Notes under the pieces: generated by a model
The model's database searches: none
What the model was told of the DNA's origin: nothing
Seen by the model: the letters and a program-made list of their open reading frames with translations, nothing else
Translations under genes and position numbers: made by a program
In this document: one piece after another, positions 1 to 64,000 of the stretch
Numbering within the stretch: position 1 is the first letter of the stretch
Layout: every line of letters begins with the position of its first letter
Source: the human T2T-CHM13v2.0 reference genome, Homo sapiens
DNA length: 64,000 nucleotides
NCBI RefSeq assembly: GCF_009914755.1
Contig: NC_060929.1
Strand: one strand, 5' to 3'

Positions 1-43
1 TTATACTATCTACCTGTTCATTCCCTCTTCACTGACTTTTGGT

Positions 44-255
44 CAGCATTTGACAAACTTCCTGCCAAGGACTAGGTAACTATTTTAGGTATTTTGAGCT
101 ATATGGTGTCTGTCACAACTACCCAACCCTGGTATTATATCATGAAAGTATTCATAAATAATATATAAGCAAATGGGTATGGTTGTGTTCCAATAAAACT
201 TTATTTATAAAAACAAGGCTGGATTTGCCTGTTGGCTGCAGTTTTCTGACAACTG
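44..255. mobile_element. MER58A-like hAT-Charlie MITE
   Basis: Characteristic core 'aaatgggtatggttgtgttccaataaaactttatttataaaaaca' and overall length; recalled consensus. Confidence 0.75.
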
Positions 256-269
256 CTTTTGGTTATTTT

Positions 270-540
270 CCAGATCTCAGCTTAAACATCATTTTCTAGC
301 AGCCTTTCCCTAACTTCTTAAGATAAAATATTTCATACTGTGTCTTTAGAGCCCTTATGCTACTCTGATTACCTCATGGTGCATATGTTTGTTTAATGCT
401 TGGTTTCCTAACAAACTGAGAGCTCCATGTGATCAGGGATTGTGTCTGGGTTTGCTCATCACTGGAGTCCCAGTACCTGACACAGTCCTAGCATGTAGCT
501 GAACTCAGTAATTATTTTACAAACCTATGAATAATGAGCA
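270..540 (+). mobile_element. L2 LINE 3' fragment
   Basis: 'agctccatgtgatcagggattgtgtctg...cagtacctgacacagtcctagcatgtagctgaactcagta' resembles the L2 3' end. Confidence 0.65.
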
Positions 541-605
541 TTAGCATCATTCTTGGGCTTTCACAGGTAAAGTCTCATTGCTGAAATTGGGTTAAAAATA
601 TGCAG

Positions 606-1150
606 CTAGCAATTTCTTAAAAAGTTAAACCAAGAATTACTGTATGGTCCAGCAATTCCACTTCCGGGTGTATATGCAAAAGAATTGAAAGCAGGGACTA
701 AAGAAGATACATGCACAATCATATTCCTAGCAGCATTATTCACAATAGGCAAAAATGGAAACAACTCAGATGTCCATCGGTGGATGGATGGATAAACAAA
801 ATGTGGTGATATGCACATACAATGGAACATCGTTCCCTTAGAAAGGAATGAAATTCTAACACATACTACAACATGGATGACACTTGAAAACACTATGCTA
901 AGTCACAAAAGAGACAGAATTGTATAGTTCCATTTATATGAAATACCTAGAAAAATAAAATTTATAAATAGAAAAAAGGATCATGGTTACAAGGTTCTGG
1001 GAGAAAGGGAGAATAGAATGTTATTGTTTAATGTATACAAAGTTTTTGTTTGGGATGATATTGGTGATAGTTCCACAACATTGTGGATGTACTCAATGCC
1101 ACTGGATTGTATACCTAAAAATAGTTAAATGGTAAAGATAATTTTAAAAA
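606..1150 (+). mobile_element. L1MB-type LINE-1 3' fragment
   Basis: 'ccagcaattccacttccgggtgtatatgcaaaagaattgaaagcagg', 'gcagcattattcacaatagg', 'aatgccactggattgtatac' are ORF2-end/3'UTR motifs. Confidence 0.85.
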
Positions 1151-2454
1151 TGGCAGGAATTAATCAGATTGAATATGGGAAGAAACTAGGCCAGGATAGA
1201 ATAGAATAGAACAGATGAGAATGAAATCATAGGATGCTATTGGTGGAAAGGACCTCAGAGATAAGCTGGTACAATAGCTGCCCTCTTCTCTCATTTTACA
1301 GAGAAAAAAACAAAAAACAAAACAAAAAAACAAGAGCCATTGTGGTTCTGTGGAAAGCAAACTAGGTTTCAAAAGACCTGGATTTAAGCCCAACTGGGAC
1401 CCCTGGTTTACTCAGCATCCTCAGACACATCTTTGGCCCGTGTGTCTGAAATTTGTGATTCTAAAATCTCTGGTTGGTCTGTTCTTCTGGTCTTTGGTTT
1501 CAATCAGGGTTTCCTTCCTGGTGATCTGGGCAAGCAGTTTATTGGCTTTTGTGACGGAGTTTTTCTGAGTTTTGGCTAACCTTGTTGATTGCTTCCCTGT
1601 GCTTGGTCTGCAAGCCCATTCCAATTCCCATGCAGTTTTGTGTAAAGATATCTTCATTAAAGACACCTGCTTGGCTTCATTTCGCTTCACAGTGTGTTTC
1701 AATTCATTTTTATGGGCGGAGGCAGCCAGCTGCAATGGATAATCTGGCATCTACTTTAAATGTTGTCTCATGCCCACCTTACAACATTATGACAGTCAAT
1801 TGACATCTTGGGACAGCAGTTTTCCTAAGATTAATGACAATAACAATTATTGTTTTTTTTTCTTATGCTAATTTATTAAACTTTTGTGAGGATCAAATTG
1901 TTAGGGGACATTGACTCTACTTAGTTAACTCACAGCAAAATGGTAAAAACCAGTGGTTACATCTGTTTGGTATTTTTCTACTAGAGTGTTAGTTCCCAGA
2001 GAGTAAGGACTCTGTCTTTGCACAAGAAAACAGGAAAGATGAGTAAAAGGCATCCTAGATTCAGAGTCAGGGGGATTGGCTTCCAGTCCTGGTTTTACCA
2101 CCATTTTACCTTGTGATGCTGGGTAAAGGACTCACTGCCTCCCACACTGACTGGTTTCCTCATCTGTAAAGTGAGGGGCATCGAATAAGATCATCTTTTG
2201 CATTTCCTTTTAACTCTGACAGCTTATGAATTTTGCACTTCTAGTGCTTAGCTCTGTGCCTCGTATATATTAGGGAATTAATAAATGTCTATTAAGCCAA
2301 ATTTAGTTCATTACTATTTATTATTAGTTAAATGTCATTAACTTGTCACATCATTTAGGTTTCTGGAAAGATGACTTTCTTTATTATATTTAGGAAATGT
2401 GGCAGTGATCATTTATATTTAGTGGTTCTGATAATAGGATGGCTGATAACACCA

Positions 2455-2699
2455 GTAGTAGTACTAACGATAAACATCTATAGAGTGCTTATAATGTTCC
2501 AGGCACATACCAGGTATTTTTAAAATGAAATTCTCAACACAACCTTATGAGATAGGTGCAGGCATTAACCTTATTTTACAGATAAGGAAATGCCATGTTA
2601 AATAACTGGACATGTTCACACATGTTCAAAATAACTGACCTTAACACAGTCAGTAGATGGTGGAGCTGGAAGTTGAACCCTGTTCAGTCTGTCTCCAAA
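2455..2699 (-). mobile_element. MIR SINE
   Basis: MIR core in reverse: 'aaccttatgagataggt...ttattttacagataaggaaa...gtagatggtggagctggaagttgaaccc'. Confidence 0.75.
2608..2627. promoter_or_regulatory. Candidate p53-family response element
   Basis: GGACATGTTC ACACATGTTC: two RRRCATGYYY half-sites, zero spacer, one mismatch in total. Confidence 0.5.
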
Positions 2700-2795
2700 T
2701 AGGGTTTCCAGACTCAGCATTTAAAAATAGAGGATCACAAATTAAATATGAATTTCAGATAAACAGTGACTATTTTACTACAAGTATGTCCTATG
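2700..2795. mobile_element. MER53 MITE, half element
   Basis: 'tagggtttccagactcagcatttaaaaatagaggat...aattaaatatgaatttcagataaacag' matches the MER53 left arm. Confidence 0.65.
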
Positions 2796-3670
2796 TGATC
2801 ATACTACCCTCATCTGCCACTCAGGGCAATACATTTTTTTTTTTTTTACCACTGGCTTATGGATTCAGCAGGCAAAATGAGTTCACCTAAAGCAAATTAA
2901 ATGAAAGCAGAACTCTTGTTTCTCACAGGATACTTGGCATTCAATACTATAGGACTGGAAGCCAGGTAGAATTTAGCATTAGGCAGTAAAAAGATATAAT
3001 ATGAAAAGTTTCCATATTAGGAAAATGGCCCCACATGTTATGAAATTTCCTCTTACTCTGAATCTCTTACATCAAATAATTTTGTGTTTTACTTATCTCA
3101 TGAATCTTCTCTCTCCTTCTCAGGGTTTCTGTTTGCTTTAAAAGATGAAACAACTTATAATTTTTTTAAAAAAATTTCAAGTGAAATCTGTAATTACGAA
3201 CGGAGCCAGGATCTCTTGTGAATTGTTTGAGAATGTTGCTTCCCTGTGCTTGAGCTGAAATATCTCATACATCTGTTGCTATGACAATGGGTTCTCGTTA
3301 GTGGGTGAGGTAGACATTTGATCTGTACATTCACAGTGAGGGCTCATGTTCCAGCCTCTTTGTTACGATTCTGAAACTCATGAAATTGGAGAAGTTTCAC
3401 CTTAATCGAAGAAATCGAATTTATAGCAGAAGGGAGTCAAGCCTGGGCCCCTGTCCACTTATTACCACTTTGACTCAGTTTTCTCCACTGTGAAATGGGG
3501 CTGACAACAGTGCCTACTGCATAGGTTTGTGTTAAGAGGATTCATGAAGGATGCAATTAGTGTTATTACTATTAGTTTTATCATTATTATTAAAATAGTC
3601 TATTCCAGGGAACCTTGGTCAAAGCTCATAAAGTTATATTTTTGTTGCCCAGTTAGCCCATCAAAGGGAG

Positions 3671-5176
3671 TGTGTCCGGAATTAGTGGGTTCTTGGTCTC
3701 ACTGACTTCAAGAATGAAGCCGTGGACCCTCATGGTGAGTGTTAACAGCTCTTAAGGTGGCGCGTCTGGAGTTTGTTCCTTCTGATGTTCGGATGTGTTC
3801 GGAGTTTCTTCCTTCTGGTGGGTTCGTAGTCTCGCTGGCTCAGGAGTGAAGCTGCAGACCTTCGCGGTGAGTGTTACGGCTCTTAAGGCAGCGCCTCTGG
3901 AGTTGTTCTTCCTCCCGGTGGGCTCGTGGTCTCGCTGGCTTCAGGAGTGAAGCTGTAGACCTTCGCGGTGAGTGTTATAGCTCATAAAAGCAGTGTGGAC
4001 CCAAAGAGTGAGCAGTAGCAAGATTTATTGCAAAGAGGGAAAGAACAAAGCTTCCACAGTGTGGAAGGGGACCCCAGCGGGTTGCCACTGCTGTCTCGGG
4101 CCTTCTGCTTTTATTCTCTTATCTGGCCCCACCCACATCCTGCTGATTGGTAGAGCCGAGTGGTCTGTTTTGACAGGGCGCTGATTGGTGCATTTACAAT
4201 CCCTGAGCTAGACACAAAGGTTCTCCACTTCCCCACCAGATTAACTAGATACAGAGTGTGGACACAAAGGTTCTCCAAGGCCCCACCAGAGTAGCTAGAT
4301 ACAGAGTGTCGATTGGTGCATTCACAGACCCTGAGCTAGACACAGGGTGCTGATTGATGTATTTACAATCCCTGAGCTAGACATAAAGGTTCTCAAAGGT
4401 CCCACCAAATTAGCTAGATACAGAGTGTCAATTGGTGCATTCACAAACCCTGAGCTAGACACAGGGTGCTGATTGGTGTATTTACAATCCCTGAGCTTGA
4501 CATAAAGGTTCTCCACATCCCCACCAGACTCAGGAGCCCAGCTGGCTTCACCCAGTGGATCCCGCACGGGGGCTGCAGGTGGAGCTGCCTGCCAGTCCCA
4601 CGCCGTGTGCCCGCACTCCTCAGCCCTTGGGTGGTCGATGGGACTGGGCGCCGTGGAGCAGGGGGCGGTGCTCGTTGGGGAGGCTCGGGCCGCACAGGAG
4701 CCCATGGAGTGGGTGGGAAGCTCAGGCATGGCGAGCTGCAGGTCCCGAGCCCTGCTCCGTGGGAAGGCAGCTAAGGCCGGTGAGAAATGGAGTGCAGCGC
4801 TGGTGGGCTGGCACTGCTGGGGGGCCCAGTACACCCTCCACAGCCGCTGGCCTGGGTGCTAAGCCCCTCATTGCCCGGGGCCGGCAGGGCCGGCCGGCTG
4901 CTCCGAGTGCGGGCCTGCCAAGCCCACGCCCACCTGAAACTCCAGCTGGCCCGCAAGCGCCGCGTGCAGCCCCAGTTCCTGCTCACGCCTCTCCCTCCAC
5001 ACCTCCCTGCAAGCTGAGGGAGCCGGCTCTGGCCTTGGCCATCCCAGAAAGGGGCTCCCACAGTGCAGCGGTGGGCTGAAGGGCTCCTCAAGTGCCGCCA
5101 AAGTGGGAGCTCAGGCAGAGGAGGCGCCGAGAGCGAGCGAGGGCTGTGAGGACTGCCAGCACGCTGTCACCTCTCA
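3671..5176 (-). mobile_element. LTR12C solo LTR (ERV9), full length
   Basis: Minus strand begins TGAGAGGTGACAGCGTGCTGGCAG and ends ...TTCCGGACACA; 4-bp TSD GGAG at 3667-3670 and 5177-5180; CpG-rich U3; tandem CCAAT/GATA repeats about 4180-4530. Confidence 0.97.
4106..4530 (-). promoter_or_regulatory. LTR12C U3 enhancer repeats and core promoter, firing leftward
   Basis: Repeated gattgg (CCAAT on minus) and tagata motifs; AATAAAA TATA-like box on minus near 4109-4115; ERV9 LTRs are known NF-Y/GATA-dependent promoters. Confidence 0.7.
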
Positions 5177-5376
5177 GGAGGAGGAAGAGTTAAAACTGAA
5201 AAGCAAAACCTAGAACCAGAAGATGAGGACTCTAGTACATGTTTCCTGATCTGGGTGAGAGAATCAGGGCAACTTGTTTAACTACTTGGAAACTCATTGT
5301 CTTTTCTGTCAAATGGCAATAATAATTAATGTACTCCTCTCCTCCAAAGTTGGTGTAAAGATTAAATGCAATTATA

Positions 5377-5402
5377 CACACACACACACATACACACACA
5401 CA
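5377..5402. repeat. (CA)n microsatellite
   Basis: Direct reading. Confidence 0.9.
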
Positions 5403-6213
5403 ATGCTTTAAATGGAAAGAGTGCTGTAGAAATGGGAAGTGTGTTGTCTTATAAAAAGCTGACTGTTTGTTACAGGTGGTTCTGTTAAGCTGAGTTCCTC
5501 TATTGTGGCATTTATGTCCTCAGGGCAGGAGGTGGCCCTCCTCTGCCCTGAGACAGGCCTGGCTGTTTGCCAGGGCCAAGCACAGGCACCATATTTTGAT
5601 TCGATGAGTGGTATAATTGTTTGGTTAATTTTGTGGTTGAAAAGCTCTGTTTTCTTTTAGGTCTGTACACTTGGATAAGCCTCTCTGTGATTCAGCTTCT
5701 TTAACTGTAAAGTGGGCTGGAAAAAACCAAAGCAACTTCCTTCGTGGAATTATTGTATTAATAAAAGTCGAATAAAATAACATACTTAAAGCATTTAGTA
5801 CAATGACAGAAAACATTTAAAAGTGTTATATATTAATCTCTGTTAAAGTTCTTTCTGTATTTCCATCTGTTTCTTGTAGTACTATTCTAGGAGCCTCTAC
5901 AACTTTGTTTACTTGTCTACTTTTTGAAGCTTTGGGAATCTGTGGCTCTAATTTGAGCAAGGCCACCAGCAAATGGTCTTTTCAGAGAACTCTGTATCTG
6001 CCCTCCAAATCTAGCCTGCAAAAACTAGGAATGACAATTCCACTTTTTAACATATAACTATATGCTTTATATCAAGGGCTAAATATTACACTAAAATTAA
6101 AATTAACTTTTGAGAAAAAAAAAAAACATGATTCCTTAGCAGGCAGTGAGACAAAGACAGGAGTGTGTGCACAATTAGGAAGTTCTCTCATTTCTTAGAT
6201 TTAACACAAATCA

Positions 6214-6642
<429 letters not shown>

Positions 6643-7349
6643 TCAATTTGGCTAATTAACGACTCGGCTATAAAATCGAAGAGCTTTCTCTTTCACACTG
6701 TTAAGAGAAAAAGCTTCTGGTCTCTATTCAGCTCCTGGCTTCCTCTCTCTGAGTTAAATGGGACGATGGAAGTCAATTTAGCCCTGCCACACCCCATGCC
6801 CTTGTTTCCCGGCTCCCTTGGTGAGAACAGAGCACGGAGTGGGAGTGGTATCTTGGGGCAGAGGTTGGGTTTCCTCAGCTGCCACTCTGTTCCTTCCCCC
6901 ATGTAGCAGTTTTCCTTGACTCAAAATCTCCTGGAAGCATTCAAACCCGTTTTAAGTGCCCATCTGAGGCACACTGCAGGCATCAGACGAAGGTCTTAAG
7001 TAGGTCACATTTTAAAGTCACCGGTAACCCCAGCATAGTTCCATGACCAACGCCCAAACAGTAGTTACTCATTAAAGTCCTGTCTCTGAGCAACAGACTA
7101 CCTACATCAATTTCACTTTCACAGACTGGATTTTAAGTCATGTTCTTTTAAAATTTATGAACATTCTTCCTCAGAAATTAACCAATAAAATCAGGTTTTT
7201 AACAGTTAAGGTAATGTTTCTCCTTACAGCTTTGCAGAAATTGGTTCTCTGGAGTCCATTTCTCTACTGGTTCAAGAGTCACTGTTTTACTGAGAAAGAT
7301 CTAGATTATCATGAAGCTAAAATCCACTAACTACTGATAACCAAGACAC

Positions 7350-7945
7350 TGGAACGTTCACATGTTTCTGGTGAGAGTATAAAATGGTACAACCACTTTG
7401 GAGAACTTTTTGACAGTTTTTAATAAAATTAACTCACATATAATCCAGCCATTCTACCCCTAGGTAGAGAAATAAAAAAAATACACCCAAAACTTGCACA
7501 CTGATGTACAGCTTTAGTCATAATAGCCCCAGACTGGAAACAACCAAAGTGTCCATCACAAATTAATGGACAAACAAAATTCCATAAAATGGAGTATTAC
7601 TTAGCAATAAAAGGGAGTAAATTACTGATCCACAGAACAACATAGATTAATCTCAAAGGCATTACATGAAATAAATCTGAAATAAAGGAGTACATACTGT
7701 ATGATTCCACTGATGTGAAATCCTAGAACTGTCAAAACTAATCCATGAGGTAGGGATGCATGGGAGCGCTGACTGCAGAGGACCATGAGGGAACTTTATG
7801 GAATTATAGAAATGTTCTTTGCATTAATGGAGCTGGTGTTTACAAAGCTGTATACATGTGTCAAGATGCATCCAAATGTACACTTGAAATGGGTGCACTT
7901 TTTGTTTGCAAATTATACCTCAGTAAAATTGAAAAGGGAAAAAAG
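7350..7945 (+). mobile_element. L1ME-type LINE-1 3' fragment
   Basis: 'aaaatggtacaaccactttgg', 'ctggaaacaaccaaagtgtccatc', 'catactgtatgattcca', 'caaattatacctcagtaaa'. Confidence 0.8.
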
Positions 7946-8459
7946 TCTTAAAAGATGCCATGAGCCCAGTAGAATACGTTTTGGAAGTGGCACTACTTTT
8001 CATACATTTCTTATCATGGTGAACAGGTTGAGTAAATGATAGGGCTGCAAAGCATAGATTCCAGCAATAAATTTAAATCAATACTGAGGAGTAAATATAG
8101 AAGGTAATCCATGACGTTTCATCGCATTGTGTTCCGATAACACAGATGTAGCTAGTTGTCAAATCTTTACAGAATAAGAGACTCCCTAGAAGTGTCCCAA
8201 ATCTATCAGTCTCATCTTAGATAAAGCATATGTTATTGGTTCATAGAATTTGTGATACAGTGCCCAAAGCAAGCCCCTGGAAAGAACATTTTGTTTTCTA
8301 ATACATCATTTTTGTTCTTATTAGGAACACCAAGTCTCTTTATTATACATATGAGCTAAATTATTTATCTTTGGTTAATTTGGGGAAGGGGATCTTAAAT
8401 GATAAAGTTAAACTCAAGCAAAGAACTCTGTGCTGAATTGTAGTACTAATAGCAGTTTG

Positions 8460-8660
8460 GGGGAATTAGAAGCTCTGGGTTCAAATCCCAGGTATGTCTC
8501 TTACAAGCTATGTGACACAAGGCAAATTACTTAATTTCTCCAAGCCTTAGTTTACATACTTATAAAATGGGAACACAGCACACAGCCGTAGGGTCGAATA
8601 AGGATTAAATGAGATGATATTTATGATGCATGCAGTATTATTTGTGGCCTAGAGTAGGAA
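8460..8660 (+). mobile_element. MIR SINE
   Basis: 'ctgggttcaaatccca...tgtgacacaaggcaaattacttaatttctccaagccttagttt...ataaaatggg'. Confidence 0.75.
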
Positions 8661-9516
8661 ACTTACTTCTTTGCATCCAAATGGTTCGGAAACAATGGAG
8701 ACTTATTAACAGGAAAACTATGAAGAGGAAAGACAGAGAGCAACAATGATTTTTTTTTTTTCTGATTAAAGAAAGGCTCAGTAGATTTCAAATACACAAA
8801 CAGCACATTTTCGTATAACTTTTCCCCTTAAAAACCAATATCTATGCTATCTGAGGAGAGACAGATCAAAAGTAAGGAACTTGGAAGGGCATTTGCCTGC
8901 TAATTTGCTCCCTGACAGACTTCTCTTGACAGAGATCAAAAGCTGAAAGGAAACCGCCTGCTAAAGCTTTTGATAGATAACGGTCCAGAGACTCTGTAGG
9001 ATTCTCATTTTTTCTCTACATATAAGGCTTCCACCTGTCTGAAGTGGAAGTTTTCTTCTCAAGTGTGAAGATATGATAAAGATTATATTAATTGCCAATA
9101 GACAAATCTAATGTCCAATAAAAAGTTACCTGTAAGTACTTATGGTTGTGTTTCTTTAAATCATGCCTCATATCAACGATTTACGTGGAGTAATATAATA
9201 TTAATTGATGATTCTGTTCAGCACTTTTAGTGAGAAATTTTCTACCAAAAACTTAACCAAATAGGAAAGTCCACAACATTCTGTTTGTTCAATTCACGTT
9301 AGAGTGGCAGGTGGAAAGACCGTGAGGTCATACCTGACCTTCCACAGTTCAACTAGTTGAAGTGCACTAACTGCAGGCCAAATATCCAGGAGAGGAATAA
9401 ACCACCACCTGGGGATTAGCAGTCTTGTCAAAAGAAACTTGAATGTAAATGGACAGAAATCTGAACAGAAGGGCAATTTAGTTAGCTTCAGTATAGCCAG
9501 CTCAGCTGCTTGGAGT

Positions 9517-9845
9517 AGGGGTCAGCACACTTTTTCTGAAAGTGGCCAGGCAATAAATATTTTTAGCTTTGCAGGCTGCATCATCTCTTTTGCAACTACT
9601 TTACACTGCCATTTTTGAGAGAAAGCAGCCACAGACACTACATAAACAAATGTACACAGCTATGTTCCAATAAAACTTTATTTATGGACACTGAAATTTG
9701 AATTTCCTAGCATTTCCATATGTCACAAATTCTTTTGTTTTTTGTCCAACTATTTAAAAGTGTAAAAAACATTCTTTGCTTGCAGACCATACATAAATAG
9801 GTGGTTGACTCGATCTGGTTATACAAAAACAGGTGGTTGAGTTGA
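9517..9845. mobile_element. MER58B-like hAT-Charlie MITE
   Basis: 'aggggtcagcacactttttctg', 'ccaataaaactttatttatggacactgaaatttgaatttc'. Confidence 0.8.
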
Positions 9846-9989
9846 GAGCATCATTCTCATAAGAAGGTGTTTGTCCAAAGGGCTGTTTGTCTTTCCTTTC
9901 AGAACACCTTGTGCTATGGTTTATACTTCTCAACCTAGGTACGTATCTTTCAAATATGAACCCCTGATAGCAAATATTTATGCTTTTCC

Positions 9990-10190
9990 CTGGCCTTAAT
10001 GTATTGCTTGTGTTGCCTCATTTACTTCACGTTACAACCCAAGAAGGTAGTACCATTATTAATCTCCATTTTCAGGTGACCAAACTAAGGTTCACAGATA
10101 TTAAATAGCTTGACTACTGTTACACGGCTAGGAAGACACAGAGCTGGAATTTGAATTATGTCTCTTGCTGTCCAGAATTCTGTCTCTTTC
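9990..10190 (-). mobile_element. MIR SINE
   Basis: 'attattaatctccattttcaggtgaccaaactaaggttcacag...gagctggaatttgaa'. Confidence 0.7.
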
Positions 10191-10589
10191 TGAAGGTACT
10201 AGAGTGCGAATGGCTGACTCAGTGTGACCATTAACTGCTTTACGAAGCACAATTCACAGCCCTTGGCAGATGCATTGGTTTATCTCCATTCGCAAAGAAA
10301 GGTCACCTGCCTTTCCTGGCTGTTGCTTTTCACTGAAGCTCAGCAAGTCATTCAGAAACTCTCTGCTTAACCATAACATCAAGGGTAAAATTTCCAGGAG
10401 TCTTTGGCAATTTCAATACTGCAAAACCCTTTCAAAAAGCACTTGCCTTGTCAAGATGTGGCTGTTAGAAAAGAATTTCCCCATTCTCCCAGGGAAAAAA
10501 ATCTGTAGAGTTTAATACAGTTTGTACACAGGCAGCTCTCACTTGGAGCTAATTTTTCTTCCAGAACTTTAAATTTGCAATAAGTACAT

Positions 10590-11205
10590 GCAATTGGACT
10601 GGAGTGGCAGAAAGCTTATAAATCATATCACATCATTGTCTGGCTTTAAATCCCTCCAGGGGCTTTGTTCCACACTTAAAATGAAATCTCAGTTTCTTAC
10701 AATAACCTGCCAGGTCCTACATAACCAAGCCATTGCTTGCTTGTCTAATGTCATTTATCCTACTCTCTCCCCCTGCTTTCTACTCTCCAGTCACACCAGC
10801 CAGTTTTCCTTTGCACATGCTGCGCCTCTGCACATGCTATGCCCTGTCCCTGGAACGCTTTTCCTCCAATCTTTACATATTGATTCCTTCTCATCTTTCA
10901 GTTCTCATCTCCTGTATCTACTCCTCAGAGTGGTCATTCCTAAATATTCATTTATTATCATGTCCTGCCTCACCAACCCCAGTCTCTGCCTAAACCCAAT
11001 ACCTTGTTTTATTTTCTTCATAGCACGTACCACTATTTGAAATAATATTATCCATTCATACATTTGTTTACTTGCTTGTTCATCACTTTCCACCCACATG
11101 CCAGATCCAAGAGAACGGAGCCCTTGGCTTGTCTTTTTCACCCCTCTATCTCTAGGGCCAACTGCAGGTACTAGGTAAGTGTTCATGGAATGAAAAATAA
11201 ATGAC
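10590..11205 (+). mobile_element. L2 LINE 3' fragment
   Basis: 'ctttgcacatgctg...ccctgtccctggaacgctt', pyrimidine-rich body, 3' end 'ggtactaggtaagtgttcatggaatgaaaaataaatga'. Confidence 0.75.
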
Positions 11206-11839
11206 TATTCTGGAGAATGAAAGCACCAGGCCTTACCTTCTTGTGACATTATTGACTAATTGTAGGCTTTGCTCAGGCCTTGGTTGCAGCAGACAGATGA
11301 GAAAGTGTCGAGGTCTTCTTGGTCAATGGATGGCAACTCAGATTTATTCTGCTTTCCTGTCGAAGTCCCAAACTCATTATTAATGTGCAACCAGTTGACA
11401 AGTTTTAGTTTCCTCAAATATGTCTATGGCAAAAAATTGGACAATATATTGCACAATAAGCTATTGATTTATAAGCCCCCAGCAGACACACATATTATTC
11501 TGAATGCATAATTACATTGCAGGCAGCACATTTTTCACCTGAGATATGGCACATTTAGATAAAAACTAAGTCTGCTCAACTATGTGCCTTGTCTAAATCT
11601 GGATATGGAGAATGCATACAAAATTAGCATTCCATTAAAAATGAGTAAAATGTGAGACATGGCTAAAAAGAGGTGCCTGCATCATCTGGAGTGTCAGAAA
11701 GGCAAAGGCACAGTGTTGAAGCTCTGGCTTTCTTAGAGCATCAAGGTACTATGTCAAAACTATTGAAATCCTAAGCTTCAATTGACTTTTCAGGAGTAAC
11801 AAGACACAAACTATTTGTTTATTGAGGGCCCCTAACGAT

Positions 11840-12075
11840 CTAGTAATTAAGAGAAGAGTCTTTTAAGTCAGAGAGTACCAGGCTAATATCCAGTTCTGAC
11901 ATTTAATAGCTGTGTAACTTTGGTCAGATCCCTTAACCTCTCTTAAGACTCAGTTTGCTCAACTGCAAAAAGGGGACAGCAATAGTGTTCTACCTCCTAG
12001 AATTAAATAAGATAATGCATAGAAAGCATGCTACCAGCACAGAGTAAGTACTTAAGTCATATTGAATATCAATAA
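11840..12075 (+). mobile_element. MIR SINE
   Basis: 'tagctgtgtaactttggtcagatcccttaacctctcttaagactcagtttgctcaactgcaaaa'. Confidence 0.75.
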
Positions 12076-12924
12076 CTTTGCACTTGGTATACCCTCAAAG
12101 TAGCTAAATTCACCTACTATAGCAATAAAAGAACATTCAAATGAAAGTTAGACCTGGCTTCAAGTCCTCTTTTTGTTGGTTCATATGTTTACTTGGGCAG
12201 ATTACTTACCACCTGTGGCATTGAAGACAAAATTCATTTAGTCTATGAAATCAGTCTACAAACAAGTATTTCCTGAGCATCTATGCCTACAAAACCAAAC
12301 GTTTTGTAAGATTACTCAGTCTATTGCCCCCTATGTACAGAGAAGAGTAATGCTCCACCCTGCTTTGTGCAGTGAGGTATATAAAGAGGCATAACATTTG
12401 TTCTTACTGTCAATGAAAGTATAATGCAGCTCAGAACATGGGTTCCAAGGGTCAAACACATGAAATAGTCACCATGATGAGAGAATATAGAAACAACAAA
12501 TGCCCTGATGCACAATGATATGCTGTACATAGTCAGAAAGGAGGGAAACTGATGAAACCTGGACTAGTCTTACTTTTTGTAGGGAGGGCTTACTTTTTGT
12601 AGGCAGCAACACTTATGACTTCAAAGGTGTAGGATTTGGGTTGAAGGAGGAGAAAGTATATTACATTTGGGAAAAAGGGAATGTTATTAATACCATTAGC
12701 AAAACTTTGAAATGCATTTAGCCTCGAGAGTGACAGATAATACAGGATATGGCCAAGTCTTGAACAATGCAAATAATAATAATAGTAAGTATCATTTTTA
12801 TTACAGTTCAACTCAATGCCTGCACCTATTGCAAATAAGATAAAAAACAAAATATTTGCCAGATACTCACTAAGCATTATCTTACTAGCATTATCTCATG
12901 TAATGCTTTTGACAACTAGATTCC

Positions 12925-13465
12925 TCAGGACTTGTTAGGTTGTTATTGGCAGACATTCAATACAAACTAGCTTAAGCATAAAGGGAAATGTATTGACTCT
13001 CATAACTGAGAAACACAGGAGAGCAGGTGACTTTGTGTCTAGCTGTATGAAAGTACTCAGACAAAGTCTTCACGACTCTGTCTTCATTTCTACCTCAGGC
13101 AAACTTTCTCTGTGAAGTGGGAAACATGACCTCCTGCAGTTCTAAGCTCACCTCCTACCAATGTAGCAGCCTTGGTGGAGAGAAATAGCCTTCATGCATC
13201 CCCAGGAGAAAGGTTCCAGGAAGGATTCTGATTGGCCCAAGTTGAGTCCCATCCCCATCCCTGAGTCAATCACTGAGGCCAGGGAAATGGGATACAATGA
13301 TTGGTCAAATCTGAGTCACATGCCACCCATGTGAATGAGGGCAATTTGGGTGGGCCCATTTGGATCACACTAAGTTCTCCATAGAAAATGGGAACATTAT
13401 TAGGACGACAGGATGAAAAAGAGGTTCTAAGAAGGCGAAAAACAACAGATGTCACAGCAGATGCC
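12925..13465 (-). mobile_element. MaLR LTR (MLT1J/K-like)
   Basis: 'caaactagcttaagcataaagggaaatgtattgactctcataactgag', 'ttctgattggcccaagttgagtc', 'tgattggtcaaatctgagtcacatgcc'. Confidence 0.65.
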
Positions 13466-13739
13466 ACGGCATTGATGTTGACAAATTGTTATTAAGCCTA
13501 TTTTGCCAACGGGGAAAGTAAGGCTCAAAAAGATTAAATAGCCTTGTCCGAGATCACGTAGGTATAGAAGCAATGAAGTCAGAATCAAACCTAGGTCTCT
13601 CTGTCTCCAGAACCTGTGCTTGTAACCACTATACCCAGTTATGGCTACAGTACCCAGTGTTTACTTCGCAGAACTATGGTATCCCATTCTTAATATTTTA
13701 GGAACTTGAAATAGATTTCATTATGTACTAGACCTCTGT

Positions 13740-14280
13740 CATTATTTTTCACTTTTTTATCTGAACTTGTTTCTTATGTTCAGAGAATTTGCTAAACATA
13801 GAGCTCATCTCTCACTAGAGTTGCTGAAGATGCCAGAAAGTTCATTTTCTGGCTATGGCTACAACTAGAGCACAAACATATGAGCTAAGCTCTAACATAC
13901 ACTCAACGATACTTTGAATAGGAGCTAGTGAAGATGAATGAAGAGCCCAGTGAGACTCCTGTCTGGCAGTAGAGGGGATTGTAGCAAGGTTATGTTCTAA
14001 GGGCTCTAGGAACAATTGCTAGCAGTGGGCTCACTAGCCAGTGACTGGGGCTGCATGTCCAGTAAGCTGGAGCTCCCAGGGCTCAGTTGTGGCTCCAACG
14101 GGGACATTCACAGACCTGCTGTGTGGATTGGATTCTGCTCCTAAGTAGCTGCTGAGTCTGTTGTTGAGTGTTCCTAGTGATTCAGCAGCTACCCGTCATC
14201 CTTCTATTGAACAATTTTCTGCTTAAAACAGCCAGAGTTGATTTATCTTGCTGGTATATCAGAATCCTGTCTCACATACA
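13740..14280 (+). mobile_element. ERVL LTR (LTR33-like)
   Basis: 3' end 'attttctgcttaaaacagccagagttgatttatcttgc...cagaatcctgtctcacataca' resembles the LTR33 terminus. Confidence 0.55.
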
Positions 14281-14778
14281 TCCAGAGAGAGTAGCTTGGC
14301 ATCTTATTCTCTCCTCTGGTGTCAAAAGACTAGATCCTTCTTGAATGGAATTATTTATATTGTCTTAGTAGCTTCTTCTACCTCTCCTTTTTCCTCTTCT
14401 GTTCTCCTAGCGTTTTCTAGAGACCTTTGCTATTCTAGGATAAAGTTTTGTGTCTTCAGAGGCACTGCTGCTTTCCTCCCATCTGTTCTGGTCACTTCCA
14501 TTTCTTGTGAGATCACCTGCTTTGTTTAATTTCTTCCCTGCTTCCCTGTCTTCTGGGAGTACCTCTTCTCTTCCATGCTTCCAACCCTTTCATTCTAGGT
14601 TAAAATATCTTTTAAAAATTGTAATTAAAAATAACTTTGAATCTGACCTTCTCAAGTTCAAGTACAAGCCCACAGGTACAGCAAGAACAGAGCTGGCCGT
14701 GAACAACTTTATGACCTCAACCCCAAGCTCATTATAAAGAACATTCTTGGATCAGCAGCTGTCCTCCCTAGAGAACTG

Positions 14779-14898
14779 AAATGGATGCTCTTTTAGATAA
14801 AGGTTTGCTCCCAATAAATATGGAAGCTTTGGGGCCAAAATGGATGCTCTTTTAGATAAAGGTTTACTCCCAATAAATATGGAAGCTTTGGGGCCAAA
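14779..14898. repeat. Tandem duplication, 59-bp unit x2
   Basis: aaatggatgctcttttagataaaggttt[g/a]ctcccaataaatatggaagctttggggcca repeated with one mismatch. Confidence 0.95.
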
Positions 14899-15719
14899 GC
14901 CTCTGAGAGAAGCTTGCGGTGACCTGACCAACTTTGTAATGGACTTGACCTGAAACAGTGTGATTATTTGCTATTTCCTGAAATAAGCACTACTCAGCTT
15001 TGGGGAGCTGCTTCAGGCAATGTAAGCCAGCCTGAGAAGGCAGGGCACAGCTGTTTTTAAGAGGAGATTTTGGGGTGCATCAGTGCCTCACCCTCACCAC
15101 TGAGTATATACCCTTTAGCTTGGATGATCTAAAAACCAAGCTCAGTTGGGACGCTTTAGCACAATTTAATACTTTAAAAAAAAAAGAAGATGAAAAGTTG
15201 TCCAGAAGGGAATATTGAGCTCAAGGCATTTAAAGAAATTATTCTTTGTGGATGCAGATCACTATCTCAGCCTCCACAATTCATTTAATGAAATGAGATT
15301 AGCATTTCAATATAATACTTCTTGTTTTCTTCTCCTGCTTCACTTCTACTCTATTTTCTCTGAACAAAAAGGAGCGAACAAGGTGCAGAAAATAGAAAAC
15401 TTAAACAGTAACCTTATGCTATTGAATGGAGAGAAGCATTCTCTAGTTCTTGCAAATGAGGCCTGCAGACATTATCCAGACAATTAGCTTCCTCTTCCTG
15501 CTGTTTGCAATGGAATAAAAGATTCTGCAGGCTCACAACCAACAGAAGGACCTAACATTGCAAGCCAGACATCTGAGATATGCACCTTTTCCAGAAACAG
15601 TGAGGACCTAGCATGGATCATGCACAGTGCTTGATACTGGGATTACAAAGTGGAATACATTTATCTCTGACTTGAAGGACCTCCCAGTGAAGAAAACAGG
15701 AAGTACATTTGGGATTAAT

Positions 15720-15945
15720 TTAATAGTAATTTTAATAACGTCCACTTATTGAGCACTCATCATATGCAAGTGACTTTGCTAAATAATTTGCATCATCTCA
15801 TTTAATACTGTCAAAAGACCTATAGTACATAACCTATTATTATCTCCATCTTAAAGCTAAAAAAACTGAGGCCCTCAAAAGATAAGACTCATGTCTCCAG
15901 GCATGCAGCTGGTGTATTAAGGAGTCCGATTTCTAATCTAGGTAG
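15720..15945 (-). mobile_element. MIR SINE
   Basis: 'cacttattgagcactc...catctcatttaat...attattatctccatctt...aaactgaggccc'. Confidence 0.75.
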
Positions 15946-18417
15946 GTCTAAGAGCAAAGTCTGGATCCTGTCTGGTAAACTCCTGTTGGATATGTAAAAC
16001 TGGATTTGGCTCTATAGATTAATGAAAGGTGGTTGTCTTCTGTCTGTGGGTTTATATTCTGGTAGAGAGGAAGAAAGTAAGAATGTAAAAAGCTGTAACA
16101 CACAGTAAAACTTAGTGTCTTATGAATGTGCACAGTAACGAGGTATAAAACTTCAAAGAGAGAGAGAATTACTGAGAAAATGACATCTGAAATGTCTTGA
16201 GTGATAGAGATGGTTCTTCAGACAGAGACAGGTGTTTGACAACACCAAAAATTCAGATTCCTACCTAGAAGTGACTTTAAAGCAAGCCAGATTATAAAAT
16301 GTTCACCACTCTTTCTCCCCACTTCCTGAGGTCATAGTGACATTGTACATCGTGCTGTTAAAACTAGGAGACTTAAGGATAGGATCAGGCAGACTTTGAG
16401 CAGAAAATGCATGCTCCAGTACTATGCAAAATGAGGCAATAACAAGTAGGTTATTCTAAAACAAAAACAAAACAAAACTCTTTTTGTCTTTACTCCTACG
16501 TATGACTCTGGAAATCTAACTTATGGCAGATCGTTGCATTAGGGAGCCATTATGTCATTTAGCAGGCATGGGTGTTCCCCCATCTGTCAAGTCCATTCCT
16601 ACTCAATAAGCTATTAGATCGCTGATGCAACATGAGGACTCTCCCAGACTTGCCAGGAAGTTCACCTGCAGATGCCTGCACTCTGAGTCTGAATAAGCCG
16701 CTGCAATAATTCATCTTTCCTATTTGGAAATTCAGAGTAATTGTGGTCTTTGCATAAGATTTAATTTATAGACACTAAGGAATTGAGAATACAATCTTGT
16801 AACTCTTTAGATTTCTCTCTACTACCACCTCCAACAATGTGGATTTGTTGAAAACCAAATGTTAATAGTCACAATTCCACTGTCACTTAAACATGTGACT
16901 ATTTATTGCTGTTAAATACAATTATAATTATTATAGCAAGAATTCCATCTGCATCAGCAGGAATGAGCAAGTGCTTGGCTATGGGCAGTCAGTTTCTCCT
17001 TTCTTCTTACCACTTGCTGCATAGTCCAGAATAGGTCTCATATTTGGATGTGGGATGCAGGTGTCAAAATAGAATTCAGAGGTTGGAGTTCTGATGATTA
17101 GCTGATGCACTCATGTAAGTTCCCTGTTGTGGGTGACTCCAAAAGGTTCTTCATTTGAGTCAGACTTATGATTTCTTCAGAATGGTCTTTTGAAAATTAC
17201 TTTTTGATTAGTCTAGGCATGATACATAATTGCTTCTCCAAAACCAAAAAGGGAGGGTGTGGTCTTTGGGCAGCAGGGAAAAACTTGAGTTTGGCTGCAG
17301 CCTTTTCTTGTTTTGATCAATGTCACAAGACTATGCAGGATGAAATTAGTTAGGGTTACCAAAAAATTAGACAGTCTTGCAGGGGAAAATGCATCCCTGT
17401 ATTCTGCCTTTTGCTGAGATATTTCCCTTGTAAAGTTTTGGATGGGCAGTCAGAGCCATTTGCCTAGAAACAAAGGTAGAGAGGATGTGCCAGTCCAGCT
17501 CATGGCATTTACCATGGCAATGCCATGCTCAGGTATGGACATGTGGTCACAGTAAGTGTTGAAGGCAGGCCTTGAGGACTTTGCATTTAGAAAAGTAACA
17601 AATAGCTGCCTTTAAAGCAAATTTCCCCAGAGTTACACAGGTTACCTTGTACTTGGATGAAGACATATGCTTAGAACCTGCTCAAGGAATTCCCTGTGCA
17701 TCCAACAAATAAAATAATAAATAAATGTTTGCCTTTCACAGCCCTATTACCCACTCACTCCTCATCCTTGGAAGGCTCTTCAGAATAAAGGACCCTGAGT
17801 GTATCAGATTTTAATGGAATATTTCAACCAACCAACCAACAAGTCTAATAGCAGCCAGTCAATAAGGAACAAACCAAGCACAGATTCATCAAAGCCACTG
17901 TTTTTCTTCCTAATTAGTACTCATAATCACTGTGCTGGGTGTTTTTTCCTCCAAATTCATCAAGGTCTGATTTAATTGTCAAAAACAATCTGAAGAGAAA
18001 ATTATCACTGTGAGGCGTTCCAGGCATCCTGGCTATAGGCAGGATGATGAGGCTCACCTTCCTCTTCAGGAGAGGGTGATGGAAGCTTCTGACCATTTTT
18101 GGAATTTTTTGGATAACTCTTATGGTCTAGGTTTCCAAGTCATAAACTTGAGGGAAGGGTTGTGAGAGGCCATTCATTTTCCTTTCTAATAAGTACATGG
18201 TTCAGTTATTTCCCAATTACAGCTGCAGCATGTTGGATAACAAACACTAACTGGCATTGCTAGCTGAGGTTTTTCAAAGACTACCTCTTTTGTGAGGGCT
18301 TCTGGTGACATACAGTCACCTCTAATGAACAGATGTTTGAATGTTTAATTGCAAGTGTGTAAATTAGTCACTTGACATGATGTATAGAGCGTTATGGATG
18401 AACACCTTATCTCTGGG

Positions 18418-18795
18418 TGATATGGTTTTGTTATGTCCCCACCCAAATCCCATCTTGAATTGTAGGTTCTGTAATCGCTATGTGTCATGGGAGAGACCCA
18501 GTGGGAAGTAACTAAATCATGGGGGCTGTTACTTCCATACTTCTCTTCTCATGATAGTGAGTGAGTTCTCACGAGATCTGATGGTTTTACAAGGGTCTTT
18601 TTCCCCTTTTACTCAGCACTTCTCCTTGTGCCACCATGTGAAGAAGGACATGTTTACTTCCCCTTCTGCCATGATTGCAAGTTTCCTGAGGTCTCCCCAG
18701 CCATGCCAAACTGTGAGTCAATTAAATCACTTTCCTTTATAAATTACCCAGTCTCAGGTATGTCTTTATTAGTAGCATGAGAATAGACTTATACA
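18418..18795 (+). mobile_element. THE1D solo LTR (MaLR)
   Basis: TGATATGGTTT...CCCCACCCAAATC start, ...GACTTATACA end, 5-bp TSD CTGGG on both sides. Confidence 0.93.
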
Positions 18796-19184
18796 CTGGG
18801 AAAATGGAAAACTTACTAAGATGCAGTTTTTGTCTCTAAACATTCTTAAATTAGTCCACTCCTCCCCATCACCACTGCTGCCCCCTGGTCCTAGGTACTT
18901 AGGTCTCCCTTGCCAGATGGGGTACAGAATCTTCTCACTTCTCTCTGCTTTCATTCCCACTGCCTCCCTGCTCCTCAATCTAATCTTCATTCTGCATCCT
19001 TTACAACCTAAATATGATTGTGTCTTTCTTCTGCTTAAAGCCTTCTGTGGCTTTCTGTTGCATCTAGGATAAAAGACCAAGTCCTCATAGCCTAAAAGGC
19101 CCTAAATGATATGCCCCCTGTGACTTCTCTAACCTTATACTAGTTCCCTAACTTCCCTGTACCCCTTAGCAAAAAGGTTATGTA

Positions 19185-19238
19185 TACACACACATACATG
19201 CACACACATTGCATGCACACACACACGCACACACACAT
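19185..19238. repeat. Degenerate (CA)n microsatellite
   Basis: Direct reading. Confidence 0.8.
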
Positions 19239-19534
19239 ACTGTCCAGCTCTAGCCACAGGTAATGAGGGAAGGGAGGACAGGGAGGACCAGAAAGAGCTT
19301 TAAGTTAAGCTCATTTCTCTGTGTCTAATGCTCTCCTTGACATTTTTTTTTCTTAAAGCAAAAGTGCATAGAATTAGATTAATCATAATCCTTGGCTTAT
19401 GAGACACTTTTTACACTGGAACTAGTTTGGAAATAAGAATGTGAACAACTTACATCTACTCTTGAGATTCTCCAGTATTTTGACCTCCTGCTTCCCTCCA
19501 TCCAAAAGAAACTCCATCAAAATCCTGAGTTGAT

Positions 19535-19625
19535 CTTTCTCCTCCCTCCCTCCCTTCCTGCCTCTCTTCCTGTCTTTCTCCATCCCTTCCTATCTACCTT
19601 TCTTTCTTTCCTTTCTTTTCTTTCT

Positions 19626-19673
<48 letters not shown>

Positions 19674-19715
19674 TATTTTTTCTTTCCTCTCTCTCTCTCT
19701 TTCTTGCTCTCTCTC
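19535..19715. repeat. Pyrimidine-rich (TTTC)n/(TC)n simple repeat
   Basis: Direct reading; probably the decayed tail of the adjacent minus-strand L1. Confidence 0.9.
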
Positions 19716-19749
19716 ACACATACCTCTATGTATTCCTAAAATGTATATT

Positions 19750-20210
19750 ATTTAATTGAAATTTCTTTTATTTATAAAAATGGTATCATACTATTTATAA
19801 TCTTTTAGGGCTTTTTCATTCAATGTCATATTGCTAAGATTCACGCAACTGGGCTGTTTCCGGGTTCTTGATGTTATGAGTGGTGCCACTGTGAACATTC
19901 TTATACAGGTTTCCTGCTGTACAAGCTTACTCTTTGGTAGATGTCTTAGGAGGCAAATTGTCCTGAGTTGTAGGATATGTGATAACTTTATAATGTCAAT
20001 ATAATGGATGTTATCCAAAGTTACTCTACCAATTTATACTCCAGAGCAATGTACAAGAAATCTCATGGTTCCACACTTTCTCCAGTGGCACAAAGGAACA
20101 AGTTCAACGATGCTAAGTATTTTTGATTAGTGCTGCTGCAATGGTGTAAATTGGTATCTTATTGTGATCTTGGTCTGCATTTCCCTGATTGCCAATGAGA
20201 ATGAATTCTT
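19750..20210 (-). mobile_element. Old L1M fragment
   Basis: 'ctgtgaacattcttatacagg', 'ggtatcttattgtgatcttggtctgcatttccctgattgccaatgag'. Confidence 0.7.
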
Positions 20211-20903
20211 CCCACTCTTCACTATGTCAAGTCCTATTCAGATGTCAGGCCCCAGCTTAAATGCCTTTCCTCATATTGGTCATATATAGATGTTTTTGCT
20301 CAATTAAATCAATCCTCTAAACTTTCTCCACTCTAAACATCTGTGGACAATTTTGTTGCAATGAAAATATTTCAACATTATTGTCTTTCCAGGAAAAGTC
20401 CCCTTTATACTTTAGATATCCCTAAATGTACGATGAATAAGTAGCATAAAATGATGGAGCCAAATAGTTTTAAAAATGGGAGAACCCTTAGAAATTGTCT
20501 AATCAAATCTCCTTTATTAATTTGAAGATGATATAAACTCAGTTCAACTGCCTTTAGGAAAAAGGAAAAAAGCATTCATCATCCAATGTAACTGGAATTT
20601 CCTGAGGCTAATATTCAGGTCTGGGTGAATTAAGCCATTTTTCAAAGTTCCTGGGGCTCTGTCTCTAATCCGATTACTTGGCTTTGCTTTTCTTTGTCAT
20701 TGTTCTCCCCTATTGCAGATGGCTTTTTCCATGCTGCCAGGGAGGTGGTGCTGGCACCCTCAACTTCACACATGTCAATTTCTCAACCCCAGAAGATAGA
20801 GGAGAACTCTCATTATCTGCATAACAATGCTGAAAATAATAATAGTAAGGAAATAATATAGCTAACATTTATTGAGTGTTTACTTTGTGCTCCTTGCTTC
20901 ATA

Positions 20904-23210
20904 TAGGCATACTTTGGAGATATTGTGCGTTTGATTCCGGACCACTGTCATAAAGTGAATATCACTAATAAAATAAGTCACGTGAAAGTTTTGGTTTCCC
21001 AGCACACACAAAAGTTATGTTTATAATCTAGTGTAGTCGTTAAGTATACAATAGCATTATGTCTGAAAAAATAACATATGTATCTTAATCTAAAAATACT
21101 TCATGCTAAAAATTGCTGACAATTATTGGCCTTTGGGGAGTCGTATGTAATCTTTTTTGCTGGTGGAGGGTTTTGCCATGTTGATGGCTGTCCTCTGATC
21201 AAGATGATAATTGCTGAAGGTTGGGGTGGCTGTGGGCAATTTCATAAAATAAGACAACAGTAAAGATTGCTGTACTAAGGACCCTTCCTTTTGGGAAAGA
21301 CCACTGTAGCGTGTGCTGCTATTTGATAGCATTTTACCCACAGTAGAATTTCTTTCAAAATTGGAGTCAATCCTCTTAAACTGTGCCACTGCTTTATCAA
21401 CTAAGTTTATGGAATATTCCAAACCCTTTGTTGTCATTTCAACTGTGTTCACAGCATCTTCACCAGGAATAGCTTTCATCTCAAGAAACCATTTTCTTTG
21501 CTCACCCATAAGAAGCAATTCCTCATCCATTGAAGTTTTATCAAAAGATTGCAGCAATTCTGTCACATCTTTGGACTCCACTTCTAATTCTAGCTCTCCT
21601 GCTATTTCCACCACATCTTCCTTGACTTTCTACATTAAAATCTTCAAAGTTGCCTGTGAGGATTGGAATCAACTTCTTCCAAACCTTGTTAATGTGGATA
21701 TTTTTACTTCCTCCCATGATCATGAATGTTTTTAATGGCATCTAGAATGGTGAATGCTTTCCAGAAGGTTTCAATTTACTTTGCTCATATCAATCAGAAG
21801 AATCACTATCTATGAAAGCAATAGTCTTATGAAATGTATTTCTTAAATAATAAGACTCGGAAGTTGAAACTATTTGTTGATCCATGGGCTGCAGAATTAA
21901 TGTTGTATTAACAGGCATGAGAACAACACTAATCTCCTTGCACATCTACATCACAGCTTTTGAGTGACCAGGTGTCAATGTCAATGACAGTAATATTTTG
22001 AAAGGAATATTTTCTGAAGTTGTAGGCCTCAAAATATTCAGTAAACCATGCTATAAATAGATGTACTGTGTAGGGCAAAGGCACAGTAGATGTAGCATCA
22101 TTCTTAAGGACCCTAGGATTTTTGGACTGGCCAATGAGCGTTGGCTTCAACCTAAAGTCATCGGCACACTAGCCCCTAACAAGAGAGTCAGCCTGTCCTT
22201 TGAAGCTTCAAAACCAGGCATCGACTTCTCTCTAGCTGTGAAAATCCTAGATAGCATCTTCTTCCGACAGAAGGCTGTTTTGTCTACATTGAAAAGCCAT
22301 TGTTTAGGGTAGTCACCGTCATCAATTACCTTAGCTAGATCTTCAGGATAACTTGCTGCAGCTTCTACATCAGCACTTGCTGCTTTGCCTTGTACTTTGT
22401 TATGGTGATGGTTTCTTTTCATAAACCAACCTGTCTAATTTCAACTTTTCTTCTGAAGCTTCCTCACCTCTTTCAGAGTACATAGAATTCCAGAGGGTCA
22501 AGTTTTGGCTTAAAAATGCTGTGGCTGGTTTGATCTTCTATCTAGGCCACTAACATGTTTTCCACATGAAAAATGAGTCTGTTTTACTTTGTTGTCATTC
22601 CTGTGTTCCCTGGAGTAGCACTTTTAATTTCCTTCAAGAACTTTTTCATTGCATTCAAAACTTGGCTATTTGGTATGAAGGGGCCTAGCTTTCAGCCTAC
22701 CTGGGCTTTTGACATGCCTTCCTCACTAAGCTTAATTCTTTCTAGCTATTGATTTAAAGTGACAGATGTCCAACTCTTCCTTTCACTTGAATACTTAGAG
22801 GCCACTGTAGGATTATCAGTTGGCCTAATTTCAATATTATTGGGTTTCGGGGTCTAGGGAGGCCCAAGGAGGGGGAGAGAGGTGGGGAATGGCTGGTTAG
22901 CGGAGCACTCAGAACACATATGACATTGATTATCTTTGCCACCTTACATGGGTACAGTTTGTGGCACCTCACAAAAACTACAGTAGTAACAACAAAGATT
23001 GCTGACCACAGGTTGCCATAACAGATACAATTATAATGAAAAAGTTTGAAATATTGTGAGAATTACCAAAATGTGACACTCAGATGCAAAGTGAGCCCAG
23101 CTTGTAGGAGAAATAGTCCCGATAAACTTGCTTGATGCAGGGTTGCCACAAACTATCGGTTTATTTGAAAATATGCTATCTGTGAAGCACAATAAAACAA
23201 GGTATGCCTG
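20904..23210 (-). mobile_element. Tigger1 (TcMar-Tigger) DNA transposon, near full length
   Basis: Terminal inverted repeats taggcatac... / ...ggtatgcctg with TA at 20902-20903 and 23211-23212; transposase fragments in ORFs 22147-22422 ([21 protein letters not shown]) and 21123-21614. Confidence 0.95.
21123..22805 (-). pseudogene. Disrupted Tigger1 pogo-family DDE transposase
   Basis: Frameshifted and stop-interrupted fragments resembling Tigger/TIGD transposase; no continuous frame. Confidence 0.85.
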
Positions 23211-24898
23211 TACTTAATCTTGAATTCTGTTACACAATTCTATGAGAAAGGCATTATAATTATCTATTCTTAAAACACTGAGGAGGAGTTATGTAAAGCT
23301 GTCCAAGTTCACAAAGCCAGCAAGTGGCAGAGCAAGACTTAGAAACCAGGCAAGTCTCTCTGGTTCTCCTAGGGTCATTTTCCTTTAATTCTTCCCTGGC
23401 CAGGGAGTGGGGAACTGTGAATGACATAATCATTTCCTCCTGTGCACCCCCCAGGCCAAGGCTGTGCATTGTGGGAAACCTTTAGGGTCCAGAGCAGGGA
23501 AAGAATTTTCCAAAATAAAAGGGAGGATATTACCAAAATAAAGAGGATAAGAGTGAATTCTGAAAAGACAAAAGAACAATAAACACCATAGCCCACTACA
23601 TCTGTTATGTGACAGATGAGGAAATGGATTCTGAAGAGGGACATGTGTTTTTCCAAGTTAAGAGTGATGGGATGTTATAGTCCAGACACAAACCTGGGCA
23701 TCCTGACTCTCTATGCTTACTTTCCCCTCTGGGCCCCAGCTGCCTTGCAAAAGAGAAGAGCATTGTATTTCTGGGGCTGTGAATGAGGGAGAGAGAGAGA
23801 ATGAGAGAGAGAATTCTTCCAACCTGCAAGCTCTCTGTACAAAACCCTCAGTCCATCAGCTGAGTGTGCTGGTCTGAATTAACCATGAAGGGCCTCCAGT
23901 ACACAATTTGAAGAGGCTATTTCCTGGCCCCAATCCTAAAGTGTCTGTAAAAGCATTAATGATTTCCCACTGCTTCCATGGTGACAGCGAGAGAGGGCTG
24001 ACTATCAAGTGCTCATGTGGAAATGGCCCATGGCTCAGGCCCTGTATGCCTGAACAGATACCTGATGCATTGCTGCTCCTGTCACCTACCATTTTAGATG
24101 GGCCCATGCTTCCAAGCATCAAACTAGATTGAATTTCCATAAAAAAGAATTATTCTTCTGTGGCTTGTCAGAAGCCTGCTGAAGTTAGCAGCAAATGTAA
24201 TCTGCTCTATAAATGAGAATTTCCCTTTGATACATGTGGTAGTTGATGAAGACAATGATTCACTTCGAGTGTCCCCATCTCTCCATATCACTCCCTTCTT
24301 CCCACCTCTGCATTCATTTTACTTGCTACTAAGGCAACCCTGTTTGATTTAGATTAGAATGATTTTAGAAGGTTCTAGTACCCCTTTTTATGCTGGGTCT
24401 GAGAATGCCAAGACACCACCATTTCCCCCATAACTTAGTTCCACAGTTGATTTTTGCTAATTCTCTATCAGCAAAGAGCCCTTTTCTGACATTCCCCTGG
24501 GCTCAGAGAATCCTGTCTTGGAAGGAGCACGGGCATATTTGTCTGCAGTGAGGTGAAAAGGGGAGGCCTGGCTGGAAAGCCAGGTGATCTAATTTCTAAT
24601 ACTGGTGCTGCCTCTGCTGTTTTTATTATTTTTACTCTCTGAGCTCTGATCTTCATCTATACAGCAGAGACCTCAACCCCTGTTCAGCACAAAGAACATA
24701 AGAGGTGGGTATCAAGGCACACAGAAAGGATAGGTTTGTCAATTGTATGTGTCAGACTGGCCTTAGGAATTTATGCAATGCCATACTCCTCTCGGTTTGA
24801 GCCAAGAAAAAATTTCCAAAGGACAAAACTTGCAAATATTTTGGTTTGAGGGTTGGGTTCCATGCAATGCTCTCTGGATAATCTACATTATATTGTTA

Positions 24899-25295
24899 TG
24901 CTATGGTTTAAATGTACATGTCCCTCCAAAATGCAAGTGTTGGAACTGAAACCTGAAGGCAATGGTGTTAAGTGGTAGGGCTTCTGGGAAGTGATTAGGC
25001 CGAAAGGTCTCTGTGCTTATGAATTGGATTAATGCCCTTATTAAAAAGGCTTCAGAAAACTGCATAATCCCTTTCATCTTTTCTCCTATGTGAGGACACG
25101 GTATACATTTCCTCAAGAGGATCTAGTGACAAGGCACCATCTTGGAAGCAGAGAATAGCCCTCACTAGACTTTGAACATGCCAATGCCTTGATCTTGGAC
25201 TTCCCAGCCTCCAGAACTGTGAGGAAGAAATTTCTACTGTTTGTAAATTACAAGTCTCAGGTATTTTGTTATAGCAACACAAATGGACTAAGACA
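24899..25295 (+). mobile_element. MaLR solo LTR (MSTD/MLT1A-like)
   Basis: TGCTATGGTTT start, ...aaatggactaagaca end, imperfect TSD tgtta/tatta. Confidence 0.85.
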
Positions 25296-25819
25296 TATTA
25301 TATTCCTCCAGACACAACCTCCAAGGGGAAAGCTTTATGACACCAACTGCCTCAAACACTAATGTTCATTATACCATTTTGAAATTAGGCATTATTTAGC
25401 AGAATTAACTCCCTTTCCTTATTAACATCCAATTCCTTGTGAAAACATCCAGTGAAAAGATTTATTGCTTTGGGTATCTTGTGGGAAGTTTTATTCTGAA
25501 AGTTCAGAGTTGAAGCAGATTCTGACAAAATCACCACGCAGATTTTGAGTAAGAACTCTACTTGTTGTAAAACAGTTTTCAATATGAATAAATCCATATT
25601 CTGTAAAGGAGAACAACATTGTTATAAACTGTAGCTTTATTTTATATGGCAGTACTCATATGAGAGCCTGCCCACAGACATGTTTACTAGGCTGCTGTAT
25701 TGACTTGACATTGATTCACCCAGCATCAAATATCTTCTGAGCACCTCTGTGCGTCAGAACCTGTGCTAGGATCCTGGCCTATAACATTGAACAAGACAGG
25801 GTTCCTATTCATTTGCAGC

Positions 25820-26266
25820 TATGGTTGGATGAGTAATGGGTTCCCAAAGATGTCTGCATCCTAATGCCTAGAATTTGTGAATGTTACCTTATGTAGCAAA
25901 AGGGACTTTGCTGGTGTAACTACGTTAAGAGACAAGGGAGCCATCCTGTATTACCCAGTGGGCCTGATGTAATACAAGGGTCCTTATAAGAGAGATGCAA
26001 AAGGTAAGAGTCATTAGTAAGAGAAATGACAATGGAAGCAAAGATATTAGAATGATTTGAGGAAGAGGTCATGACCGAAGTGATGTAGATGGCTCCTAAA
26101 AGCTGAAAAAGGCAAGGAATTGGATTCTTCCCGGAAGTGCCCAGAAGGAACACAGGCCTGTTGATTTTAGACTTCTGACCTCCAGAACTGTAAATAATAC
26201 ATTTGTGTTGTTTTAAGCCGCTAAGTTTGTGGTAATTTGTCATAGCAGCAATAGGAAACTAATACA
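25820..26266 (+). mobile_element. MaLR solo LTR (MLT1C/D-like)
   Basis: 'cccaaagatgtctgcatcctaat', 'gacttctgacctccagaactgtaa', end 'gcagcaataggaaactaataca'. Confidence 0.85.
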
Positions 26267-26311
26267 GAAGGTTACATTCAAAATGGGGGCAACACATAAT
26301 AGGAAAGTCAA

Positions 26312-26516
26312 TCAGTATTTTTCAGCATTTTGTGGGGGGATGGTTCTCCATGTGCACATCCACCCAGACATCACGGTCACGCAGCCGCATCCATTAACTG
26401 TCATCCTGGCAGCCAGTGGATGAGGCTAAGTGATACTAAACGTCAATCAAAGCTGTCCACACACATTTCCAAACCTCCCCTAAGGTGACACTGTTGCCTT
26501 TGGCTGAGAACCACTG
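26312..26516. mobile_element. MER20B-like hAT-Charlie element
   Basis: cagt... start, 'acacatttccaaacctcccct', '...tgagaaccactg' end. Confidence 0.5.
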
Positions 26517-26559
26517 ACTTGGATTGTGTAGAGTTGAAAGAAGACTGAAATGAAGCAAC

Positions 26560-26890
26560 ATAGCACAGAGAGACTGGAGTCCTGGGGCTATTGTACACTG
26601 TGACCAAAGAAAGCCCTGCCAAAGAGGTGATATCTGAGTTGAGACTGGAGGAGGGAATGGAAGCAGGCCAGTGAAAAATCTATAGAAGGGTGTTACAGGT
26701 GCAGGAGAATGTCATTGGATATAAAGGCCCTGAGAAGGAACATGTATGATGTGTTGGAAGGATAGATAAGGAAGGGCAGATTGCCTGGAGAAGAAGAGTG
26801 GGATGGGAAGTGAGACCAGGGAAGAGGCAGGGCTTTCTGTGTGGGGCTGGCAGGTCATGGTAAGAAGTGTAGCTTTGATTCCAAGAGAGA
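26560..26890 (-). mobile_element. L2 LINE fragment, continuing 25720-25815
   Basis: 'gaggtgatatctgagttgagactgg', 'aaaggccctgagaagg', 'ggtcatggtaagaag...tttgattcc'. Confidence 0.6.
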
Positions 26891-28739
26891 AGCTAGTAAC
26901 TTTAGTAATAAGGCGATCAATGGGGACTGGTGAGGTAGAAAAAAATCAGCTTTGAGAAGTTTGGAAAAATGGAGTATATCTTAGAAAGGCTCATCAAGTT
27001 GTTATGGACAATCAAAATGACCCCCACAGTCAATGCAAGACACATTAATTTCATGTGCTCACTAATAGTTTGCTTTTATGCACAAATTACAATAAATTTC
27101 TAGTAGAGTTAAATTCTAGGGAAAACGGGGTGGAGGGGGATGAATGAAGACAATATCAAAAGGAAAAAGAAAAGATAAAGTAGTTTTCCACTGGATTCTA
27201 TAAAAAAATACAATGTTACTGAAGATATTTGCTTTTATTTTGTAGTGCTTTGCACTCTACAAAATATGTTTTTCATACTTTATATCAATGTAGTTTACCA
27301 AAACCTTGTGAAGTAAGAAAGAGTTGTCTCCATTTTCTGTAGGAAGAACTCCTGCCCTCAAGGAGAGATTAAAAACATATACCCATTAATTAGTGAACAT
27401 GGACCTCATATCTGGTTTTTGACCCTAACTTCAGGGCTATTTTCACTGTGCTGGGGGGCCACCTCTAGGAAAGAATGGAGGGTTGGAAATCCTCTCAACC
27501 AAGGTCTTGACTTTTTATTTTATTTCATTGTTTCCACAGCTTCTTACATGTGTGTACCACTTTGGATTTCCCAAAACACTTTCTCATATAATATATACTT
27601 GATCCATGCAATAGCCCCAGAAGTAGATAGTGCCCTTTTTATGCATGAATAAACCAAGTGTCAGGGCTTATATGAGGTTTTGTGCAGCAAGACTTTTTAT
27701 TCTGAATCCAGTCTTCTTTCTGGTATGTTACACTGCCTCTCAAAGCCTTTTATTGCAGTTTCCTTTCCCTTCATACTTGTTTTACATAACTCTTTTATAC
27801 AGTTTAGGTTTCAGGACTTAATATTGGCACATGTGTTTTTAAGCAGATAATTTGCTGGGCAATGGCTGAAACCTTAGATACATCTAAGGAAGCTAATCTC
27901 TTATTAAATCAATTATATTCTCATTGTTGGTACTAGGTAGAGTAATATGGTGCATTTGATGGAGCAATAACATGCTTCTTTAGCTGCATTAATTCTATAT
28001 AACTTTTGATTGGGCATTATATTGTTTAGTTAGTAGAAAATTAAAGTAAAACCAAATTCCTAGAAGCCACTCATAGCAAACTGTATTTTTCATCCTGCAT
28101 CAGATTTGAAGATGTACCTAATAACGTGACATAAGTCTGCAAAGTCCCCAGGACACTATCAATTCATTCTACTGCCTCCCAAATTCATAGCCAGCCAAGA
28201 TCATCCCAGTAACTACAGAACATAATCATTGTCCTCTTCATTTATACCTTCAATTTGGATCCAACAAAAATTTCTCTTCCCTCATTTCCCATAAAGCCTA
28301 AATTGCTGAAAAAGATATTCATGAATATCTGTCTAAACTTTGCAGCTTACTAAGTGATTACATGGGAGGTAGCAGGCTGATAAGATATTGTCCCCACTTT
28401 ATGGATTAGCACACTGAGTTTCTGGGAAATTGATCTGGCTTGCTTAAGCTGTTGCAACTCTGAAAAAATCACTAGGGCCTGTGAGGGAGGTCCTCTGTCA
28501 TCAAAGCTTGGGCTCATTCTAGTACTCTATGCTGCTAGATTTCTCTTAAGTGAACTGGAAGCATCTTGGCCTGAATTTGAAAGAAGGCAATCCAAGTTTG
28601 ACTTGGCTAAGTCATAATTCTGAATCACTGCTCCCGTGCAGGTAATTCAGGATAGGCAAATGTAATACAGGATGGCAGCAGAAATCAGACAGAACTAGGT
28701 AGGGGAAGAAAATGGACTCTATAGCGAAGCAAGAAAATA

Positions 28740-28990
28740 ATAATGGCAGTCACTCACTATTTTTTGAGCAGTTACATTATGTTAGGCATGATGTTAAACA
28801 TATATGTGTCTTATCTCATTAGGTCTTTATAATTACTCTATGTGGTTGATATTATAATTAACTCCAATATATAAATAAGATATTTCAGGCTTAGAGAATT
28901 TAAGTAGCTTACCCAAACTTAGATAGCAAGCTGGCAAGCTCTGATCTGTCTGACATCCAAGCCTGTGTTCTTTATCATTCTATTACACTT
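28740..28990 (-). mobile_element. MIR SINE
   Basis: 'ttttgagcagttacattatgttaggcatg...caggcttagagaatttaagtagcttaccc...tctgtctgacatccaagcc'. Confidence 0.7.
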
Positions 28991-29747
28991 TCTGATCAGG
29001 CAACAGGAGACAGAGGTCATTTCTTAGGCTCCCTATGCACTCTTCAAGGTTTCTCTTGGTATCCCATGCTCCTTTTCAAGTTCTCAGTGATGCACAGGAT
29101 GGACAGTGATGTCTTCTTTGACCATCTCTCTGGAGGTCCTTATTCAAAGGCATCAGAAGCAGTCCTGGACCTCAAGATGTGCCAAGACATCACAGGGGGT
29201 TTTAGGGTTCCCCCAACCCCCTGCCATAGTTTAACATCACAGCACTTACCCTTTATTGTTGCTCAGGGCAACTGGTCAGCCAGTTAATAAACACATCAAC
29301 TTACTTTGAATTCTTGAGCACAAAGGGAAAGAAGATATAAACACTGACAGATTTACTATGGTCTAATTTAATAAAAATGTCAACAAATAAATGCACATTT
29401 AGCTGGGAAATAAATATCAACAATGAGGCAAGCTGACAGTGGAGTAGGTTGTAAGAAATTAACATTAAATAGTTTGGGATGACAGTAACTATAAAAACAA
29501 AATTGTACCTTGGAGACATCTTGAAACAATTTAACAAATGTGTGCTTTGAACATGAGAGAAGGCGAGTGAATCAAAACCGTTTTGATATAGGACAAGAGC
29601 CCACAGAGCTGTGGAGAGCAATCACTTGCATTCTGTCCCATACATCTGCAAAATGACATTTAGTGCAAACCAAGAACAGTCATCTGAGGATCATTTTCTC
29701 AAATTAAATGGGCTCCACACACCAAATGGAACTCTTGTTAAAGAGTT

Positions 29748-30445
29748 AAAGAAAAAGAATGGAGACATGTCAAAGAGATTTAGAATCCAACCTGATAGAG
29801 CTCCTAATGTCCAAAGCTGGAAGAATTTGAACCCAAAATAAGTAACATGGTGTTGGATTATAACACAAGTATAAAATAAATATAATGATTCATGCTGATA
29901 TAAATAAAAGATTGAGTTAATGAACAAGAAGTAAATAAGAAGGGGAAAAACTTCCTTATAGAAAAATTTCAAATAATATAGGTATATATTATTATTAAGC
30001 TCTAGGAAGTAAAGCTTAATCTCTCACCTTCTTTGACTATAGGCTGAACTTGGTGACTTGTATTCAAAGAAAAGAGTATGGAAAGGGGAAAAAATAGTAA
30101 CTTTGCTGTGGAGAAATCTGGTAAATACCACCATAACAAAATGATCGAGGTTAACATCACCAGCAAAGAGTTATGTTAATATTTTGTACCCCCTGATGTG
30201 ATATGATGAGAAGGGCACTTCATCTCTGTGGCATTCTTCCCCAGAATCATTACCCTAGTCTAATCGTGAGGAAAGCATCAGACAAACACATACTGAGGGC
30301 CACGTTACAAAAATGTAAAACTGACCAGTATTCCTCAAAATGGCCAAGGTCAAGTAAAACAAGGAAAGATTGAGAAACCATTATAGACCAGAGGAGGCTG
30401 GGGAGAGACATTACTACTAAATGCAATGTGGCATCCTTGGTTCTC
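29748..30445 (+). repeat. Arm 1 (derived copy) of 698-bp inverted duplication; L1MC-derived
   Basis: Reverse complement of 32970-33667 with one mismatch (29781 T vs 33634 G); ORF track shows the same peptide MKFFYKEVFP... at 29691..29972(-) and 33443..33760(+). Confidence 0.98.
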
Positions 30446-30744
30446 ACCAAAGGATGTATAAATTCTCACCAAAAATAAATAAATAAGTAACTTCCCCTTG
30501 ACGAGATCTGCCTGATCCTTTCCCAGCACAGCTAAAGTAGAATGGCTTGCTGAGTTTGGCAGAACTGCATTTATCTCCTAGAACTGCAACTTACTAGCTG
30601 TGTGACCTTGAGACATTACCAAACCTCCCTGAGCCTTGACTGTGGAAAAAAGATAACATGTACTGCAAGGTTATTGCGAGGATCCCAAGCACCTACTACA
30701 ATATTTGCTGGGATGCAGAAGCGCAATAACTCTTAATCCCTTAA

Positions 30745-32170
30745 GATATTTATGTGTCCAACAAGTTTTTATTGAGCACCTACTATGTGCCTGCCATGTA
30801 TTAGGCGTTTGGGTTATATCAATGAATGTTTCCTTCTCTGAATCTTTACATGACAGTGTAGGGAAACAGAAGATTAAGGTGATAAATAGGTAAACTGTAT
30901 AACATGTTAGGTTGTATATCAAAAAAAGGGCAAAGCGAGTGTGAGAAGGGTAAGTAGGATTTTAGAGAGGAAGATGGAGATAGGCATCATTGATAAGATG
31001 ATATTTGAGTAGAATTGCCAGATTTAGCAAACAAAAGTGCTGGATACTAGTTAAATTTCAATTTTAGATAAATCACAATTTTTAGTATACATAGTATGTT
31101 CAAGATTGCATGTCCATGTCACTATTTATCTGAAATTCAAATTTCAATGGGTGTCCTTTATTTTTATCTAGTAACCCTACAATTTGAGCCAAGACTAGAA
31201 GTTCTCTGTGTGTATATCTGCAGGAAAAGAGTTATAGGCAGGGAGAATAGCCCACATAAAAGCCCTAGGGGAAGCTTGAGGAACATCGAGGAGGATAACA
31301 TGGATGGAGCAGAGTGAGCCAGGGAGGGAGGGACTAGAGGACAGAGAGGCACCCAAGATCCCAAGAGCAGATCGCATGGGGTCTTGTAAGCACTTCTGCT
31401 TCTACTCTGAGTGAAATGGGGAGCCATTACAGGGTTTTGCGCAAAGAAGAGGCATAATCTAACATATCCTAGCTGCTGGCTGAGAGTTGACTCTAGGAGG
31501 GGCAAATCAGGGACATCAGTAAGGAGTTATCACAGTCATTCAGGCAACAGGTGATGGTGGCTCAGACCAGACGAGGGTGGCAGCCATGGCAGTTAGAAGT
31601 GGTTAGATTCTAGGTATTTAGAAGGAAGAACCAACAAGATTTCCTATGAGTTGTGAGAGAATGAGAAAAGTCAAAGATAACTGCAAAATTTGTGGCTCAA
31701 ACAACTGGAAAAATCGAGTTGCCATGATGGGAAAGCTGTGAGTGGAACAGGAATTTGGGTGGGGGCTGGGGCAATGAGGAAGATTGGTAGTTCCATTTTG
31801 GATATGTATGGTTTGAGAATTCTGATAGACATCCAAGTAGAGATGTCCAGTAAACATTTGGAATGTGAGTCTGGAGTTCAGGAGAGACATCTGGGATGAA
31901 GAAACAAATTCGGGAACATTTTAGCATCTAGATGCCAATGAGACTGGATATCACCAAGGAAGTGACTGTAGAAAGATAAGAGAAACAGGTTTAAGCCCTA
32001 GTTTAAATGTTGGTGAGAGGAGAAAGGAACAGCAAATGAGACTGGGGACTGACCAGTGAAATAGAAGAAAAACCAAGACACCATATTGTCCTGAAGGCCA
32101 ATGAAGAAAATGTATTAAGGAGGAATGAGTTATCAACTGTGTCAAATGCTAACAATAGGTCAAATAAGAT
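30745..32170 (-). mobile_element. L2 LINE, long fragment interrupted by MER53
   Basis: 'tttattgagcacctactatgtgcc' 3' end in reverse, 'tgagtgaaatggggagccatt', 'gacatccaagtagagatgtccag', 'tcaactgtgtcaaatgct'. Confidence 0.85.
31010..31180. mobile_element. MER53 palindromic MITE
   Basis: 'tagaattgccagatttagcaaa...tttatctgaaattcaaattt...tatctagtaacccta'; 8-bp TSD tatttgag/aatttgag. Confidence 0.85.
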
Positions 32171-32720
32171 ATCTATTTATATGTCTGATTTCTAATGGAC
32201 AATGTTTTTGTTTGACCAGTGAAGAGGGGTCAATGGCAAAAATAGTATTGCCATTGTGCCATCTTGGAAAGTCATGTCTCATTAAATTATAATATGATTC
32301 TCCTGGCACTCCCCCTTTCCCTTCTTTCTTTCCCCCCTTGAATACTAGGCTATTGGGAAACACGTTGAGATTCCATATTGTGAAAAATTCTATAAAATAA
32401 AGAAGAAAATAGGACCATTTGCTATGGTCTTTTAGCACAAGTACACATTGATAAGCTTTTTCTTTTTCTTGTGGAAGGACTGTGGGTCAGCCCACCAGAG
32501 AGCATATGAAGCTTCTGCTTCCTCTCATGAGCTGACTGGCTGGGTAGGTGCTTTCATGGATTCATGGCCAGCCTGTTGTAACATTGCTGGTTCCCCACCC
32601 AGGCCCTCACTCTCCAGACAGAGACAAGGTCCTGATGAGTTACCTGGTAGTCTATTCAGAAATCTCCCAGCACCCAGGAGACTGAATTCTCTTGCTCTGA
32701 GCCTCCTCAATAGCTATTAC

Positions 32721-32723
<3 letters not shown>

Positions 32724-32759
<36 letters not shown>
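32724..32759. repeat. (AT)18 microsatellite
   Basis: Direct reading. Confidence 0.95.
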
Positions 32760-32762
<3 letters not shown>

Positions 32763-33667
32763 AAATTTTGGAATAATTTTAGGTTTACAGAAAATTTGCA
32801 AATATAACAGAAGGAGTTTCTGTATATGCCTCACCCAGTTACCCCTAGTGTTAGAATCTCACCTTGCCATGGTAAATTTGTCAACATCATTATATACCTT
32901 TAACTAAACTCAGGCCTTTATTCAGATTTTACCAGATTTCTCCACTACTGTTCTTTTTCTGGCCCAGGAGAGAACCAAGGATGCCACATTGCATTTAGTA
33001 GTAATGTCTCTCCCCAGCCTCCTCTGGTCTATAATGGTTTCTCAATCTTTCCTTGTTTTACTTGACCTTGGCCATTTTGAGGAATACTGGTCAGTTTTAC
33101 ATTTTTGTAACGTGGCCCTCAGTATGTGTTTGTCTGATGCTTTCCTCACGATTAGACTAGGGTAATGATTCTGGGGAAGAATGCCACAGAGATGAAGTGC
33201 CCTTCTCATCATATCACATCAGGGGGTACAAAATATTAACATAACTCTTTGCTGGTGATGTTAACCTCGATCATTTTGTTATGGTGGTATTTACCAGATT
33301 TCTCCACAGCAAAGTTACTATTTTTTCCCCTTTCCATACTCTTTTCTTTGAATACAAGTCACCAAGTTCAGCCTATAGTCAAAGAAGGTGAGAGATTAAG
33401 CTTTACTTCCTAGAGCTTAATAATAATATATACCTATATTATTTGAAATTTTTCTATAAGGAAGTTTTTCCCCTTCTTATTTACTTCTTGTTCATTAACT
33501 CAATCTTTTATTTATATCAGCATGAATCATTATATTTATTTTATACTTGTGTTATAATCCAACACCATGTTACTTATTTTGGGTTCAAATTCTTCCAGCT
33601 TTGGACATTAGGAGCTCTATCAGGTTGGATTCTGAATCTCTTTGACATGTCTCCATTCTTTTTCTTT
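32760..33667 (-). mobile_element. L1MC-type LINE-1 3' fragment; 32970-33667 is arm 2 (donor) of the inverted duplication
   Basis: 'ttttggaataattttaggtttacagaaaatttgcaa' 3' terminus and 'ccacattgcatttagt'; L1MC-like sequence resumes near 34610-34780. Confidence 0.85.
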
Positions 33668-33994
33668 TGTTTTAAAAGTAGAAGTACTTTATGTTTATGG
33701 ATGAACATTTTTTACATGAAATACTGGCACCCATGCTATGTATGGGGGTTTGTTTCCTAAATAAATATGAGTTTTCAATTGAATTCAGCTAGGTTTAGAC
33801 ACAGCCTGAGCTTTAATGCTAGAAAGAACTACTGAGGGAAGCTTCTGGAATCTAATTCTTTGAAGATTTCTCAAAAACAAAAAAGTTTCATACTACCAAA
33901 AGTTGCACATAGGGTACTGGTGGTGGGGCCAGAGATAATGTTCTATGATTTCTGAAATTTTTTCTTCTCATTTTATTTTATGCTATTTCCCCCC

Positions 33995-34595
33995 TTTTAA
34001 TTGATACATAATAATTGTATATATTCATGGGACACATATGCTATTTTTGATACATATAAGATATAATGATCAAATCTGAGTATTTAGCTTACCCATCACC
34101 TCAAACATTTATCATGTATTTGTGTTGGAAACATTTCAAATCTTTTCTTCCAGCTATTTGGAAATAAACTTTAATTCATTATTAACTGTAGTAGTCACCC
34201 TACTGTGCTATTCAACACTAGAACTTACTACTGCTTTCTAACTGGTTGCTTGTGTCCATTAGCCAACCTCTCTTCACCACCCCCCTCCACTTCCTAGACT
34301 CTGGCAGCCACTACTTCAGTCCCTACTTCCATGAAATCAATTTGTTATCTCCCACATATGAGTGAGACCATGTGATATTTGTCTTTCTTTGCCCAGCCCA
34401 TCTCACTCAACATATTGACCTCCATCCAGTTCCATCATGCTCCTGCAAACAACAGGGCTCCTTTCTTATGGCTAAACAGTATTCCACTGTGCATATACAA
34501 GACAATCTTCAACCGTTCATCCGTCCATGGACATCTAGGCCAACTCCATATCCTGGCCACTGTGAAAAGTGATATAATAAACATGGGGGTGCAGG
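33995..34595 (-). mobile_element. L1MA-type LINE-1 3' fragment nested in the L1MC
   Basis: 'ttttaattgatacataataattgtatatattcatggg', 'cccatcacctcaaacatttatcat', 'ctcccacatatgagtgag'. Confidence 0.85.
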
Positions 34596-35519
34596 GTGCA
34601 GGCAGTTTTTGTTTTTAGCATATCTTTAAGACACTGCAAGGTGCTCCAGGCTCATCATGTGTTTTCCCTGGAATCATGGGATCAGCCATTTCTCCATGGG
34701 GCCGTGCTTCTTTTTTACTGGAAAATCATAGAAAAAGCAAGCAAGATCTGGGCAATGGGTACCCAAAGGCATATTACTGGGTCAAAAATACTCTCCCAGG
34801 AGGGCTCATGAACCACCTGCACCACTTGTGTATTACCCAGGGGTTGCCAGCAGGGGTCACCAAGTGACTGGGTTGGGGGTGTGATTGTATTGACAAATTG
34901 GGGTTAAGGACACCACCACAATCTTCTGGTTGGAGCCCACCTTACAAGCAGGCAGAAGATACTAGTATGGTTTGAGAGGCAACAGTAAGTCCCCTCTTTC
35001 CTCACCATTCCAAAATATCTTCCTTTCCCTTCATAAGATTCCTGAAATTCCTGCATTGGAGTTTTAGCCTTTTAGTCTTTTAAAAATAGCTTCCGATTAA
35101 AATAAAACCAGACTTTGATTAAAAATTATCTTTGATTCCCGTTTAAAATGTAGATAAATCACTTGCCTCCAGTGGCCTCAAATTTAATCAGAGTTGGATC
35201 ATAGTATTCATCTAGAGTTTAGGCTTTGTCCTGCAAGTCGTCAGGGAGCCCTGAATATTTTTGGCATGATCTGCAATGCATTTTTAGGGTGATAATGTTG
35301 TGGTTCATATGTATATGTGTGTGTGTGTGGTGTGTATGTACGTAGGTGTGTAAATATGTATATGTATATGTGCCTGACACCTAGTGAGAGCTATAGAGTA
35401 TTTGCTATAATTAATGTCATTAGTAGTAGTGGTAACAGAACATTCTAACCATAGACGGCTCTCTCCAAACTTCCTGCTGTTAATTTGTGACACAGTGTAA
35501 GAACAAGTGTGTATATATA

Positions 35520-35720
35520 CGCACATACTTCCATTGACTTCTCACACCCTATGAGGTTAGTACTATTTTTATTTCATTTTACAGGTGGAAAAATTGGGGC
35601 ACAGCAGGGAAATGTAACTTGTCCAAGGTCACACAGCTACTAAATGGAAAAGACAAGATTTAAAGCCAGGCAGTCTGGCTCCAGGTTTCTGGTTCTTAAC
35701 TATGCTCTGTGCTACTCATT
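35520..35720 (-). mobile_element. MIR SINE
   Basis: 'ccctatgaggttagtactatt...aacttgtccaaggtcacacagctactaaatgg...aggcagtctggctcc'. Confidence 0.8.
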
Positions 35721-37013
35721 TGAATGTCTGTTCTCCTCTGCCTTCTTCAAGAGAATGCTCCCAAAATGCCACCTAGCCTCATCCCTGGCTTTCATGTCTC
35801 CAGAATTTCATATTTCAAGATCCTCCCTTACCAAGATTATTTTTCACAGGCTATCCCCAGCACTGCCCTATCCCCATGAGCCCTTAGGGTCTTTCTCATT
35901 TTCTTTATCTTCTCTTTCCCCACTTATCACTGCCTTAGTGGTAAATGAGTTGATATGATTAAATACCTTTCTTTTGGGGCAGGGGATGGGAGGGGATATT
36001 TTGTTTTCAAAATAAGGCTACTAGTATAACCCAAAGGAATACATTCTAATGACAAAACAGATGTCAATAAAAGACAAGTGATAATAATAATAATCAGCAA
36101 CTTATCTTGGCTTAATGTAAACACTCAATAAATGCAGCAGTTAGCATTTATTGAGTGACTGCTTTGTGCCTGATATTGTACTAAGTACTTCACGTAGATA
36201 CTTTCTTTTGATTCACACAGTAATCCTAGGAGTTTAGCACCATTATTATCTCTCTCTACAGAGAGAACTTGAGAAGTTTCCCCAAGGTCACACAGCATGG
36301 AAAAGCTGGAATATGATTGACAATGGTGAGTCTGTAAGAGGCTTCACCCTTGAACTTGATAAAGTACTCACTGTAGTATACCTCAAATGATACCACACCC
36401 ACAGACCCAATTTCATCTAGTTCGGTGCTGTGCAGAAGCTGTTTGTAGAGAAGGAACACTTAGAAATTGTATTTCCTATCTATTATGGATCAGTAGTTCT
36501 ACAAAATACATTAACAATGAATTATATGATCACATTCTTGGATGTTATGCCCACGTCAACTTGTTATCCAAGTCTCTCAATGGTTTCTCCTAGTTTTAAA
36601 CTTACCACAGTAGGTTGGTAACCAGCAGGTCATGGACTGGCATCAATCTGTGAATCATTCTCTGAATGGCACTGGTCTAATAGTATCCTTTTCACAAATG
36701 TGATTCACTAAATGTATGTCTAGATATAACTGAATTTTTATTTCTTTGTAAAATTTGTGTTAGACTCTTTGTTCCAACTGTTGGTTATTAAACCCATAGA
36801 CATTAGACATTAGGTAGACCTGGCACCAGACAAACCTGGATTTAAATCTAATCCTGCCTGTTCTACCTGCATGGCTTTGAGTAGCTTAACCTCTCTTAGA
36901 CTGTTTTATTGTCAATAAAATGAGGATAATAATATTTACCCAGATGGATTATTGTGAGAATCCATTGAGACAGGGATGACTGGTACATGGGAGACACTTA
37001 ATAGATTTTGTTA

Positions 37014-37440
<427 letters not shown>

Positions 37441-38089
37441 GATGCAAATCTGATATGTATGTTGGGTGGCTGGTAGACCTCCATAAATTATTAACAAATG
37501 TCCGAATGACTGACCACTCTCCAACCAATTCTGACTGTGGGGGAAATTTTCCATTTACACCACCTCCCCTGAAGACTCAGGAATCAGGGATGGGGACAGC
37601 CTGTGTACTTGAAAGGAGAGGCTCTCTTTGAGCAGCAGTTTCCTATGTGGCAAAGCAATTTTATTAGACTTCAGGGGGTCGGGGCTCCTCTGACCCTGCC
37701 CGCTCCCTGGAGCCGGCTGCCCCAGGCTTACCCAGGGAGGACACAGCTCTGAGCTGCCACATGGTGGATGAAGATTGATGTCAAAATATTAATTTAGAGT
37801 CAGCACTGCTGATGCAAGCTAAACATGTGCTTCTTTTAGCCTGCGGAGTCAATTGGATTGTAATTCTTCTCAGTTCTCAGCTCAGGAGTGGAAGAGTGTG
37901 TCGTTCCTGGAGGGGCATGTTGGCAGGTGCCTCTGAGATCTGAAAGGTTAACGCAGACTGCAAGTGGGGGCTATCTTGTTGGGGGATCGCCAGCTAATTT
38001 TCTTGAGATTATAGGATCAGGGAAAGGCAGAGCTGGACAGGGTTTTAGGGATCAACCTTTCTTTTAAAATTAGAGGAAAAGGGCTGATT

Positions 38090-38250
38090 AAGAGGTCAGG
38101 CCTTGGAGTCAGGAGGACACAGGTCACCTCCTGGTTGTGCCACTTATGAGCAGTGTGCTGTTAGGCAAGTGACTTTACCTCTCTGAACCTCAGTGTTCTC
38201 ATCTGTAAAATGGGGATAATAAAAATGTCCACATCATAGATTATGCCTTG
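38090..38250 (+). mobile_element. MIR SINE
   Basis: 'aggcaagtgactttacctctctgaacctcagtgttctcatctgtaaaatggggataat'. Confidence 0.85.
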
Positions 38251-39519
38251 TAGACTAGTCTCATACGTACACATATCATTCATTCTTTATTTCTTAAGGT
38301 TTCAAATAAAGTCTTTCTCACAAGACTGATTTATGCCTTTATTCATCACCTGTTTTGCGTCTGTAATAGATGCGTGGATTGCAACAGAGAGCAAAAGCTG
38401 ACATGCTGTCTGTCCCCATGGAGGCTGCAGTTTGGTGGGAGAGACAGACCCTGACCGAGTCATCCCAAGAAACAATGTAAATACAACAATGATATGTTGG
38501 CAGAGGAACAGTGTCAGGTACTGTGAAAGGGCATCATGGGGGAATCTGATTTGGTTTAGAAGGCCAAGACAGGCTTTCCTAAAAAAGCAACAGCTGACCT
38601 AAGATCTGATGCACCAGTAGAGGTTTAGGCAAATGGGGGAGAGCAGGGCAGTCTCAGCTGAGGGAAGACCCTGCGTTGCGTCTCCGTGGTCCCTGCTGAG
38701 AGAAGAGCAGTGTGCACAATGCTGGGGGAAGTGGTAGGTGACGAGGCTGGGGGAGTAGCAGAAGCCAGGCCTGGGGGTGGCCCTGGTCAGGATTGGTTTT
38801 GTTCCTCCCAAGAGTAAGTGGGTGACTGAGTTGACTGAAGATCAGTCTGGCAGCAGGGAGGGAGGCAGAGTCTGTGTTCACGAGCCTGTGTTCCCAGGAG
38901 TTCTTTTGTCCTAGTCTGAGCCCAGGCTCTGCCCTCTGCTTTTGTTTCCCTTATCTATTGGGTTCACTCTTTCCTCTGTTGTGGCAGCACCGGCCTCCCC
39001 TTGGTCTCCAGCCCCGCAGAATCTGACCTGCAATTCTCCTTGCTGCTGATTCAGCTCTCCCTGGCTCCTTTCCCTCCATCCTTCCTTCTGTCATCAAACG
39101 CACCTCTCTTTGCTGTGGCTTCATTGGTCCCTGTAGATGTGTTTTTTCCTCTCTGCCCTCCTGTCATCTTTCCTCTGACCGGTCATCAGAGAGATTTCCT
39201 GCTACTGGGGATAAGCGAGTCCTGTGCCAATGAGGACAGCCACCACTCAGTGTGTAATGTTTTAAAATTTTACAAAGCCCTTTTGCGCTTGTTCCTCTAA
39301 TAGCTCCTCATTATCATCCCATAAAATAGTAGGACAAGAATTATTGTCCCCATTTGCTAGATAAGAAAAGGATTTCAGAAAAGTTGGGAGACTCGAGCTT
39401 GCTCACACAGCTGGTGTGTTTTGAGCTGGGAGCCCACCCTGGGTCAGGTTCTGTAACTCCAAACCCCTTGATCTTCTTTGTTTTTTTTTTTTTTTTAACA
39501 TGGTATCCTAGGACTTATT

Positions 39520-40590
39520 ATTGTGTCTTTATTTTTAATCAGCTTTATTGATAAGCTGAGCATAAAGTGTATACTCTGAGAAGTTTTGACATAAAAATAT
39601 ACCTGTGAAATCATCATCCCCTAAAGGTTCCCTGTGCCCCTTTGAAATTCCTCCTTCCTGCCACCACACCCCACCCACGGCTCACCAGGTCACCACTGAT
39701 CTGCATTTTAACACCACGGCTACTTTCCATTTTCTAGAACTGTGTGAAGATGGAATCATATGCTGTTTTTCTGGCTTCTTTTACTCACCATAATTATTTT
39801 GAGATTCATCTGTTTTGTTGTGTATCTCACTAGTTGATTCCTCTTTATTGTTGAGTGGTATTCCATTGTGTGGATGTGTGATCATTTGGCTATCCATTCA
39901 CCTGTTGATAAATATTTGGGTAGTTTCCAGTTTGGGGTGATTACACAGAAAGCTGCTGTGAACATTCATGTATAATATAAGTATTTGAATGATGAATCTT
40001 GACTTTCTTGTCTCTTGGATAAAGACCTAGGAGTCACATGGTGGGTATACATTTAACTTTTTTCTTTTTTTTGGAGACAGGGACTTGCTCTTTTGGCCAG
40101 GCTGGAGTGCAATGGCAGGATCATGGCTCACTGTAACCTCAAACTGCTGGGCTCAAGCAGTCCTCCTGCTCAGCCTCCCAAGTAGCTGGTACTACAGGTG
40201 CATGCAATCACATCCAGCTAATTTTATTTTTGTAGAGACAGGTTTTTGCTGTGTTGCCCAGGCTGGTCTTGAACTTCCTGGCCTCAGACTATCCTCCCCT
40301 TTTTGGCCCTCCAAAGCACTGGGATTACAGATATGAGCCACTGCACTCAGCCCATATTTAACTTTTTTAATCAAATGGAGTAAGCATGTTTTCTAAACTG
40401 TTCTACAAAGCGTTTTTACTACTTAATCCCACCAGCAGGGTATGAGAATACCAGTTCCTCTACCTGTTTACCAATGCTTGATATGGTCAGTCATGTCTTA
40501 GAATTTTAGACATTCTAAGAGGTGTGTAGTAGTATCTCATTGTGGCTTTATTATCATTTCCCAAATAACTAATGACATAGATTTTAAAGT
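39520..40590 (-). mobile_element. L1ME/L1MB-type fragment interrupted by AluJ
   Basis: 'caccactgatctgc', 'taattattttgagattcatc', 'gctgctgtgaacattcatgta', 'gtatctcattgtggc'. Confidence 0.8.
40060..40352 (-). mobile_element. AluJ SINE
   Basis: T tail then gagacaggg...gagccactgcactcagcc; TSD atttaacttttt on both sides. Confidence 0.92.
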
Positions 40591-42576
40591 GTTCCTGATT
40601 GTTTGCATGGTTTATTACATTCCATTTTAATAATAAACTGCCTCAAGTAAACTAATCTGTGTTGTTAGATTTGTTTTTTATTATAAATAAAGGGAATGAC
40701 TTTTTAAATGTAAGTTAAATGTATGATGTGATCCCATTATATGCATTCATTGAGAGTGGCATTTATCACACTATACAATGGTTTTTCCTTATGAATTTGC
40801 CCCTTCTCCACTAGACAGTGAACACCTCAAGAGAAAGTCTGCATCTTATTTATCTTGATATGTCCCCCATATCCACTATAGTGCCAGGCTGATAGTAGGA
40901 ATTTCATAAATGTTTTTTGAATTGAATTTATCTGTTTTTCATCAAGAACTAGCCCTGTGGTAGATGCTTTAAAAAATACTTAAAAGGTTGAATGAATGAG
41001 TGAATTTTGCATCTGGCACTATGCAACCATGTGATGTTGGATGGCTCTCTTCCTCTTGCGATCCTCAATTTTCCTGTCTCTGACACATTTAGGGTCTTTC
41101 TAATGCTAATATTTTATAATTCTAAGCATTTCAGTGTCTCCAGACCCCAGCAACCTATGAGAACAAAATAAGGTCATATTTCTTTTAATGCTCAAATTAT
41201 ACTGACTCTGAATTATAGTCAGATGAGCAGGGAGTCTGATCCTGAGATTTCTCATCCTAAATTTTTGTAAGATGCTCATTCTGAGAATCATCCTGCTATA
41301 GATGAGAAAGATGTATTTCACAAGAGGATGTAGAGCTTTGGGGTGACCCCTCTTCACCTTACCTTCCACAGGGTTTAAAAAAACACTGTATTTTGTATTT
41401 TCTCACAACTGAAATGAACAACAATAAAAAAACCCTGCTCCAGATCTTTAAGATAGGGATTTAGAAAGGGTTCTTTCCATTCAGATCCACTGAGGACGCT
41501 AGGTCAGGAAGGGTATCAGTGTCACCTGAACTAGCCCTCTGTCCATTTGTGCATGCCCTAGCCTAGAATCCAGTCTTCCTCATGGTGAGTGACGGTTCTT
41601 TGGGTTTATGGTAATCCTCTGGTAATGGACCTGGTCTCAGCAGAACCAACCCATCCTCCAGCAGACAATTTCTAATAACTTGAAGCCTTGAAGGGTAGAT
41701 GTCCCATTCCCTTTCCTCCAAAAATTCTCCTGGGTTCTTTCGTAAATTTTTGTGTGCAGATACATTTCTGGGAAAGGGCATCACCTAATTCAGTCTACAC
41801 CATCATCTAAGCCCTGGCATGGTATTTTTCAAAATAGCCTCCATGGACTGTGCCAGAAGCTCCAAGTTCTTGTTAAGATGTTATGGCTTTACCCCAGAAC
41901 AAAATCTCTGGAAGAGGACCCCAGGCTTTGCACTTACCGCATTGGGTGTTCATTATGCATATGAGACATTTGAAAACCATGGCCTTAGATACCCTCCACA
42001 CCTACCACCATACAAAATTGTAATGCTAATAAGTTGCTATAATTTTCCCCCAAAAAAGACCTATGATACTGGAATTTCAACTCTCTAAAGGAATGCTCAA
42101 GTGGTTCTACAAGAGAAAAGGAAGCACCTGCAAAGGGTAGATGGATCTTTTTCCATTCACTCATCAACAAGTATTCTTTCAGTGCCTGTAGAACCAGCAG
42201 TTGACTTCGTGGTGCTTAAATTCTATCTGGGGAGAGACAGACAAAACAAATGTACATAGAGAAGAAGCAAGATAGCTACAGAGGGACAGTACAGTGAGGG
42301 AAATGAAGACAGATGTGGTAAGTAGCTGGGGGAGGAGGAAAGGAGGGCCATGGCAATACCCTCTCCCAGAAGGGTATGTATGAGCTGGGGGCTAAGGCAG
42401 ATCTGAGAGTGGGGCATTTGGGCTGAGGAAACAGCCGGTGTGATTTCCCTCAGGAAGAAAAAATCTCTTAGCTTCCAAAATAGAATAAGGCTGCTGTGGT
42501 GAATGAACGAGAGAGGAAAAGCAGACAGAAGCTTGGTCATGGTAAGGGATGTGGAAGACTGAAAAAAGGCATATGG

Positions 42577-42790
42577 GGAGAGAGAGAGAGAGAAGAAGAA
42601 AGAGAAGTTGGAGGAGGAGAGAGAGAGAAGGAGGAGGAGGAAGAGAAGAAAGGAGAGGAGGGAGAAAGAGGAGGAAGAAGAGAAGGAAGGGAGAGTGGGG
42701 AGAAGAAGGGAAAAAGAGAAAGAAATAATTGTGACGAAGGAGGAAAGAAATGAAGAGAGGGAAGAGAAAGAGGGAGAGAAGGAGGGAGAG
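42577..42790. repeat. GA-rich polypurine low-complexity tract
   Basis: About 210 bp almost entirely A/G on the + strand. Confidence 0.9.
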
Positions 42791-43939
42791 TTCCTGTCTT
42801 TTCAGCAATTATTACGTAAATGAGCAAAGCAGGGAGATAAAAAGTGAGGTTCCCATGTGGGCTGCTTTATGGAAATCGGAAGCACATTCATTATCATGGA
42901 AGGTAATTAAGCCAAGAGAGTGAATGTGGGTTCAAAAGTCAACACAGTTTATTTATGGAGACGGAGAGAAGGCAAGGCTCTGGTGACAATCCTGGGAGAT
43001 GAGATTGAAATAAATGTAAAAAAGGTTGGCACATTGACTGTGTGACCTTATACTGTTCCTAAAATTTAATTTTGTCCAAAGACTCATATTAAATATGGAA
43101 AGTCTGTTACTGCTTTAGAGTCGTCTAATATTCTGAACAATGTCCTTGCAACAATCATATCATTTTAGCTGTGTTGCCGTGCTAAAAGCAATATTCATTC
43201 CTTCATTTTTTTTTTCTCTTGCCTCAGAAATATTGCAGTAACCACCTTTAATCTTTTGAAAAGTCAGAGCCTTTCAATAAGGAAAAAAATTACTTTTTCT
43301 GTTGGAGTGGTGTGGTAAATTATATTTTATTGTAACAATTACATAATTACTTTATTGCAGGCAAACCTGTCCTCACTCAGAGGGTTGCATATTAGAGGCT
43401 GTAACTATGTCTACTTCCTTTCCCAACTTCTCAGATGAGAAAGTCAGCCGAGCTTGAGAACGTCAGCATTGATGGTGAATTATAGGGGTGGTCTGTTAGT
43501 GAGGGAGACCATGTGCTTACCCACGACAGTGGAAATGTTTTTCTTTCAGAATTACTTACTATAGGATGATTTGTGCAAAATCATTTAAAAGTTGCCTCTA
43601 AAATCTCAGTTGCATTGGAATCTAAAGAAACCTTTTGGTGTGGAACATTTCAAATGATAGAATCTCAGTTTAATGGGACAGGCTTCCTGAGGGAGGAAAA
43701 CATTTAAAGTCGGAAATTAAAAACTCAAATATTTACAAAGACCAGGTAACCTAAACATGTGAACCAGAGTTCACTGTCCTTCCACATCTCCTTCCTCCTC
43801 CAGACACACACATTTGGTGAATACATAAATACAAAACTTTTGCTTCCTTTTAACTGTGCTATTACATAAAACAGTAGTTCGATAGAGAAAAACTGAGAAA
43901 CTGACATTTGGCCCAGGTGTCTGGAAAATAACAAGGAGT

Positions 43940-44238
43940 GGTGGGGACTGTGACAAACTGGAGGTTGCCTTGCTCTGTCTAAAGGGACAATCTCTGTTCA
44001 GCTCAAGCTTCGTATTGCCTGGAAGTGATATCAATCCAATATTGCCAGATCATTTCATTTCTTCAAAGAGAAGCTGGAAATCTGGATTTTTTTTTTAAAT
44101 GTGAAATCTTTGTTTTTTTGTTGTTGTTAGCAATTCAGTCAAACATTTTCTAAGTTCTCTTTAGGCCACACTGTACCAGCCAAATCAAACAGACTTGTGG
44201 GACAGTCTAGCCCGCTGGCCTCTGGTTTCACCCTCTGT
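43940..44238. mobile_element. MER103C-like hAT-Charlie element
   Basis: 'attgccagatcatttcatttcttcaaagagaagctggaaatctggatttt...atgtgaaatct' and '...ggcctctggtttcaccctctg'. Confidence 0.65.
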
Positions 44239-46229
44239 TCAAGGGGAATCACTGTGTTCCTCTCCTGTTCACAATGTTCCACTTCTCCACCTCCAAATGC
44301 AATCTCAGCTTATTGGAAATTTGGAAGAAAATCAAAGAAATTATATGTTTATGAGCTCAAAGACAAGTTCTTGCTGGATATTAGAATTTCCAAGAAAGGT
44401 CAAATTTGGAGTCTTATAAAATGTTGTCTCTATTACTCATTCTTGAATAAGCCTGGTTTTATTCACAGCTGTGGCTCTAACTTAGTTTTGAAAAATACCT
44501 CTAACTCTGAGAAGAGATATTTTATGTGACACGGTAGCAAAACTTGGATATTTTCCTGTTTAGATTTATGGCTATTTCTTGCTCTCGGAAGCGCTGCTGT
44601 TAGCTCCATCAGTGAAATGGTGAATTGTCTCTGACAGCAATGAATTCATTCGATGTACTCTTAAACCTTCCCAATTACTGGCTTTTTCCTAAGTCTCGGA
44701 GTACATTAATCATGTAACTGAGGAAAGACTTACTATGACCTTCTTTTGTATCAATCTTAGATATATCCTACATGTGAAAAAGCTGTCTGCCGATGTGTCC
44801 AGTGTTTTCCATGAGAATTAAGGTAAATCAAACAAGAAATGGAAATGCAAGGTTAAGAATTTAAAGAAAGGAAATTAGAATCTCTTAAGGATGGAGCAGG
44901 ATGTCAACATATTTCCATTTAATTTGAGTGGTTTAGTCGTTGTGGGAAAGACAGAAAGTAAAGGAGAGAGTTTTGCTTGTCATTTCAACCTCCTTGAGGA
45001 GGGAGTAATGGAAGACAGGGATCTGTTTTTTCTCAATTGGTGTATGTGCCCATGTGCTCCCAGTGTGAGCCTCTCATGGATAATATGGGGTTTAAAAATG
45101 CATTCGTTAAAAAAATATGACTGGTAGTTACAAGCTAAGTATATCATTTGATGTTCATCTGAGGAACTCTGGCCGGATATACTGGACTCATTAAGAGACA
45201 GTATTTTGGTACCCAATGTGACACCTTCCTGAGATATTTTTCAAGGTTAGACATGACTTTTCATATTTTTCACTTTATACACTGAGTTTAGAACCTCTAT
45301 GTGAGATGTTATTCTTCAGTGTGTTGGGTCACTCTCAACCACCATTATTATCACCATAACTTCTGCCATCACCCATGGGAAATGGCCCAACTCAGATCTC
45401 TTTTTCTAGTTTCTGCCCTGCTGTCACTTACATTGTAGAAGTGACTGAAGAGACTGCTTTCTTGGGTTGATCCATTAAAGCATTTTTTAAAAAGAGGTAA
45501 TTGCACAAGGGATGACTTTTTTTCTACCAACTTCTCATGTCCCATTTTTTATTCCCTGTTGAACATGAACACCATGCTAAGTGCTGGCCATGCATGGGAA
45601 CACATTTCTTGCCTGGTGAGCATGCCGGCTGCATCACACCATCTCATCTCTTCATCTGCTAAGGACTTGCCACAGATAGAAGTAGCCACCCATTAGGTGC
45701 TGGAGTAAGATTCCAAGTGCCTTCTACAGGAAAATAAACTAGATCTTCACCTCTCCCCTCCAGCTTAAAGGTGATTGAGAAAGAGTGGTCAGAGGAGAAA
45801 AAGTAACAAAAGAGGCTATGGAATTTTTAAGGGGAAATTGGAGGGAGAGTTCAACTATACCTCTTTACTCAAAGGATTAGGCAATCGTCAAGGGTTAATT
45901 GAATACCTACTATCTGCTCAGTTTTGTGTTAAGTGCAGTGAAAGAATATGAAGTAGAAGTTGGCAACGAATCTGACAATATAAGAGAATGAAATATTAAA
46001 AGTACATAGTGGAGTAATTATTTAGCTATTTCCTTAGAACTTAAAAAGCACTTTAAAATATATTATCTTACTTGGCTCACCCAACTACTCCTAGACAACG
46101 ATTATTATTTAAAATAGAATAGACAAGGAAACTGAGGCCCCAGTGAAGTAAAATACTTTGTCTAGCTAGCAGTGACTTAACCTGGTTTTAAACTGGGGTG
46201 TTTTAACTCTGAACTCAAAATTCCTTCTG

Positions 46230-46493
46230 TGGAAGTTCAGGGGAAGCGTCAGTGACTGGTATTAGTTCTCCATGGGTCACTCAGGTGTTTTTCATGTCTT
46301 GCAAACAGGGACATTGACTATCTTTGTTCCGGATCATCTTTCCAAGGATGTTTGTAGAGCAAAGAACTTGAAAGGTAGTGATGGTGTCCCCCTCCAGGCC
46401 ATAGGTCAGGCATATTTACTGAGTGGTTATAATAAGGATAATGTCTTTCTCTAGGGCCAAAGGTCAGGCCTATTGTAAAAGATTCATGTTCCT
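46230..46493. mobile_element. Probable ERV LTR fragment, family not identified
   Basis: Internally repeated 'ctccaggccataggtcaggc / ctctagggccaaaggtcaggc' motif with LTR-like composition. Confidence 0.35.
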
Positions 46494-46837
<344 letters not shown>

Positions 46838-46889
46838 TCATGTTTTATGAAATGAAGGGGTATTAAAAGTTGTATAATGCAACCCCTTT

Positions 46890-48610
46890 TAAAAAAATGT
46901 AGCTTTATTGAGGTGTAATTTATGTACAGTAAAATTTAACAATTTTCAATTAATTTGAGGAGTTTCAACAAATCTATATGGTAGTGTAACTACCAACCCA
47001 ATAAAAGTGAAAAATATTTTCTTTGCCATCAAACGTTCTTTCCTCCCCTTTGGAGTTAATTTCCTCTACCAAACCTCTTGCCCTGGCAACCACAGACTTC
47101 TATCACTTTAGTTTTCTATCATTTTAATTTTGCCTCTTCTAGGATTTTATGTAAATGGAATCATAAAGCATGTTGTCTTCTACTTCTGATCTGTTTTACT
47201 TAGCATAGTGCTTTTCCTCCATTTGGTTGATCCTTTTTATCTCTGAGTAGTGTTATATGGAAATATATCTACTTGCTTCTCCAACAGTTGAGGGACACTG
47301 ACATGGTTTCCAATTGTTAGCCATTGTGAAGAAAATTGCTGTGAATATATACATACAAATTTTTGTGTGAACGTATTTTTTTCATTTCTGTTGGGTAAAT
47401 TTGGAGTAGGATTGCTGGGTCATGTGGTAAGTGTGTGTTTCATTTTATTTTTTAAAAATGGAGCCAGGCACAATGGCTCATGCCTGTAATTCCAGCACAT
47501 TGAGGGCCTGAGGTGGGAGGATCCGTTGAGCTCAGGAGTTCAAGACTGGCCTGAGAAACACAGTGAGACCTCATCTCTAAAAAAAAAAAAAAAAAAAGCC
47601 AGGCATATTTGCACACACCTGTAGTCCAAGCTACTTGGGTGGCTGAGGATTGCTTGAGTCCAGGAGGTCAGGGCTGAGCCATGATTGCACCACTGCACTC
47701 CAGCCTAGGTAACAGAGGAGACTCAGACTCAAATAAAAATAAAAGTAAAAATAAAAATAAAAGCCAAATAGTCAAACTGTGTTCCAGTTGCTGTACCATT
47801 TTTGCATTTCTACTAGCAATAGATGAGTATTCCAGTAGTTCCATATCCTTACTAATGCTTGGTAGGATTAGTCTTTTGAATTATAGTAATTCTAGAGGGT
47901 ATGGAGTTGTATCTCATTGTGATTTTAATTTGCATTTCCCTAATGACCAATGATGTTGAGCATGCTTTCATGGGCTTATTTGCCATCCATATATCTTCTT
48001 TGATGAGTGTCTGTTCAGATTTTTTGTGGAAACTGGATAATTTTTTTATTTTATTGTTGAGTTGTAAGAACATTATTGTATCTCTTGGAAAGAGATTCTT
48101 CATCAAATGTATGTTTTCTAACTATTTTTTCCTGGTCTATGGCTTATCTTTTCATTTTCTTTACAGTGCCTTTTAAAGAATAAAATTTATAATTTTGATG
48201 ATGTCAAATTTGTCAATGTTTTTATATCTGATGTCTGTGATTTTTGCTACCTTTTTTTCTTAAAAAAAAATCTTTGCCTAACCCAAGGCTGCATATATTT
48301 TCTCCTATGTTTTCTTTTAGAAAAGTTATAAGTTTAGCTTTTACCTTAGGCCTATGATCCATTTCAAGTTAAAAATTTTGCATGTGGCATGAGCTAAGAT
48401 TTAACTTTAATTATTATGCATATCCGATAATTCCAGCACCATTTGTTTGAAAGTTTATCTCTTGTCATTGAATTCCTTGTCAATTTTATAGAAAATTAAT
48501 TGATCTTAAATGTGTGGGTCTATTGGTCAGTTGTTTTTTCTATCTATAGCTATATGTCTATATGCCAGTACTACGTTGTCTAAATTATTATAGCTTTATG
48601 GTAAGGTAAT
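46890..48610 (-). mobile_element. L1MB/ME-type fragment interrupted by AluJ
   Basis: 'agctttattgaggtgtaatttatgtacagtaaaatt', 'ccctaatgaccaatgatgttgagcatg', 'tctttgcctaacccaagg'; ORF 47852..48106 has ORF2-like MQIKITMRY. Confidence 0.85.
47462..47762 (+). mobile_element. AluJ SINE
   Basis: Two-arm Alu with long central A run and (AATAAA)-like tail. Confidence 0.9.
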
Positions 48611-50321
48611 ACAATTTTTCCAACAAAGAAAAGGCATTTTTCCCAGGTGACACAGCAAGGTAGTGTCCAATCCATGGCTAGAATTGACATGTTCGTATTT
48701 CCAGCCTGGCTGTCTTCTTCCTTACCCTACATTTCTTCATGGTACCATTTATTCCTGGGCTCCCACCCTCTCTCAGTTCCTCTACAGCAGGGGAAAGTGA
48801 AAATGTTGTGACATGCAATCACATACTGTTTGATTTAATATAAAACAGAATGTTTTTTTTCTCCACCCTCTTCCTCACCACTCTCAATATCCAAGTAAAC
48901 TTGATACTCTAGGAAAATGAGCCCCATCTATCCTGTGTGTACCTCTGGGGCAAGGACCTCAACTGAATAGAATGGACTGGTCCAAATCAGAAATATTCAT
49001 TGCTCTGTGAGGACATAAGCCAACAGTACCATAAGGTAGGCTGGCCAGTGGACTCTCTGGAGTCACACACAGGGAGTTTTCCCTTGGCTTCCCTCCTTAA
49101 TCAGAACTTCTCTATGTGGGAACAGATGGCTGGTACAATATGGAAAAAACAGTCACATGAACCTGCTTCTGTTTTGCTAAACCTCATTTCTGTAGTCAGC
49201 AAACAGGAAATTCCAGACATGTGACAAATCAACTGACGTGGAATTCCCAACTAGGTGTTCCCTCTCATGCGTCTTCTCCACTGTGGAGTCACTGCTCCTG
49301 CCACTAGCATTCGCAGAGACATTGGGGCCATTGCAGTATCTGGAATATTTAGTATGTGGATGGCAGGAATCCAGCCCCAGAGAGAGGATCCAAAACCAGC
49401 CTTCATGGAAATGTGGGCTTCAGCTGAGAAATAAGTGCCATTTGAAATAGATATCTTAGCTGCTTTTAATCAGATTACACTATCATTGAAGTTTATCTGT
49501 AAGTTTTTGCTTTTATATAGTCTTGACATCTTTTTTTAAAAAAACATTAAAATATTGATTGGGAATTTTGTACTCTAATAGAGAGTGCCTGCATGTGTGT
49601 GCTGTGTGTGTGGACTCATGCAGGCATGTGCATTTGGTCTAGTGAATGGAGTATCAACAATTTTAACCTCATTTTACTGAAAAGATTTAAAAATTCATAA
49701 TTAGCAAACTCAAAAGGAGGAAACAAGGGGAGGTCATATATGATTTAGAAATATATTGTGCATGTTATAAGCTAAGGAATTTGATCACCCTTTTGTAACT
49801 GAGACAACCCTTTTCTCCTCCCTGCTCTCCAAATGAAATAAAAAAAAGATCAATTTGGTATGGAAGCTTTATGGAGTCTCATACATTGACAATCTATTGT
49901 ATTTAACTGCTGAATATAGTAAAATCTCAGTTAACTAAAGGACTCTAAGAGGAACATTCTAGTGATTTTACTTCTCTGATTAATTGAGGGATTAAATAGA
50001 ATTTCCCTCTTCAGCTTTTGTTGAAAAAACTTCCAAAATGTATGAGTATGCTTCCCTGTCTTCGTAACTCTAGCCAACACAATTGTATTTTTCTCATGAC
50101 TCAGGATCTGAAGATTTAGGGGTTATTTGGAAAATGCATCTCATTATTTAAGGCTATAACAGTGGTGGTGGAATTGTGGGAGTTTTACTGAGCGAGCAAT
50201 GACCCTCACCCTCAGTTTCTTACTGTTAAATGAGGGAATAGGTTTTTCAACTGTGTTGTGTAGAGCTGTAGCCCCCTATCTATCACAAACAACTTGAGAT
50301 GTTTTAGAAGTGTGTTTCCAG

Positions 50322-50610
50322 AGCCAGGCATGGTGGCCCATGCTTGTAATCCCAGCACTTTGGGAAGCTGAGGTGGGCAGATCACCTGAGGTCAGGATTT
50401 TGAGACGAGCCTGGCCAACATGGTGAAAACCCATCTCTACTAAAAATACAAAAAATAACCAGGCATGGTGGCGCATGCCTGTAATCCCAGCTATTCATGA
50501 GGCTGAGGCACAAGAGTTGCTTGCAACACAGGAGGTTGCAGTGAGCCAAGATCACACCACTGAAATCCAGTCTGGGCAATAGAGTGAGACTCCATTTCAA
50601 GAAAAAAGGA
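50322..50610 (+). mobile_element. AluS SINE
   Basis: 'gatcacctgaggtcagga', 'cctggccaacatggtgaaa'; TSD gtgtttccag. Confidence 0.92.
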
Positions 50611-50623
50611 AAAGTGTTTCCAG

Positions 50624-50950
<327 letters not shown>

Positions 50951-51034
50951 TCAATCACCGCACCAATCCTAGAACTTAGTTATTATCACCCTCCTTTTGT
51001 ATGTGTGGAAACTAAGACTAGAGAGACTTTGTAT

Positions 51035-52294
51035 TGATGGCAGCAGTTGCTAACTAACTCCCAGCTACAGCCAGGAGGCACAGCTGGGGCTGCACACTCC
51101 GTGGAGCTCCCTGGGTGCCACTGTAGCCACCCAAATCATGACTACAGACCCAGGCCTCCTGCTCTACGGAGCAGGCAGGAGTCCATCCTCCTGGCCAGGG
51201 GCTACAGCCAACCAAACTGTGGCTGTGCATCCCACCCTCCCTGTCCTCTTTCAGGGGGGCAGGAACAGGCAGTATCTGCCCTCCTGGATGCAGCTGAAAC
51301 TCTCTGACCCATGGCTGCAGACCTGGGCCTCCCACTTTGTGGAGTGGGCAGGAGCCAGAGACAAGCAGGAACCCTACCCCTCCTGAGTTGGTGGAACTGG
51401 AGCTCCCTGGGTACAGCTGTGGCCACCCTCTCAGGCATCTCTGCAGTCTGCACCCTCAGGGGCCCAAGAAGGCCCCCTCCTCTGTCCCAGCAGGCTCGGG
51501 TTATCTGCTTCCACTGCCTGGCCTCTCTTCTACCCTGGTGCCCACTCAGTCTTGGAGCAGGGTTGGGGCCAAGCTGCAGGGCCTTGAATGGCAGCAGGAG
51601 GCAGAGTCCTGGATGGGCAAGGTTGGGTCCCCAGTAAGGCCCACCTTCAGGCCAGGAAGGGCCTGATGGCTGAGGGCTGGGCTGCCAGTCCTGTAGACTG
51701 GAGCGGGGACCCATGATGCCTCTTCTGGGCCTGCCCGTGGCCACCCATGAGCCAATTGGCATGCACTTCCTCCACTCTGAGGTCCATAAAAGCCCTGGGC
51801 TCAGCCAGAGCAGGGCAGAAGACAGCCAGAGAATGAAGAGGGCAGAGAAATGATGGGACCACTAGCTGCAGAGAGGAGTACCCTCTCTGATGATAGCTGG
51901 AGAGGATGGGATGACCAGCCGCAGAGAGGAGCTACTCCCTCTGCTGAGAGCTGCAGAGGTGACCTGCTGGCAGAGAGGAGCCACTCTCTCTAGAGCCTCC
52001 TCTCTGCTGAGAGGATATTGGGATGAACAGTTGCAGAGAGGAGCTACCCTCTCCAGGGCCTCCTCTCTACTGAGAACTAAACACCTAAAGATGACCTGCT
52101 TACAGAGAAGATCTACTCACTGCTGATCTCCTCTGAACTGTTGTAACACTTAATAAAGCTCATCTTCATCTTGTTCACCCTTCACTTGTCTGTGTACCTC
52201 ATTCTCCTGGATGCAGGACAAGAACTCAAGCAAAGGCATGAGCAGCCACAGAGGTTTCCGGGAAGAAAATCGACACCCCAAAGATTCTGTAACA
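51035..52294 (+). mobile_element. MER52 (MER52A-like) ERV1 solo LTR
   Basis: TGATGGCAGC start, CCAAT and cataaaa promoter near 51752-51791, gcagagaggag repeats, end 'gaaaatcgacaccccaaagattctgtaaca'; imperfect TSD gtat/ttat; splits a MIR. Confidence 0.88.
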
Positions 52295-53723
52295 TTATCT
52301 TGTCCAAGGTCATAGAGTGTGTAGGAAACAAAGCCAGCAGCAAATTCAGAACCCCTGTTTTTCCTTGCACTCTGCCACTGGACCCAACGTTGTCAAATTT
52401 CAGTAATTTATTGCAGTGTTGCTTTCTCTTTCCACTGCTGTCTTGTGTCCTATGAGAATCTGACTTAGGCTTGCCTTCATTGCATGCTGACAGTTTTTCT
52501 CACCTAGCAGCTATCATCTCAGGACTCAGTGTCAACTAACTCTAATCTGAGTATACTCACATTCTGGAAGCTATCATATAGAGGAACACAACCTACATTC
52601 TTAACATAGGGTGTCTAATAGTGGCAGGAAGGTCAAGGGAATTTGGGGGTGTATGTGGCCTTTATCCCTACCCAAATCCTATCATGTAGGCAACCTCTAC
52701 CTATTCCATAAACAGAATTAGATGGTTCCAGGGGAACTGCAGAGAGCTTCTTGCCATACATCGTGTCCTAGAGCTTTCAATTTTGAATGGAAGTGGCAGA
52801 CACTGGGGCTTTCTCTCCTAGGAGGACAAGGGTCACTGCAAGGCATCAGTAGCTCCAGAAAAGGAAAAAAGTTGATGGAGATCAGCTGTCTTTTCCCATC
52901 TCCTCATTAGACGAGCACTTCCATAGATAGGAGTTTATGCAGCATTTTCCTGAACAGCAACTTACAAGCATGCAAGAGATATTTTGGTTGACTCATTTGT
53001 CACCCCCATAAAAATAAGTACCCTCTGTGTTGAAGGGCATAAGCCAGGGGGTGTTTAAGTCTTCCTGCAGTGCCTTCTTGTAGAGGTCCTGAAGTTTGCT
53101 CATGATGTTTTTCCTTGGCTTGGCCTTATTTTAAGGAGTTGTCAAATAGATTGCAAAACAAGGGCTCCAAGATTATTTCTCATCCTGTTTTGCTTTTAAC
53201 TTTTAAAGATTAAAAATATCACATATTTATTGTAGAAAATTTGGAAGGAACAAAAAACTATACAGAGAATAAAGTCATTGTTTTAAAATACAAATCCAAT
53301 CCTGTCATCCTGGTATTGAAAACACTTCAATGGTTTCTATGCATTTTTTATATTGTTAAGAGCACCATTTCATAAGAACTTTACCATTCTCTGCTGTGGA
53401 GAGAAACCCTACTGTAACTTCTTTATTGCATTGCATGAATGTATCATAACACGTTCATTTCCTTAAAGTTGAACAATTAGGTTGTTTTCAGATATTTTCT
53501 TTTATAAAGAGCACTGCACAGAACATCTTTGTGTGTAAACATTTATAAGCATTTTTAGATTAGAAAGACTCTGTAGAAATTAGAAGATTGAGCAGGCCCT
53601 CTAAATGAGATAATGAATGAAAGCACTTAATTGTACTTACACGTACATTAGCATAATGAATGTACATTACTTTAGCCTCAGATTCAATTCATTCCAGTGC
53701 TGACTTTGAAGGATAAATTGACT

Positions 53724-54018
53724 GACCTGTGAGGTGGTTCACACTTGTAATCCCAACACTTTGGGAGACTAAGGTGGGCTGATCACTTGAGGTCAGGAGT
53801 TCAAGACCAGCCTGGCCAACATGCCGAAACCCTGTCTCTACCAAAAATAGAAAAGTTAGCTGGGTGTGGTGGTGCATGCTTGAAATCCCAGTTACTCGGA
53901 AGGCTGAGGCATAGGAACTGCTTGAACCTGAGAGGCAGAAGTCGCAGTGAGCCAAGACTGTGCCACTGCATTCCAGCCTCGGTGAGAGGAAGACTCTGTC
54001 TCAAAACAAACAAACAAA
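53724..54018 (+). mobile_element. AluS SINE
   Basis: Two-arm Alu; 13-bp TSD aaggataaattga at 53709-53721 and 54019-54031. Confidence 0.93.
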
Positions 54019-56159
54019 AAGGATAAATTGAATTGACCACCTCGCATTATTACTGAACCAGTCTATTCTCTAACCAGTTCCTCAATCCTACAATTTATGG
54101 CTGTAAATGTTGTTGGCCCAGGGTGTGCTGTGAAGGTCCAGTTCTTGCTATGGTTGTTTTCAGATTCTGTGAGGAAGCTAAGTGGGGTTCCTTCATTCTT
54201 CCACTGAAGACTATGTGGCCATCACCACCAGCTGAGCAAGAGTAGTCACCTGGAGGTAAATGTCCTAGGGAGCACACTTTCAAGTGTGTCATCAATAGTC
54301 CTGCAGGAAGATGCTATTAGGATAAACTGTCCTATACTTCAATGGATGCATGGAGAGAAGCCTGAATTTCTCTCTTTTTTGTATTTCTAAGCAGGAGGCT
54401 TTGTGGGAGTTTGTTTACATCTGACAGGGTCAGGGAAGGATGGGAAGGAAAAAAGAATACTGTTTTTTAGTTATAGTTTGTTTTTAAAAAATCCTGTTCG
54501 CTTGCAATTTACATACACAGATTAATCTTTTTGTTTTTATATTCTTTCTCATTTGAAAAATGTTTTACCCTATCAAATAGTAAAAGAGACGCACATCCTT
54601 ATCATGGGTATGCAATGTTTGAGAAAGGGAAGGCTGTGAAGCCTTTAGCAAGAGAAGACAGCAGAGCCTAAAGAGAAACAGGTCCCCAGTATCCCCCTAA
54701 TCTGAGGTAGTATTCTCACCCCCATCTCTCTGCTTTCAAATCCTACATCTAAAGTCTCAAACTCAAATGTCTTTATGATCCAGGCAGATAGGATAAATAC
54801 AGTCAGCCAGGTTGATACAGAGGAAACTGGAAGGGCACTTTTAAACCATGGTGCAGGCCTTACAAAGCCTGTCTGCAGCCTGAATGCAGCCCATATGCAA
54901 GTAACACAAAGGCAAATGTTTCTGACAAAGAGGCTAAACATTCTGTTTAATAATTGAAACTTTTATTAGATAAACTGCTATCAGGTCTAAAAATCTTGAG
55001 GATATTCTGATACTCATATGCCAAGCTGAGTAATATATGGCACACATGTACTTGTGCATATATAACTGTATCAATGTGTATCTGTGCTGTATATGGGCTG
55101 CACTCTGTAGTACCTCAGTTTTAGACTTTTTCAAGAAAAGTGAGATGTTTAGGATACCTATTAACATCTTGTACTTGTTTTATGGATACATTTGGAAAAT
55201 TGAAAACGTTTTATAGTATTTAGTGCCCCTGATATTCTTATAAATATAAGCATCTCCTGCTTAATGTCATATTACTAACCTGTTCTTAAAAAATCAGATG
55301 TTCTACACAAAAACACTAGCCTAGAGCATATTTCCAGTTATTTTAAATGGGAAAAATTACAATGCATTATCCATCAACCCTGAAACCTCAAATAATTTCC
55401 TGAAATATAAATACAGAGACATTTATATATAGGTAAAAATTATCATTTAGGATGTAAAATGTATGTTTAGCAAACAGAAGATCTGTGTACAGTGACATGA
55501 TCTTTGATGCCTCTTTGCACTAGCAACTTTCCCTTTGATGACAATCAGCCTACTGAAAAGTAAAAATCTGATTCTGATGTTCTGATCTGTGTTTGGAATG
55601 GACTTGAGAGTTTTCTTCATCCATTGTTTAGTTAACAATGTTGTATTGAGTATTAGACTTTAAACATAACATTTCCATATTTAAACAATGGTGAAAAACA
55701 ATGTGGAGAGATAAGTAAGTTCTATGAATTTAAATATTAAAAAAAAACAATAGTGATTCTATCAGAAAAACCTAAACTGTAAAAGTAGTTGGCAGAGTAT
55801 GTCTGTAATGACACAATGAGCTCTGGTTCATTAGCCTAATGATGTAAGCAAATACCTTGCTGGGGTCTAGCACAGTATGTGATGCTCAGTGTTCTGTTCC
55901 TATTACAGCTTTCATTTTTTCTTAATCAATTCCATTTCTAAATTCATTAATTGGGATTTGTTTATATTTTTATTATTCAGAGAAAACCTAATGTATTTCA
56001 AGAAACATTTTTGAATCTTAATTGTAATTTGGATTTAAGTTTCCACCCATACTAAGTTGAAGAATGTGTCTGGGCATCTGCTAGATAAAAATATTCTGGC
56101 TTATGAGGATTTGTCAATGTGGTTTCACAAAGAAACATAATCCATTCATCAAAAATCTG

Positions 56160-57030
56160 TTAAGCTCAATGTGGGAAAGCAAGCTCCTTATAGATCTATC
56201 GCACTGCTAATAACAACTATAAACTGTGGAAAAATATCTTAACCAACTACCTGATGAATATGGGGATTAAACAAAAGCACACAGGTTCCATAGAGTGATA
56301 GAAAGAAAAAAGGACTAGTAGCATAGGCTAAGTTTTCTATTAATATGAGTTTTAGCCTGAGTGCAGGCCAAGTTAGTGCCACATGGGGCATCTAGAACTT
56401 TGATAGAAAACCTTTAACCATTCTAGCCTGAAGAACCAGAGGACAGAGTTCCAGGCAACTGCAGTCATTAGGAAGTGAGGCCAGGAAAGAAGACAATCGG
56501 AGAGAGGGGCTCTGAATTCTACGTATAAACTCTTCCAATTCTCTGGCTGATGCATGAACCACGCATGTGCCGGTCAGACTGCAAACTTCTCAGTTAAGGA
56601 GTGAAAGAACTAAGCAAATTTGAGCTGATGCCCAAAGGGCACAGTTTGAAATTGGATTCCCACCAAGTTAATTGTCTCCTGAAACAAATAAACCAAAAAT
56701 GTCAACAAGTTTTGGAGAAACGTAACAGAACCCAGTTTCTACAACTTACATTACAATGTCCAGAATACATTTCAAAATGACGTGACATATAAAGAATAAG
56801 AAAAATGTGACCCATTTTCAAGAGAAATGACAATCAACAGAGGCCAACCCCAAAATATTTCAGATGTCAGAATTGGCAGACAAGGACTTTAAAGCAGCTG
56901 GTCTAACTATTATTAATGAGATCAAAGAAAATATATTCTGGAATGATAAGATGGAAAATCTTAGCAGATAAATAGACAATATATGTAAGAGCCAGATGAA
57001 AATTTTGGAACTAAAATAATACACAAGCTG
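56160..57030 (+). mobile_element. Ancient L1M 5'UTR/ORF1 fragment
   Basis: 'gaaaatgtgacccattttcaagagaaa...gaattggcagacaaggactttaaagcagc' is typical of old L1 ORF1 starts. Confidence 0.65.
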
Positions 57031-57274
57031 AACTAAAATACACCAACAAGAATAATTCTAATCTTTACTATGAATCTTTTACTTTACATGTAAAAATTAC
57101 AGGGGTATGAGTATGCCTAACTCACAGAAAACATTTTTACATTCTTCTGTTTTTGATCCCTCCCGGCGTTCTCCACATGGTTGGCGAGTGCTGCCTGAAA
57201 CGTTCTTCCTCTTTTCTGTAACGTATTTTCAACCTCCAGTCTCTCAAAATGTTGACCATACTACCTGAAAAGCT

Positions 57275-58358
57275 TTTCTTTTCTTTTTTCTTTTCTTTTC
57301 TTTTTAATTATACTTTAAGTTCTAGGGTACATGTGCACAATGTGCAGGTTTGTTACATATGTATACATGTGCCATGTTGGTGTGCTGCACCCATTAACTT
57401 GTCATTTACAGTAGGTATATCTCCTAATGCTATCCCTCCTCCCTCCCCCCTCCCCCCACCCTACGACAGGCCCTGGTGTGTGATGTTCCCCTTCCTGTGT
57501 CCAAGTGTTCTCATTGTTCAATTCTCACCTATGAGTGAGAATATGCGGTGTTTGGTTTTCTGTCCTTGTGATAGTTTGCTGAGAATGATGGTTTCCAGCT
57601 TCATCCATGTCCTTACAAAGGACATGAACTCATCCTTTTTTATGTTTGCATAGTATTCCATGGTGTATATATGCCACATTTTCTTAATCCAGTCTATCAT
57701 TGATGGACATTTGGGTTGGTTCCAAGTCTTTGCTATTGTGAATAGTGCTGCAATGAACATACGTGTGCATGTGTCTTTATAGCAGCATGATTTATAATCC
57801 TTTGGGTATATACCCAGTAATGGGATGGCTGGGTCAAATGGTATTTCTAGTTCTAGATCCTTGAGGAATCGCCACACTGTCTTCCACAATGGTTAAACTA
57901 GTTTACAGTCCCACCAACAGTGTAAAAGTGTTCCTATTTCTCCACATCCTCTCCAGCACCTGTTGTTTCCTGACTTTTTGATGATTGCCATTCTAACTGG
58001 TGTGAGATGATATCTCATTGTGGTTTTGATTTGCATTTCTCTGATGGCCAGTGATGATGAGCATTTTTTCATGTTGTCTGTTGGCTGCATAAATGTCTTC
58101 TTTTGAGAAGTGTCTGTTCATATCCTTCACCCACTTTTTGATGGGTTTTTTTTTTTTCTTGTAAATTTGTTTGAGTTCTTTGTAGATTCTGGATATTAGC
58201 CCTTTGTCAGATGAGTGGATTGCAAATATTTTCTCCCATTGTGTAGGTTGCCTGTTCCCTCTGATGGTAGTTTCTTTTGCTGTGCAGAAGCTCTTTAGTT
58301 TAATTAGATCCCATTTGTCAATTTTGGTTTTTGTTGCCCTTGCTTTTGGTGTTTTAGA
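57275..58358 (-). mobile_element. L1PA (about PA3-PA5) 5'-truncated LINE-1: 3'UTR plus ORF2 C-terminus
   Basis: 'ttatactttaagttctagggtacatgtgcacaa' terminus; ORFs 57518..57889 and 57893..58090 encode the ORF2p C-terminus ([28 protein letters not shown]). Confidence 0.97.
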
Positions 58359-59892
58359 TGTGCTTTATTCTTACTCCTTCCTCTTTTCTCTTCCCCTTTC
58401 CTCTGTGTCTGAGCCTCTCTGGATTCTATTGTTGCTCACTGTCTGGAGCTCCACAAGATTTGAACCAGTAGGTGATAGTGATTTTCCTTTGTGTGTGTGT
58501 TGGGATAGAGAAGGGGACAGAAAGAGAATATGAAGTGGGACATATGGTTGATAGGGTTGCAGTAAAGTTTAATTGGTATATTCATGGACTTCTCTACTTG
58601 GACAGATGTGTCACATTTATATAGGTACACCCTATACTGTGGTGTGCTCACTTTTGACATTCTTCTTTTCCATTGATTATCATTTATTCAGCTGCCTACA
58701 CTTTTCTGTCCTTCTACTGTTTAAACCACTATTAGCTTCCATTGTGTCCTTGTCCCCCAAGGCCATTACAGAGCATTACCTGGCAACAATCTTATTCCTC
58801 TAAGCCATTGACTGTAGCTACTTTTGTCACTCTTCAGCTACTAGAAAAAAAGATGTACTCCTTTTTATAATCACTCCTTCAGGATGAGTTCTATGGTTGT
58901 TGGATGGCTAGTGATTTAGTTTTTTTCTTTATATTATAGTTCTTACCTTACAAGAGGGCAAAGGTGACTAGTGGGACAAAGAATGGGTTGCCAGACTCTC
59001 TTGGTGAGAGCCAGAATCTCAGGTGGAGAACCTGCTGTTTGGTCTGGATCACTCTCCCTGATGCCTCCTCAGAGTTCTTTTCTCTCAGGGCACTTTATTG
59101 TCTCTTCTCCCAGACTGGCCTCTTCCTGGAAATCCCTGTCCAATAGGCGAATCTGTATCCCAGTTGTAGACTGGCTTCAGGCTCTTGACCATAGTCCTTT
59201 GTTCTCAGTAAATTGAGAGCTGTGCTGGGTATCTGTTTATTATTAACCCAGAATATTCTGTGACAGTGAGCATATATAGAGACATTTGAAGAAATTTTAT
59301 TTAGAAGTCTGGACTTCTGAGAGCATGAAGAAAACTTCTAGTGGGAGGTATGGTCAGCCATAAAAGCATTCTGGGAACACAGAAAAGGAAGCAGTGACGT
59401 ATTTTTAACATTATAAGGTGTATAGTTTTGTGGAGTTTTCCCCACATTTAAATATTTCTAAAATTTGCATGGGCCATTTAGTATCTTTTAATTCTATCAC
59501 AATGTAATGACAAATCAATGCTGCATTATACCATTCATGGTGTCTTATAATTGAGGAAATAAGGTACCAAAATAGGGTACTTTTGATTAGGGCTGGAGTC
59601 ATTAATAACTAGGGCTAGTGGTGGAGGTTTTTCTAATATAAAAAGTGTCATCTACTGGTCCTCATAGAATAGTTGAACATTTGTCAGATGGAGACTGATA
59701 CAGAAAGGTATTCTTGGAAGAGAGAACAGCATGAGAAGAAGACCCAAATAGAGAGAGTGAAGTTGAGAGGTTTGAAGTTTTATAGGATGTTTAAACCAAG
59801 AAAATGAGTTTTACAGATGAAATGGGGAATAAATTTGAAAACCTAATTGTCTTTTTCTATATTGCCTAAGAATTGAAATATAAGAAATTTGT

Positions 59893-60364
59893 ATCCTTCA
59901 CCCACTTTTTGATGGAGTTGTTTGTTTTTTTCTTGTAAATTTGTTGAAGTTCTTTGTAGATTCTGGATATTAGCCCTTTGTCATATGGATAGATTGCAAA
60001 CATTTTCTCCCATTCTGTAGGTTGCCTGTTCATTATGATGATAGTTTCTTTTGCTGTGCAGAAGCTCTTTAGTTAAATTAGATCCCATTTGTCAATTTTG
60101 GCTTTTGTTGCAATTGTTTTTGGTATTTTAGTCAGGAAGTCTTTGCTCATGCGTATGTCCTGAATGGTATTGCCTAGGTTTTCTTCTGGGGTTTTTATGG
60201 TTTTAGTTCTAATGTTTAAGTCTTTAATCCATCTTGAGTTAATTTTGTATAAGATGTAAGGAAGGGGTCCAGTTTCAGTTTTCTGCATATGGCTAGCCGG
60301 TTTTCCCAATACCATTTATTAAATAGGGAATCCTCCTCCCCCCCCCCCCCAAAAAAAAAAGAAA
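59893..60364 (-). mobile_element. Internal L1PA ORF2 fragment (antisense) with + strand C13/A-rich tail
   Basis: ORF 60073..60315 ([11 protein letters not shown]...[10 protein letters not shown]); 11-bp TSD aagaaatttgt at 59882-59892 and 60365-60375. Confidence 0.9.
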
Positions 60365-61002
60365 AAGAAATTTGTTTTCAACCTGTATTGGAACAACTTG
60401 AGGATTGTAACTTGACAAATGCTCAGAGTGCATTTGATTTCCAGGACACATTTAAGGGAATAAGACCTGTCAGACAGTTATAGCAATAATCTAACAAGAG
60501 ACAATATGCATTCGGTCTACAGGCAGTAACAGAGAGAAATGGCAAAGGGGGAATGGAATGACCTTCCAAATATAGATATAACAAAATGTGTGTGTGGGAG
60601 GTTCTGGAGGAGAGAGAGGTCAAAGATGAGTCAAGAGTTTCTACCCTGGTGACTGAGTAGATGACAGTCATTTATTGAGCAAGTAAATATAGGAGAAGAA
60701 GCCGTCTTTAGATTTTGCAGCATAATATGGAAAAGAGGTAGACTATCAAGAAAGTCAGGGAAATTTATTGGGAGGGAGATTTGTATTAAAGACGTGGATG
60801 CATTCTTTATTTTATTCTGTTGTTCATAGCTTTGGGGGACTTCCTATATGCAAGGTTCCAATCTAGGTGCTAATTATTGAAAGGTGAAAAAGACACAGAA
60901 ATTTTGCCCCCAGGGAATTCACAGTTTAGGGGAGGAGCTACACTGGCCCATCTGAATTCCAAGCCTAGATGATTGGCACTATAATTAAGGTGTGATCAAA
61001 AT

Positions 61003-61736
61003 TCAGAGCAGATGCTGTTGGCACCAAAACGTATCTACTCTGCTCTCAACATTCCTGTGCATGCCAGCCTCACAGTTTCCAACTTCAAGTACCTGCTTCT
61101 TCCTGAGGGATTCCTCTGGCAATGGGAATCTACTGAAAGTGTCAGAGAGTTACAACCCTTTCCTCAAGTAATTCCCAACCAATGACTGTGATGAATTTGT
61201 AGAAAAATAGTTCTGCAACTTTGCCTCTTAGCTGACATAACTAATGGGCATATTCTGCACTGCATCACATGGCTGTCAGTGGCATTGAACACCAGTTATC
61301 CACAGTGCAAACCTGCTGGTTAATTCACCTTGAATTGGCTTTGTTCCCTTCCTCTCTCACTTCTCCAGTCCTTACTAGTGCTTCCTGGGACCACCACCTA
61401 AATGAACTGCTGACTCTTGAATCTTTGGCTCAGAGACTGCCTCTGTTTCAGCTTTTAAAAATAGCAATAATTTCTTTTGATACTCCTTCCATCAGGAGAT
61501 GGGGTTTAGGTCCTCACCCCTTGAATGTGGGTGAACTTCAGCCTCAGAGCATGGTGGAAGTAATGCTATGTGACTTTCAAGGCTGTGTCATAGATGACCG
61601 TGCATCTGCTGTCTTGTCCACTGAGGTTCTTGCTCTTGGAGCCGTGAGCTACCATATAAGGAGTCCAGCTGTTTTGGGGCTGCCACGTGGGATATGGGTA
61701 TGCCATGCTGAGAGGCCACATGGAAAGCTCTGAAGC

Positions 61737-61770
<34 letters not shown>

Positions 61771-62098
61771 TATTTGTGTGTGTGTAGACAAAGAGAGAGA
61801 GAGTGGTCATTCTAGCCCAGGTGTGAGAGAGAGAGAGGTGTGTCATTCCAGGCCAAGTGCAAGGCATGTGAGTGAAAAAGCCTCCAGATAATTTCAGGCC
61901 CCAATATCTGAGTCATTCCTAGCCATTCCAGTCTTCTTAGCTGAATTTTCAGACATAACAGACATAACAGAGCAGAGACAAACTGCACTCACCATGTTGC
62001 GACTGAATTCCTGACCCACTGAATCCAAGACCATAATACGATGGTTGTTTTATACCACTGAGTTTTTGGGTGGTAACTAGAACATTAAACCTAAGACA
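61003..62098 (+). mobile_element. LTR16C-like ERVL LTR split by a nested MLT1G-like LTR
   Basis: 'gcagatgctgttggcacc' start, 'cttcctgggaccaccacctaaat', terminal 'aaacctaagaca' reappears after the MLT1. Confidence 0.65.
61444..62084 (+). mobile_element. MLT1G-like MaLR LTR with internal (TA)n/(GA)n
   Basis: 'ttttgatactccttccatcaggagatgggg', 'ccatgctgagaggccacatgg', 'ctgaattcctgacccactgaatcc', end 'gtaactagaaca'. Confidence 0.75.
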
Positions 62099-63059
62099 GT
62101 ACTTTCATGGAAGAAGCATCATAAACATTTTCAGAGAGTTGAATATAGGAGTATGAAGGATCTCATTGAGGGAGAGAGTGCGGCTCTCAGTAACTTTCTA
62201 CCATGCAGGGATGATGTCTTTTTCCTAAAAAGATGTGTATTTGGCATACATTCTCTCTCCCACAATAGGACCAGCCTCAATCGATATTATCTAAAAACAT
62301 CAGCTCTTAGGAAGTTACATGGTCCAAATTAGGCTAATAAATTACAAACGAACTACCAAGGGGCGACTGGTTAATAAATTTTCAATAGCTTTCTCCTTTT
62401 TAAATGGTGTTTGCTTGTGGTTTTTTATTAGCAATCACATACACTTGGTTAGAAATATATGTGACCTGAAAAATAGACAATGGAGCAGAGATTCATCCTG
62501 AGTTAAGATCTAGATGCTATCTAGTTTGAACATGAGGTGAAGGGGTGGATAGTTCTCAGGTGATTGGAAATGATTTTTGTGTTGGGTATGATGTCTGTCA
62601 CATCCAATCACCTGGTGCCTGTTTAGGATCAGACATATGACAGCAGGTGGAAGTGTGCCTTTTGATCCCGAAATGGCAACAGACCCTCATGTCTGCAGCT
62701 TCATCTGACAAATTTGGCAGGAAGGAAGAGGTATGGAACCAGAAGCATCTGCCACTGAGTTGGGAGAGCAAAAATAAAGGCATTCGTTAAAGCTATTTCC
62801 TCCCATTGCAATTCAGTGAGCTTTCTGTGGACATATGATCAGACCCAAGCATGTTTATCAATATCAGCGTCCTGGGATCTTTTGTGCATGACTCATTGGT
62901 GCTTCTGAGATTCCATTTGAATCAATCCAATCCACTTCAACTCAAGGAACATTTATACAACTGTGCTGGAGATGATGGAGGAGACCTGAACAAGGTACAG
63001 TTCATGCATTCATGATAGGCATTTTTCATCCAGTCCTCCTGCAGGTGCCCCATCACCAG

Positions 63060-63960
63060 ATGAGAAACCTTTCTTCATATGGGATGGATTACAGTTACAT
63101 TAACAGTAAAAAGGAGAATAGTCTAGACACAGAAGAAAATACACATCACTATTTGATATTGTGGTGGGCAAGCATTTTTTAAAATAAAATCAATGGAAAC
63201 ATGCACAAAGATATTAGATGATATACAGAAGAACGAAAGCTACTGTAGGTGATAATCTAAACAGCAAAGGAAATGACAATCAGGAAAATATTTGCCAGAA
63301 ATATTTTGTTAACATTATAAATATATGAAGAATTTTTGTCAATTAACTAAAAAAAGGCACTGGAATGCCAACAGAAAAGAATAAGTAACAAGCATGAAGA
63401 AATAATTCCTATTAGAAGTAAAATGGCTAATAAAGGTATAAATATATGATCATCTCACTAGTAATAAAAGAAACACAGATGAAACAACAGATAACAAAAA
63501 AGAGATGCCACAGTTTGCCACAATTTCTTGAAAGCAACAATATACAGTCAGGTAAAAGTAGATGAGCTGGGCACTTTCCTACTGCTGGTAGGCCAGTATT
63601 CCCGCAACACTCCTGAAAACAAATTGACAATCTGTGTCAAGACCTTAGAAGAATTTTAAAACTTTGATTCATTGCTAGTACTTCCAGAAACCTGTCTTAA
63701 AGACTGAAGAGATAAACTTAGAGTTTTATATAAATAATAATCATCAAAATAAGGTTGATTGAAAAAGAAATATAAAAATCTAAATGGCTCCAAAAAAGCA
63801 TGATTAAATAAGTGTTTATATGTGTACAGTATATAGTAATTACTAAAAGTTAGGTTTCTAAAGAATATTTGATGATGTGGAAAATGCTTTTGTCAGAATG
63901 TTAATGAACAAGAGAGAGAAAACAAAATTTATTAAGAGTTTGTTACTAATTTTGAATGTG
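63060..63960 (+). mobile_element. Ancient L1ME-type ORF2/3' fragment
   Basis: 'ctcactagtaataaaagaaa', 'actttcctactgctggtagg', 'aaattgacaatctgtgtcaa'. Confidence 0.6.
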
Positions 63961-64000
63961 AATTTGTAAATACTAGAAACAAATACACCCAAAATGTCAG

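What the first reader, a model, noticed from the sequence alone, without database searches (positions are those of the whole stretch)
29720..30473. Both junctions of the derived arm carry fold-back templated fillers inside a 7-bp CACCAAA repeat
Seen, left: CACCAAA (29720-29726), then a 21-bp filler containing a hairpin AACTCTT-gtta-AAGAGTT (29730-29747) and a tandem GTTAAAGA x2 running into the arm. Seen, right: the arm end CATCCTTGGT (30432-30441) folds back on filler ACCAAAGGATG (30446-30456, one bulge), TTCTCACCAAA occurs twice (30441-30451, 30463-30473), and CACCAAA closes at 30467-30473. No poly(A) tail lies inside the repeat. Known: short snap-back and direct-repeat templated inserts are signatures of polymerase theta-mediated end joining and of MMBIR/FoSTeS template switching. 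Inference: the empty allele reads ...ggctccacaCACCAAAaataaataaataagtaac...
Basis: partly seen in the sequence, partly recalled or inferred. Interest (0 to 1): 0.72.

Follow-up and report, generated by a model that had tools for sequence, protein, structure and literature searches.

The report
Local inverted duplication with stitched junctions
A 698-base piece of an old repeat was recently copied backwards into a spot 2.5 kb away, and both joins carry short folded-back or repeated copies of neighbouring DNA, likely scars of error-prone break repair; this is a clear but ordinary example of a known kind of human structural variant, outside any annotated gene.

Summary
Observation confirmed with corrections. 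Window 29748-30445 (698 bp) is an inverted copy of 32970-33667 with one mismatch. The left copy is the derived one: 18 of 18 distant paralogs continue into the right copy's flank. Both 21-bp fillers hold more local repeat structure than chance: 12 and 3 of 2017 background sites match them, and the right hairpin has z -3.3 while the source does not fold. Corrections: the arm ends at 30445, not 30441, and a third CACCAAA (30445-30451) makes the bracket ambiguous (747 vs 724/725 bp). Best model: a nearby inverted copy joined into a break by repeated snap-back and loop-out synthesis (polymerase-theta-like). Replication template switching remains a close rival. The class is known: inverted duplications under 1 kb inserted within 5 kb (Sudmant 2015). 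One mismatch suggests human-lineage age. I did not find the locus in the six supplement sets searched, with incomplete coverage. A hint that both fillers grew outward from the insert's own 3' ends is weak.

The parts
29720..29726 (+). CACCAAA, left copy; likely native target sequence
   Evidence: positional chance 224 of 200,000; native status inferred
29727..29747 (.). Left filler, 21 bp: hairpin 29730-29747, tandem 8-mer 29737-29752 running into the arm, and a 6-mer 29725-29730 equal to arm 29758-29763
   Evidence: (z -2.07, 5 of 200 shuffles)
29748..30445 (+). Derived arm, 698 bp, inverted copy of 32970-33667; one mismatch at 29781; fragment of an old dispersed repeat (L1MC-like is a recalled label, no call)
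30446..30466 (+). Right filler, 21 bp: fold-back on the arm end (30446-30456), 6 nt partly unexplained (30457-30462), start of a re-copy of 30441-30451
   Evidence: (z -3.27, 1 of 200 shuffles)
30445..30451 (+).
30463..30473 (+). Second TTCTCACCAAA; its last 7 nt are the right CACCAAA, the likely annealing microhomology
   Evidence: role inferred
30474..32969 (.). Spacer between the arms; likely in the original orientation, since both fillers lie on the same copy
   Evidence: inference
32970..33667 (-). Source arm, inside an old repeat copy that continues to about 32760 and, after about 940 bp of other sequence, at 34609-34790
   Evidence: 18 of 18; 8 of 11

Best explanation
This is a recent local inverted duplication: 698 bp of an old repeat at 32970-33667 is copied, reversed, at 29748-30445, and it was likely joined into a DNA break by polymerase-theta-like end joining that made both 21-bp fillers through repeated short copying steps. 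Shown: the copy, its direction, the intact source, the repeat structure of the fillers. Inferred, right join (top strand): the arm end is extended by ACCAAA (copied from the target 7-mer, or snap-back with one slip), snaps back to copy AAGGATG, adds about 6 nt, re-copies the new junction 11-mer and anneals by its last 7 nt. Inferred, left join (bottom strand): the arm end gains 3 nt, re-copies an 8-mer, snaps back for 7 nt, copies a 6-mer of the arm start and anneals by 2 bp. Fill-in would leave CACCAAA on both sides, so the empty allele would join 29726 to 30474 (747 bp shorter). The event is likely human-lineage and likely without function.
For: Arms have 697 of 698 bases identical and there is no third close copy among the 40 matches scored in the genome. 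18 of 18 paralogs continue into the source flank (scores 48-184; shuffle maxima 24-38), while the derived flank scores 22-38 against shuffle maxima 26-41. 8 of 11 paralog upstream parts map right of the source arm. The hairpins are absent from the source ends (z 0.94 and -0.57). With templates on the growing strand only and matches >=5 nt, each filler parses in 8 steps read from arm to flank; 1 of 150 shuffles does as well. The extra A of the bulge is what copying the target 7-mer would give (sequence, inference). Complex inserts of overlapping nearby copies are the described product of multi-round SD-MMEJ (PMC2943611 passages). Size and distance fit the 1000 Genomes 'Inverted Dup' class (PMC4617611 passage). 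One mismatch against 8.4 expected at 1.2% divergence (a recalled human-chimpanzee value) gives P 0.002.
Against: No empty allele was seen. Against real genomic background the 8-step parse is reached by 43 of 1436 strand-sites (3%), weaker than against shuffles; at a 6-nt threshold the right filler needs 14 steps, reached by 188 of 1436. About 3 nt on the left and 2-6 nt on the right stay untemplated. The strand polarity is not significant by itself: asymmetry as large occurs at 274 and 195 of 718 sites, it reverses on the left if native flank extends to 29734 or beyond, and it vanishes on the right at the 5- and 6-nt thresholds when flank and source templates are allowed. Published authors read this class as replicative (PMC12350158 passage). 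Gene conversion between arms could hide a greater age.
Confidence: 0.6

Rival explanations
1. Same duplication and same empty allele, but made by one stalled replication fork that switched template several times (FoSTeS/MMBIR): target to source in reverse, back to target, with short aborted copies at each switch.
For: The source is 2.5 kb away and intact; return to the target by a 7-bp microhomology fits. [quoted passage not shown] The right filler reads well as top-strand synthesis.
Against: Read on the top strand the left filler needs 12-16 steps with 8-15 untemplated nt (growing-strand templates only), against 8-10 steps on the bottom strand. This asymmetry is weak against background.
Confidence: 0.22
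2. Shorter insert: 30452/30455-30473 is native, the target held two CACCAAA copies about 22 bp apart, and the empty allele is 724 or 725 bp shorter.
For: 29720-29730 matches 30445-30454 at 10 of 11 with one gap; fewer synthesis steps are needed; the snap-back would create the microhomology for rejoining, as in single-step SD-MMEJ.
Confidence: 0.07
3. Insertion with a deletion at the site: much of the apparent filler is native flank (for example the left flank runs to 29740, or the right filler runs on to 30491) and the CACCAAA pair is chance.
For: With native sequence to 29740, the left join needs only 2 top-strand steps. An 11-mer at 30481-30491 matches arm 29836-29846, which 70 of 2487 background zones do, or 31 of 596 AT-matched zones. 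Deletions often accompany complex events.
Against: The 7-mer sits at the edge of the explained filler on both sides (224 of 200,000), and the 8-mer tandem would need a further 3-nt coincidence.
Confidence: 0.08
4. RNA-templated or L1-mediated insertion of a transcript fragment, or an assembly artefact.
For: The arm is a piece of a LINE-like repeat (label recalled); a 7-bp flanking repeat resembles a target-site duplication; class 2 templated insertions may be cDNA patches.
Against: No poly(A); the arm stops about 200 bp short of where the paralog alignments end; the source is 2.5 kb away, not distant; paralogs are only about 70% alike, so the family is long dead. Structured fillers and one mismatch are not what a collapsed or duplicated assembly gives.
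Confidence: 0.03

Closest known systems
'Inverted Dup' class of human structural variants (Sudmant 2015, PMC4617611; Schloissnig 2025, PMC12350158; passages read)
   Same: Duplicated stretch under 1 kb, inserted in reverse within 5 kb of the other copy, no retrotransposition marks, short microhomology at joins.
   Different: Those calls are polymorphic against a reference; polymorphism here is untested and the copy may be fixed. The passages read do not resolve multi-step fillers at both joins.
Synthesis-dependent MMEJ / polymerase-theta end joining (Yu and McVey 2010, PMC2943611; Khodaverdian 2017, PMC5728401; passages read)
   Same: Snap-back (inverted) and loop-out (direct) repeat motifs within 30 bp of the join, short primers, multi-round complex inserts.
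   Different: Defined at induced breaks in Drosophila with known pre-break sequence and mutants; here there are two joins around a 698-bp copy, with no known pre-break allele and no genetics.
MMBIR templated insertions in the human germline (Osia 2021, PMC8421209; passages read)
   Same: Reverse-complement copy of a nearby template, several templates in one event, present as germline variants.
   Different: That tool seeks templates within 100 bp; here the main template is 698 bp long and 2.5 kb away.
Templated sequence insertion polymorphisms, class 1 and class 2 (PMC5110952; passages read)
   Same: Copied, not excised, donor; class 2 has microhomology and added bases; class 1 has a flanking duplication of 5 bp or more.
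   Different: The donor is local, not distant; a 7-bp flanking repeat without poly(A) fits neither class cleanly.

Membership tests
Inverted Dup (Sudmant 2015) | Duplicated stretch under 1 kb in inverted orientation | tested here: met
   698 bp, 1 mismatch
Inverted Dup (Sudmant 2015) | Inserted within 5 kb of the other copy, source intact | tested here: met
   2.5 kb; source continuous with paralogs
Inverted Dup (Sudmant 2015) | Not associated with retrotransposition | tested here: met
   no poly(A), longest A run 6
Inverted Dup (Sudmant 2015) | Segregates in humans (an empty allele exists) | tested here: inconclusive
   no row found in the supplement searches; files were cut or mismatched, and hg19/hg38 positions were estimated from recalled offsets
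SD-MMEJ / TMEJ junction | Repeat motif >=4 bp ending within 30 bp of the join, with primer and microhomology >=1 bp (criteria) | tested here: met
   7-11 bp motifs at both joins; the criterion is lenient
SD-MMEJ / TMEJ junction | Filler absent from the pre-break allele | not testable with these tools
   no outgroup or second haplotype; site flanks have no spanning paralog
SD-MMEJ / TMEJ junction | Dependence on polymerase theta | not testable with these tools
   historical germline event
FoSTeS/MMBIR | All pieces explicable as one nascent strand switching templates at microhomologies | tested here: inconclusive
   top-strand parse of the left filler costs more than the bottom-strand parse, but this depends on the boundary
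L1-mediated insertion / class 1 TSIP | Poly(A) tail of 10-40 nt inside the target-site duplication | tested here: not met
L1-mediated insertion / class 1 TSIP | Target-site duplication of 5 bp or more | tested here: inconclusive
   7-bp repeat present, but the empty site is unseen and three copies exist
Class 2 TSIP | Donor in a distant genomic region | tested here: not met
   donor 2.5 kb away

The most novel reading that the evidence does not exclude
Both fillers were grown outward from the insert's own two 3' ends, on opposite strands, and then annealed to complementary 7-nt overhangs of a staggered break. If this holds across the class, the commonest small human inversion-type variant forms by fragment capture, and filler polarity at both joins is a sequence test for it.
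Probability: 0.25. Interest if true: 0.55.

Novelty: new member of a known kind. Interest (0 to 1): 0.3.

Why it matters
As a single intergenic event 115 kb before SGCD, with no annotated gene or enhancer over it, it matters little. It is a clean natural specimen: source, direction and both joins are readable, and one ape or human empty allele would settle the junction model. The formation route of short local inverted duplications is only suggested in the passages read ('a common mechanism', 'replicative origin'), so a two-junction polarity test over the several hundred catalogued cases could separate end-joining capture from fork switching. The near-identical 0.7-kb arms could also mediate inversion of the 2.5-kb spacer (untested).

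Tried and rejected
Reconstructing the empty site from paralogs failed: 29400-29747 has only the self match, and 30460-30760 has five short matches, all 130 nt or more from the junction. Catalogue look-ups found no row for this locus: Schloissnig 2025 xlsx by CHM13 prefix (file cut at about 4 million characters); Huddleston 2017 tables including CHM1/CHM13 duplicative insertions; Quan 2021 Table S2 (file cut; 8 rows nearest SGCD, none of this size or place); Chaisson 2019; Sudmant 2015 PDF (its tables zip was too large to read); the files held for PMC13629690 showed gene-prediction material and no inversion table. The hg19 (about 154.99 Mb) and hg38 (about 155.61 Mb) positions rest on recalled offsets, so these blanks are weak; at most they hint that the references also carry the copy. 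Text searches listed no paper on this locus; I read listings only for most hits. Several key catalogues were not held and preprint supplements were not seen; any of them may list the site. Rejected or set aside: pre-existing hairpins at the source ends as the cause (source ends do not fold); a distant template for either filler (best match within 24500-38500 is 10 nt or less outside the arm and the local repeats); the 11-mer match between the right flank and the arm (3-5% chance); filler polarity as firm evidence; spacer inversion in this assembly (both fillers lie on one copy).

Full report
1. Observation. They flank one arm of a long inverted repeat. Ungapped comparison puts the arm at 29748-30445, 698 bp, the reverse complement of 32970-33667 with one mismatch at 29781/33634. 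Between the outer two copies lie a 21-bp left filler, the arm and a 21-bp right filler, 747 bp with one 7-mer. No poly(A) lies inside.

2. Chance. In 61-nt windows, the left combination (direct repeat >=8, inverted >=7) occurs at 12 of 2017 background sites and the right one (>=11, >=7) at 3 of 2017, or 0 of 1930 without low-complexity sites; thresholds are post hoc. The right fold-back has z -3.27 (1 of 200 shuffles) and the left -2.07 (5 of 200); the matching source ends give 0.94 and -0.57. A 10-pair fold-back with one bulge at a fixed boundary occurs at 88 of 63,800 positions. The structure at the two joins together is beyond chance. The 7-mer alone is not (288 of 3000), but its placement at the edge of both fillers is (224 of 200,000).

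3. Which copy is new. The arm belongs to an old dispersed repeat with paralogs 67-77% alike; the only near-identical match among 40 scored, apart from the arm itself, is the second arm. The L1MC-like label is recalled and comes from no call. I used the 18 best of 38 non-self matches. All 18 continue into the right copy's inner flank (scores 48-184 against shuffle maxima 24-38); the left copy's flank scores 22-38, with 3 of 18 slightly above their shuffle maximum (alignments). Neither copy's immediate outer 210 bp matches the paralogs, but 8 of 11 paralog upstream parts map at 34609-34790, right of the source. The right copy is therefore native and the left derived, and the spacer is likely not inverted here.

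4. Age. One mismatch in 698 bp gives 0.14% (95% interval 0.004-0.8%); at a recalled 1.2% human-chimpanzee divergence 8.4 are expected, P(<=1) 0.002. With recalled rates this is about 0.7-1.4 million years (0.02-8). Conversion between arms could hide greater age. Four of five alignable paralogs share the source base, so the change is likely in the new copy.

5. Mechanism. Right: ACCAAA from the target 7-mer or a slipped snap-back, AAGGATG by snap-back, about 6 nt partly untemplated, re-copy of the junction 11-mer, annealing at the 7-mer. Left: 3 added nt, 8-mer re-copy, 7-nt snap-back, a 6-mer from the arm start, 2-bp annealing. This is the pattern described for multi-round synthesis-dependent MMEJ (PMC2943611, passages; criteria in PMC5728401, passages). 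Against this: in real background 43 of 1436 strand-sites parse in <=8 steps; at a 6-nt threshold the right filler is unremarkable; strand asymmetry of this size is common (274 and 195 of 718) and flips on the left if native sequence extends to 29734 or further; with flank and source templates allowed the right join shows no polarity at the 5- and 6-nt thresholds. I commit to end joining with repeated short synthesis (0.6) over single-fork switching (0.22), and treat polarity as a lead.

6. Empty allele. Joining 29726 to 30474 needs one 5.6% coincidence (11,253 of 200,000). The 724/725-bp versions need a native 7-mer recurrence (954 of 200,000) and about four lucky stem pairs. A deletion version needs the 7-mer placement to be luck. 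It is untested: the genome search has no relatives, the flanks have no spanning paralog, and no catalogue row was found (files cut or mismatched, older-build positions from recalled offsets).

7. What is known. Sudmant 2015 (PMC4617611, passages; supplement PDF passages): 54% of 229 characterised inversion sites were inverted duplications, nearly all under 1 kb within 5 kb of the other copy, and 53% of complex sites had a local template. Schloissnig 2025 (PMC12350158, passages): 277 inverted duplications, median 284 bp, mostly 1-15 bp microhomology, replicative origin suggested. Osia 2021 (PMC8421209, passages): germline inserts from up to five templates. PMC5110952 (passages): the TSIP classes fit less well. 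Also seen: Porubsky preprint (passages), PMC13629690 (abstract and section 4), Huddleston 2017 (abstract and passages), Quan 2021 (passages), Mao preprint (passages), Chaisson 2019 (supplement search only). Nine text searches listed nothing on this locus or on two-ended filler polarity in this class; the library lacks most subscription papers, and unseen supplements may list the site.

8. Verdict. Real, well preserved and ordinary in kind: a new member of a known class, outside annotated genes and enhancers. Interest 0.3. The boldest open reading, capture of a two-ended copy by polymerase-theta end joining, has probability about 0.25 and would merit about 0.55 if shown across the class.

Noticed in passing
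window 29781 / 33634: The single mismatch is C to T in a TCA context, 33 nt from the left join, likely in the new copy (4 of 5 alignable paralogs have C). It could have arisen during repair on single-stranded DNA, which would make the event younger still; one base cannot show this.
   Followed up: partly
window 33657-33678: The source's outer breakpoint (33667) lies in a T-rich tract, 5-6 bp from where paralog alignment stops and other sequence interrupts the old repeat, and 6 bp from a TTTT/AA site (L1 endonuclease consensus as given). May be chance.
   Followed up: partly
   Followed up: no
window 30481-30491 vs 29836-29846; 30481-30510 vs 30091-30120: The right flank matches arm interior sequence by an exact 11-mer and a 70% 30-mer; the 11-mer is expected at 3-5% of zones.
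   Followed up: yes
window 30446-32969: A 2.5-kb spacer between arms 99.9% alike is a candidate substrate for inversion or conversion; not found in the inversion lists searched.
   Followed up: partly
window 14779-14896: Head-to-tail duplication of 59 bp, 98% identical: another young duplication.
   Followed up: no
window 58147-58357 and 59921-60131: Direct repeat of 211 bp, 91% identical, 1.8 kb apart, inside two masked repeat stretches.
   Followed up: no
window 3682-5210: Masked cluster with internal tandem units of 87-119 bp, LTR-like by recall, next to the annotated enhancer 2056-3257.
   Followed up: no
window 33694-33954: A separate repeat (two matches at 75-77% elsewhere in the genome) lies within the sequence that interrupts the source element.
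   Followed up: partly

What the first reader, a model, noticed from the sequence alone, without database searches (positions are those of the whole stretch)
29748..33667. Near-perfect 698-bp inverted duplication of an ancient L1MC fragment
Seen: 29748-30445 is the reverse complement of 32970-33667 at 697/698 bases, with a 2524-bp spacer. The sequence is an old, decayed L1MC, so independent insertions cannot give this identity. Arm 2 is collinear with L1MC on its left (32760-32969) and L1MC resumes near 34610, whereas arm 1 has no such context. Inference: arm 2 is the donor and arm 1 is a DNA-level copy placed about 2.5 kb away in reverse orientation, either very recent or homogenised by arm-to-arm gene conversion.
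Basis: partly seen in the sequence, partly recalled or inferred. Interest (0 to 1): 0.82.

Follow-up and report, generated by a model that had tools for sequence, protein, structure and literature searches.

The report
Young inverted copy of old LINE-1 fragment
A 698-base piece of an ancient LINE-1 remnant was recently copied, flipped and pasted 2.5 kb away in gene-poor human DNA, most likely by a DNA-repair or replication slip; this is a known, ordinary kind of structural mutation.

Summary
29748-30445 is the reverse complement of 32970-33667 at 697/698 bases, with a 2524-bp spacer, razor-sharp edges and unrelated flanks. The genome holds only these two near-identical copies; the other 38 listed family copies are 67-77% identical.

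Arm 2 is the donor. A profile built from four other copies runs unbroken from arm 2 into the LINE-1 3' tail. It resumes upstream at 34608, beyond a 940-bp old nested insertion. Arm 1 lies in unique DNA.

Both junctions of arm 1, but neither donor edge, carry short junction-spanning direct repeats (8 and 11 nt) and junction-abutting hairpins. These resemble footprints of microhomology-primed, synthesis-dependent end joining.

Best reading: a resected break end, or a stalled nascent strand, folded back onto its own strand 2.5 kb away. It copied 698 nt and was rejoined. One mismatch gives about 1.4 Myr (95% 0.04-8 Myr) without gene conversion.

This is a known class: an inverted dispersed duplication, or templated insertion. 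No gene or annotated element is touched. Presence in other humans and apes could not be tested.

The parts
29748..30445 (+). Arm 1: the derived, inverted copy (LINE-1 3'-UTR sense strand lies on +).
   Evidence: 697/698 match to the reverse complement of arm 2. The profile hit covers positions 616-1282 at 29749-30442 with no family homology on either side. The flanks are unique in the genome. It carries the derived T at 29781, where the family profile has c as in arm 2.
32970..33667 (-). Arm 2: the donor, in its native place inside an ancient LINE-1 3' region on the - strand.
   Evidence: The profile hit at positions 618-1322 runs 33667->32933 straight across the inner arm edge. HSPs to 7 of 8 other copies cross 32970.
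30446..32969 (.). Spacer of 2524 bp (the fold-back loop in the proposed model). It mixes unique DNA and old repeats. Its right end (32758-32969) is the LINE-1 3' tail, still in ancestral orientation relative to arm 2.
29730..29752 (+). Junction 1 footprints. A perfect 7-bp stem with a 4-nt loop (29730-29747) ends exactly at the junction. An 8-nt tandem direct repeat (29737-29744 and 29745-29752) spans the junction.
   Evidence: a stem of 7 or more abutting a position occurs at 0.33% of window positions; a junction-spanning direct repeat of 8 or more occurs at 2.2% of positions. DNA fold -5.0 kcal/mol, z -3.66, 2 of 200 shuffles as good.
30432..30473 (+). Junction 2 footprints. A hairpin has 10 Watson-Crick pairs and one bulge; the last 4 nt of arm 1 form the loop and the right arm starts exactly at 30446 (30432-30456). 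An 11-nt direct repeat (30441-30451 and 30463-30473) spans the junction.
   Evidence: hairpin score 9 is reached at 0.11% of positions; a spanning direct repeat of 11 or more at 0.83%.: -7.6 kcal/mol, z -4.72, 0 of 200 shuffles as good.
32758..32969 (-). 3' tail of the same ancient LINE-1, continuing from arm 2. It ends in a (TA)n tract at about 32724-32759.
   Evidence: Profile positions 1666-1792 at 32884->32758, E 3.7e-26; sequence read.
33668..34607 (-). Old nested insertion that interrupts the LINE-1 next to arm 2's outer edge. It holds another LINE-1 ORF2-C-terminal/3'-end fragment (33995-34595), an A-rich tail, and a roughly 290-bp low-copy piece (33668-33954).
   Evidence: query positions 206-806 match many copies at 71-77%; the 290-bp piece has two other genomic copies (75-77%) that lack the LINE-1 part; the family profile is absent from 33668-34607.
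34608..34764 (-). Upstream continuation of the donor LINE-1 beyond the nested insertion. About 6 profile positions (618-623) are represented on both sides, consistent with an A-rich target-site duplication.
   Evidence: nhmmer profile positions 462-623, E 3.7e-16.

Best explanation
A single, evolutionarily recent DNA-level copy-and-paste event produced a locally dispersed inverted duplication, also called a templated insertion. Arm 2 (32970-33667) is an internal piece of an ancient LINE-1 3' UTR in its original place. Arm 1 (29748-30445) is a new copy placed in inverted orientation into unique DNA 2.5 kb away.

Proposed path (inferred). A double-strand break or collapsed fork occurred at about 29744-30449. 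The 3' single-stranded tail of the right-hand end first made a short local templated patch; this explains the 11-nt direct repeat at junction 2. The tail then folded back onto its own strand and primed at a 5-nt inverted microhomology (TTCTC) at the inner end of arm 2. It copied about 698 nt outward and let go in the A-rich tract at the edge of the nested LINE-1 insertion. The new T-rich end paired with AAAGA on the left-hand end, added 3 nt, and was ligated; this explains the 8-nt tandem repeat at junction 1. The spacer is the fold-back loop.

A leading-strand switch onto the lagging-strand template of the same fork (FoSTeS/MMBIR) has the same geometry and cannot be told apart from sequence alone.

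Consequence. The two 698-bp arms at 99.86% identity now bracket a 2.5-kb segment that non-allelic homologous recombination could invert. If the locus is transcribed, the arms would form a long RNA hairpin. No function is implied.
For: Shown:
- Identity is 697/698 with sharp edges and unrelated flanks.
- Only two such copies exist in the assembly; the other 38 listed matches are 67-77% identical.
- Arm 2 is native on both sides. The profile is continuous into the 3' tail. It resumes at 34608 after a 940-bp nested insertion whose own copies elsewhere are only 71-77% identical, so the insertion is old.
- Arm 1 sits in unique sequence.
- The one difference is a derived T in arm 1, where arm 2 agrees with the family profile.
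- Both novel junctions carry a junction-spanning direct repeat (8 nt and 11 nt; null frequencies 2.2% and 0.83%) and a junction-abutting hairpin (null 0.33% and 0.11%; fold z -3.66 and -4.72). The two donor edges carry none (fold z 0.65 and -1.71).
- The far end of the donor lies 3222 nt from junction 2.

From papers:
- Human fold-back inverted duplications have spacers of 766-70,466 bp (median 3,428). They show 2-8 bp of inverted microhomology in 13 of 21 sequenced junctions and insertions in 5 (PMC3907307, passages read).
- In yeast, fold-back templated inversions at breaks use polymerase-delta synthesis at one end and end joining at the other (PMC11724301, abstract).
- Synthesis-dependent microhomology-mediated end joining uses snap-back and loop-out structures near breaks (PMC5728401, PMC2943611, PMC9303309; search listing and abstract starts only).
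- Inverted and dispersed duplications are recognised germline classes attributed to MMBIR (PMC9510932, passages).

Age: one mismatch gives 1.43 Myr (95% 0.036-8.0 Myr) at 0.5e-9 per site per year.
Against: - The pre-insertion allele was not available, so the step-by-step path is a reconstruction.
- By the strict definition, microhomology at the two junctions is 0-1 nt (reading). The 5-nt microhomologies appear only if the 8-nt patches are read as templated insertions.
- The junction tests were defined after I had looked at the junctions. The null distributions come from one 64-kb window that includes low-complexity DNA, so the percentages are indicative only.
- The local patch at junction 2 needs a complementary template 22 nt away. 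That template would be gone from a resected end, so a sister chromatid or an earlier step must be assumed.
- The donor's outer edge lies about 6 nt from the boundary of the nested insertion. I explain this by the A-rich tract, but it could be coincidence or point to something I have not seen.
- Recency assumes no gene conversion between the arms.
Confidence: 0.75

Rival explanations
1. An older inverted duplication, possibly shared with other apes or older, whose arms have been kept nearly identical by repeated arm-to-arm gene conversion (concerted evolution).
For: Inverted repeats a few kb apart do undergo conversion and NAHR; recurrence for IRs of 654 bp to 24.2 kb is described in PMC6748972 (passages). 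The single mismatch lies 34 nt from the outer edge, where conversion is least efficient. The divergence-based upper bound already reaches about 8 Myr.
Against: Identity falls from 100% to random within one base at both edges, and no lower-identity homology lies beyond them. An old duplicate homogenised by conversion tracts usually keeps more diverged margins. The short junction repeats and hairpins are still perfect, which fits a young event. One marginal mismatch has no statistical weight (68/698, about 0.1, by chance).
Confidence: 0.12
2. Arm 1 is an assembly artefact: a mis-joined or duplicated read segment in T2T-CHM13.
For: It could not be excluded here, because no reads or other assemblies were available.
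Against: The arms differ at one base. Both arm 1 junctions lie in unique sequence. The whole structure spans 3.9 kb, far shorter than the long reads used for such assemblies (general knowledge, not tested). The junctions carry biologically typical repair footprints.
Confidence: 0.03
3. A by-product of an inversion formed by staggered breaks: the 2.5-kb segment was inverted and the staggered ends were filled in, leaving inverted duplications at the two breakpoints.
For: The layout (arm, segment, inverted arm) is what that model produces.
Against: In that model each arm keeps its ancestral neighbour on one side only, one outer and one inner. Here arm 2 is ancestral on both sides: the 3' tail lies inside, and the nested insertion followed by the resumed LINE-1 lies outside. 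Arm 1 is ancestral on neither side.
Confidence: 0.03
4. A retrotransposition-related origin: two independent LINE-1 insertions, or a twin-priming 5' inversion of one insertion.
For: The sequence is LINE-1 derived. Most small human inversions are attributed to twin priming (abstract of bioRxiv 10.1101/2021.12.20.472354, seen in the listing).
Against: The family is long dead: other copies are 67-77% identical while the arms are 99.86% identical. Both arms are the same internal 3'-UTR segment, not adjacent parts of one element. Arm 1 has no poly(A) and no target-site duplication.
Confidence: 0.01

Closest known systems
Inverted dispersed duplication / local templated insertion (copy-and-paste structural variant attributed to template switching, FoSTeS/MMBIR)
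   Same: An extra copy of a nearby segment is inserted in inverted orientation. The donor stays in place and there are two novel junctions without long homology. Such events are catalogued in germline genomes (the NA19240 benchmark lists 18 inverted and 15 dispersed duplications; PMC9510932) and in cancers (PMC7025897).
   Different: Nothing essential differs. This instance is fixed in a reference-grade haploid assembly and both junction footprints are legible. Its population status is unknown.
Fold-back inverted duplications with a disomic spacer (Hermetz et al. 2014, PMC3907307)
   Same: The arms are inverted and separated by a single-copy spacer of a few kb: 2524 bp here, 766-70,466 bp (median 3,428) there. 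Short inverted microhomology or small insertions occur at the spacer/duplication junction. A resected end is proposed to pair with itself.
   Different: Those events duplicate megabases, delete the chromosome end and pass through a dicentric chromosome. Here synthesis stopped after 698 nt and the end was rejoined to the other side of the break, so the chromosome is otherwise unchanged.
Fold-back templated inversions and synthesis-dependent microhomology-mediated end joining at double-strand breaks (yeast: PMC11724301; Drosophila: PMC2943611, PMC5728401)
   Same: Snap-back hairpins and loop-out direct repeats lie next to the junction. [quoted passage not shown]
   Different: The reported inserts are mostly about 5-34 bp and copied from within tens of bases. 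Here the main insert is 698 bp, copied from 2.5 kb away, with short patches of the usual size at both junctions.
Inverted repeats that mediate recurrent inversion polymorphisms by NAHR (PMC6748972, PMC3961182)
   Same: IR length and identity (698 bp, 99.86%) lie within the range of IRs known to drive recurrent inversions (654 bp to 24.2 kb, over 90% identical).
   Different: No inversion is documented here. No chr5 entry near this position appeared in the main text of PMC3961182 or in the 12 of 18 supplementary files of PMC6748972 that were searched. In this haplotype the spacer is in the ancestral orientation.

Membership tests
Inverted dispersed duplication / templated insertion | A second copy of a nearby segment, in inverted orientation, at near-identity | tested here: met
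   697/698 reverse-complement match, 2524 bp apart.
Inverted dispersed duplication / templated insertion | The donor is retained in its ancestral context and the copy is flanked by two novel junctions | tested here: met
   Arm 2 is collinear with the family profile on both sides, allowing for an old nested insertion. Arm 1 is collinear on neither side.
Inverted dispersed duplication / templated insertion | Microhomology or short templated insertions at the junctions | tested here: inconclusive
   Strict junction microhomology is 0-1 nt. However, 8-nt and 11-nt junction-spanning direct repeats and two junction-abutting hairpins are present, and none at the donor edges. Interpreting them needs the empty allele.
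Inverted dispersed duplication / templated insertion | An ancestral allele lacking the copy | not testable with these tools
   No other human or primate assemblies were available. One exact-match scan of prokaryote genome contigs for a stray copy of the left flank found 0.
Fold-back inverted duplication (Hermetz type) | A single-copy spacer of roughly 0.8-70 kb between the inverted arms | tested here: met
   The spacer is 2524 bp, against 766-70,466 bp in PMC3907307.
Fold-back inverted duplication (Hermetz type) | A terminal deletion or dicentric intermediate with a large duplicated arm | tested here: not met
   The arms are only 698 bp, and unique sequence continues normally on both sides. 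The event works like a fold-back but is not a member of that clinical class.
NAHR-mediated recurrent inversion locus | Inverted repeats of about 650 bp or more at over 90% identity flanking the segment | tested here: met
   698 bp at 99.86%; range taken from PMC6748972.
NAHR-mediated recurrent inversion locus | Both orientations of the segment observed among haplotypes | not testable with these tools
   Only one haplotype is held. It has the ancestral orientation, with the LINE-1 tail next to arm 2.
Inversion by staggered breaks with duplicated breakpoints | Each arm keeps its ancestral neighbour on one side only (one outer, one inner) | tested here: not met
   Arm 2 is ancestral on both sides and arm 1 on neither.
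LINE-1 twin-priming inversion | The two inverted pieces are different, adjoining parts of one insertion, bounded by poly(A) and a target-site duplication, and as old as the insertion | tested here: not met
   The arms are the same segment at 99.86%, while family copies are 67-77% identical. Arm 1 has no poly(A) or target-site duplication.
   There were 1487 first-look candidates; 40 were scored and all matched. One longer copy (L030) has a Pfam L1 ORF1 dsRBD-like domain hit (PF17490, E 1e-9) about 4 kb upstream on the same strand. The other copy tested (L029) gave no Pfam hit, nor did the window flanks. The subfamily name cannot be tested without a repeat library; my recognition of the L1M 3'-end motif is from memory.
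Concerted evolution of an old inverted repeat | Lower-identity homology extending beyond a homogenised core, or diverged margins | tested here: not met
   Flank alignments are at shuffle level, and the transition is sharp within one base at both edges.

The most novel reading that the evidence does not exclude
This is a human-lineage-specific, possibly still polymorphic, kilobase-range fold-back templated insertion preserved with both repair footprints intact. If so, the snap-back/loop-out end-joining chemistry known from 5-34-bp inserts also generates inserts of about 700 bp copied from kilobases away in the human germline. The same event would have created a new invertible 2.5-kb cassette that may already flip recurrently among people.
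Probability: 0.25. Interest if true: 0.45.

Novelty: new member of a known kind. Interest (0 to 1): 0.3.

Why it matters
It matters modestly. The locus is a clean, datable example of how a short inverted duplication arises, with both junctions readable at base level. It links large clinical fold-back duplications and tiny templated inserts at breaks to an intermediate size. It also predicts a testable consequence: a 2.5-kb segment bracketed by 698-bp arms at 99.86% identity, within the range known to drive recurrent inversions. Short-read mapping would handle it poorly. No gene or annotated regulatory element is touched. By the hub's annotation, the nearest genes are a pseudogene whose end lies about 118 kb before arm 1 and SGCD about 112 kb after arm 2, and the RefSeq enhancers lie at 2056-3257 and 48426-49625. 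No phenotypic effect is expected.

Tried and rejected
- Pfam scan of 3 kb on each outer side of the arms, three frames each, stops read as X: 0 families for 6 of 6 translations. The first attempt without X was rejected because of stop codons.
- Rfam over 28000-36000: 0 matches at gathering thresholds.
- Extended homology beyond the arms, as expected for conversion of a larger old repeat: not found.
- A further duplicated piece that would indicate a more complex rearrangement: none. This pair is the only inverted repeat in the window, and the direct-repeat families found are repeats unrelated to the arms.
- Exact-match scan of prokaryote genome contigs with a 43-nt unique left-flank stretch, hoping for a stray human or primate contaminant with the empty site: 0 hits.
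- Known inversion at this locus: none in the main text of PMC3961182, whose chr5 entries lie at about 178.8 and 180.5 Mb. In PMC6748972, only 12 of the 18 supplementary files were searched; the sole chr5 hit lies at about 147.5 Mb.
- For PMC11794170, a genome-wide map of repeat pairs of 200 bp or more at 80% identity or more, I saw only the outline and the list of supplementary files. Its full maps were not read and may list this pair.
- Supplements of the bioRxiv inversion surveys are closed and may bear on whether an inversion is catalogued here.
- 3' transduction as the origin of the 290-bp piece 33668-33954: not supported. Its two other copies lack the LINE-1 part.
- Staggered-break inversion, twin priming and a long-TIR DNA transposon: considered and rejected (see the membership tests).
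Full report
**1. The observation**

The repeat finder on 28000-36000 returns one inverted pair and no direct repeats. A base-by-base comparison shows that 29748-30445 equals the reverse complement of 32970-33667 at 697 of 698 positions. The single mismatch is 29781 (T) against 33634 (C on the - strand). Matching collapses to random within one base at both ends. The spacer is 2524 bp.

Local alignment of 1 kb of outer flanks scores 20.0, against shuffles of 17.8 +/- 2.0. The inner flanks score 24.5, against 16.8 +/- 2.0 with a maximum of 23.0. No convincing homology continues beyond the arms. This pair is the only inverted repeat found in the whole 64-kb window.

**2. What the sequence is**

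I searched the window's own assembly with arm 1. The result was 1487 first-look candidates, of which 40 were scored. Those 40 are the two arms at about 100% and 38 other copies at 67-77% identity. So the arms belong to an old, abundant dispersed repeat, and only these two copies are young.

The continuation of arm 2 on the - strand reads like the canonical 3' end of old L1M-type LINE-1 elements; this recognition is from my memory. As a test, I scanned 8.5 kb upstream of two longer copies against Pfam, with stops read as X. One copy (L030) has an L1 ORF1 dsRBD-like domain (PF17490, E 1e-9) about 4 kb upstream on the same strand. The other copy (L029) gave no hit. The same scan of the window's own flanks also gave nothing. 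The subfamily label 'L1MC' could not be tested without a repeat library.

**3. Which arm is the original**

BLAST of 28001-36000 against eight other copies shows the following:
- Alignments to arm 2 run across its inner edge into 32754-32771 or beyond 32970 in 7 of 8 copies. The eighth has two abutting alignments split by an insertion in that copy.
- Alignments to arm 1 stop at 30429-30441 in 8 of 8 copies.
- At the outer edge, no alignment passes 33668 or starts before 29750.

Four of the eight copies share a further 500-700 bp of upstream homology with each other. A profile built from those four copies finds these hits:
- Arm 2 at profile positions 618-1322 (33667->32933).
- The 3' tail at positions 1666-1792 (32884->32758).
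- The upstream continuation at positions 462-623 (34764->34608, E 3.7e-16).

So the donor LINE-1 is interrupted by 940 bp (33668-34607) right next to arm 2. That insert contains another LINE-1 ORF2-C-terminal/3'-end fragment (33995-34595). Its many relatives are 71-77% identical, so it is old. It also contains an A-rich tail and a roughly 290-bp piece with two other genomic copies at 75-77%. Profile positions 618-623 are represented on both sides of the insert, which fits an A-rich target-site duplication.

Arm 2 is therefore ancestral on both sides. Arm 1 lies in sequence that is unique in the genome on the left. On the right it is unique for about 560 bp. The one mismatch is a derived T in arm 1; arm 2 has the profile's c.

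**4. Models excluded by the anatomy**

- An inversion made by staggered breaks leaves each arm with an ancestral neighbour on one side only. Here arm 2 has both and arm 1 has neither.
- Twin priming or independent retrotransposition cannot give 99.86% identity in a family whose copies are 67-77% alike. Arm 1 also has no poly(A) or target-site duplication.
- Conversion of a larger old repeat predicts diverged margins or residual flank homology. Neither is seen.

**5. The junctions**

By the strict definition, the two arm 1 junctions have 0-1 nt of microhomology (reading). Both nevertheless carry local structure that the donor edges lack.

Junction 1 (29747|29748):
- The last 18 nt of the left flank form a perfect 7-bp stem with a 4-nt loop that ends exactly at the junction. 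A stem of 7 or more abutting a position is found at 0.33% of window positions.
- An 8-nt unit (GTTAAAGA) is tandemly repeated across the junction. The null frequency is 2.2%.

Junction 2 (30445|30446):
- The 11 nt right of the junction are the reverse complement, with one bulge, of arm positions 30432-30441. The last four arm bases form the loop. The null frequency is 0.11%.
- An 11-nt word (TTCTCACCAAA) spanning the junction recurs 22 nt downstream. The null frequency is 0.83%.

DNA folding gives z -3.66 (2 of 200 shuffles as good) for junction 1 and z -4.72 (0 of 200) for junction 2. The two donor edges give z 0.65 (146 of 200) and z -1.71 (13 of 200).

Caveat: I defined these tests after seeing the junctions, and the nulls come from this window only.

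**6. Proposed mechanism (inference)**

The footprints fit synthesis-dependent, microhomology-primed end joining combined with a fold-back.

1. A break or collapsed fork occurs between about 29744 and 30449.
2. The right end is resected.
3. Its 3' tail primes on AAA 22 nt away and copies 8 nt. This creates the 11-nt repeat and a new 3' end that is complementary to TTCTC.
4. That end folds back onto its own strand at TTCTC, the inner end of arm 2. This is a 5-nt inverted microhomology.
5. Synthesis runs outward to 33667. The whole template lies within 3222 nt of the break, a plausible resection length.
6. The strand dissociates in the A-rich tract about 6 nt from the nested-insertion boundary.
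7. Its T-rich end pairs with AAAGA on the left end, and 3 nt are added. The ends are ligated, leaving the 8-nt tandem repeat.

This path reproduces the observed sequence at both junctions. It explains the inverted orientation, the short distance and the side on which the donor lies.

A leading-strand switch to the lagging-strand template of one fork (FoSTeS/MMBIR) has identical geometry and cannot be separated from the fold-back by sequence.

Weak points:
- The local patch needs a template that resection would remove.
- The empty allele is unknown.

I put about 0.75 on the general class (a single recent template-switch or fold-back copy with arm 2 as donor). I put about 0.4 on the detailed path.

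**7. Age**

One difference in 698 bp gives 1.43 Myr at 0.5e-9 per site per year, with a Poisson 95% interval of 0.036-8.0 Myr. With a flat prior, about 6% of the probability lies beyond 6.5 Myr. The arm has only 3 CpG sites. All of this assumes no gene conversion between the arms.

**8. Comparison with what is known**

- Inverted and dispersed duplications are standard classes of germline complex variants and are attributed to MMBIR. The NA19240 benchmark lists 18 and 15 of them (PMC9510932, passages).
- Local copy-and-paste events with inverted junctions are common in cancers (PMC7025897, passages).
- Large human inverted duplications form by fold-back. Their spacers are 766-70,466 bp (median 3,428). 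They show 2-8 bp of inverted microhomology in 13 of 21 sequenced junctions and insertions in 5 (PMC3907307, passages). The present spacer and the inferred 5-nt microhomology fit. However, this event has no terminal deletion and only a 698-bp arm, so it works like a fold-back without belonging to that class.
- Yeast breaks give fold-back templated inversions of about 5-34 bp through polymerase-delta synthesis at one end and end joining at the other (PMC11724301, abstract).
- Snap-back and loop-out priming defines SD-MMEJ (PMC2943611, PMC5728401, PMC9303309; listing and abstract starts only).
- Inverted repeats of 654 bp to 24.2 kb at over 90% identity drive recurrent human inversions (PMC6748972, passages), so this pair qualifies as a substrate.
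- I found no catalogued inversion here. The main text of PMC3961182 and 12 of the 18 supplementary files of PMC6748972 gave none.

**9. Function and verdict**

No RNA family matches 28000-36000. By the hub's annotation, no gene or RefSeq element overlaps the structure. It is a neutral-looking structural mutation.

The mechanism can be narrowed to a fold-back or template-switch copy with legible repair footprints. It is a new instance of a known kind.

Still open is whether arm 1 is human-specific, polymorphic, or older and homogenised, and whether the spacer inverts. That needs other haplotypes and ape genomes, which these tools do not hold.

Noticed in passing
window 33668-33954 (- strand); L027 1501-1758; L028 1501-1728: A roughly 290-bp piece lies between the nested LINE-1 fragment's A-rich tail and arm 2. 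It has just two other copies in the assembly (chr4 and chr5, 75-77% identical), and neither is accompanied by the LINE-1 part. It is a low-copy old repeat of unidentified family. A 3'-transduction origin was not supported.
   Followed up: partly
window 4173-4547: A short array of 87-119-nt direct repeats at 79-92% identity (families D5 and D6) lies inside one of NCBI's masked stretches. It looks like the internal tandem repeats of an LTR-type element; the family was not identified.
   Followed up: no
window 58147-58357 and 59921-60131: Two 211-nt direct copies at 91% identity lie 1774 bp apart (family D4), within or next to masked repeats. They could be a pair of LTR-like ends or two related repeat fragments.
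   Followed up: no
window 32724-32759: A (TA)n microsatellite sits exactly at the 3' end of the donor LINE-1, where its poly(A) tail would have been. Similar TA runs occur at 61723-61763.
   Followed up: no
window 31250-32160 and 30560-30830 (+ strand): By eye and from memory, the spacer contains L2-like and MIR-like ancient repeat sequence with strong G over C skew. Part of it (31005-31190) matches many short dispersed copies at 70-88%. Families were not verified.
   Followed up: partly
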